64,000 bases of DNA. Origin: a bacterium. Its GTDB lineage: Bacteria > UBA8248. The notes beneath the pieces are model-generated. The model made no database searches. It saw nothing but the letters and a program-made list of their open reading frames with translations, and was not told the origin of the DNA. The position numbers were made by a program, and so were the translations under genes. The DNA is taken from positions 2,144,001 through 2,208,000 of the forward strand of contig OZ244799.1 of the NCBI GenBank assembly GCA_965219955.1, read 5' to 3'. This document shows positions 1-64,000 of this stretch, piece after piece; the stretch's first letter is position 1, and each line of letters opens with the position of its first letter.

Positions 1-1554
1 CGCCTCACCCTCGCAGAGGGCGCGCTCGATGAAGCCTTCATGCGCGAGAGGACCAACGCCGCGTTCCTCGTGGACGCGGACACCGCCAGGTTCGTTACGG
101 ACCCGGGCGGCGCGCCGCTCGTCTGGGATGAAGACTCCGCCTCGGCCAGGCCGTTCGCCGCATGCGCGAAACCGGCCCTGACCGGGACGTATCAGGTGAA
201 CGGCGTCGGGTGCAGGCCCGCGCTCGATTATCTGAGAGACGCCGCCGAACCCTGGACGCCCGAGCGCGCGGCGCGCGAATGCGGCGTCTCGGCAGAGCAC
301 GTGCGCGCCATCGCGCGAGCGATGCGGAACGGGAAAGTCATCGTCTATTACGGGTCCTACCAGCGCACCGTGCACGGGGAGCAGGCCGTCCGCGCGCTGC
401 ACATCCTGAACCTCATGGCGGGCGCCTCGAAAGGCGTTTTGCGCCACGGGGCGCAAGGAGCGGGTTTTGACTCCAAGACGGCGCACGGAACCGGCCTCGC
501 CGAAGTGATGGCCGACCGCTGGGCCGTCCCCAATCCGGTCAAGCGCACCATCCCGACCGGCCGGATCGGCGAAGCCATCCTGAACCCCGACTCCTACGGC
601 GGCCCCGTGCACGCCGCGCTCGTGATGTGGGGCAACCCGGTCGGGCAGGCGGGCAACGCGCACAAGACCGAGCGCGCCCTGCGTTCTCTCGATTTCTGCG
701 CGGTGGCGGACATCTTCATGACGCCGACGGCGAAATGCGCGGACGTCGTTCTCCCCGCCTCCACCTGGCTCGAGCGCTGCGCGGTCACCGGGGGAATGGA
801 GGTGGGCAGCACCTTCTATCACCTCGCCCGCGAACTCAAGCCCAGGCACACCCTGCTCTATTCGACGGGCGCCATGCCGCCGCGCGGGGAGTCGCTCGAC
901 GATTTCGAGATCGTCTGCCGCCTGGCCGGGAAGATGGGCTACGGCGCGCACTTCCCGTGGAAATCATCGAGGGAATGGATCGAAGAACTCCTTGCGGCCG
1001 CGCAGGCGGACGCGCGCTTCCCCTGGTTTCAGGACGTGACGATCGAGAAACTCGAAGCCGAAGGCCAGGTCACCCTCGAAATCCCCGACGCCGCGCCGCA
1101 CTGGGATCTCGCCACCCCGCACGGGCGCGCGCAGGTCTATTTCGAGGATATCGAAAAACCGGTTCCCACGCATTTTCCGCCGGAAGAGTATGCGGCCGAC
1201 AACGGGGCGGACTACCCGCTTCAACTCTTGACGCCGAAGACCTATTTCCGCGCGAGTTCGACCTTCAACAACGCGAGAAAGCTCTTGCGCCACGGCTGGA
1301 ACGTCGCCACCCTGAACCCGGCGGACGCCGCCGCGAGGGGCATCGAGAACGGCGACAGCGTGCGTCTTAAAAACGACTATGGAGAATCCGCCTTCGAGGC
1401 CAGGGTGAGCGAGAGCATCCGGCCCGGCGTCGTGCACGTTCCTGCGGGCGGATTGCCCGAGGACGGCGCGGCCAACCAGCTCACCGGCGACGCCTTGTCC
1501 GAATACGAGAACGCCACGTTCAACAGCTACCGCGTGGAGGTGGAGAAAAGCTGA
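1..1554 (+). CDS. Molybdopterin-dependent oxidoreductase (DMSO reductase superfamily) catalytic subunit, 5'-partial
   Basis: Frame is open from base 1. Motifs DIFMTPTAKCADVVLPASTWLE and a C-terminal molybdopterin-dinucleotide domain (LNPADAAARGIENGDSVRL...RPGVVHVP). Confidence 0.85.
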   Translation, partial: RLTLAEGALDEAFMRERTNAAFLVDADTARFVTDPGGAPLVWDEDSASARPFAACAKPALTGTYQVNGVGCRPALDYLRDAAEPWTPERAARECGVSAEHVRAIARAMRNGKVIVYYGSYQRTVHGEQAVRALHILNLMAGASKGVLRHGAQGAGFDSKTAHGTGLAEVMADRWAVPNPVKRTIPTGRIGEAILNPDSYGGPVHAALVMWGNPVGQAGNAHKTERALRSLDFCAVADIFMTPTAKCADVVLPASTWLERCAVTGGMEVGSTFYHLARELKPRHTLLYSTGAMPPRGESLDDFEIVCRLAGKMGYGAHFPWKSSREWIEELLAAAQADARFPWFQDVTIEKLEAEGQVTLEIPDAAPHWDLATPHGRAQVYFEDIEKPVPTHFPPEEYAADNGADYPLQLLTPKTYFRASSTFNNARKLLRHGWNVATLNPADAAARGIENGDSVRLKNDYGESAFEARVSESIRPGVVHVPAGGLPEDGAANQLTGDALSEYENATFNSYRVEVEKS

Positions 1555-1629
1555 ACGGACGGGCGCGTTTCAATTCGTCTCGCAAGCACCATGTCTTTCC
1601 GCGATGGTTCCTGAAAAATCACGTTTCCC

Positions 1630-1977
1630 GTAGGGGCGGACCTAAGTGTCCGCCCCAATGTATTCGACGCTCAAATTTGCGCGTTGCAATGGTCGACATC
1701 TATGAAAATCGGGCGGACACTTAGGTCCGCCCCTACGAATGAGCAATCGCTCCCTCATCAGCCCGTAGGGACAGGTCGCGACCTGTCCCTACCAACCGCC
1801 TTGTGTCGTCATTCCGGCAATCAATGCCGACCGAGGAGGGAGGGATTGCCGGAATCCAGAGCCGATGAGAGTGCATAACAGGCGGCGGTTCATTGCCTCT
1901 CGCACGGGTCAGGCATAACGGCAAAAAATGAAGGGCGAAAGACAAATTCCCTGGATTCCGGCATTCGCCGGAATGAC
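1630..1977. repeat. Intergenic palindrome cluster: GTAG-REP doublet (1630-1736), 28-bp palindrome (1765-1792) and GTCATTCCGG...CCGGAATGAC doublet (1808-1977)
   Basis: gtaggggcggacctaagtgtccgccc pairs with gggcggacacttaggtccgcccctac; gtagggacaggtcgcgacctgtccctac is a perfect palindrome. Related units recur across the window. Confidence 0.85.
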
Positions 1978-2002
1978 GGGCAAGAAGATACCCAAGATAT
2001 CC

Positions 2003-2827
2003 CTACCTCCACTCCCACCCCTTGTGCTTGAGGAGCACCACCTCGGTGGGGCGCGGCAGCGTCCGGCGGCTGAAGACGTAGGTGTCGCTTTCGAGTCTCT
2101 TGACGCGCCTGAAAGCGCCGAGAAATACGTTCAGCTCCTCGAGCGAGCGGACGTCCATCGGAACCGCGACGTTGGGGCCCAATCTGTGGACGAAATCCGC
2201 CATGACTCTCGGGTTCATGGCGCCCGGGTCCGAGATGATCGCCAGGGCCACGTGAATCTTCCCCAGCCTTCTCAGCTGCTCGGGGTTCATGGGCGATCCC
2301 AGATCCCCCAGGTGGGCGATGCAGAGTCCGCCCGTCTCGAACAGAAAAGAAGAAGCCTTCGATTCGCCCGCGTCGAAATCATCACTACCCGTGCCCTGCA
2401 CGATGGGCACGTTGCGGATGCGCACGTCCCCTACCCGGTAATCCACCTCGTTCCATCGCTCCCCGTAGCCGAGCACGCCCCGCAAGACGACGGGGTTTCC
2501 ACCCAGCACCTCGACGGAACTGTGGTTCATCGCCGCCTCGCTCGTGGTGGCGACGTGGGGGCTGGTCCTGGGGATGGGATAGCCCCGGTGCGGCGAGAAC
2601 GGATCGGTCACGACCCGGATTCCCTCAGGGGAAATGATGCGGAAAAAAGCGTGGCCGAACCACTGGATGCTGATCCGGCGCGGGGCTTTCGCTACATGGA
2701 CGTAAGATACGGGAACTGCCTTCCTGAAGGGCATGTGGCGCACCAGGCCGGGCGAGCACTTGGCGAACGCGACGGCCGGCGCAGCCAGATGGCAAACGAG
2801 AAAAGCGAGGCAAAGCGCTTTTTTCAT
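2003..2827 (-). CDS. Secreted metallo-beta-lactamase-fold protein (Lactamase_B_3-like) with degenerate metal motif
   Basis: Signal peptide MKKALCLAFLVCHLAAPAVAFA; motifs IQWFGHAFFRI, VVTDPF and IAHLGDLG; RBS GGAGG. Confidence 0.75.
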   Translation of the reverse strand: MKKALCLAFLVCHLAAPAVAFAKCSPGLVRHMPFRKAVPVSYVHVAKAPRRISIQWFGHAFFRIISPEGIRVVTDPFSPHRGYPIPRTSPHVATTSEAAMNHSSVEVLGGNPVVLRGVLGYGERWNEVDYRVGDVRIRNVPIVQGTGSDDFDAGESKASSFLFETGGLCIAHLGDLGSPMNPEQLRRLGKIHVALAIISDPGAMNPRVMADFVHRLGPNVAVPMDVRSLEELNVFLGAFRRVKRLESDTYVFSRRTLPRPTEVVLLKHKGWEWR

Positions 2828-3139
2828 CCCTCCTCCCTCCAATCGGCGTTAAATGGATGAGAGAAATACTATCCTTTAATCAAGAGCGTGAGAAGCGATG
2901 CGCCCTCGCCGGGGCGACGGTTCGATAAAGCATAGGCGGCGGACAGGGGGGAGCGCCACAATCCGGGGGTTTCGCTTTGCACGTCATTCCGGCGGTGAGC
3001 AATCGCAACCGGGGATGGCTTTTTCAGCAACTCCACAGGGCTTCCCCCACAAGTTTTTCAAACAGCCCCCTTTATGACAGGATGAGGCAATTCTCGAACA
3101 TCCGGTTGCCGGCATTCGCTCATACGGAAAGGAATCCCC

Positions 3140-3832
3140 ATGCCCATCATCGATCTGAGTCTCGCCCACTACGACGAAATGGACCCCGTGGCGGCCGCCG
3201 TGGGCAAGATGATGAACGCCGAAACCTCCGTGCGGCGCAAGTTCTTCCCGCCCAAAAAAGAACCCGACGTCGTGTTCGTCGACAGCTGGCTCTCCATATT
3301 CGCCCACGCGGGCACGCACCTCGATTGCCCGCGCCACATTTACCGCTGGGGCAAGACGACGGACGAGGTGCCGCTCGACCGCTTCATGGGGCCGGCGTGT
3401 CTGCTCGATTTCTCATCCAAGGGGGCGGATGAGGCCATCTCCGCCGAGGATTTGGAAGCGCACGCAGGCCTCGTCCAGGAAAACGACATCGTGCTTCTGC
3501 GCACCGATTTCACGGACAAGTTCTGGGGTTCGGACGCTTATTTGAGAAACTCGCCCTTCTTGACCGGCGACGGTGCGCGGTGGCTCGTGGACAAGGAGGT
3601 GAAGGCCGCCGGCTTCGATTTTCTCCAGGAAGAGGAGGTGAAGAAGATTCCCGAGAACGTGCCCGAGAACTACGCCGTCCACCGGACGCTGCTGGGGAAC
3701 GGGATCATCCAGATCGAGCACATGACGAACCTCTCGGCCATACCGCAGGAGCGCTTCCAGGTTATCGCGCTGCCGCTCAAGATGCCGGGGATCGAAGGCT
3801 CCCCCTGCCGGGCCGTCGCCGTCGTGGACTAG
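3140..3832 (+). CDS. Cyclase family protein (kynurenine formamidase KynB-like)
   Basis: HAGTHLDCPRH metal motif; ALPLKMPGIEGSPCRAVA C-terminus. Confidence 0.9.
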   Translation: MPIIDLSLAHYDEMDPVAAAVGKMMNAETSVRRKFFPPKKEPDVVFVDSWLSIFAHAGTHLDCPRHIYRWGKTTDEVPLDRFMGPACLLDFSSKGADEAISAEDLEAHAGLVQENDIVLLRTDFTDKFWGSDAYLRNSPFLTGDGARWLVDKEVKAAGFDFLQEEEVKKIPENVPENYAVHRTLLGNGIIQIEHMTNLSAIPQERFQVIALPLKMPGIEGSPCRAVAVVD

Positions 3833-3870
3833 GTACTCGATTTTTCGGGACCTGGAAACGAAACTCTCGA

Positions 3871-4038
3871 TCAAGTTTGCATCTTTTGTCCAGCGAGAAA
3901 GCCTTCGATAATACCCTCGAGGCGCGATATTCTGGAACCCAGAGATGCTTCGAGGGATGATATACGCCCATCAAGTCTGTATATGTAGGCAAGTATTGCG
4001 ATTCCGAAAAAGGCGATTTCGATCATTTCAACGGTCAT
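3871..4038 (-). CDS. Small (55 aa) membrane-anchored coiled-coil protein
   Basis: AAGGAG RBS before the ATG at 4038; one hydrophobic helix (IEIAFFGIAILAYIY) followed by an amphipathic RISSLEASLGSRISRLEG. Confidence 0.6.
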   Translation of the reverse strand: MTVEMIEIAFFGIAILAYIYRLDGRISSLEASLGSRISRLEGIIEGFLAGQKMQT

Positions 4039-4184
4039 TTTCCACGCACTCCTTATGGACTCAGTTTTAGGTTTGGGTCCTCTGGAACGCTCGTACAACA
4101 TAACTTTATTATATTGGAGTTAGAATTTCAAACAGAAGGCTAAACGAAGCCCAGGGAAATCCTCACGCCCACGCTTTTCACCCG

Positions 4185-4847
4185 ATGGAGAAACCGATGG
4201 AAGACGCTCTCGAATTCTTCTCCCGCGCGCCGACGACGGCTATCGCGGACGCCTCGATATTTCTGGGCCTCGACCTCATCATGAAAGACGTCGGCCCGCT
4301 CACGCCCTTCACGGAGGAGCGCGTCGCCGCACCCGCGGCCACCATGCGCTTCGAGCCCGTCCAAGGCGAGGTGAACCCCGCCCGCGTGAGCCTCTACGGG
4401 ACGCACGAGGAGATGGAGCCGGGCAGGTTCGTCGTGCTCGCGACCGAAGCGAGCGACATGGCCGTTCTGGGGGCCAACGGGGCGCGCGTCATCCACCGGC
4501 GGGGCGCGGCGGGCGTCGTCACGGACGGGCGCGCGCGCGACGTTCTGGAAATCAGGGAACTGGGGCTTCCCGTGTGGTGCCGCGGACCAAGGCCCCTGCC
4601 CTACTCGAAGCGCCTCGTCGCGGCGGAGCGCGACGTTCCCGTCACCTGCTGCGGGGTGCGGGTGGCGCCCGGAGACATCGTCGTGGCCGATGCGGACGGC
4701 GTGGCCGTGGTGCCGAAGGATGAAACCGAAAGGGTGCGCGAGCGAACCCGAATCGTCATGGAAATCGAGGAGGAATTCACCCGACGGTTCGACGCGGGCG
4801 AATCGGGAACAGAACTCGTGAAGATGATGCGCAGAAAATGGGAGTGA
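4185..4847 (+). CDS. RraA family / 4-hydroxy-4-methyl-2-oxoglutarate aldolase-like protein
   Basis: GAAGVVTDGRARDV and VAPGDIVVADADGVAVVP motifs. Confidence 0.85.
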   Translation: MEKPMEDALEFFSRAPTTAIADASIFLGLDLIMKDVGPLTPFTEERVAAPAATMRFEPVQGEVNPARVSLYGTHEEMEPGRFVVLATEASDMAVLGANGARVIHRRGAAGVVTDGRARDVLEIRELGLPVWCRGPRPLPYSKRLVAAERDVPVTCCGVRVAPGDIVVADADGVAVVPKDETERVRERTRIVMEIEEEFTRRFDAGESGTELVKMMRRKWE

Positions 4848-5010
4848 AGATTACCGTGTTCAAACCATTACATTTATTTTGTTCCATCGCGCCCCTGGCC
4901 TTGTTATATTCTCACGACACGCGAGCGCATATTGCGGGCGAACCGCAGGCGCCGAATCGAGCGGAAACCGCACGGTCCCGCCGCAACCATCACGAGGACT
5001 CGAACAGAAA

Positions 5011-5295
5011 ATGAACGACCACAAGCCTTTGGAAGAAGATTTGAAGCTGGTAAGATACAGAAGCAGCTACTGGATCGTGCTCGAACCCGAAGGAATTCCG
5101 CTCGTCGAATTCGCCGCCAGACACCACGATACGCTCGGAGAACCGCTCTACCAGTGGATGAAAATTCATTTATCACGCGAAGCCATCATGCGCTTCCATG
5201 AATCCGGCAAATTCGACTGGGGAAGATTCAAGGACTTCATGGAATCCAAGGGGTGGGACATCAGCCGGAACGAACCCGGCATCATCAACGCCTGA
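5011..5295 (+). CDS. Hypothetical protein (94 aa)
   Basis: ATG at 5011 (MNDHKPLEED...), typical codon usage, fills the gap between neighbours. Confidence 0.55.
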   Translation: MNDHKPLEEDLKLVRYRSSYWIVLEPEGIPLVEFAARHHDTLGEPLYQWMKIHLSREAIMRFHESGKFDWGRFKDFMESKGWDISRNEPGIINA

Positions 5296-5367
5296 GCAGA
5301 AGCCGCCGAAAGAGAAAATCCATTGCCATACCAGCGCCGCCAGAATTAAGTCCAGGGAGAAATTCGC

Positions 5368-5958
5368 ATGATTAAAGTTTTGTTGACTCTCGCCTTGTTG
5401 TTGCCCGCCCTCACCGCGGAGGCGAGTGAGAACGCATCGTCGCACCACTCCAAATACGCCGGCCAGCAGAGCCGGGAGATCAAGAGCCTCTCGGCGGAAG
5501 ACATCGCCGAGCTCAAGCGCGGCGGCGGCTGGGGGCTGGCCAAGGCGGCGGAGTTGAACGGCGTGCCCGGGCCAATCCATCTTATGGAGATGAAGGACGA
5601 AATCGGTCTCAACGAGAGCCAGCGCTCGGCCATCACCGCCATATACGAGCGAATGAAGAGCCGGGCCATCCATCACGGCGAACGCCTGATCGATCTGGAG
5701 CGGCGACTCGAGAGCGATTTCCGCAACCGCACCATCACCGACGCGCTGCTGCGCGCTTCCTTGAGCGCCATCGCCGAAACGAAAAAGGAACTGCGCTACG
5801 TCCATCTGGCGGCGCACATCGAAACACTCAAAATTCTCGCGGAGAAACAGATCAGAACCTACAATGCGCTCAGGGGCTATACCAGTAATGACCCCTGCGC
5901 CAACGTCCCCAAGGGCCACAACGCGGAAATGTGGCGCAAGCACAACAACTGCGAATGA
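5368..5958 (+). CDS. Periplasmic Spy/CpxP-like helical protein
   Basis: Signal peptide; GWGLAKAAELNGVPGP; LNESQ and LAEKQ (LTxxQ-like) motifs. Confidence 0.65.
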   Translation: MIKVLLTLALLLPALTAEASENASSHHSKYAGQQSREIKSLSAEDIAELKRGGGWGLAKAAELNGVPGPIHLMEMKDEIGLNESQRSAITAIYERMKSRAIHHGERLIDLERRLESDFRNRTITDALLRASLSAIAETKKELRYVHLAAHIETLKILAEKQIRTYNALRGYTSNDPCANVPKGHNAEMWRKHNNCE

Positions 5959-6407
5959 TGACGAACCAGAGCGAGAGGCTCATCACGCTCAAGAGCAGGC
6001 TGGACGAGCGTGAACTCCACATCCTGAACATCGAACTCGACCGCCGCCGGAAATCGACGGGCGTCACGTTCGCGCTCTGGTTTTTTCTGAGTTGGCTGGG
6101 GCTGCACAAGTTCTATCTCGGCAGAATCGCGACGGGCGTCGTCTACGTCGTCGCCCCGTGGGTCCTGATCCTCGTCTTCATCTTCGGCTTCGTCATGGCG
6201 GAATCGAACCCCGAGGCGGGCGGCGCGACCGCCGTAGTGAGCGGACTCGCCTTGATCGCTTATGGCCTATGGTGGGTCGTGGATCTGTTCACGATCCCGA
6301 GGCAGGTGAACGCCTACAACGAGAACCTGGAACTGGAGATCATCGCCTCTTTGAACGCGAGAAAACAGCGGCCGGGCCTGTCGCCGAACCCCACGCGGCC
6401 GGAATAA
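5955..6407 (+). CDS. TM2-domain membrane protein
   Basis: KSTGVTFALWFFLSWLGLHKFYLGR TM2 signature and WWVVDLFTIP; ATGA overlap with the upstream gene. Confidence 0.85.
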   Translation: MMTNQSERLITLKSRLDERELHILNIELDRRRKSTGVTFALWFFLSWLGLHKFYLGRIATGVVYVVAPWVLILVFIFGFVMAESNPEAGGATAVVSGLALIAYGLWWVVDLFTIPRQVNAYNENLELEIIASLNARKQRPGLSPNPTRPE

Positions 6408-6433
6408 GGCCCCCTCGATATTCGTTTTTCGTC

Positions 6434-6862
6434 GTCATTCCGGCGAAAGCCGGAATCCATTTGCGGGTGCGGGTGAATGAACCGCGGCGTTTCATCCCCC
6501 GCTGATAGGGACTGTTGAAAAAGTCTTGTCAGGGGACACTGTCTTTAACTGGAAGGCCGCTTTCGCGCGAACCCCAGACCTCCCTCTTTGAAAGCAACCC
6601 CCCCTACCCCCCCTTGTCAGGGGTCAAAACCGACCGAAGAGGGAGGTTTTGCAAGACGATGTGTTTCTCGTCAATGGCTTATGCAAACGCTCGTTCATCA
6701 CTCGCGTTTGACCCCTGACAAGGGGGGTAGGGGGGGTTGCTTTTATTCCCTGAGGAGGGAGACATTTTCAACAGCTCCCAAGGGGAGGGAGTGATTTAGA
6801 AACCCGACCGAAAAGCGAGGGGACACTCCCCGCCCTCCTTAAAGGAGTTTTTCAACAACCTC
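6434..6862. mobile_element. Composite MITE-like cassette (IS-like ends at 6508 and 6779/6862; internal ~37-bp inverted repeat 6591-6628 / 6707-6743)
   Basis: gggactgttgaaaaag ... ttttcaacagctccc; inner aaagcaaccccccctacccccccttgtcaggggtcaaa and its reverse complement; GTCATTCCGGCGAAAGCCGGAATCCA at 6434. Confidence 0.75.
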
Positions 6863-6961
6863 TCATCGGTCGGGATTGACACCGGGACGCCAGGAATGGG
6901 AGATACATGCGTCCGGACGGCGCGCACCGAGTATCACATGATCGTCATCAAACCCCGGTGG

Positions 6962-8563
6962 TCACTTCCGCGCGTATTTCTTCCCGAGATTCTCCTCCCA
7001 GGTGAGGTAGCCCTCCATCGCGCTGCGCCCGATGTCATAAGGCTTGAGCTGCACGTCTTTGGGCAGTTCATCCAGCCCCTCACGCCCGGTTTCGAGAGGA
7101 AACCCGGCCTCCCGCCAGGCCGCCTTTCCACCTTCGAGATAGCCCGCCCTGCGGTAGCCGAGTCTTTGGAGAGCGAGCGCGCTCAGGGCGGATTTGCGCC
7201 CGTCCTCACAAACGCACATCACCCGCGCTCTCTTGTTCACCGCCCGCTCGGGCGCCTCCTCTTCCAGCCGGCCCCTGGACACCCAGACGGACCCCGGCAG
7301 ATGGCCCCTCTCATAGGAGGAACTCAAATCCACGTCCAGAACCGCGCCGAACCTCTGCCTCCTGGCGCTTGCCTCCCCCGCCGAATAGGCGCGCGCCTGC
7401 GCCCGCGCTTTTTCCAGGAGGAGCACATCGCCCGCCCCCGCCGGACTCTCTCCCGAAGCGGCCTCGCTGGGCTTCTCAAGCGCTCCGCCGGCCTCACACC
7501 ACGCCGCGAGTCCGCCGCGTAGCACGCTCACGTCGAGCCCCATCTGGCGAAGCCAGTAGGCCGCCATGACGCCGCGCGCGTTCTTGTCGCAATAGGCGAC
7601 GATTTTCCCCGTGCGCACCGCGATCACCTCGTCGGTGCGCTGCGCCGCCTGTCCGCCGGGGATGGAAATGGCCCCCGGTATGTGGCCTTCCGAGAACTCG
7701 GGCGCGAGGCGCACGTCGAGCACGTAGAGCGTGCTGGCGCCTGCTTGCGCCTGAAGGGCTCGAAGTTCCTCGACCGAGACGAAGGGAATCCCCTCTTCTT
7801 CGGCCACCTGCGCGCCGAGCACCTCCCCGTGGGCGCGGCTTTGTTCTGAGGGAGCGGGAATCTCGCTCGGTTTCCCCTCATCGAGCTGCAAGCCTTCGAG
7901 CATGATGCCCATGCCGCCGTTTTTGAGAGCGCGCGCGTGCGTGACGCCCAGCCGGTGAAGCGCCTGCGTGCCGATGATGCTGCGGGTGCGGCCGGCGCAG
8001 TTGATGATGAGAGGCGTTTCCCTGTCCTGGTCCAGATCCCACGCGTGGAGGATGAGTTCGCCTCCCGGCAGGCTCCGCCCGGTGGGGACGCAGAAACGCT
8101 CGAACTCCACCTCCGTCCTCGTGTCGAAGATGCGCGGCGGCGTGTCGCTCTCGATCAGGTCGAAAAGTTCCCGGGCCGTGATCTCGGGCACCTCGTTTTC
8201 CACGTGAATCCGCTCGCCGAAGTCCTTGCTCGGCACGTTCGTACCCGAAGCCGTGGGGAAGCCCTCGGCCTCCCATCCGCCCAGGCCGCCCTCGAGCACC
8301 GAGACGTCCGTATAGCCGCACTCTTCGAGAAGCGCCGCGACGAGCTCCGCCCTCGACCCGCCCTCATCCATGCACACAACGGGCGTCGCCTTCACGGGCA
8401 CGAGACGCTCGGCCAGGAATTCCACCGCGCCGCGCGGGGCGTTCGTCGTCATGAAGATCTGCTTTTCGTGAAATTCCATCGGGTCGCGCACGTCGAGCAC
8501 CGCGTGTGCGCTGGAACTTTCCATCAATTCCTTGAGTTCAACCGGCGATATTCTTTTCACCAT
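6962..8563 (-). CDS. Multi-domain (four) rhodanese-like sulfurtransferase
   Basis: Repeated D(V/T)R...EF...H(I/L)PG and LxGGxxxW motifs; active-site loop CAGRTRS. Confidence 0.9.
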   Translation of the reverse strand: MVKRISPVELKELMESSSAHAVLDVRDPMEFHEKQIFMTTNAPRGAVEFLAERLVPVKATPVVCMDEGGSRAELVAALLEECGYTDVSVLEGGLGGWEAEGFPTASGTNVPSKDFGERIHVENEVPEITARELFDLIESDTPPRIFDTRTEVEFERFCVPTGRSLPGGELILHAWDLDQDRETPLIINCAGRTRSIIGTQALHRLGVTHARALKNGGMGIMLEGLQLDEGKPSEIPAPSEQSRAHGEVLGAQVAEEEGIPFVSVEELRALQAQAGASTLYVLDVRLAPEFSEGHIPGAISIPGGQAAQRTDEVIAVRTGKIVAYCDKNARGVMAAYWLRQMGLDVSVLRGGLAAWCEAGGALEKPSEAASGESPAGAGDVLLLEKARAQARAYSAGEASARRQRFGAVLDVDLSSSYERGHLPGSVWVSRGRLEEEAPERAVNKRARVMCVCEDGRKSALSALALQRLGYRRAGYLEGGKAAWREAGFPLETGREGLDELPKDVQLKPYDIGRSAMEGYLTWEENLGKKYARK

Positions 8564-8599
8564 GTCTGCGAGTCCTTCCAATGTGTATGAGCCATACGC

Positions 8600-9496
8600 C
8601 TAGCGGGAGGGAATGCCCGCCATGCGCCTGAATACCTCGATGATGGCCGACGTGTCCGCGTCGGCGAGGCCGCCATGCTCGGCGGCCTGCAGCACCTGCT
8701 GGTGCACGGAGCTGAGCAGCATGGGGGAGCCGAGCTTCTGGCCCTGCTCCAGCATGAGCCGCACGTCCTTGTGGTGCTGCTTGATGCGCGAGAGGGGATT
8801 ACCGTAATCCGCGTGAATCATCCGGGGGCCGCGCTGGTCCATGGCCTTGCTGTAGGCCGCGCTGTCCTTGAGCACTTCGAGCAGGCGCTCCATCTCCAGG
8901 TCCGACTTCATGCCCAGAACGAGGCCTTCGGAGAGCGCCAGGCGCGTCAGGCCCAGCACGAGGTTGATGACGAGCTTCGTCCGCGCGCCCGCCCCGTTCG
9001 GCCCCATGTGGTGGATGGAGCGGGCGAACGTCGCCAGAATCGGCTCCCCCTTCTCGAAATCGCTCTCCTCGCCCCCGACGACGGAGACGATCTGCCCGTC
9101 GAGCACCTGGTTGCGCGAACCGCTCAGGCTCGCATCGAGAAAGCCGATGTTCCTGGCGCGGAGGTCTGCCCCGAGTTTTTGGGAATCATCGGGGCTCGCC
9201 GTCGAGGTGTCGATGACGATGAGGCCGTCCCGCGCCACGCTTGCGATGCCGCCCTCACCCAGGCAGCTTTCGCGGACGACGTGGCTGTAGAGCAGCGAGA
9301 TGATGACGAACTGCGCGTCCTCCGCCGCTTCCGCCGCCGAGCTTGTCGGAGTACCTCCGTTTTCGGCGAGCGCATCGAGCCTGCTCCCGTCGATGTCGAA
9401 CCCGCGCACGCGGTGGCCCGCTTCCATCAATTTTTGGCTCATGGCCGTTCCCATGAGGCCGAGTCCTACGATTCCGATGTTCACGCTATCCGTCAT
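8600..9496 (-). CDS. NAD(P)-dependent oxidoreductase, 3-hydroxyisobutyrate dehydrogenase family
   Basis: IGIVGLGLMG Rossmann motif, FLDASLSG, catalytic K in TKLVIN. Confidence 0.9.
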   Translation of the reverse strand: MTDSVNIGIVGLGLMGTAMSQKLMEAGHRVRGFDIDGSRLDALAENGGTPTSSAAEAAEDAQFVIISLLYSHVVRESCLGEGGIASVARDGLIVIDTSTASPDDSQKLGADLRARNIGFLDASLSGSRNQVLDGQIVSVVGGEESDFEKGEPILATFARSIHHMGPNGAGARTKLVINLVLGLTRLALSEGLVLGMKSDLEMERLLEVLKDSAAYSKAMDQRGPRMIHADYGNPLSRIKQHHKDVRLMLEQGQKLGSPMLLSSVHQQVLQAAEHGGLADADTSAIIEVFRRMAGIPSR

Positions 9497-9531
9497 TTCA
9501 CGTCTCCAAACATACGAAGCCATCCCCCCGA

Positions 9532-9704
9532 GGGCCGTTGAAAAACCCCATCAAGAAGGTCCATCAAAAACCCCCTCAAGGGGAGGGAATCCCTATCATC
9601 GAATTGTTCACCGTAGGGACAGGCCTCCGTGCCTGTCCTAACGCAGGACAACCACGGAGGGTTGTCCCTACAAAACCATCACGAAGGTTTTTCAACATCC
9701 CCCC
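9532..9704. mobile_element. MITE-like element with central GTAG-REP doublet (9613-9671)
   Basis: Ends gggccgttgaaaaac and gtttttcaacatcccc; interior homologous to the copies at 13558-13739, 27380-27591 and 47111-47301. Confidence 0.8.
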
Positions 9705-9720
9705 GAGAAAAGTATGAAAA

Positions 9721-10833
9721 TCAGAATTTGGGTCGTCCCTCGGGAGCGTACCCCGTCATCTCGACAAAGCCCACCCCCGTGAGCTTTTTTTCGCCCGAAA
9801 CGCCTTCGGCGAATACGCCTCCTTCCCAATAGGTGATGCCCGTACTTCCCTTCGATTCAATCTCCTGCGCGCGGGCGTATGGCTCAACCCGCAACCGAAG
9901 GCCGTGCGCCGGAACCTCGACCTCCCACCCCATGGGATAGACGGCGCCGCTCCGCTCGCTCTTCCAGCTACCCGTGCCCTGGAAGCGGAAATCACCGAGG
10001 CGCAGATGCGCCGCGCGGCCATCCGCCTCCACCAGCGTGCCGCTGCTCGTGGGCTCCACGCCCCCGTCTTTTCGTCTCATGAGATATAACATCAAATCGC
10101 GTCCGTCGGACAACTGGAGGCTCAGCCAGTCCCACCCCACCTGATCCTTCGTCAACTGGTTCGAGCCGAACTCATGGTCCATCCACGCCGTTCCCCGAAC
10201 ATCGAGCCGCCTCCCTTCGATTTCGAGAGCACCCGACGCGAGAAGCCGCGTGTAGGAATAATAGTGAGAGGCGCGCCCCGGACCCGGCGCCTTCCGGCTC
10301 ACCCCGTCCTCGCCGTGAATCACGAGGGGCTTCCCGGGCTTAAGTTCCAGGCCCAGTTTCATCTCGGGCGTCGCCGCGCTGATGCGAATCGAGAATAAAC
10401 CTTCCCCGCCCTCGCTCTCGGCGCTCCAGTCGCGCAGCCAGACCTTGAAATTCTCCTCCGAGGCGCCCGCCTGCTCGAGTTCTCCCCGGCTGATTCGCTC
10501 GGAAAACCAGTGCTTTCCGCGCTTCGCGTCCAGGACCGAGAAATGCCCGAAATAAAGGTTCCTGAGCGCCCAGCGGCTCTTCGATTTTGGCGGCGCTCCC
10601 GGTCGAAGCCCCGCCCTGAAAAACGTGAGCATGAACGGGTATCTTTCGCCTTCTGAATCCCGCAGGTTGCCCGAGAAATACCACCACTCCGTACGGAACG
10701 CCTCGTGCGCGCCGTGATCGCGGGGGAACTCGTAGCGATAGCCGGGAAGCGCCTGCCGCCAACTCGCAGGATGCGCGGGCGCAGCGCCCAGGATGAAGAG
10801 GGCGGCCAGAAGGGATGGAAAAAGTTTCTTCAT
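9721..10833 (-). CDS. CrtC/AttH-like lipocalin-fold secreted hydrolase (carotenoid 1,2-hydratase family)
   Basis: FPRDHGAH, EWWYFSGNL, WMDHEFGS, GWDW, YWEG and GFVEMTGY motifs; signal peptide; ATGA overlap with the permease gene. Confidence 0.9.
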   Translation of the reverse strand: MKKLFPSLLAALFILGAAPAHPASWRQALPGYRYEFPRDHGAHEAFRTEWWYFSGNLRDSEGERYPFMLTFFRAGLRPGAPPKSKSRWALRNLYFGHFSVLDAKRGKHWFSERISRGELEQAGASEENFKVWLRDWSAESEGGEGLFSIRISAATPEMKLGLELKPGKPLVIHGEDGVSRKAPGPGRASHYYSYTRLLASGALEIEGRRLDVRGTAWMDHEFGSNQLTKDQVGWDWLSLQLSDGRDLMLYLMRRKDGGVEPTSSGTLVEADGRAAHLRLGDFRFQGTGSWKSERSGAVYPMGWEVEVPAHGLRLRVEPYARAQEIESKGSTGITYWEGGVFAEGVSGEKKLTGVGFVEMTGYAPEGRPKF

Positions 10834-13424
10834 TCCCCGCTCAATGCCTCCCGAATGGGAATTCTCGCGGCGGCTCTCGCGGGGAGCCAGCCTGCCGCCA
10901 GCGAGGCGAGCACCACGACGAGAAGATAGACCGCCATCGCCTTCCAGGTGAAGATATACTGGATCGTCCAGCCGAAACTGAGCTTGTTGACGACGAAGAT
11001 CAGGATGGCCGCCAGACACACGCCCGCCGCAAGGCCGACCAAAACCGAGAGCGCGCCCAGAATGACCGCCTCCCCCATGATGGCGCTGATGATTCCCTTG
11101 CGGTTCAGGCCCATGGCGCGCAGCGCGCCGATTTCGTGCACGCGCTCCAGGATGTTCGAACTCAGGCCCGTGGCCACGCTGAGCAGAGCCACCGCGACGG
11201 CGATGAACTCCAGCGCATACGTGATGGCGAACGTCTGGTCGAAGATGTTCGATACGCGCTTTTTGAGGCCCGCGTTCGAGATCAGCACCATGGTGGGGTC
11301 GAGAACTCCTTCGAGCGATTTGCGAACCTCTTCCGGGCGCGCGTTTTCCGTGAGATAAATCGCCAGGGCGCTCAAGCGATCGTCCCCCCAGTGTTTTTTC
11401 AGGAATTCGCGATCCACCACGACGAACCCGCCGTCGGTGGTGTAGTCGTAATACACGCCCGCGACGCGCACCGCGACCTCGCCCCCCGGAGCCGGGAGGC
11501 GCAGGAGGTCCCCTTTCTTCACGCCGTAGAGGTTCGAGAACGTCTCGGTGATTATCGCCTCGCCGCGCTCCCTCGCCCGCGTGATCGTTTCTTTCGAGTC
11601 GCCCTCCAGGAACAGCCGCCTGCCCCTCTCGGCCTCGATGAGAAAATCACCGCCCGCCAGCGTGATGCGCTCTCCGCGCCAGGGCAGGCGAACGGCCCTG
11701 AAGCCACCGACCGCCGCGACGCCCGAAACGCCGCCGATAGCCTGAATCGCGTCTTCTGAAACGCTCGCCTTCGACCCCTTGATGAAGCGCGACGCGGGCG
11801 CGGCGTAGAAGTCGGCTCTCAGCGTCTGCCGCGTCCAGATTTCCACCGTGGCGCGGAAGCTCTCGATCATGATGATGAGGCTCACCAGCATGGCCACGGC
11901 GATGGCCAGCGAAGACAGCGTGACCGCGTTTCGATGCGGGTGCCTGCCCAGGCCGTGCGCGGCGAGCCAGGCGTTCACGGCGCCGCCCGGAAGCCGCCGG
12001 ATGATGATCGAACCCAGCAAGACGACCGGCAGACTCGCGAGCGCGGTGGCCAGAATGACCGCCGCAGCCGATAGATAGCCGGGCCAGGGCGTCCCCTGCG
12101 CCAGGGCTCGCAAGTTCAGCCCGTAGGCGATGAGGGCGGCTACCGAAGCGCTTGCGGCGTAAGCGGCGATGGCCGCAGGCCGCACCTCCACTTTTCCGCG
12201 CGCCTCCACGGCGCCCTGGCGGGGACTCTGACGCGAGGCGACGATTGCAGGATAAATCCCCGAAACGAGGGAAACGCCCAGCCCCATGCCGAATCCCCAA
12301 AACAGCTCTCGTGGTCCAAAGAGAACGTGGCGCACCTCCAGAAACGCGTAGAGATTGCGTATCGTCTGGGAGATGAACGAGAGAGCGCCCTGGGCCATGA
12401 ACACCCCCATCGCAACGCCAAGGCACGAACCGGCCAGGCCGATGCAAAGCGCCTCCGCGCCGTAAAGGCAGACGATTCCTCTCGACGTCATGCCCAGTGA
12501 GCGCAGGGTGGCGATTTCACCCCTGCGCCGCAAGACCGAAGCCGACATCGTGTTGTAGATCAGAAAACAGCCCACCAGGAGTGAGATGACGCTCAGCACC
12601 GTGAGATTGAGCTGGAACGACGCAAGCATTTTCTCCACGTCGCGTCCGCGCCGCGCGGGCCGCTCGACAATCGCGCCGGACGGGAGGATGCGCTGGATTT
12701 TTTCGCGGATCGATTCGATTTCGCCATCATCCTCCAGAATCAGATCGATCCTGTCCAGACGGCCGAAACGCTCGAACACCTCTTGCGCCACGCCGATGTC
12801 CATGATGATCAGGCGGCCGTCCATCGACTTCGCCATGCCTTCGGGCTTCAGGACGCCACGGACGCGAAAGCGCATCCGACGCGCGGCCTCGATCTCGACG
12901 AAATCGCCAACGCCCGCGCCCAGCGCATCCGCCACCCCTCGGGCGATGAACAGACCCTGCGGGTCGGCGATGCGCGAAAGAATTTCCTCGCGCGAGTATT
13001 TGTTCTCAAACGAATAGCCCCTGAAATCGTTATCCCCCAGCAGGTCGAGTCCCAGCGCCAGCGCGGCGCGTCCTTGAGCCGGGGCGCCGCGCCGCCACCT
13101 GTCTCCTGTGCCGTCCGCCTTCCGCACCCAGACGTGCCGCTGCATGACGGGCGCCGCTCTTCTCACTTCCTTCATGTCGCGGAGTCTCAAGATGAGATTT
13201 TCATCCACGCCCAGACCGCCCGCGGAGACTTCGAGTTGCGTCTTGCCGGAAATGGCAACCAAACTGTTTTCAAACGCCCGGGTGGACGTCTCGTTCGCCA
13301 TCTTGACGGCGATGAACACGGCGACGCCCAGGGCCACGCCCACGAGCGTGAGAGCCAGGCGAAACGGCTCTTCCTTGAGGCGCCGCCAGGCGAGAAGGCG
13401 CAAGAGGGAAAAGGTGAGGCTCAT
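10830..13424 (-). CDS. ABC transporter permease, FtsX/MacB-like (AttF/G type)
   Basis: Two MacB-periplasmic plus FtsX repeats (RRGEIATLRSLG, ERVHEIGALRAMG). Confidence 0.9.
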   Translation of the reverse strand: MSLTFSLLRLLAWRRLKEEPFRLALTLVGVALGVAVFIAVKMANETSTRAFENSLVAISGKTQLEVSAGGLGVDENLILRLRDMKEVRRAAPVMQRHVWVRKADGTGDRWRRGAPAQGRAALALGLDLLGDNDFRGYSFENKYSREEILSRIADPQGLFIARGVADALGAGVGDFVEIEAARRMRFRVRGVLKPEGMAKSMDGRLIIMDIGVAQEVFERFGRLDRIDLILEDDGEIESIREKIQRILPSGAIVERPARRGRDVEKMLASFQLNLTVLSVISLLVGCFLIYNTMSASVLRRRGEIATLRSLGMTSRGIVCLYGAEALCIGLAGSCLGVAMGVFMAQGALSFISQTIRNLYAFLEVRHVLFGPRELFWGFGMGLGVSLVSGIYPAIVASRQSPRQGAVEARGKVEVRPAAIAAYAASASVAALIAYGLNLRALAQGTPWPGYLSAAAVILATALASLPVVLLGSIIIRRLPGGAVNAWLAAHGLGRHPHRNAVTLSSLAIAVAMLVSLIIMIESFRATVEIWTRQTLRADFYAAPASRFIKGSKASVSEDAIQAIGGVSGVAAVGGFRAVRLPWRGERITLAGGDFLIEAERGRRLFLEGDSKETITRARERGEAIITETFSNLYGVKKGDLLRLPAPGGEVAVRVAGVYYDYTTDGGFVVVDREFLKKHWGDDRLSALAIYLTENARPEEVRKSLEGVLDPTMVLISNAGLKKRVSNIFDQTFAITYALEFIAVAVALLSVATGLSSNILERVHEIGALRAMGLNRKGIISAIMGEAVILGALSVLVGLAAGVCLAAILIFVVNKLSFGWTIQYIFTWKAMAVYLLVVVLASLAAGWLPARAAARIPIREALSGE

Positions 13425-13441
13425 CAGCCCGCCGCCTCCGT

Positions 13442-14235
13442 GGTTGTTGAAAAACCCTTTCTCGCCCGGAATTGGCCCCCACCGCCGCGGCTGCGGACTT
13501 CACTCTTGAACAGCATGGCCGACAAACGAGAGAGGAAAGAATCACTCCCCCCTTGAAGGGGGTTGTTGAAAAAGTCCGATAAAGGAGGGTTGGCGGTTGT
13601 AGGGACAACCCTCCGTGGTTGTCCTTCGTCAGGACAGGCACGGAGGCCTGTCCCTACGGCAAACAATTCGATGATCGGGATTCCCTCCCCTCGATGGGGT
13701 TTCCGATGAACCTTCTTGAGGGGCTTTTTCAACAACCCCTGAAGGGGGTGTTGAAAAATTCCCGATTGAATGGTTTGGCGTAGGGGAGCACCTGTGTGTG
13801 CTCCCGTTTTCCGTGTTCTCGTCCGGGCGAGTTGGCGGACACGCAGGTCCGCCCCTACGTCACTCATCCCGAGCAACCCGCCACTCCGCCTCACCCTGAG
13901 TAGCGGCCCCTCGACTTCGCCCGGGGCAGGCTCCGCCGTTCCCCGACATCCCTCACCCTGGGTAGCGGTCCCTCGACTCCGCTCGGGGCAAGCTCCGCCT
14001 CCCCCACCTTCCTCATCCTGAGTAACCGCCGAAGGCGGTGTATCGAAGGATGCCTTCTCGCTCGCCGGGAGGCGCCTCCCATCCTTCGATACGGCGCTCG
14101 CGCGCCTACTCAGGATGAGGGTTTGGGGTCGTCCGGTGAGAGATTGCAAAAACCACGTTTTCCCGCAGGCGGACACGACACATGAGAGAGGACGTGGTCC
14201 AGCGCAGGGAGCGCTTATGGTCTTTTTCAACAACC
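13442..14235. mobile_element. 794-bp nested composite MITE inserted in the 3' end of the ABC ATPase gene
   Basis: Outer ends ggttgttgaaaaa and tttttcaacaacc; nested ends at 13558, 13739 and ~13744; REP doublets and CCTCA(C/T)CCTGAGTA modules inside. Confidence 0.8.
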
Positions 14236-14910
14236 ATCCTCCAGGCGGCCATCAACCATTCCGACCCTCCGGGTGGCGTAGCGCAAGGGCATCCGGTCGT
14301 GCGTGGCCATGATGATCGTGAAACCGTCTTCCCGGTGGAGTTCGGAAACGAGTTCCAGGACGTTTTGCGAGTTCTCGGTATCGAGGTTGCCCGTCGGTTC
14401 ATCGGCCAGGATGAGGCGGGGCTTGTGGATGACGGCGCGCGCGACGGCCACGCGCTGCATCTCGCCGCCCGAGAGCTGCCTCGGGAAACTGCGCATCCGG
14501 TTCGCCAGCCCGACGCGCGCCAGGGCGTTCTCGGCCATCTCCTTGATTTCGGACCGCTTCCGGCCCTGAAGCAGGAGCGGCAGGGCGACGTTCTCATACG
14601 CGGTCATCGTCGGCATGAGATGAAAGAACTGATGGATGAAGCCCACCTCTTTCCGGCGGATTTCGCTCAAGCCCTCATCGCTCAGGCGCGATATTTCGCG
14701 CCCGTCCAGAAAAACCTCGCCGCTCGATGGGGCGTCGACCGCGCCCATCAGGTGCAGAAACGTGCTCTTGCCCGAACCGCTGGGGCCCGAAACCGTGATA
14801 AACTCACCCTGCTCCGCCCGGAAGCTGACGTCCCTGAGCGCGTGGATGATCGCGTCGCCCGCGACGTAGGTTCTGGACACTTCTTTCAATTCGACCAGGG
14901 GGTGGGGCAT
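14227..14910 (-). CDS. ABC transporter ATP-binding protein (LolD/AttE-like)
   Basis: Walker A GPSGSGKS, LSGGEMQRVAVARA, ILADEPTGNLD and ATHD. Confidence 0.95.
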   Translation of the reverse strand: MPHPLVELKEVSRTYVAGDAIIHALRDVSFRAEQGEFITVSGPSGSGKSTFLHLMGAVDAPSSGEVFLDGREISRLSDEGLSEIRRKEVGFIHQFFHLMPTMTAYENVALPLLLQGRKRSEIKEMAENALARVGLANRMRSFPRQLSGGEMQRVAVARAVIHKPRLILADEPTGNLDTENSQNVLELVSELHREDGFTIIMATHDRMPLRYATRRVGMVDGRLEDGC

Positions 14911-14955
14911 ACCGTTTCTCCAAACGAACACATGGGAACATCAAGGAGTCTTCAC

Positions 14956-15354
14956 TTGTTCGAATCGCTGCCCGCCGTTTTCCTCATCACCAAAGACTAT
15001 GAGGCGTCGTGTCGTTTTTATACCGAAACGCTGGGTCTGAAAGAAGCGAGCCGGGCGAAAGACCACGTGCGCTATGACCTGGGAGGAACCTCGCTCGTCA
15101 TCCACGCGCCGATTCCCGATGAGGAGATGCGGAAGTGGAATCTCGAACCCCTCCGGGAGCCCCGCGGCTCTGGCGTCGTCGTCACGCTCACGCCCGAGGA
15201 CGTGGATCGCGCCCATGACGCGCTCATCGAAAAGGGCGCGGAGGTCATATTCCCTCCCCGCGACGCCCCCTGGGGCGTGCGCATGTTCATGCTGAAAGAC
15301 CCGAACGGGTTTCTGATCGAGGTCAGCAAACCCCTTCCAGGCGGGGATTGTTGA
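14956..15354 (+). CDS. VOC/glyoxalase family protein
   Basis: FYTETLGL and DAPWGVRMFMLKDPNGFLIEV motifs; AAGGAG RBS precedes TTG at 14956 (alternative ATG at 14932). Confidence 0.85.
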   Translation: MFESLPAVFLITKDYEASCRFYTETLGLKEASRAKDHVRYDLGGTSLVIHAPIPDEEMRKWNLEPLREPRGSGVVVTLTPEDVDRAHDALIEKGAEVIFPPRDAPWGVRMFMLKDPNGFLIEVSKPLPGGDC

Positions 15355-16112
15355 AGAAGCCCTCGTCAAGGGAGTACCCCCCCACCCCCCTTTTCGGGAC
15401 TGGTGAAAAAGCCCTTTATGCGTCCCCTGGAAACCGCCGACGCCCCTTTCCTCACCCTGAGTAGCCGCCGAAGGCGGCGTATCGAAGGGCGCGGTGAGTC
15501 GAACGCCTCGCGCCGGGCGAGAGGGCATCCTTCGATACGGCGCTTGCGCGCCTACTCAGGATGAGGCGGTGTGGTTTTGTTCGTCATTCCGGCGAAAGCC
15601 GGAATCCATTTTCGCCTTTGCCTTTTCGCCTCCTCGTTCGGCCGTCTTTACTTCCGGGCGAGGCGGATCGGAATCGAACACAAAAACGAAAGGCGAATTC
15701 TCTGGATTCCCGCATCCGGATACCGGCCAACAACGAGGTCGTGGCACCCTGCCCGGTGAAAAGTCAAAATGGATTCCGGCTTTCGCCGGAATGACGGCGG
15801 GGCGTGACCGTAGGGACAGGTCGCGACCTGTCCCTACAGAACCACCGCGCCAGTCCGTAATCACTCCCCCCTTGAGGGTCTGGCTTCCCGAGGGGAAAGC
15901 CAGACGAAGAGCTAAGGGCGTAAGCCCGAAAGCGATTCGGTGGGGGGGATAATCCGGAATGGCGATAAAACGCGATTCACCCCCCACCGATTCAGCCTTC
16001 GCACAAACCGCTCGGCTTCATCGACTCCCCCTCAAGGGGGGAGTGATTTTTCTCTCTCGTCGGTCGGTTGCATACGACAAATCCAGAGTTCCGGGCTTTT
16101 CCAACAACCCCC
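15343..16112. mobile_element. Composite MITE-like cassette with four hairpin-module families
   Basis: Ends ggggattgttgaagaag and cttttccaacaaccccc. Modules: CCTCACCCTGAGTA doublet 15450-15566, GTCATTCCGG element ~15583-15795, GTAG palindrome 15810-15837, CACTCCCCC-TTGA-GGG element 15859-16048. Confidence 0.8.
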
Positions 16113-16119
16113 AACCGGC

Positions 16120-16989
16120 TCAGGACAGGCCTTCGAACACCGACCTCTCCTCGCCTCGCACTTCCGTCTGCGATTGGGCGCAAACGAAGGTTTCCTCGTT
16201 GTAGAGCCACCGCCCCGTCATGCGGACGAACCACCAGAAGAAATTCCCGTTGATCTGGCTCTTGTGCGCGGTGAGCGCGCGCCATTTGCGGCGAAGGTAT
16301 CTGCGGATGTTCACGCGGGTGGTGATGAGTTCATCCGGCGTCCCGTACTTGTCCTCCCGGAAATCGGGATCGTCGAGCGGCGTTTTCTGTCCGAAAAGCT
16401 TCATCCAGCGCCAGGCGCGCAGCATCTTCGTGCGCGACCAGGCGGTGTGGTAGAACTTGGGAACGCGCCAGGCCTCTCGTCCGCTTTCAGGAAATCGGGA
16501 GGAGTCCGCGGCCGCCTCCAGCGCCTCGGTGGTGACCTTGTTGGCCATTAGATGATCGGGGTGGCCGTACCCGCCCTGCTCGTTGTAGGTGACGACCACG
16601 TCGGGGCGATAACGGCGTATGTAGCCCACTATCCTGCCGACGACTTCCTCCTCATCGGCGTTCTTGAATGCTTTAACATGTCCGTTCCCCTCCCATCCGT
16701 CCATGCCCGAATCGCGATAGCCCAGGGCGTGAACCTCGGAAACCTGCAGAATCCGCGCCGCGCGTTCGAGTTCTTCGATTCTGATCTCCCCGAGCCTGTT
16801 CTGGTCCGCCTCGGAGTCGGGGTCGAGTTTTTCGCCGAGATGCTCCATCTTGCCCATCTCGCCGTTGGTGCAGGTGATGAGTATGACGCGGTGGCCTTCG
16901 CGCGCGCTCCTGAGGATCAGGCCGCCCGTGCTGCTGCACTCATCGTCGGGGTGCGCATGGACAAGCATTAACGTGAAGGTTTTGGACAT
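16120..16989 (-). CDS. PIG-L/LmbE family deacetylase (Mca/MshB-like)
   Basis: VHAHPDDE, LGYRDSGM, GGYGHPDH and AHKSQ motifs. Confidence 0.9.
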   Translation of the reverse strand: MSKTFTLMLVHAHPDDECSSTGGLILRSAREGHRVILITCTNGEMGKMEHLGEKLDPDSEADQNRLGEIRIEELERAARILQVSEVHALGYRDSGMDGWEGNGHVKAFKNADEEEVVGRIVGYIRRYRPDVVVTYNEQGGYGHPDHLMANKVTTEALEAAADSSRFPESGREAWRVPKFYHTAWSRTKMLRAWRWMKLFGQKTPLDDPDFREDKYGTPDELITTRVNIRRYLRRKWRALTAHKSQINGNFFWWFVRMTGRWLYNEETFVCAQSQTEVRGEERSVFEGLS

Positions 16990-17060
16990 GGGTTCCGGAC
17001 GCCCGGAGGCGCGAGAAAGGCCGCCGGAACGAAGCCCGGCGGCCCTTGGAGGCGACAAAA

Positions 17061-18083
17061 CTAGTGGTGTTCCCAGGTGTCTCCCGAATTCAAGAGCGCG
17101 TCGATATCGCCCTCGCCTTTCGCCTGGGCCTCGGCGACTTGATCCACCATCAAGCCCTCGAACGGCGGACGCTCCACCTTCCTCAGAACGCCCAGGGGCA
17201 CGGGGCCGCCCTCGAGTTCGACCCGGCTCAGGATATGGGCGTAGCCGCCCGCCTCGTCGTCCACGCGGTGGACGGTCACGTCGGGGGAATCGGCCTCGAC
17301 GATGCGGACCTTGTAATCATCGAGGGAAATGCCCTTTCGATCATCCTCAGGGCCGTAGACGAGGGGCCGGCCGTCTTCGAGATAAACCACGTTCTGCTCT
17401 TTCATGCCTTTCTCGGTGAATTCGTGCCACGCGCCGTCGTTGAACACGATGCAGTTCTGCAGCACCTCGAGCAGGGACGTTCCCTCGTGGTTCGCCATCT
17501 CCTCGAACATCGAGGCCATGTGCTTCTGATCCCTGTCCGTCGTGCGGGCGACGAAGCTGCACTCCGCCCCCAGGGCCAGCGTCAGCGGGTGGAGCGGGTA
17601 GTCCACCGAGCCGATGGGCGTGGACTTCGTGCGCGAGCCCAGGAGCGAGGTCGGTGAATACTGGCCCTTGGTCAATCCGTACACGCGGTTGTTGAAGAGG
17701 ATGATCTTGACGCCCACGTTGCGGCGCATGGAGTGGATCAGGTGGTTTCCGCCGATGCTCAGCGCGTCGCCGTCACCGCTGATGACCCAGACGGAGAGGT
17801 CCGGGTTGCTCACCTTGACGCCGGTGGCGAACGCAGGCGCCCGCCCGTGAATGGTGTGGAAACCGAACGTGTCCATGTAGTAGGGGAAGCGCGCAGCGCA
17901 GCCGATGCCGGATACGAAAACGAACTTCTCGCGCGGAATCTCGAGCGTCGGCAAGACTTTTTGCATCTGCGCCAGAATCGCGTAGTCTCCGCAACCCGGG
18001 CACCAGCGCACGACCTGGTCGGACTGAAAATCCTTGCGGGTGAGGCCCAAACCCCCGCCGTTCTTGGTTGTCGTCGTAGACAT
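17061..18083 (-). CDS. korB: 2-oxoacid:ferredoxin oxidoreductase beta subunit
   Basis: WCPGCGD, SGIGC, HTIHGRA, GDGDALSIGGNH and YGLTKGQYSPTS. Confidence 0.9.
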   Translation of the reverse strand: MSTTTTKNGGGLGLTRKDFQSDQVVRWCPGCGDYAILAQMQKVLPTLEIPREKFVFVSGIGCAARFPYYMDTFGFHTIHGRAPAFATGVKVSNPDLSVWVISGDGDALSIGGNHLIHSMRRNVGVKIILFNNRVYGLTKGQYSPTSLLGSRTKSTPIGSVDYPLHPLTLALGAECSFVARTTDRDQKHMASMFEEMANHEGTSLLEVLQNCIVFNDGAWHEFTEKGMKEQNVVYLEDGRPLVYGPEDDRKGISLDDYKVRIVEADSPDVTVHRVDDEAGGYAHILSRVELEGGPVPLGVLRKVERPPFEGLMVDQVAEAQAKGEGDIDALLNSGDTWEHH

Positions 18084-19940
18084 TTAGAGTAACTCCTCAA
18101 TCTTGGTAATCAGTTCGCCGACCTTGAAGGGCTTGCCCTGAATTTTGTTGAAGCTGATCGTGTCGATCAGATACTGGTAGCGGAGCATCTTGGAGAGCTG
18201 CCCGAGGTTCAACTCGGGGACGAGGATTTTTTCGAAATTGCCGAGTACTTCTTCGAGGTTCGCCGGGAAGGGGTTGAGATGCCTCAGGTGAACCTGCGAT
18301 ACGGAGGCGCCGCGGGCCTGCAAGGCCTCGATCGCCGCCGTGATGGCGCCGAAGGTTCCACCCCAGCCGATGACGAGGACCTTGCCGCTCTCCTCGCCGA
18401 TGACCTTCGCGGGCGGGATGTCCTTCGCGATGCCTGCGATCTTCGCGTCGCGCGTACGCACCATGAACTCGTGGTTCTCGGGTTCGTAGTTGACGTTGCC
18501 GGTCTGGTCTTCCTTCTCGATTCCGCCGATCCTGTGCTCGAGCCCGGGCGTTCCGGGGATCGCCCACGGGCGGGCCATCGTTTCCGGGTCGCGAAGATAG
18601 GGCAGGAACCCTTCCGGGTCCGTGCGGAAGGTCACCGGCATCTCGGGAATATCCGCCGCCTTGGGCAGCAGCCAGGGTTCGGACCCGTTGGCCAGGTAGC
18701 CGTCGCTCAGGATCACGACGGGCGTCATGTATTTCACCGCCAGGCGGCTCGCCTCTATCGCCGTCCAGAAGCAGTCCCCCGGCGTGGCCGCCGCCACGAC
18801 CGGCAGCGGGCTTTCGCTGTTGCGCCCGAACATCACCTGAAGCAGGTCGGCCTGCTCGGTCTTCGTGGGAAGGCCCGTGCTGGGGCCGCCGCGCTGGATG
18901 TTGGCGATGACCATGGGAAGCTCCGTCATCACGCCCAGGCCCATGGCTTCGGCCTTGAGGGCGATGCCGGGGCCGCTCGAACACGTCACGCCTAGCGAGC
19001 CGGTGAACGAAGCGCCGAGGGCCGCGGAGACGGCGGCGATCTCGTCTTCCGCCTGGAAGGTTTGCACGCCGAAATTCTTGTGGCGGGAGAGTTCGTGGAG
19101 AACGTCGCTGGCCGGCGTAATCGGATAGGCGCCCCAGAAGAGGTTGATCCCCATCTTCTTCGTCGCCGCGATGAAGCCGTAGGCCAGGGCGACGTTGCCC
19201 GAGATGTTCCTGTACTTGCCGGCCGGATAGGTGGCCTCGCGCACGATGTAGTTGCTGGTGAATACCTCGGTGTTCTCGCCGAAGAAATAACCCGCCTCGA
19301 GCGCGCGCGTGTTGGCCTGCACGAACTCGGGTCGTTTTCCGAATTTCTCCTCGATCCACTCCCTGGTCGGCTCCAGCGGGCGCGAGTACATCCAGTACAT
19401 GAGCCCCAGCGCGAAGAAGTTCTTGCACCGATCCGCCAGGTTGGACTGAAGCTCCATGTCTTCGAGGGCCTGGCGCGTCATGGAGGTGATCTTCACCTCG
19501 TGGACGTCATAGTTGCCCTTGAACTCCTCATCCTCGAGCGGGTTGGACTCATAGCCGGCCTTGGCCAGGTTCTTCGGGCCGAAGTTGTCCACGTTGGCGA
19601 TGATGATGCCGCCGCTCTTCAAATCGCCGATGCTCGTCTTGAGCGCGGCGGGGTTCATCGCCACCAGCACGTCCACGGCGTCGCCCGGGGTATGGATGTC
19701 CCTGCTCGAGAAATTGATCTGGAACCCGCTCACTCCGGCCAGCGTCCCGACCGGGGCGCGAATCTCGGCGGGAAAGTCGGGGAACGTGCTCAGATCGTTC
19801 CCGGCGACGGCCGCCGCGTTCGTGAACCTGTCCCCGGTGAGCTGCATCCCGTCGCCGGAGTCGCCGGCGAAGCGAATCGCCACCGTTTCGAGTTCAACAA
19901 GCTGCTTCTCAGCCCCGTTTTTACCTGAAGACTCAGCCAT
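18084..19940 (-). CDS. korA: 2-oxoacid:ferredoxin oxidoreductase alpha subunit (gamma-alpha fusion)
   Basis: FAGDSGDGMQLTG, YPITPASD, QAEDEIAA and QRGGPSTGLPTKTEQAD. Confidence 0.9.
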   Translation of the reverse strand: MAESSGKNGAEKQLVELETVAIRFAGDSGDGMQLTGDRFTNAAAVAGNDLSTFPDFPAEIRAPVGTLAGVSGFQINFSSRDIHTPGDAVDVLVAMNPAALKTSIGDLKSGGIIIANVDNFGPKNLAKAGYESNPLEDEEFKGNYDVHEVKITSMTRQALEDMELQSNLADRCKNFFALGLMYWMYSRPLEPTREWIEEKFGKRPEFVQANTRALEAGYFFGENTEVFTSNYIVREATYPAGKYRNISGNVALAYGFIAATKKMGINLFWGAYPITPASDVLHELSRHKNFGVQTFQAEDEIAAVSAALGASFTGSLGVTCSSGPGIALKAEAMGLGVMTELPMVIANIQRGGPSTGLPTKTEQADLLQVMFGRNSESPLPVVAAATPGDCFWTAIEASRLAVKYMTPVVILSDGYLANGSEPWLLPKAADIPEMPVTFRTDPEGFLPYLRDPETMARPWAIPGTPGLEHRIGGIEKEDQTGNVNYEPENHEFMVRTRDAKIAGIAKDIPPAKVIGEESGKVLVIGWGGTFGAITAAIEALQARGASVSQVHLRHLNPFPANLEEVLGNFEKILVPELNLGQLSKMLRYQYLIDTISFNKIQGKPFKVGELITKIEELL

Positions 19941-20092
19941 TGGTTTGAATGTCCTTTAATTGGATGTATCTGGTTAAGGGTAATACGTGGAGGGTTTTAT
20001 TCACTGAGAAATACCATATGTCATGCATGTCTTTTTTTGGCATGTCCATTTGAGTCCGAGTGGCGATTCATACATCAACCAGCCGAGCGCGA

Positions 20093-20121
20093 ATTATGCG
20101 GAAATCCATTAAAGCCGTCAA
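20093..20121 (-). promoter_or_regulatory. Sigma70-type promoter for korAB
   Basis: TTGACG-N17-CATAAT on the minus strand, about 150 nt upstream of korA. Confidence 0.55.
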
Positions 20122-20158
20122 CGCAAAGTCAACCTTTTTTTCAAAAAAATCAAATACA

Positions 20159-20734
20159 TCAGCCCGCACGAGAGCCGTCGAGGCCCAGGTCCTCGGCCGC
20201 CCCCTGCATGGCCTCCAGCGTGAAGGCGACGTGCTCCTCCAGGGGCACCCCGAGCTCGGAGGCTCCAAGCTCCACGTCCGCCCGGTTCACGCCCTTGGCG
20301 AAATTCCTGTCCTTCCACTTTTTCCGTATGCTTCGCGGCTTCACCTGCCGGATGTCCTTCGCCGGATTCACCAGGGCGACGGCGGTGATGAGGCCCACCA
20401 GCTCATCCACGGCGAAGAGCGCCTGGGCGAGGCGCGTCTCCCGGGGGACGTTCAGGTACTGCGCGTGTCCCAGAATGGCCTGAATCATCTCCTCGGGGTA
20501 GCCCGCCTCGCGCAGCACCGCGCAGCCGGTCTCGGGGTGTTCCTCGGGCGAGGGATGCTTTTCGTAATCCATGTCGTGCAGAAGCCCTGTAACGCCCCAA
20601 AGCGCCTCGTCCTCTCCGTATTTTTTCGCATAGGCGCAAAGGGCGGCCTCCACCGCCCGGGCGTGCGCTCTGAGACCCGGGCTTTTGGTCCACTCGAATA
20701 AAAGCGCCTCGGCGCTTGCGCGACTCAGGTCCAC
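20159..20734 (-). CDS. HD-domain (HDIG) phosphohydrolase
   Basis: H...GLLHDMDYE...H...AVDEL pattern; probable GTG start. Confidence 0.85.
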   Translation of the reverse strand: MDLSRASAEALLFEWTKSPGLRAHARAVEAALCAYAKKYGEDEALWGVTGLLHDMDYEKHPSPEEHPETGCAVLREAGYPEEMIQAILGHAQYLNVPRETRLAQALFAVDELVGLITAVALVNPAKDIRQVKPRSIRKKWKDRNFAKGVNRADVELGASELGVPLEEHVAFTLEAMQGAAEDLGLDGSRAG

Positions 20735-20932
20735 GCTCAACTTTTTCTCCTCAAAATAACGAGCCGGATGACAAATCAAACTTCAGTGGTGTCCTTCAAC
20801 CTTGCGCTTCGGCCCGCATCTGTCAAGGCGCGCAGCCTCGCTTGATGCGCTTGGGTTGTGATACATATTCCCCCCGAGATATTTTCCAACAAAATTCCGT
20901 GCAGCGAAAGAAATTTTTTCAGGGAGAAAAAC

Positions 20933-22165
20933 ATGCTCTACAACAGGGAACGCGCGCTGGAACTGATGCGGGAACACGACGTGGCGGCCATGATCGGCAC
21001 GACGCTCGAGAACGTCACCTACCTGACGGGCCACATCGGCTGGGCGCAGCGGGTCTACCGCGCGCGCAAAAGCTACGGCGTCATCACCAGCGACCCGGCC
21101 GCCGGCACCGACCTCATCATGAACCGCGCGGACAACACCTACTACGCCGCCTACGGCGGACACGCGGAGAACGTCTACGTCTGGGGCGGGCAGGCGAACC
21201 ACATCGAACCGGAGGGCTACGAGCCGCATGACGACGAGATGAGGCGCTACCGCGAACTCCACGCCAGCGGAGCCAGGCACGCCACCCTCCTGGACGGCCT
21301 CCTCGCCGCGCTTAAGGACCGGGGCATCACCTCCGGCAGAATCGCCCTGGACGAGGAGGGCTGCCCGGACAGCCTGTTCGAGACTCTGAAAGAAAAACTC
21401 CCCGATTGTGAATTCATCCCCGGCTCGGGCCTGTTTCTGATGACGCGGCTCGTCAAGACGGCGGACGAGCTCGACCGCCTGCGCGAGGCGGCCCAGGTGA
21501 ACGAAGACGCCATCGGAAAAGTCTTTGACTTCCTGCACGAAGGCGTGAGCGAGCGCGAGGTGGCCGAGGTCTGGCGCCAGGAGGTGGCCCGGCCCGGCGG
21601 CATGTGGCACTGGTTCCACTTCAACTCGGGCCCGAGGGGCGTCTTCATCTTCCCGCCCACGGACAGAAAGCTCGAAAAGGGCGACGGCTTCATGTTCGAC
21701 GCGGGGCTTTTTCACAAGAACTACAACGCCGACACGGGAAGCTGCGGCTCCATCGGCGAGCCGAGCGCGCGCGTGCAGCGCGAGTGGAAGGGAATCGACG
21801 AGGGGTTCCACGAGTGCCTGGAGGTCATCAAGGCGGGCTGCACGGGCAACCAGATATACCAGGCGCTCGTGAAGGGGATACAGTCGCGGTTTCCTGAGTT
21901 CGACGCCCCGTTCGCCGGGCACACCATCGGCCTGGAAGCCAGGGAGTTCCCCTTCATCCTGGGGCCGGAATCCAAGCACAATCAGCCGTTCTATCCGACG
22001 ACTTCGGAGATTCCCCTGCCCGTCGATTCGGTGATCAACATCGAGGCGCCCATCGGCACGTTCGGCCTGGGCGGCTACCAGATCGAATACTCGGTCGTCG
22101 TGAAGGAAAACGGCTGGGAGATGCTCATCCCGCAGGACAGGAGCTTCCGCGTCATCGACAAGTGA
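20933..22165 (+). CDS. Xaa-Pro aminopeptidase / M24 family metallopeptidase
   Basis: Creatinase-like N-domain (ENVTYLTG); ligands D(FDAG), D(NADT), H(GHTIGL), E(NIEAP) and E(QIEY). Confidence 0.85.
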   Translation: MLYNRERALELMREHDVAAMIGTTLENVTYLTGHIGWAQRVYRARKSYGVITSDPAAGTDLIMNRADNTYYAAYGGHAENVYVWGGQANHIEPEGYEPHDDEMRRYRELHASGARHATLLDGLLAALKDRGITSGRIALDEEGCPDSLFETLKEKLPDCEFIPGSGLFLMTRLVKTADELDRLREAAQVNEDAIGKVFDFLHEGVSEREVAEVWRQEVARPGGMWHWFHFNSGPRGVFIFPPTDRKLEKGDGFMFDAGLFHKNYNADTGSCGSIGEPSARVQREWKGIDEGFHECLEVIKAGCTGNQIYQALVKGIQSRFPEFDAPFAGHTIGLEAREFPFILGPESKHNQPFYPTTSEIPLPVDSVINIEAPIGTFGLGGYQIEYSVVVKENGWEMLIPQDRSFRVIDK

Positions 22166-22194
22166 TTTAAGTGGTACAGGTTTCGTAGCCTATC

Positions 22195-22950
22195 GGGCGG
22201 ACACATGGGTCCCCGGACAGGCCACTGTTCCTGTCCGGCTACACCTTTCCGCGTATCGAAGTGAACCTGTAGGGGTTATTCAAAAACCTCTCTCCGCCTC
22301 ATCCTGAGTAGCGGCGAAGCCGCGTATCGAAGGATGCCCTCTCGCCCGGCGCGAGGCGTTCGACTCCCCGCGCCCTTCGATACGCCGCCTTCGGCGGCTA
22401 CTCAGGGTGAGGAAATAGGCGTTGGCGGTTTGCGGGGGTCACAAGCGGGACTTTTTCAACGGCCCCGGTAGGGGCGGTTCGCGAACCGCCCCTACGATCG
22501 AGGTCAGAATTGCCGGAATGACGACCACAGGCATAACCGCCCGTTTTGGAACAACGTAATTCATTCCTGAATGACTGGGTGTTGTGTAAGGACAGGCCCC
22601 CATGCCTGTCCTGAATGTATCCATCCTGAAAAGGACAACCACGGGGGGTTATCCCTACCCTACTCAAGAAGTTGTGTAGGGTCAGACATATATGTCTGAC
22701 ATATCATGCGGCCCTGCCTTTTCGCCTTCACAACGCGGGTCGCATGATATGTGTGGGGCAGCCCCAAGGAGGGGCTGCCACCTACACCCCTTTACTTCCG
22801 TGGTTGAGTGATCACGAAATGAGAAGGGGAGCAGACAAAGAACGATTAACGGCCTTTTGTAGGGACAGGTCGCGACCTGTCCCTACGGAACCCCCTCCCC
22901 TGTTGGATCCACTCGCCACATCACGGAACCAGGATTTTTTCTACAACTCC
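22195..22950. repeat. Intergenic repeat cluster including a MITE-like element (22272-22466) and several GTAG-REP palindromes
   Basis: CCTCATCCTGAGTA doublet 22297-22412 (reverse complement of 15450-15566); gtaggggcggttcgcgaaccgcccctac at 22468-22495; gtagggacaggtcgcgacctgtccctac at 22859-22886. Confidence 0.8.
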
Positions 22951-23040
22951 GATAAGCCAACTATTCCTGCTCGTTGACCCAAAGAGAAAAATAAGGTGAG
23001 ATAGGCAAGTCGCCACAATTCTCTATTCTGGAGAACGCCG

Positions 23041-24267
23041 ATGCCCCATCATACCGACTTCATTCCGAGACGCGATTTTATCCGCAAAAGCGCCTTCGCC
23101 GGCCTGGGCGCGGGACTCCTGCCCTTCGCGCGCGCCGCGGAATCAGCGCAGAACCGGGTGCGCCGCTACGTCCCCCTGGGCAAGACGGACATCAAAATGT
23201 CGGACATCTCGTTCGGCAGCAGCCGGCTCGGCTCCGATGAAGAGGACCTCGTCCTCCACGCCCTCGACTTAGGCGTCAACTATTTCGACACCGCCGAGAG
23301 CTACTCCTGGGGGGAATCGGAGACCACGATAGGCCGCGCGCTCAAGGGCAAGCGCGACAAGGTCTACATCGCCTCCAAAACGCACGCGGGACCGAGCGAC
23401 AAAAAAGAGTCGATGATGCGTTCTTTAGAGCAGAGCCTCCAGAAACTCCAGACCGACTACGTGGACGTCTACTTCAACCACGCGGTGAACGACGTGGAAA
23501 GGATGAGCAACCCCGAGTGGAGCGAGTTCGTCGCGCTCGCGAAAAAACAGGGGAAAATCCGCTACTCCGGCATGTCGGGTCATGCGGGCAACCTGATCCA
23601 GTGCCTCGATTACTGCACCGAGAACAGCGTCGTGGACGTGTATCTCATCGCCTACAACTTCGGGCAGGACCCGGCGTTTTACCAGCGCTTCACGCGCGGG
23701 TTCGACTTCATCGCCAGATTCCCGAAGCTGCCCCTGGCGCTTGCGCGGGCGAAGGCCAAGGGCATCGGCGTCATCGCCATGAAGACGCTCATGGGCGCGC
23801 GGCTGAACGACATGCGGCCATATGAAAAAGGAGGCGCCACGTTCTCCCAAGCCGCCTTCCGCTGGGTGCTCTCGAACCCGAACGTGGACTCCCTCATCAT
23901 CTCTATGACGAGCCAGGACAACATCACCGAGTTCGTGGGCGCTTCGGGCTGGAAGAAGATATCGCGCCGCGAGGTGCCGATTCTCAAGAAATACGCGCGG
24001 CTGAACGGAACCTCCTACTGCCGCCATGCGTGCAACGACTGCGCGGGTGCGTGCCCGGAGAACGTACCCATCGCGGACGTGCTTCGCACCCGCATGTACG
24101 CGACGGATTACGAGGACGTGCGATTCGCCAAGGCCGAGTACTCGATGCTGGGCGCGGGCGCATCGGCGTGCCTCACCTGCAGCCACCAGAGCTGCGCGGG
24201 CGCGTGCACGCACGGGCTGCCCATCGAGAAGATGACCGCGCCGACCCACGAACTGCTCACGGTATAG
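23041..24267 (+). CDS. Aldo/keto reductase with Tat-like signal and C-terminal 4Fe-4S dicluster
   Basis: PRRDFIRK plus a hydrophobic stretch; FDTAESY, ASKT and FNHA; CRHACNDCAGACP ... CLTCSHQSCAGAC. Confidence 0.85.
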   Translation: MPHHTDFIPRRDFIRKSAFAGLGAGLLPFARAAESAQNRVRRYVPLGKTDIKMSDISFGSSRLGSDEEDLVLHALDLGVNYFDTAESYSWGESETTIGRALKGKRDKVYIASKTHAGPSDKKESMMRSLEQSLQKLQTDYVDVYFNHAVNDVERMSNPEWSEFVALAKKQGKIRYSGMSGHAGNLIQCLDYCTENSVVDVYLIAYNFGQDPAFYQRFTRGFDFIARFPKLPLALARAKAKGIGVIAMKTLMGARLNDMRPYEKGGATFSQAAFRWVLSNPNVDSLIISMTSQDNITEFVGASGWKKISRREVPILKKYARLNGTSYCRHACNDCAGACPENVPIADVLRTRMYATDYEDVRFAKAEYSMLGAGASACLTCSHQSCAGACTHGLPIEKMTAPTHELLTV

Positions 24268-24316
24268 GCCGGAGACCTCAGTCGGATCGCGTTAGACGAC
24301 CAAGACCCCTCTGCGC

Positions 24317-25255
24317 ATGGCTGCCTTATCAGTTCACGGGAGACGCCCCATCGACATCGCCATCACGGGCGCGAACGGCGCCGTCGGCAAAGCGCTCATC
24401 GAACGCCTGGGCGGGAATCCGGTCAACGGATCTCCCCGCCTGCGCGCGCTCGTCCGCGACCTGGGCCGGAGCGCGAACCTGCGCGGTCTCCCCGCCGAAC
24501 TGGTGGAAGTGGACTACGACGACGCGGAAAGCCTCTCTCGCGCCGTGGAGGGCGCGGACTGCGTGGCGCATCTGGCGGGTTCGCTGGTCCCGAGAGCGGG
24601 CGATTCCCTGCTCGGGGCGAACCTGCTCACCACGAAGAACGTCGCCGAGGCGAGCCGCGCGCAAGGGGTGAAGTCCTTCGTTTATTTGAGTTTTCCGGGC
24701 GCGGACGCACGCTCTGAAAACGAATACCTGCGGACGAAAGGCCGGGCCGAGGATGTGATCGATGAGAATTTCGCCTCGGGCGCGATATTCCGCGTGCCGA
24801 TGATCCTGGGGGCCGACACCCCCGCGATGAACCAGATAAAACGCCTGCTCAATTCCTCGGTGGTCCCCCTCGTGGCGGGCGGGTCTGTGCGGATACAGCC
24901 GGTATACCTGGGCGACGTCATCGGCGCGATAGAATGGGCGATTCTTCATCCCGAAGCGCCGCTTGCGCGAATGAACCTCGTGGGGCCGGACACTCTCTTC
25001 TACCGTGATCTGCTCATGCGCGCAGGTCTTAGGCTCGGGAAACAGCCGAGAATCCTGACGATCCCGAGGGGACTGGGCAGGGCCGCGTCGAGCATCATCG
25101 GCAGGCTCTCCCCCTCCTCCCCCATGAGCCGGACGGTATTCGATATTATATTCTACGAGCATCTGTGCAGCGATGAGGAAGCCGGAAGCGCCGCGCCCAT
25201 CGCCCGTACCGGCATAGATGAGATTCTGAACCTCTCGCTGCCGCACCAGGAATAG
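24317..25255 (+). CDS. NAD(P)-binding epimerase/dehydratase (NDUFA9-like atypical SDR)
   Basis: ITGANGAVG, YLRTK and IQPVYLGDV. Confidence 0.8.
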   Translation: MAALSVHGRRPIDIAITGANGAVGKALIERLGGNPVNGSPRLRALVRDLGRSANLRGLPAELVEVDYDDAESLSRAVEGADCVAHLAGSLVPRAGDSLLGANLLTTKNVAEASRAQGVKSFVYLSFPGADARSENEYLRTKGRAEDVIDENFASGAIFRVPMILGADTPAMNQIKRLLNSSVVPLVAGGSVRIQPVYLGDVIGAIEWAILHPEAPLARMNLVGPDTLFYRDLLMRAGLRLGKQPRILTIPRGLGRAASSIIGRLSPSSPMSRTVFDIIFYEHLCSDEEAGSAAPIARTGIDEILNLSLPHQE

Positions 25256-25281
25256 CCGCTTCGTCTTCAAGGAGTTTCGTT

Positions 25282-26223
25282 TTGGAGCAAAACCAGGATA
25301 CGCATCAATCGAGCAAAGCCGGTCGACTCATCCCCATCGCCCTCACGGTCGTGATCTTCGCCGTCATCTTCTGGCGGATTCCGTTCGGCGAGTTCGTCCT
25401 CGCCGTATCGAAGGCGAGGCTGGCACCCTTTCTCGTGCTGATGGGGTGCTTTTCGATCTGCTTTTTCCTGATGGACACCTTCGTCCTGAGCCGGATGATC
25501 CGCTGGTTCCACGGCCCCCTGACGTTCCCGACGCTGCTGCCCGTGCGCGCCGTCACCTACGTCGTCTCCATCATCAACACGCAACTCGCCCAGGTGGCGC
25601 TGGCGCTCTATTTTCACCGCAGGTTCCAGACCCCGCTCGCCGAGATCACGAGCACGGTCGCCATGCTCATCCTGCTCGAAGTCACGAACCTGATCTCCTT
25701 CGCCACGGTCGGCCTCATCGCCTTCCCGGGCGGCGCGCCGCTCTTTCTGTTCGCCCTGCCCGCCGGGCTGGCCTGCTTCTGGCTGCTCATCACCCGGGTG
25801 GCGCGGGGGGGACTGGGCGTGGTCGGCGCGAAAATCGGCGGCCACACCCTCCTCAACACCTTCCGGGCCGTTAAATTCAAACAGGGCGTCACCGTCCTCG
25901 CGCTCAAGGGCTCCGTATTCCTGCTCTCCCTGTTCGTCCACAAATACGCCCTGACGCTCTTCGGGATGGACATACCGCTGCTGCAGCTTCTCACGTTCCT
26001 CCCGCTCGTCTTCATGATCGGGGCGCTCCCGGTGACGGTCGCGCACCTGGGCACTTCGCAGGCCGCATGGATATTCTTCTTCAGCGACTACGCGGCGGAA
26101 GCGGATCTCCTCGCCTACAGCCTCGTCTCCCACCTCACCTTCATGCTGGCGAACGGGACCATCGGCTTGCTGTTCATGCCGAAGGCGTATTCGGACCTGT
26201 TCGGGAAGAAGCGCGCCGCCTGA
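25282..26223 (+). CDS. Lysylphosphatidylglycerol synthase TM-domain / flippase-like membrane protein
   Basis: About 8 TM helices; LPVTVAHLGTSQAAW resembles the family P-G-G motif; AAGGAG RBS before TTG. Confidence 0.7.
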   Translation: MEQNQDTHQSSKAGRLIPIALTVVIFAVIFWRIPFGEFVLAVSKARLAPFLVLMGCFSICFFLMDTFVLSRMIRWFHGPLTFPTLLPVRAVTYVVSIINTQLAQVALALYFHRRFQTPLAEITSTVAMLILLEVTNLISFATVGLIAFPGGAPLFLFALPAGLACFWLLITRVARGGLGVVGAKIGGHTLLNTFRAVKFKQGVTVLALKGSVFLLSLFVHKYALTLFGMDIPLLQLLTFLPLVFMIGALPVTVAHLGTSQAAWIFFFSDYAAEADLLAYSLVSHLTFMLANGTIGLLFMPKAYSDLFGKKRAA

Positions 26224-26224
26224 A

Positions 26225-26682
26225 GGGGGGTTGTTGGGAAAGCCGATTTCGGGAGCGAGCGCACAAGCACCCCAACCTCCTCATCCTGAGTAGGCGCTTC
26301 AGCGCCGTATCGAAGGAGGGGAAAGAACATCCCTCGGCGGATGCGGGGTCTCGCCCTTCGATACGCGGCTTCGCCGCTACTCAGGGTGAGGTCGATATGG
26401 TAGTTGCGGGTTTCGGCCTTTAACAGCATTGTCAACCGACGAGAGAGGAAACACCACTCCCCCTTTGAGGGCCATTTGCAACCGATTAGAGGAAGAATCA
26501 CTCCCCCCTTGAGGGGGAGTCGATGAGCTAAGGGCGCAAGCCCGCAAGCGAATCGGTGGGGGGACATGCCACAGAAAAAGCTCCCCCCACCGAATCGGCC
26601 TTCGCAAAAAACGCTCGGCCTCTTCGACTCCCCCTCAAGGGGGGAGTGATTCCTCTCTCCTCGGACTTTTTCAACAGCCCCC
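26225..26682. mobile_element. Composite MITE-like cassette filling the gap between two convergent stop codons
   Basis: Ends ggggggttgttgggaaag and ctttttcaacagccccc; modules at 26279-26391 and 26496-26651. Confidence 0.8.
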
Positions 26683-27261
26683 CTAAAGGCTTCTTTGAGG
26701 CGAGCGCGCGTTCCGGATGAGCAGGTACAGGGCGTAGAGAAATACCAGGCGGCCGAGCCAGGGCAGGACGGGCGCAAGCCATTCCCACGATAAACCCGCC
26801 TCGCAGACGATGACGCCCACCAGGGCGTAGAACAAGACCCCCGCCCATTTTCCCGCCGCATCCTCGGGCAGGGACTCATCCGTACTCCCGGCCCCACTCC
26901 GGCAGCGCCACAGGAACTGCGCACCCAGCGCCAGGACGCCCAGGGCGGCCCAGGGGCCGACGCGCCCCGCCCAGGCGGCGGCTGAGAGCGCCGCCGCGTT
27001 GAAGGCGACGTCCGAGATGGCGTCCACCTGCCCCCAGAAATAACTCCTGGCATTTGCGCGCCTCGCCAGCGGGCCGTCCACCAGGTCGCTCAGGACCGCG
27101 TAGACGTAGACGGCGACGAGCAAGACCCGCCACCCCGGGTCGGGCGTGGAACCGATGCGCAGCAACGCCCAGACGAAGGGGGGAATCGCCAGAATCCGCG
27201 CGAGCGTGAGGCCCCTCGCCAGATACGCGAGCTTGTGGTTGATCGATCCCTCCCCACCCAC
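26683..27261 (-). CDS. CDP-alcohol phosphatidyltransferase family protein
   Basis: LTLARI ... DLVDGPLARR...GQVDAISD (DxxDGxxAR...G...DxxxD); GGAGGA RBS before GTG at 27261. Confidence 0.85.
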   Translation of the reverse strand: MGGEGSINHKLAYLARGLTLARILAIPPFVWALLRIGSTPDPGWRVLLVAVYVYAVLSDLVDGPLARRANARSYFWGQVDAISDVAFNAAALSAAAWAGRVGPWAALGVLALGAQFLWRCRSGAGSTDESLPEDAAGKWAGVLFYALVGVIVCEAGLSWEWLAPVLPWLGRLVFLYALYLLIRNARSPQRSL

Positions 27262-27379
27262 CTGTCTTCCTCCCCGGCGGCCAAGCGCGCCGAAAACGTG
27301 AAAAATTCCGATCACTCTGCCTCAATCGGAGCCGCGGAAAAAGCCTCCTCGCCGGGGCGTCGCCTTTGTCCTCTGATGA

Positions 27380-27844
27380 GGGGTTGTTGAAAAAGCCTGT
27401 TTCGGGATCGGCGGCAAGGAGGTTCACGCGGCGCAGACGTGATGGTTTTGTAGCAGGACAACCCAAAAGGGTTGTCCTGGCCTCCGTGCCTGTCCTGCTC
27501 TTCATGGTTCTCCTTCGTCAGGACAGGCACGGAGGCCTGTCCCTACAGCGAACAATCTCGAAGGTCGGACAGGGCTTTTTCAACAAGCCCCTCAAGGGGG
27601 AGTGATTCCCAAGTGACAAGGATTCCGTAGGGGCGGTCCCCTCCGGCCGCCCGCATCGGGCACGCGATCCCCGTGGTTGCGCTTTATGAGGACAGGCACG
27701 GGGGCCTGTCCCTACGGGACATCCTTCGCCGTCATGCCGGCGAGTCCTCCCGCCTTGGTCGGCGCAGAACCGCCCTCCATCGAGATTCACCTCGACGAAT
27801 CATTGAAACGCCACCTGTAGGGACAGGTCGCGACCTGTCCCTAC
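27380..27844. mobile_element. MITE-like element (27380-27591) plus adjacent REP doublet and 28-bp palindrome (27817-27844)
   Basis: Ends ggggttgttgaaaaag and ctttttcaacaagcccc; the right end abuts cccctcaagggggagtga. Confidence 0.8.
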
Positions 27845-27996
27845 CACGGAATACGGCAAACCCGACAGGAGGAGGCTTATTACCCCCCAAGGCCTTTTCC
27901 TCCATCCTCAATTGACACGCCCGCCGCAAAGTTCTAGCTTTGGACTACCAAAACCACGTTATGAGAAACGCGCATCATCTCAAGTGAGGAATCTTC

Positions 27997-29517
27997 ATGC
28001 CCAAGTACGCTATGGCGATCGACCTGGAATCCTGCATCGGATGCCACGCCTGCACGATCGCCTGTAAATCCGAACACGACATTCCCATCGGCGTCTGGCG
28101 ATGCTGGGTGAAGGAAGTCGAAAAAGGCAGCTTCCCGAGCACGAGGCGGGAATTCCTGCCCGTCCTGTGCAACCAGTGCGACGACGCGCCGTGCCAGAAC
28201 ATCTGCCCGACGAAGGCGCTCTTCCGGCGCAAGGACGGCATCGTGGACCTGGACCCGGACTGGTGCATCGGGTGCAAGTCCTGCATCGCGGCGTGTCCCT
28301 ACGATCAGCTCTTCATCGATCCCAACACGATGACGGCGGAGAAATGCAACTTCTGCGCGAACCGCCTGGAAGCGAACTTGGAGCCCGCCTGCGTGGTGGT
28401 CTGCCCCACGCAGTGCCGCGTGTTCGGCGACGTGGAGGACGCGGATTCGAAGATATCGAAACTCACCACGCAGCGCCCCTACCACGTGAGAAAGCCCGAG
28501 TACAACACGGCGCCCAACATCTACTATCTCGAGGGCAGCCGCCAGCTCCTGGACCCCACCGAGGCGGGACAGTCGGGCATCTACAAGCAGGGCGAGATGG
28601 ACATGGAGCGGGAAGACGTCGTGCCCGAGTGGGAGAACAAGCCCGGCGAGAGCCGCACCGTCTACGACACCTTCCACGAGGTTCCCTGGGAAACGAAGAT
28701 CATCACTTATCTCTTGACCAAGGGCGCGAGCACGGGCCTTCTGGTCATCAGCCTGTTTCTGTGGATGTTCGGCTTCAAAAGCTCGCTGTTCTCATTCTGG
28801 ATGCCCGCGCTGAGCGGGATTCTCCTGGCCGCCACAGGGTTCGTGCTCATCACCGACCTCAAGCGGCCCGAGCGGTTCTACTACATCATGCTGCGCTCGA
28901 ACTGGGGAAGCTGGATGGCGTGGGGCACGTGGTTCATCGCGCTGGACGGCGTATTCACCCTCCTCTGGGTGCTCGGCGCCATGTTCGGCGCGGAAGGCTT
29001 CATGAACCTCATCCTGTGGCCCACCATCGTCATGGGCGCCCTCGCCTCGATATACACGGGCTTTTTCTTCGCTCAGGCCTCGGCGCGCGATTTGTGGAAA
29101 GGAAGCGAGAACACCCTCGACATCGGCGTGCAATCGGGTATCAAGGGCGCGGCGGTCCTGCTGCTCTTCGCCACGCTGTTCCCGATAGCGGATCAGGCGT
29201 CTGCCCTGAACGTCCTGGGCGGGCTGCTCGCCGTTCTCGTCCTCCTGCACCTGAGCATCCTGGTGTTCTCGATCCTCGTGCACCGCTTCGGCTCCGTGGC
29301 GCATGAGCGGGCGATCCACCTGCTGACGAAAGGCCCGTTCAAGAACGATTTCTGGGGTGGGGCCGTCATCGTGGGATGCGTACTGCCCCTGCTTCTTCTC
29401 TGGGCGGGTGGTTTCGGCGGTTTCGGCGCGGTGCTGGCCGGCATCATGGCCATGGCGGGCGCGTATCTTTGGGACAAAATCTGGGTGAAGGCCGGACAGG
29501 CCGTTCCCCTTTCGTAA
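27997..29517 (+). CDS. Fused 4x[4Fe-4S] electron-transfer subunit (NrfC/PsrB/DmsB-like) and NrfD/PsrC membrane anchor
   Basis: CIGCHACTIAC, CNQCDDAPCQNICP, CIGCKSCIAACP and CNFC...PACVVVCP; then DLKRPERF, SWMAWG and about 8 TM helices. Confidence 0.9.
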   Translation: MPKYAMAIDLESCIGCHACTIACKSEHDIPIGVWRCWVKEVEKGSFPSTRREFLPVLCNQCDDAPCQNICPTKALFRRKDGIVDLDPDWCIGCKSCIAACPYDQLFIDPNTMTAEKCNFCANRLEANLEPACVVVCPTQCRVFGDVEDADSKISKLTTQRPYHVRKPEYNTAPNIYYLEGSRQLLDPTEAGQSGIYKQGEMDMEREDVVPEWENKPGESRTVYDTFHEVPWETKIITYLLTKGASTGLLVISLFLWMFGFKSSLFSFWMPALSGILLAATGFVLITDLKRPERFYYIMLRSNWGSWMAWGTWFIALDGVFTLLWVLGAMFGAEGFMNLILWPTIVMGALASIYTGFFFAQASARDLWKGSENTLDIGVQSGIKGAAVLLLFATLFPIADQASALNVLGGLLAVLVLLHLSILVFSILVHRFGSVAHERAIHLLTKGPFKNDFWGGAVIVGCVLPLLLLWAGGFGGFGAVLAGIMAMAGAYLWDKIWVKAGQAVPLS

Positions 29518-29535
29518 TCCGGGAGTTTCAAGAAC

Positions 29536-32412
29536 ATGAGCACAAGTCATCTTCAAGTCGGCAAGGGCGCGCGCGACGTCGCCTCGCTGGGCCGCCCCGA
29601 CCTGCTGGCCAAGGCGCCGCCGGCGGCGCCTGCGGGCCAACTCAACTACACGAACACGAACGGCGCCCTCACCTCCTACCCCAGCCCGGACCAATGGGAC
29701 AACTGGACGGAATACGAGAGCACCAAATGGCCGCAGAAGGTGGCGAGAAACTACGCCCTGGTCCCGACACTCTGCTTCAACTGCGAGGCGGGGTGCGGCC
29801 TTCTGGCCTACGTCGACAAGGACGACATGAAGATCAGGAAAATCGAGGGGAACCCCCTCCACCCCGCATCGCGCGGGCGCAACTGCGCGAAGGGCTGGGT
29901 GACGCTGAACCAGGTCTACGACCCCGACCGCATCTTCTATCCGCTCAAGCGGGTGGGCGAGCGCGGCGAGGGCAAGTGGGAGCGCGTAAGCTGGGACGAG
30001 GCGTTAGACGACATTGCCGGGCGCATTAGAGAGGCGATTCTGGCGGAGCGGCGAAACGGCGTCATCTACCACGTGGGACGCCCCGGCGAGGACGGCTACA
30101 TGTTCAAGACGCTCGCCGGCTGGGGCGTGGACGGCCACAACAGCCACACGAACGTGTGCAGCTCCTCCGCCCGCATCGGCCAGTTCCTCTGGAACGGGTC
30201 GGACAGGCCCTCGCCCGACTTCACCAACGCCGACGCGATTTTGCTGATCAGCAGCCATCTGGATACGGGCCACTACTACAACCCCTCGGCCCAGCGCATC
30301 ATCGAGGCGCAGACGAGCGGGGCGAAACTCATCGTGATCGACCCCAGGCTCTCCAACACGGCGGCGAAGGCCGACTACTGGCTGCCCGCCTACAGCGGCA
30401 CCGAGTCTGCGATCCTGCTCGCCATCGCGCGCTACCTGCTCGATACCGGGCAGTTCGACGCGCAGTTCGTCGAGGAGTGGATGAACTGGACCGAATACAT
30501 GCGGACCGTCCACCCCGATGAGGAGGCGAGCTTCGGGAACTTCGTCGAGAAGCTGAAAGAGGAATACGCGGAGTTCACCTTCGAGTACGCGGCGGAGGAG
30601 ACGGGCGTTTCCGCCGACTTGATCGCCGAGGTCGCACAGGTCGTCGCCCGCGCCGGAAGCCGCCTCTGCGTCCACGTCTGGCGCGCCGCCGCCACCGGCA
30701 ACCTGCACGGCTGGCAGGTTTCGCGCTGCCTGCACTTCCTGCCCTCGCTGACGGGCGCGGTGGGCACGGTGGGCGGAACCCACCTGGCGAGCACGCACAA
30801 GTTCGTGCCCAAACACCCCAACCCCGCGCCGGGACCGAAAGACTGGAACGAGCTTCTCTTCCCCCGGGAATACCCCCTCGCGTTTTTCGAGATGAGCTTC
30901 CTGATGCCCCATCTCATGAAGGACAAGGGCCACAGCGTCGACGTCTACTTCACGCGGGTCTACAACCCGGTGTGGACGAACCCCGACGGCTTCATGTGGG
31001 TGGACATGCTCAAGGACCACGACAAGATAGGCTGCCACGTGGCGCTCACCCCCACCTGGAGCGAGACGGCGTGGTTCGCGGACTACATCCTGCCGATGGG
31101 GAACGCGACGGAGCGCCACGACAACCAGAGCCAGGAGACGCACCCCACGAAATGGGTGGGCTTCCGCCAGCCCGTCCTCAGGGCGCTGCGCGAGAAGATG
31201 GGCGAGACCTTCGAGAGCTCGCGCGAGACGAACCCCGGCGAGGTGTGGGAGGAAGACGAGCTCCACATCGAGCTCTCCTGGCGCATCGACCCGGACGGCT
31301 CGCTCGGCATCCGGCAGTACTTCGAAAGCCCCTACAGGCCGGGCGAGAAGATCACGGTGAACGAATACTACCAGTGGATGTTCGAGAACGGCGTTCCGGG
31401 CCTGCCCGAGGCCGCCGAGAAGGAAGGCCTGACGCCGCTGGAATACATGCGCAAATACGGCGTCTTCGCCGTGCAGGAAAACGTGTACGAACCCCACATG
31501 CACGAACTCCCGGACGAAGCCATGCACGACGCCCACGTGGACGAGGCGACGGGCTCGGTCTGGAAAGACGGCGCGCTCATCGGCAACATGAGCAAGGGCA
31601 GGCCGAGAGAGGGCTTCCACACGCCGTCCAAGAAACTCGAGTTCTACAGCCCGACCATGGCCGCCTGGGACTGGGGCGATGAGGCCATCCCAAAATACAT
31701 GAAGACCCACGTCTACTGGCGCGATATGGAACGAGAGAACAACGAGTTCGACCTGCTGCCGAACTATCGCCTCGCCACCCTCATCCACACGCGCTCGGCC
31801 GTGAAGTGGCTTTATGAGATCACCCACAACAACCCGCTCTGGCTCCACACCGACGACGCCAAGCGCCTGGGGCTTGCCACGGGCGACCTGGCGAAAGTCG
31901 AGACTGCGATAGGCCATTTCGTGACGAGATGCTGGGTGACGGAGGGCCTGAGGCCGGGCATCGTCGCCATGGCGCACCACCTGGGCCGCTGGCGGCTGAG
32001 CGAGGAGCAGGGCGCGCCCAAGATCGCCTCCGCCGTCGTTCGCCTCGATGAGAAGGGGGACGGGGAATACACCATGCGCCAAGTGCACGGCGTCCAGCCC
32101 TTCAAGAGCGACGACCCGGATACCGAGCGCATCTGGTGGCGCGAGGTGGGCGTGAACCAGAACCTCACCTTCCCGGTCAACCCCGACCCGGTGAGCGGGA
32201 TGCACTGCTGGCACCAGAAGGTGCGGGTGACGAAGGCGGGGGCGGCGGATCGCTACGGCGACATCAGCGTCGACACGAAGAAGAGCTTCGAGCACTACAA
32301 GCAATGGCTCGAGATGACGAAGCCGGCCCCCGGCCCCGACAACCTCAGGCGTCCGCTGTGGTTCGCCCGGCCCAACAAGCCCCAGGCCGAGGCCTACACC
32401 ATCTCCGAATGA
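29536..32412 (+). CDS. Molybdopterin oxidoreductase catalytic subunit (DMSO reductase superfamily)
   Basis: CFNCEAGC...NCAKG FS0 cluster; HTNVCSSSAR with putative Cys Mo ligand; SETAWFADYILP; C-terminal molybdopterin-dinucleotide domain. Confidence 0.9.
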   Translation: MSTSHLQVGKGARDVASLGRPDLLAKAPPAAPAGQLNYTNTNGALTSYPSPDQWDNWTEYESTKWPQKVARNYALVPTLCFNCEAGCGLLAYVDKDDMKIRKIEGNPLHPASRGRNCAKGWVTLNQVYDPDRIFYPLKRVGERGEGKWERVSWDEALDDIAGRIREAILAERRNGVIYHVGRPGEDGYMFKTLAGWGVDGHNSHTNVCSSSARIGQFLWNGSDRPSPDFTNADAILLISSHLDTGHYYNPSAQRIIEAQTSGAKLIVIDPRLSNTAAKADYWLPAYSGTESAILLAIARYLLDTGQFDAQFVEEWMNWTEYMRTVHPDEEASFGNFVEKLKEEYAEFTFEYAAEETGVSADLIAEVAQVVARAGSRLCVHVWRAAATGNLHGWQVSRCLHFLPSLTGAVGTVGGTHLASTHKFVPKHPNPAPGPKDWNELLFPREYPLAFFEMSFLMPHLMKDKGHSVDVYFTRVYNPVWTNPDGFMWVDMLKDHDKIGCHVALTPTWSETAWFADYILPMGNATERHDNQSQETHPTKWVGFRQPVLRALREKMGETFESSRETNPGEVWEEDELHIELSWRIDPDGSLGIRQYFESPYRPGEKITVNEYYQWMFENGVPGLPEAAEKEGLTPLEYMRKYGVFAVQENVYEPHMHELPDEAMHDAHVDEATGSVWKDGALIGNMSKGRPREGFHTPSKKLEFYSPTMAAWDWGDEAIPKYMKTHVYWRDMERENNEFDLLPNYRLATLIHTRSAVKWLYEITHNNPLWLHTDDAKRLGLATGDLAKVETAIGHFVTRCWVTEGLRPGIVAMAHHLGRWRLSEEQGAPKIASAVVRLDEKGDGEYTMRQVHGVQPFKSDDPDTERIWWREVGVNQNLTFPVNPDPVSGMHCWHQKVRVTKAGAADRYGDISVDTKKSFEHYKQWLEMTKPAPGPDNLRRPLWFARPNKPQAEAYTISE

Positions 32413-33047
32413 GCCTCCGCTGGAAGCGCCGCGCCTCAGGCGCTGAATACGCCGAACAGGCGAGGCTCCGCGCCCAACTCTACCGGGTGCAGGCCCGTGC
32501 GATGCTCGACCCGCTCGACGCGCAACTCGCCGGGTTTTTGCGCGAGAACTACCCGTTCCTCCTCCCTGAAGGATTCGAAGCCACCGAAGCGGCCCTTCAG
32601 GAACTCCGGGTCGACTTCACGAACCTCTTCGTGCTCTCCTCCCCTCCCTACGAAGCCGCCCTGATGGATGAGAGCGGGCATCTGAACTCGAAGAGGACGG
32701 ATGCGGTCGCCGATTTCTACCGCGCGTGCGGCTACAACCCCGGACGGGGCAGCGAGGGCCTCGCCCATCCCAGCGTACTGGCGATGGACCACCTGAGCGT
32801 GGAACTCGAATTCATGGCCCGGCTCGCCACGGAAGAGGCGGACGCCTGGGAGGATGGAGACGCCGACATCGCGCGGGAAAAACTCTCCTTGAGCGCGCGG
32901 TTCATGGACGAGCACCTCATGCGCTGGATGCCCGTCTACACGTCGAGCATGGAAGAAGACGCGGAAACGCACCTCTACCGCGCACTCGCCGGATGGATAC
33001 GCGAATTCGCCTTTTCGGACAGAAAATACATCGCCGGGATACTGTGA
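32409..33047 (+). CDS. TorD/DmsD family molybdoenzyme chaperone
   Basis: PPYEA, DHLSVELEFM and FMDEHLMRW; ATGA overlap with the catalytic subunit gene. Confidence 0.9.
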   Translation: MSLRWKRRASGAEYAEQARLRAQLYRVQARAMLDPLDAQLAGFLRENYPFLLPEGFEATEAALQELRVDFTNLFVLSSPPYEAALMDESGHLNSKRTDAVADFYRACGYNPGRGSEGLAHPSVLAMDHLSVELEFMARLATEEADAWEDGDADIAREKLSLSARFMDEHLMRWMPVYTSSMEEDAETHLYRALAGWIREFAFSDRKYIAGIL

Positions 33048-33079
33048 TTAGGGTAATTATAAACTTTACTTAACAAAAC

Positions 33080-33359
33080 GCATCGTCATTTCGTTGGTGA
33101 GTATGTTCGGGAGATGGCACATATCCAAGGGATCGAATCATTCTGGTCGATGTTGAAGCGGGCGCACAAGGGCACGTTCCACAAGATCAGCCCCAAACAT
33201 TTGCAGCGTTATGTGTCGGAATTTACCGGAAAGCATAACATTCGCGACCTAGACACTATCGTTCAAATGCGGGACACCGTCGCCCGACTCGTCGGTCGCA
33301 ATCTCCTCTATCGCGACTTGATCGCGGACAACGGACTTAACAACGCGGCGCGGACATAG
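33080..33359 (+). pseudogene. IS1595-family transposase, C-terminal remnant
   Basis: HRHFVGEYVREMAHIQGIESFWSMLKRAHKGTFHKISPKHLQRYVSEF matches the HTNxIExFWSxLKR...HLQRYxxEF signature; the N-terminal part is absent. Confidence 0.85.
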
Positions 33360-33452
33360 ATTCTCGTTTCGCAACAAGGCGCGGGCAAGCGTTTCGGGGG
33401 TTGCGCCTTTCAGATCGCGTTCCGGGACTAGTACGGGGCTTCCTCTGGTCAT
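33249..33452 (-). CDS. Small hypothetical protein inside the IS1595 derivative
   Basis: 67 aa (DLKGATPETLARALLR); ATGA-coupled to the upstream passenger gene; overlaps the transposase 3' end antisense. Confidence 0.4.
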   Translation of the reverse strand: MTRGSPVLVPERDLKGATPETLARALLRNENLCPRRVVKSVVRDQVAIEEIATDESGDGVPHLNDSV

Positions 33453-33916
33453 CGGTCCGTCTCACATACGGCAGCCCCAGGGCCAATCAGCACCACCGGC
33501 ACCTGCGCCGGGTTGTTAAGCGCCGCGAGTGCCGTAGGGCATTGACATAACTTCCCCTTCGACGCAACGCAAAGCTTCTTGGGGGTGGGGGATGCAACGT
33601 ACCACAGGACGCCGATCTTGAGATTGGGAATAGCGGTAGCTCGTTTCTTCCACCACCAAGCCGCATCCGGGGCCATGATCTCGCCGAAACTTCCTATCAG
33701 CGTCCCGAGGTAGACCGCCTCACCCACTTCGCAGGATGGCGCACTGATATCCGGCAGGTGGAAAGTTCCTGATTGCGCATTGCACCAATCGAGCACTGCC
33801 GCATTCAGCGACGACAACAAGTCCGTAGCCCTCGTTGCGCTCATCGGCAACGCCAGAGCCGCAGCCAGAACCCCTGCCGCAATCGTTCGTCTTAAATTCG
33901 GTTTAGCCATCATCAT
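33449..33916 (-). CDS. Secreted Cys-rich hypothetical protein (IS passenger)
   Basis: Signal peptide MAKPNLRRTIAAGVLAAALALPMSA; six Cys in the mature part. Confidence 0.6.
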   Translation of the reverse strand: MMMAKPNLRRTIAAGVLAAALALPMSATRATDLLSSLNAAVLDWCNAQSGTFHLPDISAPSCEVGEAVYLGTLIGSFGEIMAPDAAWWWKKRATAIPNLKIGVLWYVASPTPKKLCVASKGKLCQCPTALAALNNPAQVPVVLIGPGAAVCETDR

Positions 33917-34278
33917 CCTCGAAACAGTCTGGCAAGACGATGACAGGCTTGCCGCCATTCTGTCTTGTTCGTAACATTTAACGTCGCGGGATGCGTTTTT
34001 ACCACTCAATAACACTTGTCTGCGATGTTTCGGCCAAAGCAACTCGACAACCCCGATCAAAGCAACACCTAGCCAATATCCATCCCGACGGAACAGTCCA
34101 CCTAGCGTCTACCATGCCGCCAACACCGACATCGACGAGGATAAAATACAGGTCGCGCGTTATAAACATTCAGGCATGACACTATGCCTCATCGGTTTGT
34201 CAGGTAAAGCTTATAAATCCCTTAAAGAGGCAGAGCGTCGGTTCGAGCCACGTGGGTTTCGCGCGTGAGCCGCCGGAC

Positions 34279-34671
34279 TTATGAAACTTCCTCTTGCATG
34301 GCGCGCGCCCATTTCCGGGCCTGTTTGAGGTGACGCCTGAGTTCTCGCGTCTTCTTGCTCCAGTCGCGCCACGCGGCCCTGGACGGCGGGCACGCCTTCG
34401 ACCATGCGCGGTATTTGACTAAGTTTTCCCCCGCGACCTCATCAATGCGTGTAAGTAGTTCCTGCACCCGGCCGTCCGAACCCGCCTCGCGAAAGAGATT
34501 CTCCAACATCCTGGCGCGGTTCTGAACGCCCGCGCGCAGGCCCATCTCCCCCGCCAGGGCGCGGATGCGGCTTCTGGTGAGAAAAATGCCGGAGCGGGCG
34601 GGCGTCACGAGAAATTCGGCCAACTCGTGAAGGTTCCCGCGTTCGAATGTGCGTGTGATGTCGGTGCTCAT
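34279..34671 (-). CDS. Hypothetical protein (130 aa)
   Basis: ATG at 34671 (MSTDITRTFERG...), host-like codon usage. Confidence 0.6.
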   Translation of the reverse strand: MSTDITRTFERGNLHELAEFLVTPARSGIFLTRSRIRALAGEMGLRAGVQNRARMLENLFREAGSDGRVQELLTRIDEVAGENLVKYRAWSKACPPSRAAWRDWSKKTRELRRHLKQARKWARAMQEEVS

Positions 34672-34744
34672 GGCGCGCCATATTACGCCAAAACGCGGCG
34701 GATGACACCGCCCGATGGAATCAGGCGCGAACCCGGCGGCCAGA

Positions 34745-35129
34745 GGGGTTGTTGGAAAAGTCCTGATTTCGTGATTCAGAATATGTAGCCGACCAGGGAG
34801 GGATGAAACTATACCCCTCCCTGGCAGAGCGCCAACCAATCACTCCCCCCTGGAGGGTCTGGCTTCCCGAGGGGAAAGCCAGACGATGAGCTAAGGGCGT
34901 AAGCCCGCAAGCGAATCGGTGGGGGGGATAATTCGGCTGGCGATAAAACGCATTTTACCCCCCACCGAGTCAGCCTTCGCACAAACCGCTCGGCTTCCTC
35001 GACTCCCCCTCAAGGGGGGAGTGATTCCTTTCTTCTCAGTTGCCGATGACACTCAAGGGGGAGTGGTTGTTGGCTCTCAGCAAGGAAGGAGTAGTTCGGC
35101 CGAATCCACAAGGGGTTTTTAACAGCCTC
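34745..35129. mobile_element. MITE-like cassette containing a CACTCCCCC element (34838-35026)
   Basis: Ends ggggttgttggaaaag and gtttttaacagcctc; interior nearly identical to 15859-16048. Confidence 0.75.
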
Positions 35130-35314
35130 GCCAGGGTCCGATTTGCCGGTTCCCGGGAAATCCGGCGCTCACACCCGATTCGTTTATGACAGGTCGGGCC
35201 GCTTCGTGCTATGAGGAGGAAAGGGCATGGCCCGCGCCGGGCGGCATGGACGAAAGCTGAACTTGTGGCGGGCGGCCGCCGGATTCCCGTTTCACAAGAT
35301 GGTGATTTCACCTC

Positions 35315-36151
35315 ATGGACGAACCCGTTTCGCTGGAAGAAAACGCCGATTTCGCCGTCATCCTCGTGCGCCCGAGGGGGGCCGGCAACGTGGGCGCCAT
35401 CGCGCGCGTGATGTCGCACTTCGGCCTGTCGGACCTGCGCCTCGTATCGCCCGGATGCGACGTGAAAAGCGTGGAGGCGCGCTCGATGGCGATGAGCGCG
35501 CAGCCCCTGCTGGCGCGCACGAAGCATTTCGCCAGCCTTCGCGAGGCCTCGCACGATTGCGGCTGGCTGGTGGGCACGTCGAGACGCCTCGGCAGGAAAC
35601 GGCAGCCCACCATGCGCCCGAGAGAGGATGCAGGCGCTTTGCTCGCGCGCGCTTCGGGGGTGAAGGTCGGCCTGGTGTTCGGACAGGAGGACAAGGGCCT
35701 GTTCACCGAGGAGTTGAGCCTTTGCCAGGAGAGACTCCTCATCCCCGCGCTGCCGGGCGGCGAGTCGTTCAACCTCTCCCAGGCCGTGCTGATCGTCTTG
35801 TGGGAGTTGTTCAGCCGGAACCAGCCGAACGCCCGGCCCGGAGATTCCGAAGCGAAAAGAGCAGGCGCGAACGAGCACGAACCCGCATCGCGCGAGGAGA
35901 TCGAGGGCCTGGTGGATCACCTGCTCGAATCCATGGAACAGATAGGCTTCGTCCCCCACAACGACCCGGATCGCGTGGCCCGCACGTTCCGGAAGATGCT
36001 CGACAGGCTCGGGCCGGACGAGAGGGAGGTCCGGGTGATGCGGGGCGTGCTGCGCCAGGCGATCTGGAAACTCTTGCATCCGGGAGAAAAAGACGGGCCG
36101 GAAGAGGCAGCCGTCTCGTCTCGCCTCGACCAAGAGGATGAAGAAGGCTGA
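35315..36151 (+). CDS. trmJ: tRNA (cytidine/uridine-2'-O)-methyltransferase TrmJ (SPOUT family)
   Basis: GNVGAIARVMSHFG, VFGQEDKGL and SFNLSQAV. Confidence 0.8.
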   Translation: MDEPVSLEENADFAVILVRPRGAGNVGAIARVMSHFGLSDLRLVSPGCDVKSVEARSMAMSAQPLLARTKHFASLREASHDCGWLVGTSRRLGRKRQPTMRPREDAGALLARASGVKVGLVFGQEDKGLFTEELSLCQERLLIPALPGGESFNLSQAVLIVLWELFSRNQPNARPGDSEAKRAGANEHEPASREEIEGLVDHLLESMEQIGFVPHNDPDRVARTFRKMLDRLGPDEREVRVMRGVLRQAIWKLLHPGEKDGPEEAAVSSRLDQEDEEG

Positions 36152-36185
36152 CCTCGGGCATCGCCCCGAAGGGAATCCGTAGAGC

Positions 36186-37226
36186 GTGAAACGCATGAAA
36201 CTAGACGACTTCGACTACCACCTGCCCCGGAATCTCATCGCCCGCTACCCGCCGCCGAAACGAGAAGACGCGAGGCTGCTCCACCTGTCCAGGGAGGGCG
36301 AAGCGCTCGCGCATCTCCGGGTCACCGACCTGCCGCGTTTTTTAAGTCCGGGGGATCTGGTCGTCATCAACGACACGAAGGTCAACCCGTGGCGGATTCA
36401 CGGCAGGCGGGAGAGCGGCGGCCGTGTGGAGGTCTTGCTGCTCAAGCAGCTCTCCCCGGGAAAATTCCGCGCCATGGCGCACGCCAACCGCCCGCTGCCC
36501 GAGGGGGAAAAGATCGTTTTCGACGAGGCGCACCGCGCCACGCTCGGGGACCAGGGGCTGGAAAGAGAACTCGAATTCTCCGCTTCAGACGGTCTCGACG
36601 AGTGGCTGGAAACTTTTGGAGAAATGCCGATCCCGCCCTATCTGGGGCGATGCGCCGAGGCCGTCGACAGGGAGCGCTACCAGACCGTTTTCGCCCGGAA
36701 CCCCGGCGCCGTCGCCGCGCCCACGGCGGGCCTTCACCTGAGCGAAACGCTGATCGAAGAGGTTTCGGCCACAGGCGCGCGCATCGCGAGGCTCACCCTT
36801 CACGTGGGCGCCGGGACGTTCCGGCCCGTTCGGGCGGAAAACATCGAAGAACACGAGATGGACGCGGAAAGCTATATTCTCACCGAAGAGGCGATCGCCT
36901 CGATCCATGAGGCCAGGGCGGGCGGCGGCCGCATCCTGGCCGTGGGCACGACGGTGGTCCGGGCGCTGGAATCCGCACACATCGAGGCGGCCGCCCGAGG
37001 CCACACCCTTCAGCCGGGAGAATTCAGCACCCGACTGTTCATCCGGCCGGGCTTTCGGTTTCACCTGGTGGACATGATGCTCACGAATTTCCACCTGCCG
37101 CGCTCGACCCTGCTCATGCTCGTGGCGGCGTTCGCGGGCAGGGAGAAAATCCTGGGCGCATACGCGCAGGCGATAGAGGAGGGATACCGGTTCTACAGCT
37201 ACGGGGACGCCATGCTGATAGACTAG
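36186..37226 (+). CDS. queA: S-adenosylmethionine:tRNA ribosyltransferase-isomerase
   Basis: DFDYHLP, GAVAAPTAGLH, TNFHLPRSTL and YRFYSYGDAM; start is GTG 36186 or ATG 36195. Confidence 0.95.
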   Translation: MKRMKLDDFDYHLPRNLIARYPPPKREDARLLHLSREGEALAHLRVTDLPRFLSPGDLVVINDTKVNPWRIHGRRESGGRVEVLLLKQLSPGKFRAMAHANRPLPEGEKIVFDEAHRATLGDQGLERELEFSASDGLDEWLETFGEMPIPPYLGRCAEAVDRERYQTVFARNPGAVAAPTAGLHLSETLIEEVSATGARIARLTLHVGAGTFRPVRAENIEEHEMDAESYILTEEAIASIHEARAGGGRILAVGTTVVRALESAHIEAAARGHTLQPGEFSTRLFIRPGFRFHLVDMMLTNFHLPRSTLLMLVAAFAGREKILGAYAQAIEEGYRFYSYGDAMLID

Positions 37227-37247
37227 GCGAACGAGAGACTCACCGGA

Positions 37248-37541
37248 TCAATGAAACCTCACGTCGGCGCCGTTCACCGCATCCTTGAAGTGCTTGCCCG
37301 CCTTGAAGCGCACGACGCGGCGCGCGCTGATGGGCGCTTCCTGGCCCGTCTTCGGGTTGCGGCCCACGCGAGCGTTCTTCTCCCTGACCTGAAAAGAACC
37401 GAAGCGCCTCAAAATGACGGACTCGCCATTCTGGAGGGATTCCTTGATGGTCTGGATGATCGTCTCTACCGCTTCTTCCGCCTTCACTTTGCTGAGGCCC
37501 GTATCGTCCGACACGAGGTTGATGATATCGATTTTCGTCAA
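37248..37541 (-). CDS. HU/IHF family DNA-binding protein
   Basis: LTKIDII...FGSFQVREKNARVGRNPKTG...VVRFKAG; TTG start after AGGGGAG. Confidence 0.9.
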   Translation of the reverse strand: MTKIDIINLVSDDTGLSKVKAEEAVETIIQTIKESLQNGESVILRRFGSFQVREKNARVGRNPKTGQEAPISARRVVRFKAGKHFKDAVNGADVRFH

Positions 37542-37729
37542 AGGACTCCCCCTTCTTACCCGGAGACCCGCCCTCATTCGGGATTAAACCGTGGCAGAAA
37601 ACTGAAATTTCCGACTTTAATGTTTCGCCAAAGTCCCTGTAACGTCTTGAGTTCAATCAAGTTTACCACTAGCCTTGCTGGTGAGCAACCATTGAAAAAA
37701 CAACCGGAAACCTGAAAGGTCAAAAAAAT

Positions 37730-38881
37730 ATGAAGCAACTCTCCGTACCGCCGCGTATCTCGGGTATCAAGCCCTTCCTGGTGATGGACATCATGGAGCG
37801 CGCCCATCAACTGGAGGCGCAGGGCCGCGAGGTGATCCACCTGGAGGTGGGGGAGCCCGATTTCGATACGCCCGGGGTCATCACCCGCGCCGCCGAAGCC
37901 GCCCTGCGCGCCGGCCACACCCACTACACGGCCGCCCTGGGGGTTCCCGAGCTGCGCGAGGCGATCGCGGATTTCTACAACAAAAAATACGGCGTATCCG
38001 TATCGCCCGAACGCGTGATGGTGACGAACGGCACGAGCCCGGGCCTGTTGATGCTCTTCTCGGTTCTCGTGGATGCGGGCGACGAGATCATCATTTCAGA
38101 CCCCCACTACGCCTGCTACCCGGCCTTCATCCTCTCCGCCTGCGGGAGGCCCGTGCGCGTCCCCACCCATGCGGAGCACGGCTTCGCGCTCGAGGCCGAG
38201 GCCGTCCGCGGTTTCATCACTCCGAACACCAGGGCCATCCTCATCAACTCGCCGTCCAATCCCACGGGCGCATCGCTCTCGCGCGAGGACATGGCGGCGC
38301 TCGCCGAACTGGGAAAGCCCATCATTTCGGACGAGATATACCACGGACTCAGCTACGAGGATGAGGAATACACGGCGCTCCACTTCACGGAGGATTGCTT
38401 CGTCATCAACGGTTTCTCGAAGTATTTCGCCATGACGGGCTGGCGGGTCGGCTATCTCATCGTCCCCCCCGAGTACGTCCGCCCGCTGGAGATACTGCAG
38501 CAAAACTATTTCGTCTCGCCCAATTCCTTCGTCCAGTACGCGGCAATCGCCGCTCTCGAGGACGGCGTGCCCGAGGCGGAGCGCATGCGCGGGATTTATG
38601 ACGAAAGACGCAAAATCATGCTCGCGCGCTTAGAGGACATCGGCCTCAAAATGCGCCATGAGCCGACGGGCGCGTTCTACGCCTTCGCCGATGCGCGCGC
38701 GTACGGGGCGGACAGCCTGGAACTGGCCAGGGAAATACTCGAGGCCACCGGCGTGGCCGTGGCGCCGGGGGCGGATTTCGGACCGGGGGGGGAAGGGTTC
38801 CTCCGGTTCTCCTACTGCAACTCGGTCGAAAACATCGAAGCCGGCCTCGAAAGAGTGGGGGCGTTCCTCAAGAAGCGATAA
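37730..38881 (+). CDS. Class I/II PLP-dependent aminotransferase (aspartate aminotransferase-like)
   Basis: GEPDFDTP, NSPSNPTG, SDEIY and FSKYFAMTGWRVG. Confidence 0.95.
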   Translation: MKQLSVPPRISGIKPFLVMDIMERAHQLEAQGREVIHLEVGEPDFDTPGVITRAAEAALRAGHTHYTAALGVPELREAIADFYNKKYGVSVSPERVMVTNGTSPGLLMLFSVLVDAGDEIIISDPHYACYPAFILSACGRPVRVPTHAEHGFALEAEAVRGFITPNTRAILINSPSNPTGASLSREDMAALAELGKPIISDEIYHGLSYEDEEYTALHFTEDCFVINGFSKYFAMTGWRVGYLIVPPEYVRPLEILQQNYFVSPNSFVQYAAIAALEDGVPEAERMRGIYDERRKIMLARLEDIGLKMRHEPTGAFYAFADARAYGADSLELAREILEATGVAVAPGADFGPGGEGFLRFSYCNSVENIEAGLERVGAFLKKR

Positions 38882-38900
38882 GAAAGGGAATGATGGAATG

Positions 38901-39730
38901 CACTCCCCCTTGAGGGGGTTGTTGAGAAAGTGATGATGAACGAGGATTTGACGCGACCGGGGAGGGGGGTGTAGGGGCCGCATATATGCGGCCCTTGTGG
39001 TGGGTGAAAAAACAGGGTCGCATATATGCGACCCCTACGAAAACCGCAAACCCTCCCGCCGTCATTCCGGCAATCAATGCCGACCGAGGAGGGAGGGATT
39101 GCCCGGAATCCATTTTGACTTTTTACCGGGCGGGGCGGCCACGACCTTGTTGTCGCGCGGCGTCGGGATGCGGAATGCAGGGAATTCGCCATTCGTTTTT
39201 GTGTTCTGTTCCGAACCTCCCTGCCCGGGATTCAAGACGTCCGAACGAAGAGGCGGAAGGCAAAGGCGAAAATGGATTCCGGCTTTCGCCGGAATGACGA
39301 ACAAAGCCGCAAGGGCTGTAGGGGCGGGCCTCCGTGCCCGCCCGTTGTTGGTATACGACCCGGAGACGCAGGACAGGCACAGAGGCCTGTCCCTACGGCG
39401 AACAATCTCGAAGATCGGGTAGGGGTTTTCAACAATCCCCTCAAGGGGTTTTGAAAAACCTGGGGAGAGAAAATTTTGTGTGTAGGGGTCGCATACATGC
39501 GACCCTGATTTTTTTCACCCACTACAAGGGCCGCATGTATGCGGCCCCTACAAAAACCGCAAATCCTTTCGCCGGAATGACGAACAAAGTCGCAAGGGCT
39601 GTAGGGGCGGGCCTCCGTGCCCGCCCGTTGTTGGCATACGACCCGGAGACACAGGACAGGCACGGAGGCCTGTCCCTACGGCGAACAATCTCGAAGGTCG
39701 GAGAGGGGTTTTTCAACAACCCCCTCAAGG
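38901..39730. mobile_element. Two tandem related composite MITE-like cassettes (about 38914-39440 and 39445-39724)
   Basis: Back-to-back ends around cccctcaagggg; ~155-bp near-identical direct repeat starting at 39283 and 39566. Confidence 0.8.
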
Positions 39731-39884
39731 GAAGAATGAAAAAACCCGGGCAGGAAGAATCGGTTTTGAAGAAAGCGTGGTGAATTGACAGGAAAAAAGG
39801 AGTTATCAACCGAAAGATTTCATCACCAACAAAAACCGCCGCCCGGCGGACCGGGCAGCGGCCGGCTTGCGCTCTCAGGCGAAA

Positions 39885-40160
39885 CTACGCCTCGTCGTCG
39901 AACCCGACATCCATGAAGCCCTGGTCAACATCGGTCATATCAAGGGCCGACGCGGTCTTTCGCCACTCCAGTTTTTCCTCGATGATCTCGCGAAACACGA
40001 TCTCCTCGGGCGTCTCGTGGGACTGTGAGGGAACCAGAGGCTCCGCACCCCGCCTGAGCTGGGCCACCCGCTTGGCGAGCAGCACCGAAAGCAGAAAACG
40101 ATTCTTCACGACACCGAGCGCTTCTTCGAACATCTCGTCATAAGACGTAGCCACGGCCAT
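39885..40160 (-). CDS. rpoZ: RNA polymerase omega subunit
   Basis: NRFLLSVLLAKRVAQLRRGAEPLV ... FREIIEEK. Confidence 0.75.
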   Translation of the reverse strand: MAVATSYDEMFEEALGVVKNRFLLSVLLAKRVAQLRRGAEPLVPSQSHETPEEIVFREIIEEKLEWRKTASALDMTDVDQGFMDVGFDDEA

Positions 40161-40240
40161 ATATTCCCCCGCATGAGGTAAACAAAAAGAATGATCGGGG
40201 ACGGCGCGCATCAAACCGGCGCCTCGCCGATCCTTCGGAC

Positions 40241-40765
40241 CTACCCGAACCCGACTTCCCGAACGTATATCATCTGCAAATCGGAGTGAACCTGATTCAG
40301 AAGATGTTCCTCTTCCTCAGACAGATTGCCTTCCGTCTTCTCCTTGAGGGCTGCGAACAAATCGACGAAAATTTTCGAACTTCGCGGGTCCGCCGCCCCG
40401 ATGCGCTCACCCGTCTGCGGATGAATGCCCATCGCCGCCAGAGCGTTTTGCTGGACGATGGCGATGAGCATCTCGAAACTCTTGTCTTCCTCCTCGTCCT
40501 CGTCCACCTCATCGTCCGGAGGCTGCGCTCTTTCCCCGGCTTGCGGTTGCGGAACCTCCGCGGGCGGAGCCGGTTCCGGTTCCATCACCTCGGGCTCGGA
40601 CGAAACCGCGCCGGTTTGCGGACCCGTCTCTTCATCCGCCGCATCCGGGGAGAACAACTGCCCTTCACCTCCTGAGGCAGGCGATTCTTCATCCTCGTAT
40701 CCCCTCACGGAGAATCTCCGGTCGGAAATCTTGAATCCCTTGTTTTCTACGTTTTCCTCTTCCAT
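40241..40765 (-). CDS. DUF1844-domain protein with acidic N-terminus
   Basis: GFKISDRR N-terminus; ALAAMG.HP..G ... LKEKTEGNLSEEEEHLL ... LQMIYV. Confidence 0.75.
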   Translation of the reverse strand: MEEENVENKGFKISDRRFSVRGYEDEESPASGGEGQLFSPDAADEETGPQTGAVSSEPEVMEPEPAPPAEVPQPQAGERAQPPDDEVDEDEEEDKSFEMLIAIVQQNALAAMGIHPQTGERIGAADPRSSKIFVDLFAALKEKTEGNLSEEEEHLLNQVHSDLQMIYVREVGFG

Positions 40766-40835
40766 CGCTTACCCTCCGGCGCCGGGTGCCGGGGCTATCG
40801 GACCCCGCCTCTCCTCGTTCCGCCCGAATAGACGC

Positions 40836-41984
40836 TTATCCCCAAAGAGAACTCAACTTGCCCAGAATGCCCTTTTTTCCGGCTCCGTTTCCCGCGACTC
40901 CTCCAGTCCCGTTTTTCTCCGCCTTCTCACGTTCGATCTCCGACAATTCGCCGAACAGCCTCTCCTCGTCCGACGTCAATCTCGTCGGCGTCCGGACGTG
41001 CACCAGGAACATGTGATCGCCGCGCCCTCTCCTGCCGAGGCGCTGGAATCCCTCGCCCTTGAGTCTCAACACGTCCGAGGACTGCACCCCCTTGGGTATA
41101 TCGAGTTCGGATTCCCCGTAAAGCGTCCGCACCCTCACCGTGTCGCCCAGCGCCGCCTGGGAGAACGAGACGTACACCTCACTCGCCACGTCCGCCCCGT
41201 TGCGCTCGAATTCCTCGTGCGCGAGCAAGGAGACGATGACGAACAAATCGCCCGCCGGCCCGCCCTTGGCGCCCCCCTCTCCCTCTTCGCGAAGACGCAG
41301 CCTGGCGTCCTCGTCCACGCCGGGGGGAATCTTCACCTTCACCTTCCGCTGCTCCAGGCGTCGACCGGCCCCATCGCACTCCACGCAGTGTTCGGTGATT
41401 TGCCTGCCCGCGCCGCCGCAATCCGAGCAAGTGGTGGAATAGGTCATGAAGCCCTGGCGGTAGGACATCTGGCCGCTGCCGCCGCAGGATGGGCACTCTC
41501 GAATCGCATCGGGCGACTTGGCCCCGCTGCCGCCGCAATAGACGCATTCCACGGGGCGCTCGAACTCGATTTCACGCTCGACGCCCGCTGCCGCCTCCTC
41601 GAAAGTCATCTCCATCTGATAGGCGAGGTCACGGCCCTGTCGCGGCCCGTCGCGGCGGGAGCGTCCGCCTGCGAACACGCCGCCGAACAAATCCCCGAAA
41701 ATATCCCCGAACGAGGAGAAGATGTCGTCGAAACTCGAAAACCCCTGATGCCCCATCCCCCGAAGCCCGTCGTGGCCGAAGCGGTCATACGCGCCCCTCT
41801 TCTCGGGCTCGCTCAACACCTGATAGGCCTCGGAGGCTTCCTTGAACGATTCCTCGGCCTTCGCATCGCCGGGGTTGCGATCCGGATGATGCTTCATCGC
41901 CAGCGTACGATACGCCTTCTTGATCTCGGCGTCGCTCGCGCTGCGGTCTACACCCAGCACTTCGTAGTAATCACGCTTGCTCAT
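40836..41984 (-). CDS. dnaJ: Chaperone DnaJ (class I)
   Basis: J-domain HPD, G/F region and four CxxCxGxG repeats. Confidence 0.95.
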   Translation of the reverse strand: MSKRDYYEVLGVDRSASDAEIKKAYRTLAMKHHPDRNPGDAKAEESFKEASEAYQVLSEPEKRGAYDRFGHDGLRGMGHQGFSSFDDIFSSFGDIFGDLFGGVFAGGRSRRDGPRQGRDLAYQMEMTFEEAAAGVEREIEFERPVECVYCGGSGAKSPDAIRECPSCGGSGQMSYRQGFMTYSTTCSDCGGAGRQITEHCVECDGAGRRLEQRKVKVKIPPGVDEDARLRLREEGEGGAKGGPAGDLFVIVSLLAHEEFERNGADVASEVYVSFSQAALGDTVRVRTLYGESELDIPKGVQSSDVLRLKGEGFQRLGRRGRGDHMFLVHVRTPTRLTSDEERLFGELSEIEREKAEKNGTGGVAGNGAGKKGILGKLSSLWG

Positions 41985-42043
41985 GTTTTCCCTTCGTACC
42001 TAAAATCGAAAACACGCGACGATACTATGAGGGCGCATCCGGT

Positions 42044-42751
42044 TCAAGGGCGCGAGTCCGGCCGAGGGCCGGCGTACTTGCCCACCGAGACGCGCGCAGG
42101 CCTCAACACCGCGTCGCCCAGCTTGTAGCCGCAAGCCAGTTCTTCCACCACAAGGCCGTCTAGCGCCTCGTCGTCCACCTCGACCATGCGCACCGCCTCG
42201 TGTTCTTCGGGGTTGAAGGCGGCGCCCATCGCCGGGAGAGGCTCCACCCCGAGATTCGAGAGTTCCTGAAAGAACCGGCCCTGGATCATCCGCACCCCCT
42301 GCACCAGGGTTTCCAGCGCGCCGCCTTTTTCCCCCTGGGAGGTTCCGCTATCGACGGCCGCCGTGGCGCGCGCCAGATCGTCGGCGATGCCCAGAAAGCC
42401 CGAAACCGCCTGTTTTTTCACCTCCTGGGTCCTGCGCTCCATCTCGCGCTCCTGGCGCGCCCTGAAGTCGGCCGTATCCTTGTCGATTCTCTCGACGTAT
42501 TCCTTGAACTTCTCCTCGGCGGCGGCGACCTTCGCCTGGAGCTGTTCCACGTAGGCGGGAACGCGCGGGGTTTCCTCGGCCTCCACGACGCCCTCCTCGC
42601 TCACCTCGCCGTCTTCGCGGACGCGCCGCCTGTCCACGACGCGCGGCTTCTCCTTGGCTTCGGCTTCCGCGTCCACCGGCTCCGAGGCTTCGGCTTCCGC
42701 CTTCGCGCCACCGCCGTTATCCGTCTCGACTTTCACATCCCTGGCTTTCAT
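42044..42751 (-). CDS. grpE: Nucleotide exchange factor GrpE
   Basis: FNPEEHEAV and GYKLGDAVLRPARVSV. Confidence 0.9.
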   Translation of the reverse strand: MKARDVKVETDNGGGAKAEAEASEPVDAEAEAKEKPRVVDRRRVREDGEVSEEGVVEAEETPRVPAYVEQLQAKVAAAEEKFKEYVERIDKDTADFRARQEREMERRTQEVKKQAVSGFLGIADDLARATAAVDSGTSQGEKGGALETLVQGVRMIQGRFFQELSNLGVEPLPAMGAAFNPEEHEAVRMVEVDDEALDGLVVEELACGYKLGDAVLRPARVSVGKYAGPRPDSRP

Positions 42752-42772
42752 GAAACGACTACCTCCCGGATC

Positions 42773-43633
42773 CTAGTATCTCATTTCCATCAGCCGCCGA
42801 ATCCGCTCCTCCATCGGCGGGTGCGTGCTGAACAGATTCGCCAGTCCCCCGCCCGAGAGCGGGTTGACGATATACATGTGGGCCGTCGCCTCGCTCGCGC
42901 AGTGGAGCTCCTCGCGGTGGGCGGCCTCGTCCAGTCGATGCAGGGCGTTCGCCAGCCCGACAGGCGTACCCGCGATCTGCGCGCCCGTGGCGTCGGCGAG
43001 ATACTCGCGCGAGCGGCTCACCGCCATCTGGAGCAGCGTCGCCGCAATGGGCGCCACGATGGCGGCGACGATGATGCCCAGCAGGCCGCCGCCACCGCCC
43101 TCCTCGTCGTCGTCCCTGCCGTATGCGCCGAAGAACGCGGCGAACTGCGCCATCTGCGCGAGATACATGATGGCGCCCGCCAGGGAGGCGGCGATGGTGC
43201 TCAGAAGAATGTCGCGGTTCTTGATGTGGGCGAGTTCGTGCGCGGCGACGCCTTCGAGTTCCTCGCGGTTCAAATCGTGCAAAATTCCCTCGGTGAAGGC
43301 GACGGCGGCGTTCTCGGGGTTCCTGCCCGTGGCGAAGGCGTTCGGCGCATCCTCGGGAATGACGTAGACGCGCGGCATGGGCAGGTTCGCGCGGCGGGCG
43401 AGGTCCGCCACCATGCCGTAGAGCTCCGGCGCATGTTCGGGAAGCACCTCGCTCGCGCCCGTGCTGGCGAGAACGATCTTGTCCGAATACCAGTAGCTGT
43501 ACCCGTTGATGCCCACCGCGAGCACCAGGGCGATGACCAGCCCGGTCGTGCCGCCGAGCAGATTGCCGATCAGCAGGATCAGCCCCGTCAGCAGACCGAG
43601 CAGCAAAAAGGATTTTATGGAATTCGTGCTCAC
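42773..43633 (-). CDS. htpX: Zinc metalloprotease HtpX
   Basis: [24 protein letters not shown] and FSTHPP. Confidence 0.95.
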
Positions 43634-44037
43634 AGCCGCCTCCTCCTGACACGCACGAGTTTGGCGGCGACCGAAGGTATCATGGCCTGCATATCGGGCG
43701 TCGCGTTGCTCATCCGCTCGCGCAGGTCCTCGAACGCCCGGCTCTCGATCAACTCCTCGAGTTCGCCCAGACGCTCGAGCGCGCGCATCAGCTTCTCGCG
43801 AAGATCGATGATGACCTGCACGCCCGCCAGGTTCACGCCCATGTCCCTCGTGAGCGCCATGATGACTTCGAGTTGATCGATATCTTCTTCGGAGTAATAG
43901 CGCGTCCCGCCCTCGCTGCGGCCCGGTTCGATGAGACCCTGGCGCTCATACATCCTGAGCGTCTGCTGGTGAATCTCGAACATCTCGGCCACCGCGCTGA
44001 TGGTGTAGCGCCCGTCTCTCACACCTCTACGCGCCAT
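43630..44037 (-). CDS. hspR: MerR-family heat-shock repressor HspR
   Basis: [37 protein letters not shown] ... GVNLAGV; located inside the dnaK operon. Confidence 0.85.
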
Positions 44038-44092
44038 TATCCTCTCCTGAGCCTCTCGTCATATGTCCGCTCACGCCCACACCCGCCCATCA

Positions 44093-45046
44093 CTACATGC
44101 TCACGCCCGTCATGTTCGCACGCGGCGACGTGGGGTTGCGCCGTTCGAGTTCGCGGACGATCTCCCTGCTCTCCTCATCCATCTGATCGGGCAACAAGAC
44201 CTGGACCCTGACGAACAAATCGCCCTTGCCGGAGGCCTTGAGTTTCGGAGCGCCCTTTCCCGAAAGCCTGAAAACCTGGCCGTTCTGGGTCGAGGGGGGA
44301 ATCGTCATCTTCGTCACCCCCTCGAAGGTGTTGATCTCCACGCGCGCGCCGAGCAGCGCCTCGCCGAGGCTGACGGGAAGCTCCAGATACAGATTATCCC
44401 CCTTGCGCTCGAAGAAGGGGTGTTCGCGCACCTTTGTGACGATGAAGAGGTCCCCCTGCGGCCCTCCGTTCAGCGAGGTTTCCCCCTTGCCCGCCAGGCG
44501 GATGCGCGAGCCGTTCGAGACGCCGGGCGGTATCTTCACCTGAATGCGCTCGGTGGTGTGCTGGATTTTCCCGTTCTCGTTCGTGGTCTTGGGCACGGTG
44601 ATGGTGGTGTTGAGCCCCTTCAGGGAATCGTCGAAACCGATCTCCATCGAGTAGTTCACGTCCTGGCCCTTCCGGGGGGCCTGGGGCTGCGCGTGAAAGC
44701 CGCCGCGCGCCGCACCGCCGCGCGCGCCGCCGAAAATCCCGCCGAAAATATCACCCAGGCCGAATTCGCGCAGGATGTCTTCCATGCCGGGGGGCGCGCC
44801 TTCGCCCCAGGGGCTGCCCCCGCCGAAGGCGGCATGCCCCATCGCGTCGTATTTCCTGCGCTTCTCCGTGTCCGAGAGGACGGCGTAGGCCTCGCTGATC
44901 TCCTTGAAGCGCTCCTCCGCTTTCGCATCCCCCGGGTTGACGTCGGGGTGATACTGGCGCGCCAGCTTCTTGAAAACGCGCTTCAGTTCCGCTTCCGAAG
45001 CGCTACGGTCGATTCCCAGCACCTCGTAATAATCACGCTTGGCCAT
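44093..45046 (-). CDS. Class II J-domain protein (CbpA/DnaJ2-like, no zinc finger)
   Basis: HPD J-domain and DnaJ_C domain; no CxxCxGxG repeats. Confidence 0.9.
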   Translation of the reverse strand: MAKRDYYEVLGIDRSASEAELKRVFKKLARQYHPDVNPGDAKAEERFKEISEAYAVLSDTEKRRKYDAMGHAAFGGGSPWGEGAPPGMEDILREFGLGDIFGGIFGGARGGAARGGFHAQPQAPRKGQDVNYSMEIGFDDSLKGLNTTITVPKTTNENGKIQHTTERIQVKIPPGVSNGSRIRLAGKGETSLNGGPQGDLFIVTKVREHPFFERKGDNLYLELPVSLGEALLGARVEINTFEGVTKMTIPPSTQNGQVFRLSGKGAPKLKASGKGDLFVRVQVLLPDQMDEESREIVRELERRNPTSPRANMTGVSM

Positions 45047-45070
45047 ACCATCCTCATCCGGGCAGGACGC

Positions 45071-46987
45071 TCAGGGCTTGTCCTTGTCCACTTCCTCGAA
45101 CTCTGCATCCACGACGTCGCCCGCGGGCGCGCCGTTCTCACCGCCGCCGGATTCCGGGGCGTCGGCGGCGCCGTCCGCCTGGCTCGCCTGCTCGTACATC
45201 GCCTGCGCGAGCTTGTGCGAGGCCGCCTCGAGTTTTTCCTGCGCTTCTTTTATCTCATCCACCGTCGCGTCCTCTTTCTCCAGAACCGCCCGGAGCGCGG
45301 CGATGGCGTCTTCTATCTCTTTCTTGTCCTCGGCGGAAACCTTCTCTTCGTTCTCCTTGAGCATCTTCTCCGTGCTGTAGGCCATGCTGTCGGCCATGTT
45401 TCTCGCCTCGACGGCCTCGCGCCGCTTCTTGTCCTCCTCGGCGTGTTCATCCGCCTCGGACACCATGTTGTTGATCTCCTCCTCGGAGAGGCCGCTCGAA
45501 CTCGTGATGGTGATCGCCTGCTCCTTGCCGGTGCCCAGGTCCTTGGCGGAGACGTTCACGATGCCGTTGGCGTCGATGTCGAACGTCACCTCGATCTGGG
45601 GAACGCCCCGGGGCGCTGCGGGAATGCCGACGAGATGGAACTTGCCCAGCGAGCGGTTGCCCGAGGCCATCTCGCGCTCGCCTTGTAAGACGTGCACTTC
45701 GACGGAGGGCTGGTTGTCCGCCGCGGTGGAGAAGGTCTCGCTCTTCTTGACGGGTATCGTCGTGTTGCGCTCGATAAGCTTGGTGGACACGCCGCCCAGC
45801 GTCTCGATACCCAGGGAAAGCGGGGTGACGTCCAGCAGCAGCACGTCCTTGACGTCTCCGGCGAGCACGCCGCCCTGCACGCCCGCGCCGACCGCCACGA
45901 CCTCGTCGGGGTTCACGCCCTTGTGGGGCTCTTTTCCGAAAAATTTCTCCACCGTCTCCTGCACGAGCGGCATCCGCGTGGAGCCGCCCACCAGCACGAC
46001 TTCGTCGATGTCGCCGGGCTGGACCTTGGCGTCATCGAGCGCGCGGCGGCAGGGAGCCAGCGTCTTTTCGACAAGATCGCCGGTCAGCTGCTCGAGCTTC
46101 GCGCGCGTGAGCTTCAGGTTCAGGTGCTTGGGGCCCGAGGCGTCCGCCGTGATGAAGGGCAGGTTGATGGTCGTCTCCATCGAACTCGACAGCTCGATCT
46201 TCGCCTTTTCGGATTCCTCGCGCAGGCGCTGAAGCGCCATCGGGTCGCCCGAGATGTCGATGCCCTGATCCTTCTTGAACTCCTCGGCCATCCACTCGAT
46301 GATCCGGTGGTCGATGTTGTCGCCGCCCAGGTGCGTATCGCCGTTCGTGGCCTTCACCTCGACCACGTTGTCCCCCACCTCGAGGATGGAGATGTCGAAC
46401 GTGCCGCCGCCGAAGTCGTAGACCGCGATGGTCTGATCCGCCTTCTTGTCGAGCCCGTAGGCGAGGGCGGCGGCCGTCGGCTCGTTGATGATGCGCTGGA
46501 CGTTGAGACCTGCGATTTTTCCGGCGTCCTTCGTCGCCTGGCGCTGGCTGTCGTTGAAATACGCGGGCACCGTGACGACCGCCTCGGTCACCTGCTCGCC
46601 CAGGTAGTCCTCCGCGGCCTGCTTGAGCTTTTGCAGCACGCTCGCCGAAATCTCGGGCGGGGCGTGTTCCTTGCCGTCGATTTTGATGCGCGCGTCGCCG
46701 CTGTCCGACTTCACGACCTCATACGGCACGATGGTGACTTCCTCAGGCACCTCGGCGAATCGCCGGCCCATGAAGCGTTTTGCGGAATAAATGGTCTTGG
46801 TGGGGTTGGTCACCGCCTGGCGTTTGGCCACGAGGCCGACGAGCTTCTCGCCGTCGTCGGTGAACGCCACGACGCTGGGCGTCGTGCGGTTGCCTTCCTG
46901 GTTGGCGATGACCGTAGGCTGCCCACCTTCCATGACCGAGACGACCGAGTTGGTGGTGCCCAAATCAATTCCGATTACCTTCGACAT
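45071..46987 (-). CDS. dnaK: Chaperone DnaK
   Basis: [32 protein letters not shown] and DAEFEEV tail. Confidence 0.98.
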
Positions 46988-47096
46988 CAATCTTTCTCCT
47001 TATCCAAACGAGAATTATATATTAGAGTTGATGACTTCCCTGCCGATCAATTCATATTTCCCTCTACCAAACGACTCTCCCGTGCCTGGTTTTTTT

Positions 47097-47355
47097 CACT
47101 CCCCCCTTGAGGGGGTTGTTGAAAAAGTCCCCCTGGGGAGGGAGAGAACCCCGATCATCGAATTGTTCATCGTAGGGACAGGCCTCCGTGGTTGTCCTTC
47201 GTCAGGACAGGCACGGAGGCCTGTCCCTACAAAACCATCGCGCCTGCGCCGCGGGAACCTCCACGCCGCCTGCCCCGAAACAGGGCTTCTTCAACAACCC
47301 CAAATGCGGCCCCTACAAAACCGAACCCTCCTTCCGCGGGTTTTTCTACAACCCC
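47097..47355. mobile_element. MITE-like element between clpB and dnaK
   Basis: cactccccccttga|gggggttgttgaaaaag ... cttcttcaacaacccc; REP doublet at 47173-47230. Confidence 0.8.
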
Positions 47356-47369
47356 GCATCCAAAAGGGT

Positions 47370-50000
47370 TCAAGTCCTCACCGCTTCGGCTTCCATGAGT
47401 ACGGCGAAGGTGAGCGCATCCGCTCCCTCCGGGTGGTCCGCCTCCACGGTTTCTCCGGTTTCGAATTCTCCGGCGAGGAGCTTCCTGCTGAGCGGGTTCA
47501 TCACATAAGTCTGGATCGCCCGCTTGAGCGGCCGCGCCCCGTAGACGGGGTCGTAGCCGCGCCCGGCCAGGAAGCTCCTGGCGGCGTCCGTGAGACGCAG
47601 CCTGATCTTCTGCGCTTCCAGGCGTTTTTCGAGTTCTCGCAACTGGATCTCCACGATCTCCGCGATCTGCTCCTTCGTGAGCGCGCGGAAAACGATGATC
47701 TCATCCACCCGGTTCAGGAACTCGGGCCGGAACACCCGGCCAAGCGACGCGAGCAATCCGTTGGACTTGTCGATTTCCTGTATACCGCCTCCGCCGAAGC
47801 CGATCTCGTTTCGCGAAAGCTCCTCGGTGCCCACGTTGCTCGTCATGATGATGACGGCGTTCCGGAAATCGACCGTGCGGCCGTGCCCGTCCGTGAGCCT
47901 CCCGTCATCGAGCAGTTGCAGGAGCAGGTTGAAGGTCTCGGGGTACGCCTTTTCGATCTCGTCCAGCAGCACCACGGAGTAAGGCTTCCTGCGGACGGCC
48001 TCGGTGAGTTGCCCCCCCTCCTCGTAGCCGACGTATCCGGGAGGCGCGCCGATGAGCCTGGCGACGGCGTGTTTTTCCATGTATTCGCTCATGTCCACGC
48101 GAACTATCGCCGACTCGTCGTCGAACAGGAACTCCGCGAGGGCGCGGGCGAGTTCGGTCTTGCCCACGCCGGTGGGGCCCAGGAAGATGAAGGAGCCGAT
48201 GGGCCGGTTCTCGTCCATGATGCCCGCGCGGGCGCGGCGCACGGCTTCGGAGAGGGCTTCCACCGCCCTGTCCTGGCCCACGACGCGCCTGTGGATGTTC
48301 TCCTCCATGCGCAGGAGCTTCTCCCGCTCCGTCTCCAGGAGCCTGCTCACGTTGATGCCCGTCCAGCGGCTCACGACGGCGGCCACGTCGTCCTCGGTGA
48401 TCTCTTCTTTCAACATGCGGCTGTTGGTTCTCTTTTCGAGTTCTTCTTCCGCCTGGGCCATTTCCTTCTCGGCCGCGATAATCCCGCCGTAGCGGAGCTC
48501 CGCCGCCCGGCCCAGATCGCCCTCGCGCTCGGCGCGCTGGGCTTCGGCCTTCATCGCCTCGACGCGCTCCTTGAGTTCGCGCACCCGCGATATGTCCTCT
48601 TTCTCTTCCGCCCATTTGCTTCTCTGCGCCCTGCTCTGCTCATCGAGAGAGGGTATCTGTTCGCGTATCTGTGAAAGACGCTCCCGGCTCCCCTCGTCCT
48701 GCTCGCCTTCGAGGGCGCGCTCCTCGATCCGCAGGCGGAGGAGTTCGCGCTCCTGCCGGTCGATGTCCTTGGGCAGGCTGTCCAGTTCGAGCCGCAGGCC
48801 GCTCGCGGCCTCGTCTATCAGGTCGATGGCCTTGTCCGGCAGATGGCGGTCGCTGATGTAGCGATGCGAGAGCGCGACGGCGGCGACCAGGGCGTTGTCC
48901 AGAATGCGGACGCCGTGGTGAATCTCGTATTTCTCCTTGAGACCCCGCAGGATGGAGACGGCGTCCTCCATGTTCGGCTCGTCCACCATCACCGGCTGAA
49001 AGCGCCGCTCGAGCGCCGCGTCCTTCTCGATGTGTTTCCGGTATTCATCGAGCGTGGTGGCGCCCACGCAGTGGAGTTCCCCCCGGGCGAGGGCCGGCTT
49101 CAGGAGGTTCGAGGCGTCCACCGCCCCCTCCGCGGCGCCCGCGCCCACGACGGTGTGAAGCTCGTCGATGAACAGAACGATCTCGCCCGCCGATTCGCTC
49201 ACTTCCTTCAGCACGGCCTTGAGCCTGTCCTCGAACTCGCCCCGGAACTTCGAGCCCGCGATGAGCGAGCCGATGTCGAGACTGAGCAGGCGCTTACGTT
49301 TAAGGCCTTCCGGCACGTCGCCGTTCACGATGCGCTGGGCGAGCCCCTCGACGATGGCGGTCTTGCCCACGCCGGGGTCGCCGATGAGCACCGGGTTGTT
49401 CTTCGTGCGCCGGGAGAGCACCTGCATGACGCGCCTGATCTCCTCCTCGCGGCCCACGACGGGATCGAGCTTGCCGGAGCGGGCCTGCCCGGTGAGGTCG
49501 ATCGCAAACCGCTCGAGCGCCTGGTAGCGGCTCTCCGCGTTCTGATCGGTGATGCGCTGACTCCCGCGGACCTCCTTGAGCGCTGCGAGGGCGGTCTCCC
49601 GGTCGAGACCGGCCGCGCGCAGGATTTTCCTGACCTCCGCGTCGCCGTTCTCAAGCGCGGCCAGGAGCAGATGCTCGCCGCTCACGTATTCATCGGCCAT
49701 GGCCTTCGCTTCGCGCTGCGCCGCCTGGAAGAGCGTCGCCAGCTCCTGGGTGACATACATGGGGCCGTCGTTTGCGGCGACTTTCGGGAGCTTCTCGAGC
49801 GAAGCTTCGAGTTCGCGGCTCAGGACGTGGACTTTCAGCCCCGCCTTCTCGATCAGGGGCGCAAGCACGCCTTCGGGCTGACTCAGAAGCGCGAGGATGA
49901 CGTGCGCGGGCATGACGCCCTGGTGGCCTCTCGTCTGGGCCGACTCCTGGGCATGCTGGAGGGCCTCTTGCGTCTTGTGGGTGAATTGCTCAAAATTCAT
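47370..50000 (-). CDS. clpB: ATP-dependent chaperone ClpB
   Basis: Two AAA+ modules ([16 protein letters not shown]), long middle coiled coil and [15 protein letters not shown]; start MNFEQFT. Confidence 0.97.
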
Positions 50001-50040
50001 GGAAGTGTGCTCCGAATTTCCCGGTGGAATTGATGAAAAT

Positions 50041-50093
50041 TTCGATAAATATCGGTAAAATTCGATAAATTTCCACCGTATTTCGATAAATTT
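50041..50093. repeat. Three phased direct repeats TTCGATAAAT in the clpB leader
   Basis: Copies start at 50041, 50061 and 50082 (20-21 bp period). Confidence 0.8.
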
Positions 50094-50157
50094 CCCGGCG
50101 CCTGAAACCTTGTCAATACCGGAAACCGGAGGCAGCCAAGGCTCATGACGCAAGAAA

Positions 50158-50187
50158 AATATAATATCTTAGTCATTTATTGTCAAG
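50158..50187 (-). promoter_or_regulatory. Sigma70 promoter of the clpB-dnaK operon with overlapping HAIR-like (HspR) site
   Basis: TTGACA-N17-TATATT on the minus strand; TCTTAGT-N7-TGTCAAG (50167-50187) resembles the HAIR consensus CTTGAGT-N7-ACTCAAG. Confidence 0.6.
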
Positions 50188-50404
50188 TTTTATGAAATAT
50201 ATCATATATAATTTTAAGATATGCGCCAGAGGGTTTTCTTGCCCGCTCGGGAGGGAAAAAGCGGCTTCATTCATGAACAAGCCTGTATTTCAAAGATATA
50301 TGGGTCTCAAGCCTTTGCAAAAAAGGTGAAAAGGTGTAATATTCCAAGTGTGTTCAGCAGGATAAATCTTAACAGCCCTTATCAAGGTCAAGGAGACACA
50401 GCCG

Positions 50405-50788
50405 ATGTCGGATGGAACGGTCACGCTGTTCGATCAATCCCAAAAGAAACCCCAAGCCCTTGAAGGCATTACGGTTACGCCGCTCGCCAACCAGAAGGTG
50501 AGCGAGATTCTCAAGGCGGAAGGCAAGACCGGCCACGGGCTGCGACTGGCCGTCACCGCCGGCGGCTGCTCGGGTTACAACTACGGCCTCTATTTCGAGG
50601 AATCCGCCAACCCTGAGGATAAAGTGTTCTCCGCCGATAGCTTCGACGTGTTCGTGGACCCCCAGAGCTATCCCGTCATCGCCGGAACGGAAATCGACTT
50701 CGTGGACAGCCTCCAGGGCTCGGGCTTCAAGATCAACAACCCCAACGCCATGAACATGTGCGGTTGCGGAAAATCGTTCACTACGTGA
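50405..50788 (+). CDS. A-type Fe-S carrier (IscA/ErpA/HesB family)
   Basis: GGCSG ... FKINNPNA..MCGCGKSF. Confidence 0.93.
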   Translation: MSDGTVTLFDQSQKKPQALEGITVTPLANQKVSEILKAEGKTGHGLRLAVTAGGCSGYNYGLYFEESANPEDKVFSADSFDVFVDPQSYPVIAGTEIDFVDSLQGSGFKINNPNAMNMCGCGKSFTT

Positions 50789-50805
50789 TAAAACAATGCC
50801 TTACG

Positions 50806-50838
50806 AGCCCCGGGCATCACGCGCCCGGGGCTTTTTTT
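50806..50838 (+). terminator. Intrinsic terminator after the iscA-like gene
   Basis: agccccgggc-atcacgc-gcccggggct followed by a T-tract. Confidence 0.75.
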
Positions 50839-50860
50839 GTGACCAACGAGAGACTTCGCC

Positions 50861-52315
50861 GTGAACCGAAACGATAAGACTTCGGCGTGGCGAGCGCCCG
50901 GGGCCGTCGTCCTCGTCTCCTGCTACGAGTTGGGGCACCAGCCCCTGGCCGTCGCCTCGCCCATGGCCTTTTTGCGCGAGGCGGGCTTCCGGCCCTGGGC
51001 GATGGACATCGCGGCGGAGGATTTCTCGCCCGAAAAAATCGCAAAGGCGAAATTCGTCGGCATCAGCGTACCGATGCACACGGCGCTCAGGCTCGGCGTG
51101 GAGGTGGCGGCGAAAATACGCGAGACGAACCCGGGGTGCCATATCTGCTTCTATGGCCTCTACGGCCTGCTCAACAAGGACTATCTTCTTGAAAACGGGG
51201 GAGATTCGGCGGTCGGCGGCGAGTTCGAACTGCCGCTCGTGAAGCTCGTTCAAGGGCTGTCGCAATCCTCGGAGAAGCTCGACGTTCCCGGCGCGGCCAC
51301 GAGAGAGCACACATCCGGCCCGTATCTCGAAAAAATCCCCCTGCTCAAACCTGACCGGGAAGGATTGCCCGCGCTTCAGGCATACGCCCATCTCGTGAAG
51401 GAGGGGCAGCATTATCCTGCGGGAGCCGTCGAGGCGAGCCGCGGCTGCAAGCACTTGTGCCTCCATTGCCCCATTCCGCCGGTTTACGAGGGCCGCTTCT
51501 TCGTCGTGCCCCAGGAGAAGGTTCTGGAAGACATCGAAGACCTGGCGGCGCAAGGCGCGCGCCACATCACCTTTGCGGACCCGGATTTCCTGAACGGGCC
51601 ATCGCATGCGCAAAGGGTCACCCGCGCCATGCACGAGAGGTTTCCCTCGCTCACATTCGACTTTACGGCCAAGGTCGAGCACCTCATCAAGCACGAGGCG
51701 CTTCTGGCGGAGTTCGCAGAATACGGATGCGCGTTTTTCGTCACAGCGGTTGAATCTTTGAGCGACATCGTCCTTGGCCATCTGGTGAAAGGACACAACC
51801 GGGAAGACGTCTTCCGCCTGGTGAAAGCCGCCCGGGAGGCGCGCGTTTCCATCCGGCCGTCTCTGGTCGCATTCACGCCGTGGACTACTGCACAGGATTA
51901 TTTCGATCTGCTTGATTTTATTGAAGAATACGCACTAATCGACGAGGTCGACCCGATTCAGATGGCCATCCGGCTGCTGGTGCCGCCGGGCTCCCATTTG
52001 CTCGAATCACCCCACATGACGAGATACATCACCGGACTCGACGCCGAGAATTTCATCTACCGCTGGGAGCATCCGGACGCGAGAATGGACAAGCTGCACG
52101 AGGAGGCGCTCTTCCTCGCCGAAGATGCGGCAGCGCGCCAGGAGGACGCCGCCGTGACTTTTTCCAGGATTCGCGAATTGGCGGCCGATATTCTCGAACG
52201 CCCCGATCAGGCGCAGCCAAAGGCCGCCTTCGCGCCCGACCGAATCCGCCCGCCTCGCCTGACCGAATCGTGGTTCTGCTGAGCGGAGCCCACCCAGGGC
52301 CAGTTGGCCCTCTGA
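50861..52315 (+). CDS. Radical SAM selenoprotein with C-terminal CUAEP tail (UGA 52280-52282 read as Sec)
   Basis: GCKHLCLHCP radical SAM motif; C-terminus RLTESWFC-TGA-AEPTQGQLAL-TGA; hairpin 13 nt after the UGA. Confidence 0.8.
52296..52311 (+). promoter_or_regulatory. Candidate bacterial SECIS for the radical SAM gene
   Basis: AGGGCC-AGUU-GGCCCU stem-loop starting 13 nt 3' of the in-frame UGA. Confidence 0.55.
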
Positions 52316-52330
52316 GCCACCGGATACGAC

Positions 52331-52681
52331 TTACGTTAAAACCTGTGAATACGTTTCCGCGTCGAAACCGACGATGAGGGCGTTTCGATGTTTGATGACC
52401 GGCGCCCTGAGCGTGCCCGAGCGGCCCATTAATAAAGCCAGCACGTCTTCGCGCGCAGGGTTTTCCTTTTTGATATTCAGGTGAATCACCTTTCTGCTCC
52501 TGGTCGAATAGACGTCCGTAACGCCGTCCAGAACCGAGTCGACGTTGCTCTCATCCACCACGTCTTTTCTGGAACTGGCCTGCTCGGATACCTCGATACC
52601 ATTTTCCGCAAGAAACGCTTGCGTTTTGACGCAGGTCTTTCAGCCGGAGCGATGGTAATACCAATCCACTGTCTTGGACAT
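52331..52681 (-). CDS. ArsC/Spx-like thioredoxin-fold selenoprotein with UxxC motif (UGA 52642-52640)
   Basis: GAGGAG RBS and ATG at 52681 give MSKTVDWYYHRSG-U-KTCVKTQAFL..., in frame with the 76-aa ORF ending GTLRAPV...LIVGF. Confidence 0.8.
52607..52623 (-). promoter_or_regulatory. Candidate bacterial SECIS for the ArsC-like gene
   Basis: CGCAAG-CGUUU-CUUGCG stem-loop starting 16 nt 3' of the UGA. Confidence 0.5.
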
Positions 52682-52795
52682 GTCTCAGAATCTCCTCACG
52701 AAACGAGAAACCCTCCCGCTCAAAAACCTTGACGGCGGCTGAGCGATTCGGGGGATGCCCGCCTTCAACTCACCCGTGATGAAGGCGCAATTGCT

Positions 52796-53509
52796 TCAAA
52801 GATTCATCACGGCGACGGCCCGGATCGGAGAGCCGGTGCCCGCGCGAATCCTGAGCGGGAGTCCCACATAGAGAAATTCCTTCCCCGCCACCGCTTCGAT
52901 ATTCGCGAGATTCTCCGTGTTGTGGCGCTGAAGTTCCCGGCAAAGCACGTGGCAGGGAAACGTCAGCTCTATGGTGTTCACGCCGGCGTCGATGCTGGGC
53001 GCATCCTGGCCGATATTCACCACGCCGCATTCGCGATAGAGGAAGTTCGCGGCGTCGTAGCCCAGGCCCGGGTAGGTGTTGAGGTAATCGTCCGTCGGAT
53101 AGGTGCGCTTGAAATGGCCGCCCGTGAAGAGGAACGTGCCGTCTTTGGGAGGCGTAAGTCCCGCCGCCGAAAGCTCGTCCTGCAAGAGTTGTAAGGATAT
53201 CTCCTCCATCGGCTCCACCTTGCCCGTGAAATCCAGCGCGACCGCCCGGGTGATGAACCATTCGAGCGGCGCCTGATCGATGTTCGGCGCCGTTTCCCGC
53301 TCATCGATATGGCTGACCGAATCGGTATGCGTCGGCCCGTGATCGCACATGTGGAGCATCATGGCCGCATACGTGATGTCCTTGGGTTTGATCGGCGCGT
53401 TGGCCGCGTCTTCGTGCCGGGCGACGTACTCGATTTCCGTCGCCGGGTGCCCGGGAAACCTGGGCGCGCCGGTGTAGATATCCTGGCTCAGATCGATGAT
53501 TTCGTACAT
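52796..53509 (-). CDS. Cyclase family protein (variant metal motif)
   Basis: IIDLSQDI, HGPTHTDSVSH, ENLANI and GLPLRIRAGTGSPIRAVA. Confidence 0.85.
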   Translation of the reverse strand: MYEIIDLSQDIYTGAPRFPGHPATEIEYVARHEDAANAPIKPKDITYAAMMLHMCDHGPTHTDSVSHIDERETAPNIDQAPLEWFITRAVALDFTGKVEPMEEISLQLLQDELSAAGLTPPKDGTFLFTGGHFKRTYPTDDYLNTYPGLGYDAANFLYRECGVVNIGQDAPSIDAGVNTIELTFPCHVLCRELQRHNTENLANIEAVAGKEFLYVGLPLRIRAGTGSPIRAVAVMNL

Positions 53510-53534
53510 GCGCATCTCCTCAAAAATCAATCCG

Positions 53535-53564
53535 AAAAACCCCCGCACGCGAATGCGGGGGCTT
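53535..53564 (-). terminator. Intrinsic terminator-like hairpin between the LLM gene and the cyclase gene
   Basis: Minus strand cccccgca-ttcgcg-tgcggggg followed by ttttt. Confidence 0.6.
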
Positions 53565-53579
53565 CCTCGTCAACAAAAA

Positions 53580-54824
53580 TCAGGCGACGCCGCCGACCGT
53601 GACGCCGTTCGATACCGGACATTCCAGATCGGGCCATATCTTCGTCATGAACGTCTCGAGTTCATAAATGACTTCTTCCTTTGGGCATTGCGCGTAGTGC
53701 CAGATCAGGGTGATGAACTCAGAAGGCACTTTTTCGTACGTCTCCTCCCACTCGCGCTTGAGCCTGTCCACCGGACCACCCAGGAAGATGCCGCTTTCCT
53801 TGATGTTCTGGATCCAGTCGATGCTCTCCGTGTCGTCCGGGAACTGCGGGAAGAAGGGCACGTAGAAGTTCTGGTAGATGTCCTGATCGTAGTTCTTGAG
53901 CTTCTCGTCGTATTCTTCTTCGGTGTCCGTCACATGGATCCACCGGCAGACGCACTGCCGCTCGCCATGCGCGAAGTTGTGGCCCGCCTTGGCGGCTTCT
54001 TCCACGTAGAGATGGGAGAATTCCTCCATCTTTTCCAGTTTGGTGAAATACACGGGCCGGAACCCGTGTCTCGCCGCGAATTTGATGGAATCCGGGCTCG
54101 CGCTCACCGCCTGGAACACGGGCGGATAAGGATCCTGATAGGGCTTGGGAACGACGCTTACCTTTCGCACCCGATTGTCGTCGCCGATCTCGCCGATTCC
54201 GCCGGCGTCCCGGGCGCTCTTCCAGGCCGGGTAATCGATGCCATCCTCATACGGGTAGGGAATCTCGTAGTAATTCCCCTTCACGTCCACCGAGTCTTCC
54301 TGCCAGAATTTCAGGAGCATCTCGACGCGTTCTTCAAAAATGTCGCGGTTCTTCACGTCGTCGGCCCCGCCGAGGGCGTCGGAGACGGTGGCCCGGGTGT
54401 CGCTGAACTGCCCCAGGACGTTCGACCATCTGGACTGGTACCCTCTTGCCAAACCACAGAAGAACTTCCCCTTGGTGATGTGGTCGAGAATCGCCGTCTC
54501 CTCGGCCACGCGAATCGGATCCTGCGTAGCCATGACGTAACCCAGCGCGCCCACCCGCGCATTCTTGACGTGATTAGCCCACCAGGCGTTGAGAACGCCC
54601 GGATTGGGACCTACCTCGTAACCCTCCGAATGCAGGTGGTGCTCGATGGTGCTGATGCCCCAGACACCCATCTCATCCGCGGCCTTTACGATGTCGACCC
54701 ATTCATGAAGCACGTGATGGTACAAATCCTTGTCCCTGGCCAGGGGCCTTTTCTGCTCGCGCTCCTCCCGGTTTTCCGTCGGCAGCATGGGGTATAGCTG
54801 GATGATCACTTTGGGTTTTGCCAT
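53580..54824 (-). CDS. Luciferase-like (LLM class) flavin-dependent oxidoreductase
   Basis: IEHHLHSEG, DPIRVAEETAILDHITKGK...GLARGY and PKPYQDPYPPVF. Confidence 0.9.
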   Translation of the reverse strand: MAKPKVIIQLYPMLPTENREEREQKRPLARDKDLYHHVLHEWVDIVKAADEMGVWGISTIEHHLHSEGYEVGPNPGVLNAWWANHVKNARVGALGYVMATQDPIRVAEETAILDHITKGKFFCGLARGYQSRWSNVLGQFSDTRATVSDALGGADDVKNRDIFEERVEMLLKFWQEDSVDVKGNYYEIPYPYEDGIDYPAWKSARDAGGIGEIGDDNRVRKVSVVPKPYQDPYPPVFQAVSASPDSIKFAARHGFRPVYFTKLEKMEEFSHLYVEEAAKAGHNFAHGERQCVCRWIHVTDTEEEYDEKLKNYDQDIYQNFYVPFFPQFPDDTESIDWIQNIKESGIFLGGPVDRLKREWEETYEKVPSEFITLIWHYAQCPKEEVIYELETFMTKIWPDLECPVSNGVTVGGVA

Positions 54825-54857
54825 CGCCTTATTCTCCTTTCTCGACAGAGATTTTCT

Positions 54858-55400
54858 TCACCCTCGGGCGCCGGAGGCCAGCGCTTGTTTAGATAAATTC
54901 ATTTTATTTTTCACTTTATGGAGAAGCCTGGATAGCCTCTCCCTTTCATCGTCCTCCAAATCATTCATGAGGTCCGCTATGCGTGAGTAGTAGTCCGGGA
55001 AAATGGCGTGCAGGCTCTCTTTTCCCTTGGGCGTCAGGCGCACGATGACTTTCCTCCTGTCACCATCGTGGCTGAAACGCTCGATGAGTCCGTCGCGCTG
55101 AAGTCCCTTCATCAACCCGGTCATCGTCGCGCGCGTCACGCCTGCCTGCCCGGCCAGCTCCGACGGGCTGAGGCCCGAACCGTTGTTTCTCATTTGCGAA
55201 CGCAGCAGCAGCAATAAAACGATAAACCTGCCCTGCGATACGCCGTGATTGGCCAGATACGTTTCAAAGGCGGTAAGCATATCACTGCCTACCTGCAAGA
55301 AAAGATAAAACAACATGACGGAGGATGTATCCAGAGAGGAATACTCCGGCACGAGTGGCCTGAAATCTTCCTCGTTGGGCAGTTCTTTCATATAGAACAT
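54858..55400 (-). CDS. MarR family transcriptional regulator
   Basis: SPSELA...VTRATMTGLMKGLQRDGLIER...DRRKVIVRLTPKG. Confidence 0.92.
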   Translation of the reverse strand: MFYMKELPNEEDFRPLVPEYSSLDTSSVMLFYLFLQVGSDMLTAFETYLANHGVSQGRFIVLLLLLRSQMRNNGSGLSPSELAGQAGVTRATMTGLMKGLQRDGLIERFSHDGDRRKVIVRLTPKGKESLHAIFPDYYSRIADLMNDLEDDERERLSRLLHKVKNKMNLSKQALASGARG

Positions 55401-55424
55401 GGATTTGCTCCGAGAACAAAATGC

Positions 55425-55464
55425 TATGGTGCCTAATTATATGGGGCCTTACAATTCAAGTCAA
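55425..55464 (-). promoter_or_regulatory. Promoter of marR with tandem pseudo-palindromic operators
   Basis: TTGACT-N17-TATAAT (55464-55436); boxes TAAGGCCCCATA and TTAGGCACCATA flank or overlap the -10. Confidence 0.65.
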
Positions 55465-55681
55465 CCGGCGCTTCCTCACGGATGTTTCTTGAACATTCAA
55501 CATGGCGCCGCCGCAAGAAACCACAATTTCGGGTCTTGAAACATTCATAAAATGGGATATATTAGCGGTTGTACGGTGATATCCTCGAGTTTGGAGGATA
55601 TGAATTCACCGATTCGTGAACAAACTTTGGCCGCATCGCCTAAGATACCAAATGATTGGATAATCCAGGAGGATTTCTGAA

Positions 55682-56392
55682 ATGCGCTCTCAAGACTTCA
55701 CTCGCTCGACCGGGCAACGCGTCATCGCACAAGACGCCGCCGCATTCATGCAGCGCGTCTACGGTTGGATGACGCTGGGGCTCTTCGTCACGGGCTTCAG
55801 CGCGTTCTACGTCGCATCCAGCCCCGCCGCCATCCAGTTCATATTCGGAAGCTCCATCTCGGTATTTCTGGTCATCGGCGTCCAGCTCGCCCTGGTTTTC
55901 TCCATCAGGCCGGTGATGCGCAGCAAGGGCTGGCAGGCGGGCGCGGTGCTGTTCCTGCTCTACAGCGCGACGCTGGGCGTCACCGTTTCCACCCTGCTCC
56001 TGCGCTACACGCTCACCTCTGTGGCCCAGGCGTTTTTCGTCACCGGCGGCGCGTTCGGCGGATTGACCCTCTTCGCCTTCGTGACGAAAAAAGACCTCTC
56101 GGGCGTGTGCAATTTCTGCATGGTGGGACTCATCGGTATCATTCTCGCCAGCGTCGTCAACATCTTCGTGGGTAGTTCCGCCGTTCATTTCGCCATCAGC
56201 GTTCTGGGCGTTCTCATCTTTGCGGGTCTGACGGCCTATGACACCCAGAAGATGAAGGAATACGCCTACAGCCAGGACACGGACAACGAAACGGGCAGGC
56301 GCGCCTCCATCATGGCGGCGCTCGAACTCTACCTCGATTTCATCATGATGTTCATTTACCTCACGCAGCTTCTGGGCGCATCGCGCGAATGA
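55682..56392 (+). CDS. Bax inhibitor-1/YccA family membrane protein
   Basis: 7 TM helices; FMQRVYGWM, GLTAYDTQK and ALELYLDFI. Confidence 0.92.
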   Translation: MRSQDFTRSTGQRVIAQDAAAFMQRVYGWMTLGLFVTGFSAFYVASSPAAIQFIFGSSISVFLVIGVQLALVFSIRPVMRSKGWQAGAVLFLLYSATLGVTVSTLLLRYTLTSVAQAFFVTGGAFGGLTLFAFVTKKDLSGVCNFCMVGLIGIILASVVNIFVGSSAVHFAISVLGVLIFAGLTAYDTQKMKEYAYSQDTDNETGRRASIMAALELYLDFIMMFIYLTQLLGASRE

Positions 56393-56415
56393 GCAAGGCA
56401 ACCATACCCATCCAC

Positions 56416-56441
56416 AAAGCCGGGGCTTCGGCCCCGGCTTT
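56416..56441. terminator. Terminator-like hairpin
   Basis: aaagccgggg-cttcgg-ccccggcttt. Confidence 0.65.
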
Positions 56442-56558
56442 GCCTTAATAAATAGCACCGCAACTATGGTTTGTCTCTTCCAATTTCCCGACAATGAGTG
56501 ATATAATCAGAATTATGAAAGACGTAACACCTACCATCGCCCTGGCAGGAGAATAACC

Positions 56559-58583
56559 GTGGGGCTTCGCATCTCCATAGGGGCGATTATCGCCGTTCTG
56601 CTCGGCGGAACAGGATATTTCGCCCAGCAATCCCAAACGACAAAAGATCTGCTCCAACAGCGTGAGGTTGAACTCAAAACAGAAAAAGAGAGTTCCGCCA
56701 AGCTTAAAAGCGAAATTCAGGGCCTCAAAGACATAGACCAGAAGATGAAGAGTTTGGAGTCCCAGCTCGCAAAAGAGGTCGCCTCCGCCAAGACGCAGAT
56801 GGAAGAGCTGGACAAGCGCGTCACCGAGAAAAGCGCCGCTATCGAGCAAGACCAAGCGAAAATTCAAAGCCTCGAGGCCGCGCTCCAGGAAAACCAGACC
56901 GCCCTCGATAACGAGCGCAAGGCCCGAGCCGAGACGGAAAAATCAAACCAGCAAAATCTCGAGCTCGCCGCCAAGAGGGCTGGCGACATAGAGCGCCTCG
57001 AAACCCAGGCTGAGCAGATGCGTAAACGCATCGCGGAGAAAAACACCGGCATCAAGCGGGAAAAAGCCGAAATCCGAAACCTCAAAGCCGTAGCGGACAT
57101 CATCGAAGCCTCCCTCAATTACCAGAGCAGATTACGCGCCAAGGCCGAAAAGGCGAATCAACAAAACCTCGCGCTGGCGGCCAACCGGGCCGAAGACATA
57201 AAGCGACTCGAAGCCGCTCTCAAAGAAAATCAAACGACTCTTGCGAGCGAACGCAAATCGAGATCCGAAGAAATAAAGCGTCTCGAAGCACAGGCCAAAG
57301 TGTCGAGCCGACTCATCGCCGAAAAAAATACCGCCATCGAGCAGGAAAAAGAGAAAGCCCGAAAATTCGAAATCGCCCTCAAACGAATTCAGGCGAACCT
57401 CAAGAACGACCGCAAAACACAGGCGCTCGTCGACAAATTGAGCAAACAAAGCCTCGAGTTCGCAGCCGATCGGGCCAAAGAGATTAAACACCTCGAAAGT
57501 GTCCGGGGCATTCTCGAAGCCCAGGTTCAGAGAATGGACAAGCTCATTGCGTCCGAGCAGAAAGAAGCGAAAAAAAAGGACATCGCAGCCAAACCCAAAA
57601 CGCAAGCTACGACAGCAACGGTGAAAGCGTTAAATGGCGAACTCGCGAGAAAGCGATCCGAGGAAATAGCCCGGCTCGAAAAAACCAGAATGCTCCTCAA
57701 CACCCAGGTGCAGGAAATGGGCCGGATGATTACGGAGAAAAACGCCGGGATCGCTCGTGAAAAAACGAAAGCGCAAAGCCTGGAACTCGCACTCAACCAA
57801 ATCCGCACAAGCCTGGATAATGAGCGCCAGACGCGAGCGAAGGCGGAAAAAGCGAATGCCCGAAATGCAGAACTCGCGAGAATCAGAGCCGAAGAGATAG
57901 GGCGCCTCGCGAAAACCAGAGAGCTTCTTCGAGCCCAGGTTCAGGAGATGAGCCAACTCATCGCGGAGAAAACATCCGTGGCCGAACTCATCAAGAACAA
58001 GCTGGATCAGACGAACCTGAGTCTGGCGGAAACCATCAAGAAACACACGCTGGCGTTCGCCCGCTCGAAAGTCCTGGAGAAAAGAGCGCGCGAAGAGGCC
58101 GAAAGGGCCAAAAGGCTGGAATCGGACCTGAGCGAAATGAGCGGCAAGCTCAAGAAGCAACACGTCAGTCTGCAGCGGACCAAAGATCTGCTCCGCCTCA
58201 CCATCGTAAACAGCCTCTTGTTCGATTCCGGCAGCGCCACGCTCAGGGAGAAAGGCTTCGAAACGCTTTCGAAAATCGCGGAGTTTCTCCAGAAGCAAAC
58301 GGACAAGATGATCCGCATAGAAGGGCATACGGACAACCGGCCCATCAAAGGCAACCTGCTCGATCGCTACCCATCGAATTGGGAACTTTCGTTCGCGCGC
58401 GCTATCGCCATCGTCAAATTCCTGGAATCGAAAAACATATCGCCCGCGCGCATGTCGGCGACCGGGCATTCGTTCTACCGTCCCGTGGCGGACAACGGCA
58501 GCGAAGAGGGCCGCGCCAGGAACAGACGAACCGTCATTCTTCTTGGCAGCCCCCGTCCTGCTGTGGAAGGGGCGACTCGCTAG
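56559..58583 (+). CDS. OmpA/MotB-C peptidoglycan-binding protein with long repetitive coiled coil
   Basis: N-terminal TM helix; ~500-aa coiled coil; LFDSGSA, EGHTDNRP, SNWELSFARA and GRARNRR. Confidence 0.85.
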   Translation: MGLRISIGAIIAVLLGGTGYFAQQSQTTKDLLQQREVELKTEKESSAKLKSEIQGLKDIDQKMKSLESQLAKEVASAKTQMEELDKRVTEKSAAIEQDQAKIQSLEAALQENQTALDNERKARAETEKSNQQNLELAAKRAGDIERLETQAEQMRKRIAEKNTGIKREKAEIRNLKAVADIIEASLNYQSRLRAKAEKANQQNLALAANRAEDIKRLEAALKENQTTLASERKSRSEEIKRLEAQAKVSSRLIAEKNTAIEQEKEKARKFEIALKRIQANLKNDRKTQALVDKLSKQSLEFAADRAKEIKHLESVRGILEAQVQRMDKLIASEQKEAKKKDIAAKPKTQATTATVKALNGELARKRSEEIARLEKTRMLLNTQVQEMGRMITEKNAGIAREKTKAQSLELALNQIRTSLDNERQTRAKAEKANARNAELARIRAEEIGRLAKTRELLRAQVQEMSQLIAEKTSVAELIKNKLDQTNLSLAETIKKHTLAFARSKVLEKRAREEAERAKRLESDLSEMSGKLKKQHVSLQRTKDLLRLTIVNSLLFDSGSATLREKGFETLSKIAEFLQKQTDKMIRIEGHTDNRPIKGNLLDRYPSNWELSFARAIAIVKFLESKNISPARMSATGHSFYRPVADNGSEEGRARNRRTVILLGSPRPAVEGATR

Positions 58584-58608
58584 CGTTTCGCAGGTTTGAT
58601 TTGGAAGG

Positions 58609-59862
58609 CTAAATTTTAAGCACAGCTTCGAGCTCGGTGCCGAGTTCTCGCTCCGCGATCACGGCGCCCGTCAATCGGTCTTCCTGAAACACTTCATTGG
58701 CCACGCGCTGGATATCCTGCTCACCCACGGCGTCGATATCCGCCAACTCTTCCTCCACGGGATAAATTCTGCCTTTGAGCATGAGGTTCGAGCCGTTTCG
58801 GCCCGCATGGTATTGCGAACTCTCGTGTATCTGGAGGTTGCCCTTGATGTATCGCTTCGCTTCGGCCAATTCCTGACTCGTTACGGGTTCGGCTTTGAAC
58901 TTGCCTGTTTCGGAGAGTATCACCTCGGTCGCCTCCACCGCCTTTTCAAGCGCCACGCCCGCTTTCAGTTCAATCATGCCCGTATCGGTGTAGCGGTGCG
59001 GCGCGGCGCCCACGCTGTAGGCAAGACCCCGCTTTTCGCGCACTTCGGTGAACAATCTGCTGCTCATCTTGCCGCCCAGTATGTTGCACATCACGCGAAG
59101 CGGGCCGGCGTCCTCGTGATTCAGACCGAAGGCGCGAAACCCGAGCGCGAGATTCACCTGATCCGTCTGGCGGGCCTGATCCACCATTTTGGCTTTGCTC
59201 TCCCCGGGCAAGCCGGGAGAGAGAGGCTTCTCCTCGCTGCCGGTCCGAGCCCCGAAATGCTGCTCGGAGAGCGCCATCACTTCTTCATGCTTCACGCCGC
59301 CCGCCACGGAGATCACCGTGTTGCCGGGGGTGTACCATTTCTCTATCAGTTCGCGCATATGCTCGGGTTCTATCGCGTTGATGGTCTCCCGGTCCCCGAT
59401 AACGCCCATTTGCAGGTTGTAGACGGTGGTCTCCAGCATATCCGACACCCAGATGCGCGGCATGTCCTCATACATCTTCAACTCTTCGAGGATGACCATC
59501 CGCTCCCGGTCCCACTCGTCCTTGTCCAGCAGGCAGTTGTTCACCGCATCCGCATAGACTTCCAGCACGGTGGCGAACGCTTCGGCCGGCGCCGTGAAGT
59601 GATAGCAGGTGCGTTCGGGCGCGGTGTTGGCGTTGATGGACGCGCCGTTTCCTTCCATCTCGCGCGCGATGTCGAGCGTCGTCCTCGAAGGCGTGCCCTT
59701 GAAGACCATGTGCTCCAGCGCATGGGAAACGCCCACTACCTCATCGCGCTCATGCCTGCCGCCGCAGCCGAAATAAATATGAAACGCTACGGCCGCTGAT
59801 TCCGCGCGTTCCGCCGTCACCACGCGAACCCCGTTGGATAGTTTATCCTCGACGATCTTCAT
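58609..59862 (-). CDS. M16 family (pitrilysin-like) zinc peptidase
   Basis: HALEHMVFKGT inverted zincin motif; SSRLFTEVREKRGLAYSV. Confidence 0.93.
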   Translation of the reverse strand: MKIVEDKLSNGVRVVTAERAESAAVAFHIYFGCGGRHERDEVVGVSHALEHMVFKGTPSRTTLDIAREMEGNGASINANTAPERTCYHFTAPAEAFATVLEVYADAVNNCLLDKDEWDRERMVILEELKMYEDMPRIWVSDMLETTVYNLQMGVIGDRETINAIEPEHMRELIEKWYTPGNTVISVAGGVKHEEVMALSEQHFGARTGSEEKPLSPGLPGESKAKMVDQARQTDQVNLALGFRAFGLNHEDAGPLRVMCNILGGKMSSRLFTEVREKRGLAYSVGAAPHRYTDTGMIELKAGVALEKAVEATEVILSETGKFKAEPVTSQELAEAKRYIKGNLQIHESSQYHAGRNGSNLMLKGRIYPVEEELADIDAVGEQDIQRVANEVFQEDRLTGAVIAERELGTELEAVLKI

Positions 59863-59918
59863 GAAGCCTCCCGGACAGGAAAAAAGGCGAGCTTTACCCA
59901 AGCGATTTTATTTTTTAT

Positions 59919-60005
59919 TGGTGCCGGAGAGAGGACTTGAACCTCCACGGGCCGAAGCCCACTAGAACCTGAATCTAGCGCGTCTACCAGTTCCGCCACT
60001 CCGGC
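59919..60005 (-). tRNA. tRNA-Leu(CAG)
   Basis: Reverse complement GCCGGAGTGGCGGAACTGGTAGACGCG-CTAGA-TTCAGGT-TCTAG, long variable arm, GGTTCAAGTCC and CCA end; 87 nt. Confidence 0.95.
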
Positions 60006-60150
60006 GAGAAGATTGGTAGTCATTCCCTATATCGGGGGGCGAATGCGTTGTCAAGGATTCGAGCCGATGAATCAAACTATCTCGTCATTTGCTATAGTCC
60101 GAGGAAGGGGAGACAACTTCGAACCTGAACCCGGCAAACCAGGGGAAGAG

Positions 60151-60396
60151 ATGCCCAAAATCACGCTCTATACGCGAAGCGAGTGTCATCTATGCGATGA
60201 GGCGAAAGCGGCGATGAGGCGGCACTTCCCGAATCTCGCGATCGATGAGGTCGACGTGGATACCGACCCCGATCTCATCCGCCTGTTCGGCGAGGAGGTG
60301 CCGGTCGGCTATCTTGGCGAAACGAAGGTTTTCAAATATCACCTGGACGTCAAGCGGTTGCGCCGCCTGCTCGATGAGACAGACCCGAAGGCATGA
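60151..60396 (+). CDS. Glutaredoxin-like protein (DUF836 type)
   Basis: ITLYTRSECHLCDEAK ... EVPV. Confidence 0.85.
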   Translation: MPKITLYTRSECHLCDEAKAAMRRHFPNLAIDEVDVDTDPDLIRLFGEEVPVGYLGETKVFKYHLDVKRLRRLLDETDPKA

Positions 60397-61019
60397 ACCT
60401 GCTCGCGTTTTACGGATTCATCACCGTCATCTCGCTCAGCGGCGTCATGTCGCCGGGACCTCTCACGGCATTCCTCATCGCGCGCGGCAGGCAAAGCCCG
60501 TGGGCCGGAATCCAGGTCACTCTCGGACACGCTCTGGCCGAAGTCCCGCTCATCATCGCCTTATATGCCGGGCTACAGCCTTTCTTTGAAATTCAGGGGA
60601 TACGCGAGGGCGTCTCCCTTCTGGGCGGCGGCGTCCTCCTCTATCTGGGGAGCGGCGTATTCAAGAATTTCCGGGCATCCGCCCCCGAGGGAAATAGCGT
60701 TCTTGAGTGCAACTCCCTCACCGGCGGCATTCTGCTCACCCTCTTGAACCCGTATTGGATTCTGTGGTGGCTCACCATCGGCGCGAGCCTCATCTCGCGA
60801 ACGAGCGAATTCGGATGGTTTGCCGGTTTGGCGGGAATGATTTTCGTTCACCTGCTGGCCGACGGCGTGTGGGCCGTCTTCATCACATGGTCGTCGAACC
60901 AGGGGAGTCGCACGATCAGTGAAACCGGCTGGATGAGAATCGAACAAGGCTGCGCGTGGGTGATGCTGGGCTTCGGGGTCTTCTTCATCTACGACGGTCT
61001 GGTGGGACTTATGGCCTAG
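60393..61019 (+). CDS. LysE family translocator
   Basis: SGVMSPGPL, GHALAE and LLNPYWILWW. Confidence 0.88.
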   Translation: MNLLAFYGFITVISLSGVMSPGPLTAFLIARGRQSPWAGIQVTLGHALAEVPLIIALYAGLQPFFEIQGIREGVSLLGGGVLLYLGSGVFKNFRASAPEGNSVLECNSLTGGILLTLLNPYWILWWLTIGASLISRTSEFGWFAGLAGMIFVHLLADGVWAVFITWSSNQGSRTISETGWMRIEQGCAWVMLGFGVFFIYDGLVGLMA

Positions 61020-61948
61020 AGACTCAATTTTTTCCGCCCGTTTTCGATATCCAGGCGAATCTGCCGCACGAGTTCTTCGGGGCCCGAGAACTTTTTCTCT
61101 TCGCGCAAGCGGGAGACGAATTCCACTCGAATGGATTTCCCATACAGATCCCCTTCCCAATCCAATAGGTGGGTTTCGAGAGTTACTTGCTTTTTATCGA
61201 ACGTGGGACGATTCCCGATGTTCGTCACGGCGGGATATCGGCGGCCCTCCCGCCCATCAATCTGCACCCGAGAGGCGTACACCCCGTTCTCGGGAATCAG
61301 GATGGGGGGATAATCCACGTTGGCCGTCGGGATACCGATTTGCCGGCCCCGCCCGTCGCCGCGAACCACCCGTCCCTCTATCATATGGTGCTGCCCCAAC
61401 CGGCGCGCGGCCTCCTCCACCGCACCACTCAGCAACAGCTTTCGTATTTCCGTGCTGCTGACCCGCCTCTCCTCGAACATATAAGGGTCCAGCACGTGCG
61501 TTTCGAACCCGGCGCTCGCCCCCTCTTCCTGCAGGAGTTCGACGTTTCCCGCACGTCCTCTCCCGAAACGGAAGTTGAAACCGATCACCACGAGCGAAGC
61601 TCTCAGGCCCTCGCCGATAATCTGCCGCGCGAAATCCCTCGCCACGGTTTGCGCCAGAGCGGGCGTGAATTTCTCAATCACCACGGCGTCGACGTTCCGG
61701 GCTTCCAGGCGGGCCAGTTTTTCCTCCAGGGTCGTCATCAGGGGGGGGCGTCTTTCAGGAGCAACCACGGAGAGCGGGTGCGGCTCGAACGTCAATATGA
61801 CGCTCCGGCCTCCGCGCCGGGCGGCCTCTTCCTTGATGAACCGGCAAATCTCTCTATGAGCGAGATGGACGCCGTCAAAATTCCCGATACTCAATACCGA
61901 GGGAGAATCCTCAGGATCATAGGCGTCTACTCCCTCGAAAACTTCCAC
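61016..61948 (-). CDS. ribF: Bifunctional riboflavin kinase/FAD synthetase
   Basis: IGNFDGVHLAH, FEPHP, GRQIGIPTAN, NIGNRPTF and ETHLLD. Confidence 0.96.
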   Translation of the reverse strand: MEVFEGVDAYDPEDSPSVLSIGNFDGVHLAHREICRFIKEEAARRGGRSVILTFEPHPLSVVAPERRPPLMTTLEEKLARLEARNVDAVVIEKFTPALAQTVARDFARQIIGEGLRASLVVIGFNFRFGRGRAGNVELLQEEGASAGFETHVLDPYMFEERRVSSTEIRKLLLSGAVEEAARRLGQHHMIEGRVVRGDGRGRQIGIPTANVDYPPILIPENGVYASRVQIDGREGRRYPAVTNIGNRPTFDKKQVTLETHLLDWEGDLYGKSIRVEFVSRLREEKKFSGPEELVRQIRLDIENGRKKLSL

Positions 61949-62247
61949 CGTTCGATCACCTCAAAAGAACCGCGCCTTATGAAAAGCAACTACGAACCAA
62001 AGGTTTCTTTCGAAAATCTTTCTAGCAGAGCGTCGCGCACTTGCGCAAGAAAAGAAAGGGCAACGCTCTATCTCCCACATTTACAAAGAGTAACCGATGA
62101 AAAAACAAAAACTCATTTCCCTTTTCACCCCGATGCGAGTAGTATATTCTCAAGAAGCCGAAAAACTGGACCGGGAGTATGGAGTGTAGATTCACGGTAC
62201 AAGCGACCTACGATCAACGCCGCCAGTAACGTGGAGCAAGGTTTTTC

Positions 62248-63867
62248 ATGAGACCGCCCAAATTATTTTCTTTCCGCATTATTGCGCCTTTCATTCTCGT
62301 TTCTTTATTCTCACCCCTTCTCCCGGACGCAGCCTCAGCCCCGAAACCCACCATGTCTGCGGAAACGTCCTTCGAGCGTCCGCGCAGCAGCGTGACGCCG
62401 CCAAGCATAAGAGGCCCTCGCCTCGCGCTGTCCATGCGAGAAGCCGTGAGCATCGCCCTTGCGCGCAATTTCGACATCACCATCGCCGGGTTCGACCCCG
62501 ACATCGCGGAAAGCAACGTCACCAGAGAACGCTCCGCCTTCGACCCCCAGGCCTTCGTGGACACGAGCGTCAGCAAATCCAAGCTCGGCTCTGCGAACAG
62601 CGCATTCAACAGGACCGGGGGAATACGGGAAGCCGATTCCCTGGGTATCGCGGCCGGCATCCGCCAACGAATCATCACGGGAGCGGAGTATTCACTCATC
62701 CTGCGAAATCTCAGGGAATCGACGAATTCCCCGCAAAACGTATTCGACCCGAGTTACCAAACCAGCCTTACTTTCACCATCGAACAGCCTTTGTTCAAAA
62801 ATTTCGGCATCGATATCAACCGGGCCAGGATCAAGGTGGCCATGGCCACGAAAGAACAAACGCTTCATGCGTATCGAAGCAGGGTTATCCAGACGGTGGA
62901 CGCCGTTCAACAGGCTTACTGGAACCTCGTCTTCTCCATCGAAAATCTCCAGTTCAGGCGAAAGTCGCTCGATCTCGCAAAGGACCTCTTGCGCCGGAAC
63001 AAGATTCAAGTCGAGGTCGGCACGCTCGCCCCGATAGAGATAACGGAGGCGGAAGCCACCGTCGCCTCCCGGGAAGAAGCCCTTCTCGTAGCGGAGCGCG
63101 AAGTCAAGGACAGGGAAGACACCCTCAAGATGCTGCTCAACGTAGCGGAGGAGCCCTCTGCCTGGGGCATCAGCATCCTGCCGAGAGACAAACCGAGGTT
63201 CAGAAACGTACGAGTGGATGAGATGCAACTCACACTCGACGCCTTGCGCAAGCATGCGGAACTGGAGAATGCGCGCCTGGAAATCGACAAAAGAAAAATC
63301 GATATGAAAGTAGCGAAACAAAACCTGCTGCCCGAAGTCAATTTGAACGCGTCGGCATCCAACAACTCTCTTGCGGAAAGCGAAGGGAGAGCCTTCGAGG
63401 AGCAATTCAAGAACGAAAGATACTCATTCTCCGGCGGCGTCTCGTTCCGTATACCCATCGGAAACAGGGGGGCGAAGGCGGACTACCGCCAGGCGCAACT
63501 CAGGCACGCCAAAACGGTGACCTCCTACCATAAAACGCAGCAGGCCATCATGGAGGAAGTTCGCCGCAACGCGCGCAGAGTTCGCGTAAACGTAAAACGG
63601 ATCGAGGCGACGCGCGTCGCCAGAAGGCTGGCGGAAGAGCGCCTCGATGCCCAGGAGAAAAAATTCAAGGTCGGGCTCTCGACGAGCAGAGACATTCTCG
63701 AAGACCAGGAAAGGCTGGCCAACTCCCTGACGCAGGAAACCCGGGCGCTCATCGACTATCACAAGTCTCTCGCCTCATTGGATAGGGCGACACATTCCAC
63801 ACTCGAGCGGTTCCAGATCGAAATGTTCTATCCCGGCGAGGTCAAGGCGAAACCAGCCACAAAATGA
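62248..63867 (+). CDS. TolC family outer membrane protein
   Basis: Two OEP repeats (AYWNL..., KKFKVGLST..D.L); signal peptide. Confidence 0.88.
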   Translation: MRPPKLFSFRIIAPFILVSLFSPLLPDAASAPKPTMSAETSFERPRSSVTPPSIRGPRLALSMREAVSIALARNFDITIAGFDPDIAESNVTRERSAFDPQAFVDTSVSKSKLGSANSAFNRTGGIREADSLGIAAGIRQRIITGAEYSLILRNLRESTNSPQNVFDPSYQTSLTFTIEQPLFKNFGIDINRARIKVAMATKEQTLHAYRSRVIQTVDAVQQAYWNLVFSIENLQFRRKSLDLAKDLLRRNKIQVEVGTLAPIEITEAEATVASREEALLVAEREVKDREDTLKMLLNVAEEPSAWGISILPRDKPRFRNVRVDEMQLTLDALRKHAELENARLEIDKRKIDMKVAKQNLLPEVNLNASASNNSLAESEGRAFEEQFKNERYSFSGGVSFRIPIGNRGAKADYRQAQLRHAKTVTSYHKTQQAIMEEVRRNARRVRVNVKRIEATRVARRLAEERLDAQEKKFKVGLSTSRDILEDQERLANSLTQETRALIDYHKSLASLDRATHSTLERFQIEMFYPGEVKAKPATK

Positions 63868-64000
63868 GTCATCCCCGAATCCTGGGAATGGACTTCGGCG
63901 AAAAGCGGGTCGGGCTCGCCATCAGCGACTCGCTGGGTCTGACGTCCCAACCACTCGGCCTCATCGAAAGACAAAGCGATGAGCAACTGCTCGACGAGAC
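63864..64000 (+). CDS. ruvX: Holliday junction resolvase RuvX/YqgF, 3'-partial
   Basis: MSHPRILGMDFGEKRVGLAISDSLG; ATGA overlap with the TolC gene. Confidence 0.85.
   Translation, partial: MSHPRILGMDFGEKRVGLAISDSLGLTSQPLGLIERQSDEQLLDE

Follow-up and report, generated by a model that had tools for sequence, protein, structure and literature searches.

A CUAEP-tail radical SAM selenoprotein gene and an ArsC-fold UxxC selenoprotein gene placed tail to tail in a UBA8248 bacterium

Two neighboring genes of a UBA8248 bacterium each carry an in-frame UGA codon and converge on each other, which raises the question of whether they function as a dedicated pair. The locus lies in the window, by which we mean the whole stretch of DNA analyzed here, 64,000 nucleotides in length (positions 2,144,001 to 2,208,000 of contig OZ244799.1). 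A preliminary description had regarded the genes as hidden selenoprotein genes that, together with an Fe-S carrier and a MarR-LLM-cyclase unit, form a module for an organoarsenical or organometalloid pathway. The explanation that we favor, and regard as probable as a whole, is that two selenoprotein genes, each catalogued on its own, lie tail to tail owing to lineage-specific gene order and are not a dedicated pair. The selenocysteine codons, the likeness to ArsL, and the link to Fe-S carriers in the preliminary description have stood, and the hidden genes, the conserved pair, the MarR-LLM-cyclase unit, and the arsenic pathway have not. The two genes and their elements are as follows.

50861..52315, plus strand: radical SAM gene, encoding a CUAEP-tail selenoprotein of 484 amino acids (translation; NF040546, 662 bits, cut-off 500)
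52280..52282, plus strand: Sec codon (UGA) of the radical SAM gene (among 100 loci, TGA in 61, TGC or TGT in 21, tail pattern unmatched in 18)
52296..52311, plus strand: SECIS-type hairpin GGGCC-AGUU-GGCCC of the radical SAM gene, 16 nt past the U of the UGA (compensatory changes in 4/4 consensus pairs)
52331..52681, minus strand: gene for an ArsC/Spx-fold UxxC selenoprotein of 116 amino acids, WYYHRSG-U14-KT-C17 (NF041106, 117.9 bits, cut-off 85)
52640..52642, minus strand: Sec codon (UGA) of the ArsC-like gene (TGA in 108/110 loci; Cys form in the relative P0168, which reads WYYHRPGCTTC)
52607..52623, minus strand: SECIS-type hairpin CGCAAG-CGUUU-CUUGCG of the ArsC-like gene, 19 nt past the U of the UGA

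When UGA is taken as a stop, the radical SAM reading frame (50861 to 52282) ends at the TGA at 52280 to 52282. When it is read as selenocysteine, the tail becomes WFC473-U474-AEPTQGQLAL and is followed by a TGA stop at 52313 to 52315. The ArsC-like gene on the minus strand begins with an ATG at 52681, reads MSKTVDWYYHRSG-U14-KTC through the UGA at 52640 to 52642, and ends with a TAA stop at 52331 to 52333. Both UGAs are found at Cys-like positions (the C-U-AEP tail and UxxC), and with readthrough the convergent genes end at 52315 and 52331, 15 nt apart (52316 to 52330), as previously described.

A search for selA, selB, selD, and tRNA-Sec had been proposed as a check, and the 4.28 Mb genome that contains the window encodes all four: selA (578 bits, cut-off 267.9), selB (390.1 bits, cut-off 242.25), selD (332.7 bits, cut-off 125), which itself contains one TGA, and tRNA-Sec with the anticodon tca (75.9 bits, gathering 47). 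Relatives harbor Cys at the same columns, and conserved hairpins follow both codons. In the radical SAM hairpin, compensatory changes were found in all four stem pairs among 30 sequences; one pair, for example, is GC in 15, AU in 10, GU in 5, and broken in 0. The hairpin of the ArsC-like gene, ACGCAAG-RGUUY-CUUGCG, is present in nearly all loci listed, with some double changes. Judged from the decoding machinery, the Cys-containing relatives, and the hairpins, both in-frame UGAs are real selenocysteine codons. Gene callers shorten the relatives of both proteins, with 15 of 18 aligned database sequences of the radical SAM protein ending at WFC and 46 of 47 matches to the ArsC-like protein being stubs of 75 to 86 amino acids.

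By profile match, neither gene is new; each is a typical representative of a selenoprotein family already catalogued. Both families are curated in NCBIfam, which does not agree with the view that the genes are hidden or undescribed, and both are named in Haft's 2022 preprint and in a 2026 review. The radical SAM protein aligns with NF040546 (CUAEP/CCAEP-tail) over almost the full profile, residues 16 to 483 corresponding to profile positions 1 to 467 of 468. It shares with the family this full-length match, the CX3CX2C motif (C196/C200/C203, invariant in 19 sequences), the WFC-U-AEP tail, and the SECIS hairpin, and the protein itself shows no difference. The member from Thermomicrobium roseum, a cultured organism, is 50% identical to the protein from the window and is likewise in the CU form. 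These comparisons place the radical SAM protein in NF040546, a family that is sister to ArsL, which forms the C-As bond of arsinothricin. To our knowledge, ArsL is the only enzyme known to form C-As bonds.

The likeness to ArsL is borne out by 35% identity over 82% of the length (residues 16 to 411) to a protein with an RCCLKC tail; the two-domain body is common to both, and the CC of that tail aligns with C473-U474. The protein was not assigned as ArsL proper, as the ArsL model NF040542 gave 302.6 bits, below its cut-off of 450, and the three-Cys RCCLKC tail is missing, with only C473 and U474 present. The ArsL tail provides three chalcogen ligands, whereas that of the window protein provides two. 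The window protein in turn has additional conserved Cys residues, Cys96, invariant in the CUAEP family, and Cys21, nearly so, where the ArsL-type protein has Thr and Asn. The CUAEP radical SAM gene is also near-universal in the phylum (48 of 51 genomes), whereas ArsL is sporadic. An ATP-grasp enzyme homologous to the one linked to CUAEP proteins (matches in 29/100 loci) is encoded in an ArsL-type locus of B. cereus. In the accessible part of the published ArsL account, As(III) is bound by three tail cysteines and the tail binds no cluster.

The ArsC-like protein harbors the invariant residues of NF041106 (ArsC family selenoprotein), W7, Y9, R11, U14, and C17, as well as the GxLRAP motif, and no difference from the family was found. 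A glutaredoxin-coupled ArsC arsenate reductase was considered and rejected: no arsenate reductase model was among its 7 NCBIfam families at an E value of <= 0.01, no equivalog model matched, and only the broad ArsC/Spx family of Pfam, PF03960, was matched (32.6 bits). An assignment as an Spx/MgsR regulator was also rejected, with a TIGR01617 score of 49.5 bits (cut-off 75.05). The protein shares the ArsC/Spx fold with Spx, and in the alignment its UxxC falls on the Spx CxxC; Spx is approximately 15 residues longer. These scores set the UxxC protein closer to Spx/MgsR than to arsenate reductases. Published names for proteins of this type are "Arsenate reductase 2, cd03032, UxxC" (PMC2398784) and "arsenate reductase-like protein, UxxC" (PMC13188914), and the accessible parts of these accounts assign no function.

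The surroundings of the pair contain the following features.

50405..50788, plus strand: A-type Fe-S carrier (IscA/ErpA-like) of 127 amino acids, ending in MCGCGKSFTT (TIGR00049, 120.9 bits, cut-off 58.8; PF01521, 70.1 bits)
50805..50840, plus strand: terminator-like hairpin of 11 pairs (9 G-C) with a U run, in the iscA/radical SAM interval (-25.9 kcal/mol, z -3.96)
52796..53548, minus strand: putative cyclase/arylformamidase-like protein (PF04199, 80.6 bits), true start probably an inner ATG
53533..53569, minus strand: terminator-like hairpin with a U run, in the LLM/cyclase interval (-25.5 kcal/mol, z -3.11; missed by the consensus scan)
53580..54824, minus strand: luciferase-like monooxygenase (LLM) of 414 amino acids (PF00296, 89 bits; no NCBIfam model over its cut-off)
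54858..55400, minus strand: MarR-family regulator of 180 amino acids (PF01047, 38.1 bits)
55436..55464, minus strand: sigma-70-like promoter match (11/12) upstream of marR, a consensus match only (3 found, 2.6 expected)

The iscA-like, marR, LLM, and cyclase genes are as they had been described, and both terminator-like hairpins fold well. The carrier harbors the ligand motifs GGCSG and MCGCG (C...CGC present).

We then turn to whether the pair is conserved. When the profile cut-offs of NF040546 and NF041106 were applied to the 51 genomes of the phylum, the former family was found in 48 and the latter in 33; 32 genomes harbor both, and 16 harbor the radical SAM protein without the ArsC-like family. 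The genes are adjacent in 26 of the 32, all from three genera of one family, g1 (23/23), g2 (2), and g3 (1). The pair is thus adjacent in three of the six genera holding both genes; in g8, g9, and g13 the two are present and not adjacent, with a distance of 437 kb in one genome. In a quick tree, g4, which lacks the ArsC-like gene, is the sister of g2, and g1 and g3 are not separated from g5 and g9, where the gene is also mostly missing. Family f1 has in common the block ClpB-iscA-rSAM-(slot)-BI-1, indicating that adjacency travels with housekeeping synteny. The marR-LLM-cyclase genes, proposed to be part of the module, are a variable insert that is absent or partial in sister genera; a cyclase gene lies beside the radical SAM gene in g1, g4, and g8 only.

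A wider survey comprised 100 radical SAM loci: 20 further loci of the phylum and a set, not randomly drawn, of the best 80 of 597 matches. Thirty-nine of these 80 are non-kin loci flanked by 3 kb or more on either side; 28 of the 39 have an Fe or Fe-S carrier, 22 an ATP-grasp amino-acid ligase, and none an ArsC-like neighbor. A carrier lies within 3 kb in 46 of the best 80 of 597 and in 20/20 of the further phylum loci, and the carriers in different phyla are of three unrelated kinds, A-type, Nfu-type, and YggX. The proposed link between the Fe-S carrier and the radical SAM gene is therefore conserved across phyla. The ATP-grasp ligase adjoins in 33 of the 80 loci, whereas the window locus lacks it and has the ArsC-like neighbor instead; ATP-grasp and NfuA-like genes are present in the same genome at C1:4238755-4240610, 2 Mb from the radical SAM gene. 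For the ArsC-like gene, 80 metagenome loci, often short, were surveyed. A radical SAM gene adjoins in 1 of the 42 with at least 1,500 nt downstream, that locus being kin (64% identity), and the largest neighbor cluster comprises 6 of the 80 loci. Co-occurrence of the two families elsewhere, which had been suggested as a check, largely fails. With adjacency limited to a small number of related sponge-associated bacteria, the genes do not form a conserved arsenic-handling module.

The following chemistry is predicted for the two proteins. The [4Fe-4S] cluster on CX3CX2C would cleave SAM, most likely as in ArsL to methylthioadenosine and a 3-amino-3-carboxypropyl radical, as suggested only by the 35% identity to ArsL-type proteins. 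The flexible Cys473-Sec474 tail, perhaps aided by the family-specific Cys21 and Cys96, would hold the atom to which this radical is joined, and the amino-acid product would be passed to the distant L-amino-acid-ligase-type ATP-grasp enzyme encoded beside the NfuA-like protein. The upstream IscA-type carrier would supply or repair an Fe-S cluster. The ArsC-fold protein would act as a small thiol-selenol oxidoreductase, Sec14 attacking and Cys17 resolving, whose gene has no fixed genomic partner. The marR-LLM and cyclase genes are a variable insert on the strand opposite the radical SAM gene. Two points count against our preferred explanation of separate genes. Adjacency and convergence are retained among g1, g2, and g3 at identities of 64 to 66% (radical SAM) and 45 to 48% (ArsC-like), so the pair outlasts usual chance neighbors, and reduction of a Cys-Sec selenenylsulfide would suit the chemistry of a UxxC protein.

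An alternative is that the radical SAM protein has its Cys-Sec tail supplied with a reduced metalloid, or re-reduced, by the UxxC selenoprotein, and that together they give an organoarsenical or organometalloid amino acid. The kinship with ArsL, the alignment of the CC and CU tails, the binding of As(III) by tail cysteines in the accessible ArsL account, the retained adjacency in the three genera, and the recurrence of CU motifs in heavy-metal-handling proteins (Haft, 2022 preprint) are consistent with this alternative, but we consider it quite unlikely. The pair is missing from the non-kin loci among the best 80 of 597 matches and nearly so from the ArsC-like loci, the radical SAM protein occurs without the ArsC-like family within the phylum, and the convergent genes are not co-transcribed. 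ArsL typically sits among arsenic resistance or biosynthesis genes (such as arsM, arsR, and ACR3); at the CUAEP loci, queries for ArsR, ACR3, MIP, and GNAT matched 0/100, and with ACR3 of Bacillus as the query the same genome gave no match at an E value of 1e-5. Together with the lack of an arsenate reductase model on the UxxC protein at E <= 0.01, this argues against the arsenic pathway. A broader version, in which the CUAEP radical SAM/ATP-grasp/Fe-S-carrier system makes a 3-amino-3-carboxypropyl-derived organo-chalcogen or -metalloid amino acid and, in the sponge-associated lineage, has recruited the UxxC protein to serve the tail specifically, as reductant or as substrate chaperone, seems just as improbable to us; if true, carbon-heteroatom bonds would be formed with the help of a Sec-to-Sec relay.

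Least likely of all is that the ArsC-like gene is the last of a minus-strand unit and serves as a redox helper of cyclase/LLM chemistry rather than of the radical SAM protein. The marR, LLM, cyclase, and ArsC-like genes do share the minus strand, spaced 33, 31, and 114 nt apart, the cyclase/ArsC-like interval contains no promoter match or terminator, and in genome G013 an ArsC-like gene lies near an LLM gene without a radical SAM gene (fragmented assembly). However, g8 has marR-LLM-cyclase with no ArsC-like gene in that slot, genome G048 has an ArsC-like gene beside BI-1 without any of the three (fragmented assembly), and the 80 metagenome loci reveal no conserved neighbor. A slightly better, though still unlikely, candidate is an auxiliary Fe-S cluster on Cys21, Cys96, Cys473, and Sec474 that acts as a sacrificial sulfur donor, so that a C-S (or C-Se) bond is formed rather than a C-metalloid bond. 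In the LipA/NfuA paradigm, a sacrificial cluster donates sulfur and NfuA repairs LipA. The A-type, Nfu-type, and YggX proteins that flank the family and the two family-specific cysteines fit such a reaction, but the tail of ArsL, in the accessible account, does not bind a cluster, and Sec is unusual as a cluster ligand.

The lasting interest lies in the chemistry of the CUAEP radical SAM protein, to which ArsL, the C-As bond former, has its nearest kinship. The CUAEP protein is widespread, in nearly all of the 51 genomes of the phylum and in many others besides, and its conserved partners are Fe-S trafficking proteins and a dipeptide-type ligase. By showing that the ArsC-like neighbor is optional, this locus narrows the search for the true partners of the radical SAM protein.

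The genes, in-frame UGAs and coordinates noted in the preliminary description are confirmed. In the following list, the iscA-like gene and the standard-code end of the radical SAM gene come from ORF reading, and the radical SAM tail and the ArsC-like protein from translation.

50405 to 50788, + strand: iscA-like gene
50861 to 52315, + strand: radical SAM gene, ending under the standard code at TGA 52280 to 52282; the readthrough tail C473-U474-A-E-P-T-Q-G-Q-L-A-L runs to TGA 52313 to 52315
52331 to 52681, - strand: ArsC-like gene, ATG at 52681, opening MSKTVDWYYHRSG-U14-KTC; in-frame TGA 52640 to 52642, stop TAA 52331 to 52333
52796 to 53548, - strand: putative cyclase gene
53580 to 54824, - strand: luciferase-like monooxygenase (LLM) gene
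54858 to 55400, - strand: marR
after iscA: terminator-like hairpin, -25.9 kcal/mol, z -3.96
between the LLM and cyclase genes: terminator-like hairpin, -25.5 kcal/mol, z -3.11

When the coordinates were re-read, the stops of the radical SAM and ArsC-like genes lay 15 nt apart, as first claimed. ORF reading also bore out that marR, LLM and cyclase share the minus strand with the ArsC-like gene and lie upstream of it, and both hairpins previously named are good folds. Farther along, 56559 to 58583 encodes a 674-aa protein that ends in an OmpA domain (69.5 bits) and contains long, repetitive stretches of coiled-coil-like character in which E, K, A and Q abound.

As far as sequence can show, both UGAs are selenocysteine codons, as originally proposed; the decoding machinery, the Cys/TGA columns and covarying hairpins all uphold this. 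The suggested genome check found all four components on the same 4.28-Mb contig as the locus: selA (578 bits), the adjoining selB (390.1 bits), selD (332.7 bits; contig C1, 2942487 to 2943449) and tRNA-Sec (Rfam, 75.9 bits; ARAGORN anticodon tca). Since selD has one in-frame TGA of its own, the selenophosphate synthetase of the organism would itself be a selenoprotein. The radical SAM tail codon is TGA in 61 and TGC or TGT in 21 of 100 loci of relatives, the remaining 18 being cut or divergent and outside the tail pattern. The ArsC-like loci have TGA in 108 of 110 cases, and one relative, P0168, is a full-length Cys form (WYYHRPGCTTC). Folded one sequence at a time, the short segments behind the two UGAs did not beat their shuffled controls (z -0.79 and -0.16), so the case for SECIS elements was built on comparison. 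The radical SAM hairpin has four consensus pairs, each with double (compensatory) changes among 30 sequences; the ArsC-like hairpin, ACGCAAG-RGUUY-CUUGCG, lies 19 nt after the U of the UGA and shows occasional double changes.

Both genes belong to curated selenoprotein families and are not new kinds. With 662 bits the radical SAM protein exceeds the 500-bit cut-off of NF040546, "CUAEP/CCAEP-tail radical SAM (seleno)protein"; on the ArsL model NF040542 it reaches 302.6 bits, below the cut-off of 450. The available text of Haft's 2022 preprint lists the NF040546 family as an uncharacterized CU-motif selenoprotein. The papers matched in a search on 3-amino-3-carboxypropyl, radical SAM and selenocysteine included none on the CUAEP family as judged by title and abstract, and even the best match of a PDB sequence search (E 5e-08) was a distant radical SAM core. 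The ArsC-like protein, at 117.9 bits, is above the 85-bit cut-off of NF041106, "ArsC family (seleno)protein"; UxxC proteins of this type are already listed in a 2008 ocean survey and in 2022 and 2026 reviews, in the portions available. For this protein the NCBIfam profile search gave no arsenate reductase model at E <= 0.01; the second-best match was Spx/MgsR (49.5 bits, under that model's cut-off), and in solved structures the CxxC of Spx aligns with the UxxC. Database entries of both families are mostly truncated: 15 of 18 aligned radical SAM relatives stop at WFC, and 46 of 47 ArsC-like matches are only 75 to 86 aa long.

Sequence words from the stretch turn up in metagenome runs of sponge, coral and marine origin, from seven studies. 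RNA-library contigs (three runs, three studies) overlap parts of iscA and of the radical SAM, cyclase, LLM and marR genes; one covers 51834 to 52316, past the UGA to the true radical SAM stop, and one run reaches the ArsC-like gene in its 5' bin. These contigs, which come from relatives at 88 to 99% likeness, are silent on level, strand and ends, and parts that they leave uncovered are uninformative; they are compatible with expression of the locus genes but not proof of it. In run X18, the bin over 52256 to 52307 has a summed depth of 122, and several contigs from other organisms match that short stretch alone, diverging on both sides. The segment that encodes WFC-U-AEPT and the SECIS element is conserved at the DNA level well outside this lineage.

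The proposed two-selenoprotein module did not withstand comparison across genomes, in which the pairing was confined to kin. Among the best 80 of 597 radical SAM loci, an ArsC-like gene lay within 3 kb in eight, all of them kin: six (L023 to L028) are from the same genus, and two (L029 and L031) carry radical SAM proteins identical to those of species genomes G010 (genus g2) and G036 (genus g3) of the same family. None of the 39 non-kin loci in this set with at least 3 kb on each side had an ArsC-like neighbor. From the other side, 42 of 80 metagenome loci of the ArsC-like gene had at least 1,500 nt downstream, and only one had a radical SAM gene beside it; since that protein is 64% identical to ours, this pairing is also kin. 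No family recurred beside the ArsC-like gene in more than six of the 80 loci. Within the phylum, NF040546 is above cut-off in 48 and NF041106 in 33 of 51 species genomes. Both occur in 32 and are adjacent in 26, namely all 23 of genus g1, G010 and G012 of g2, and G036 of g3; the pair is also adjacent in G011, where both matches are cut. It is apart in G042, G044, G048, G003, G004 (by 437 kb) and G013, of which G013 (740 contigs) and G048 (radical SAM gene at a contig edge) are weakly resolved. The ArsC-like family is missing from sixteen genomes that carry the radical SAM, and G008 has the reverse. G042 (genus g8, 2.2 Mb) holds two ArsC-like copies (C11:38831-39151 and C27:4087-4407), neither adjoining its radical SAM gene.

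The wider block, ClpB-iscA-radical SAM-[slot]-BI-1, is common to family f1, and its slot holds a varying selection of ArsC-like, cyclase, LLM and marR genes. In a quick SH-aLRT tree, which drew long-branch and composition warnings and has the ArsL-type row on a branch of 2.69, genus g4 is the sister of g2, and no resolved grouping separates the adjacent genera g1 and g3 from g5 and g9; g4 lacks the ArsC-like gene and has the cyclase gene directly 3' of the radical SAM gene. Because slot genes come and go within a shared block, the pair is best read as a product of local synteny in which one gene is optional, rather than as a functional unit under conservation, and the MarR-LLM-cyclase genes likewise fall away as parts of a module. 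A lineage-specific recruitment of the ArsC-like gene to the radical SAM gene is conceivable.

The Fe-S carrier link, in contrast, held. Within 3 kb, as judged from tblastn and from flanking ORFs clustered de novo, the best 80 of 597 loci, labeled Acidobacteriota, Nitrospirota, Planctomycetota, Chloroflexota, Rokubacteria, Poribacteria and others, have an Fe or Fe-S trafficking protein (IscA, IscA-NifU fusion, Nfu_N-NifU or YggX) in 46 cases, an L-amino-acid-ligase-type ATP-grasp in 33, DUF169 in 20 and an ATG22/MFS transporter in 6. The 39 well-flanked non-kin loci among them have a carrier in 28, a ligase in 22 and one or both in 32. Twenty further loci from the phylum have iscA upstream (13) or YggX (7, class f4). 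Of the neighbors named in the preliminary description, the carrier is the one with real comparative support. An ATP-grasp lies beside the radical SAM gene in five of the seven YggX loci; L216, L218, L222, L225 and L231 (G004, G002, G001, G007 and G003) show a tight co-directional YggX-radical SAM-ATP-grasp order. In the quick tree, the radical SAM proteins of these genomes fall in a deep clade that sequences of other phyla separate from those of family f1, which suggests an old transfer or paralogy. In the genome studied here, a 182-aa NfuA-like protein (degenerate A-type domain plus NifU domain) is encoded convergently with a 416-aa L-amino-acid-ligase-type ATP-grasp, 48% identical to the radical SAM-linked ligase of other phyla, at C1:4238755-4240610 (L235:5756-7610); an SDR gene overlaps the start of the ligase gene. 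The usual partners thus stay together, 2.04 Mb from the radical SAM gene.

The proposed kinship with ArsL, which forms the C-As bond of arsinothricin, is real. The radical SAM protein is 35% identical over residues 16 to 411 to an ArsL-type protein with an RCCLKC tail from Bacillus cereus AH820 plasmid pAH820_272 (L134, 244218-255420), whose CC aligns with C473-U474. In the available text on ArsL, three tail cysteines bind As(III) and the enzyme makes a 3-amino-3-carboxypropyl radical. Two chalcogen ligands are present in the CUAEP tail, against three ligands in the ArsL-type tail, and Cys21 and Cys96, conserved in the CUAEP family, correspond to Asn and Thr of the ArsL-type protein. The Bacillus locus holds ArsR, a MIP channel, GNAT, ACR3 and ArsC; its ArsR, MIP, GNAT and ACR3 queries matched none of 100 CUAEP loci, which argues against an arsenic module. 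Its ATP-grasp query matched 29 of the 100. On the plasmid, an ATP-grasp homologous to the CUAEP-linked one lies about 3 kb from the ArsL-type gene, so that in both sister families the product may go to a ligase. Candidates for the acceptor atom are a metalloid, selenium, and sulfur donated by a sacrificial cluster; Fe-S carriers near the gene would fit the last.

Thermomicrobium roseum DSM 5159, a cultured thermophile, has a CUAEP member 50% identical to ours on its megaplasmid (NC_011961.1; L133:6980-8470); the RefSeq CDS ends at the in-frame TGA, and the gene adjoins PLP aminotransferase and MFS transporter genes. This organism is a possible experimental host. The preliminary description is partly supported: it is right on the selenocysteine codons, the kinship with ArsL and the Fe-S link, but its arsenic module of two selenoproteins and MarR-LLM-cyclase does not hold. 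The real interest of the locus narrows to the product of the radical SAM enzyme alone.
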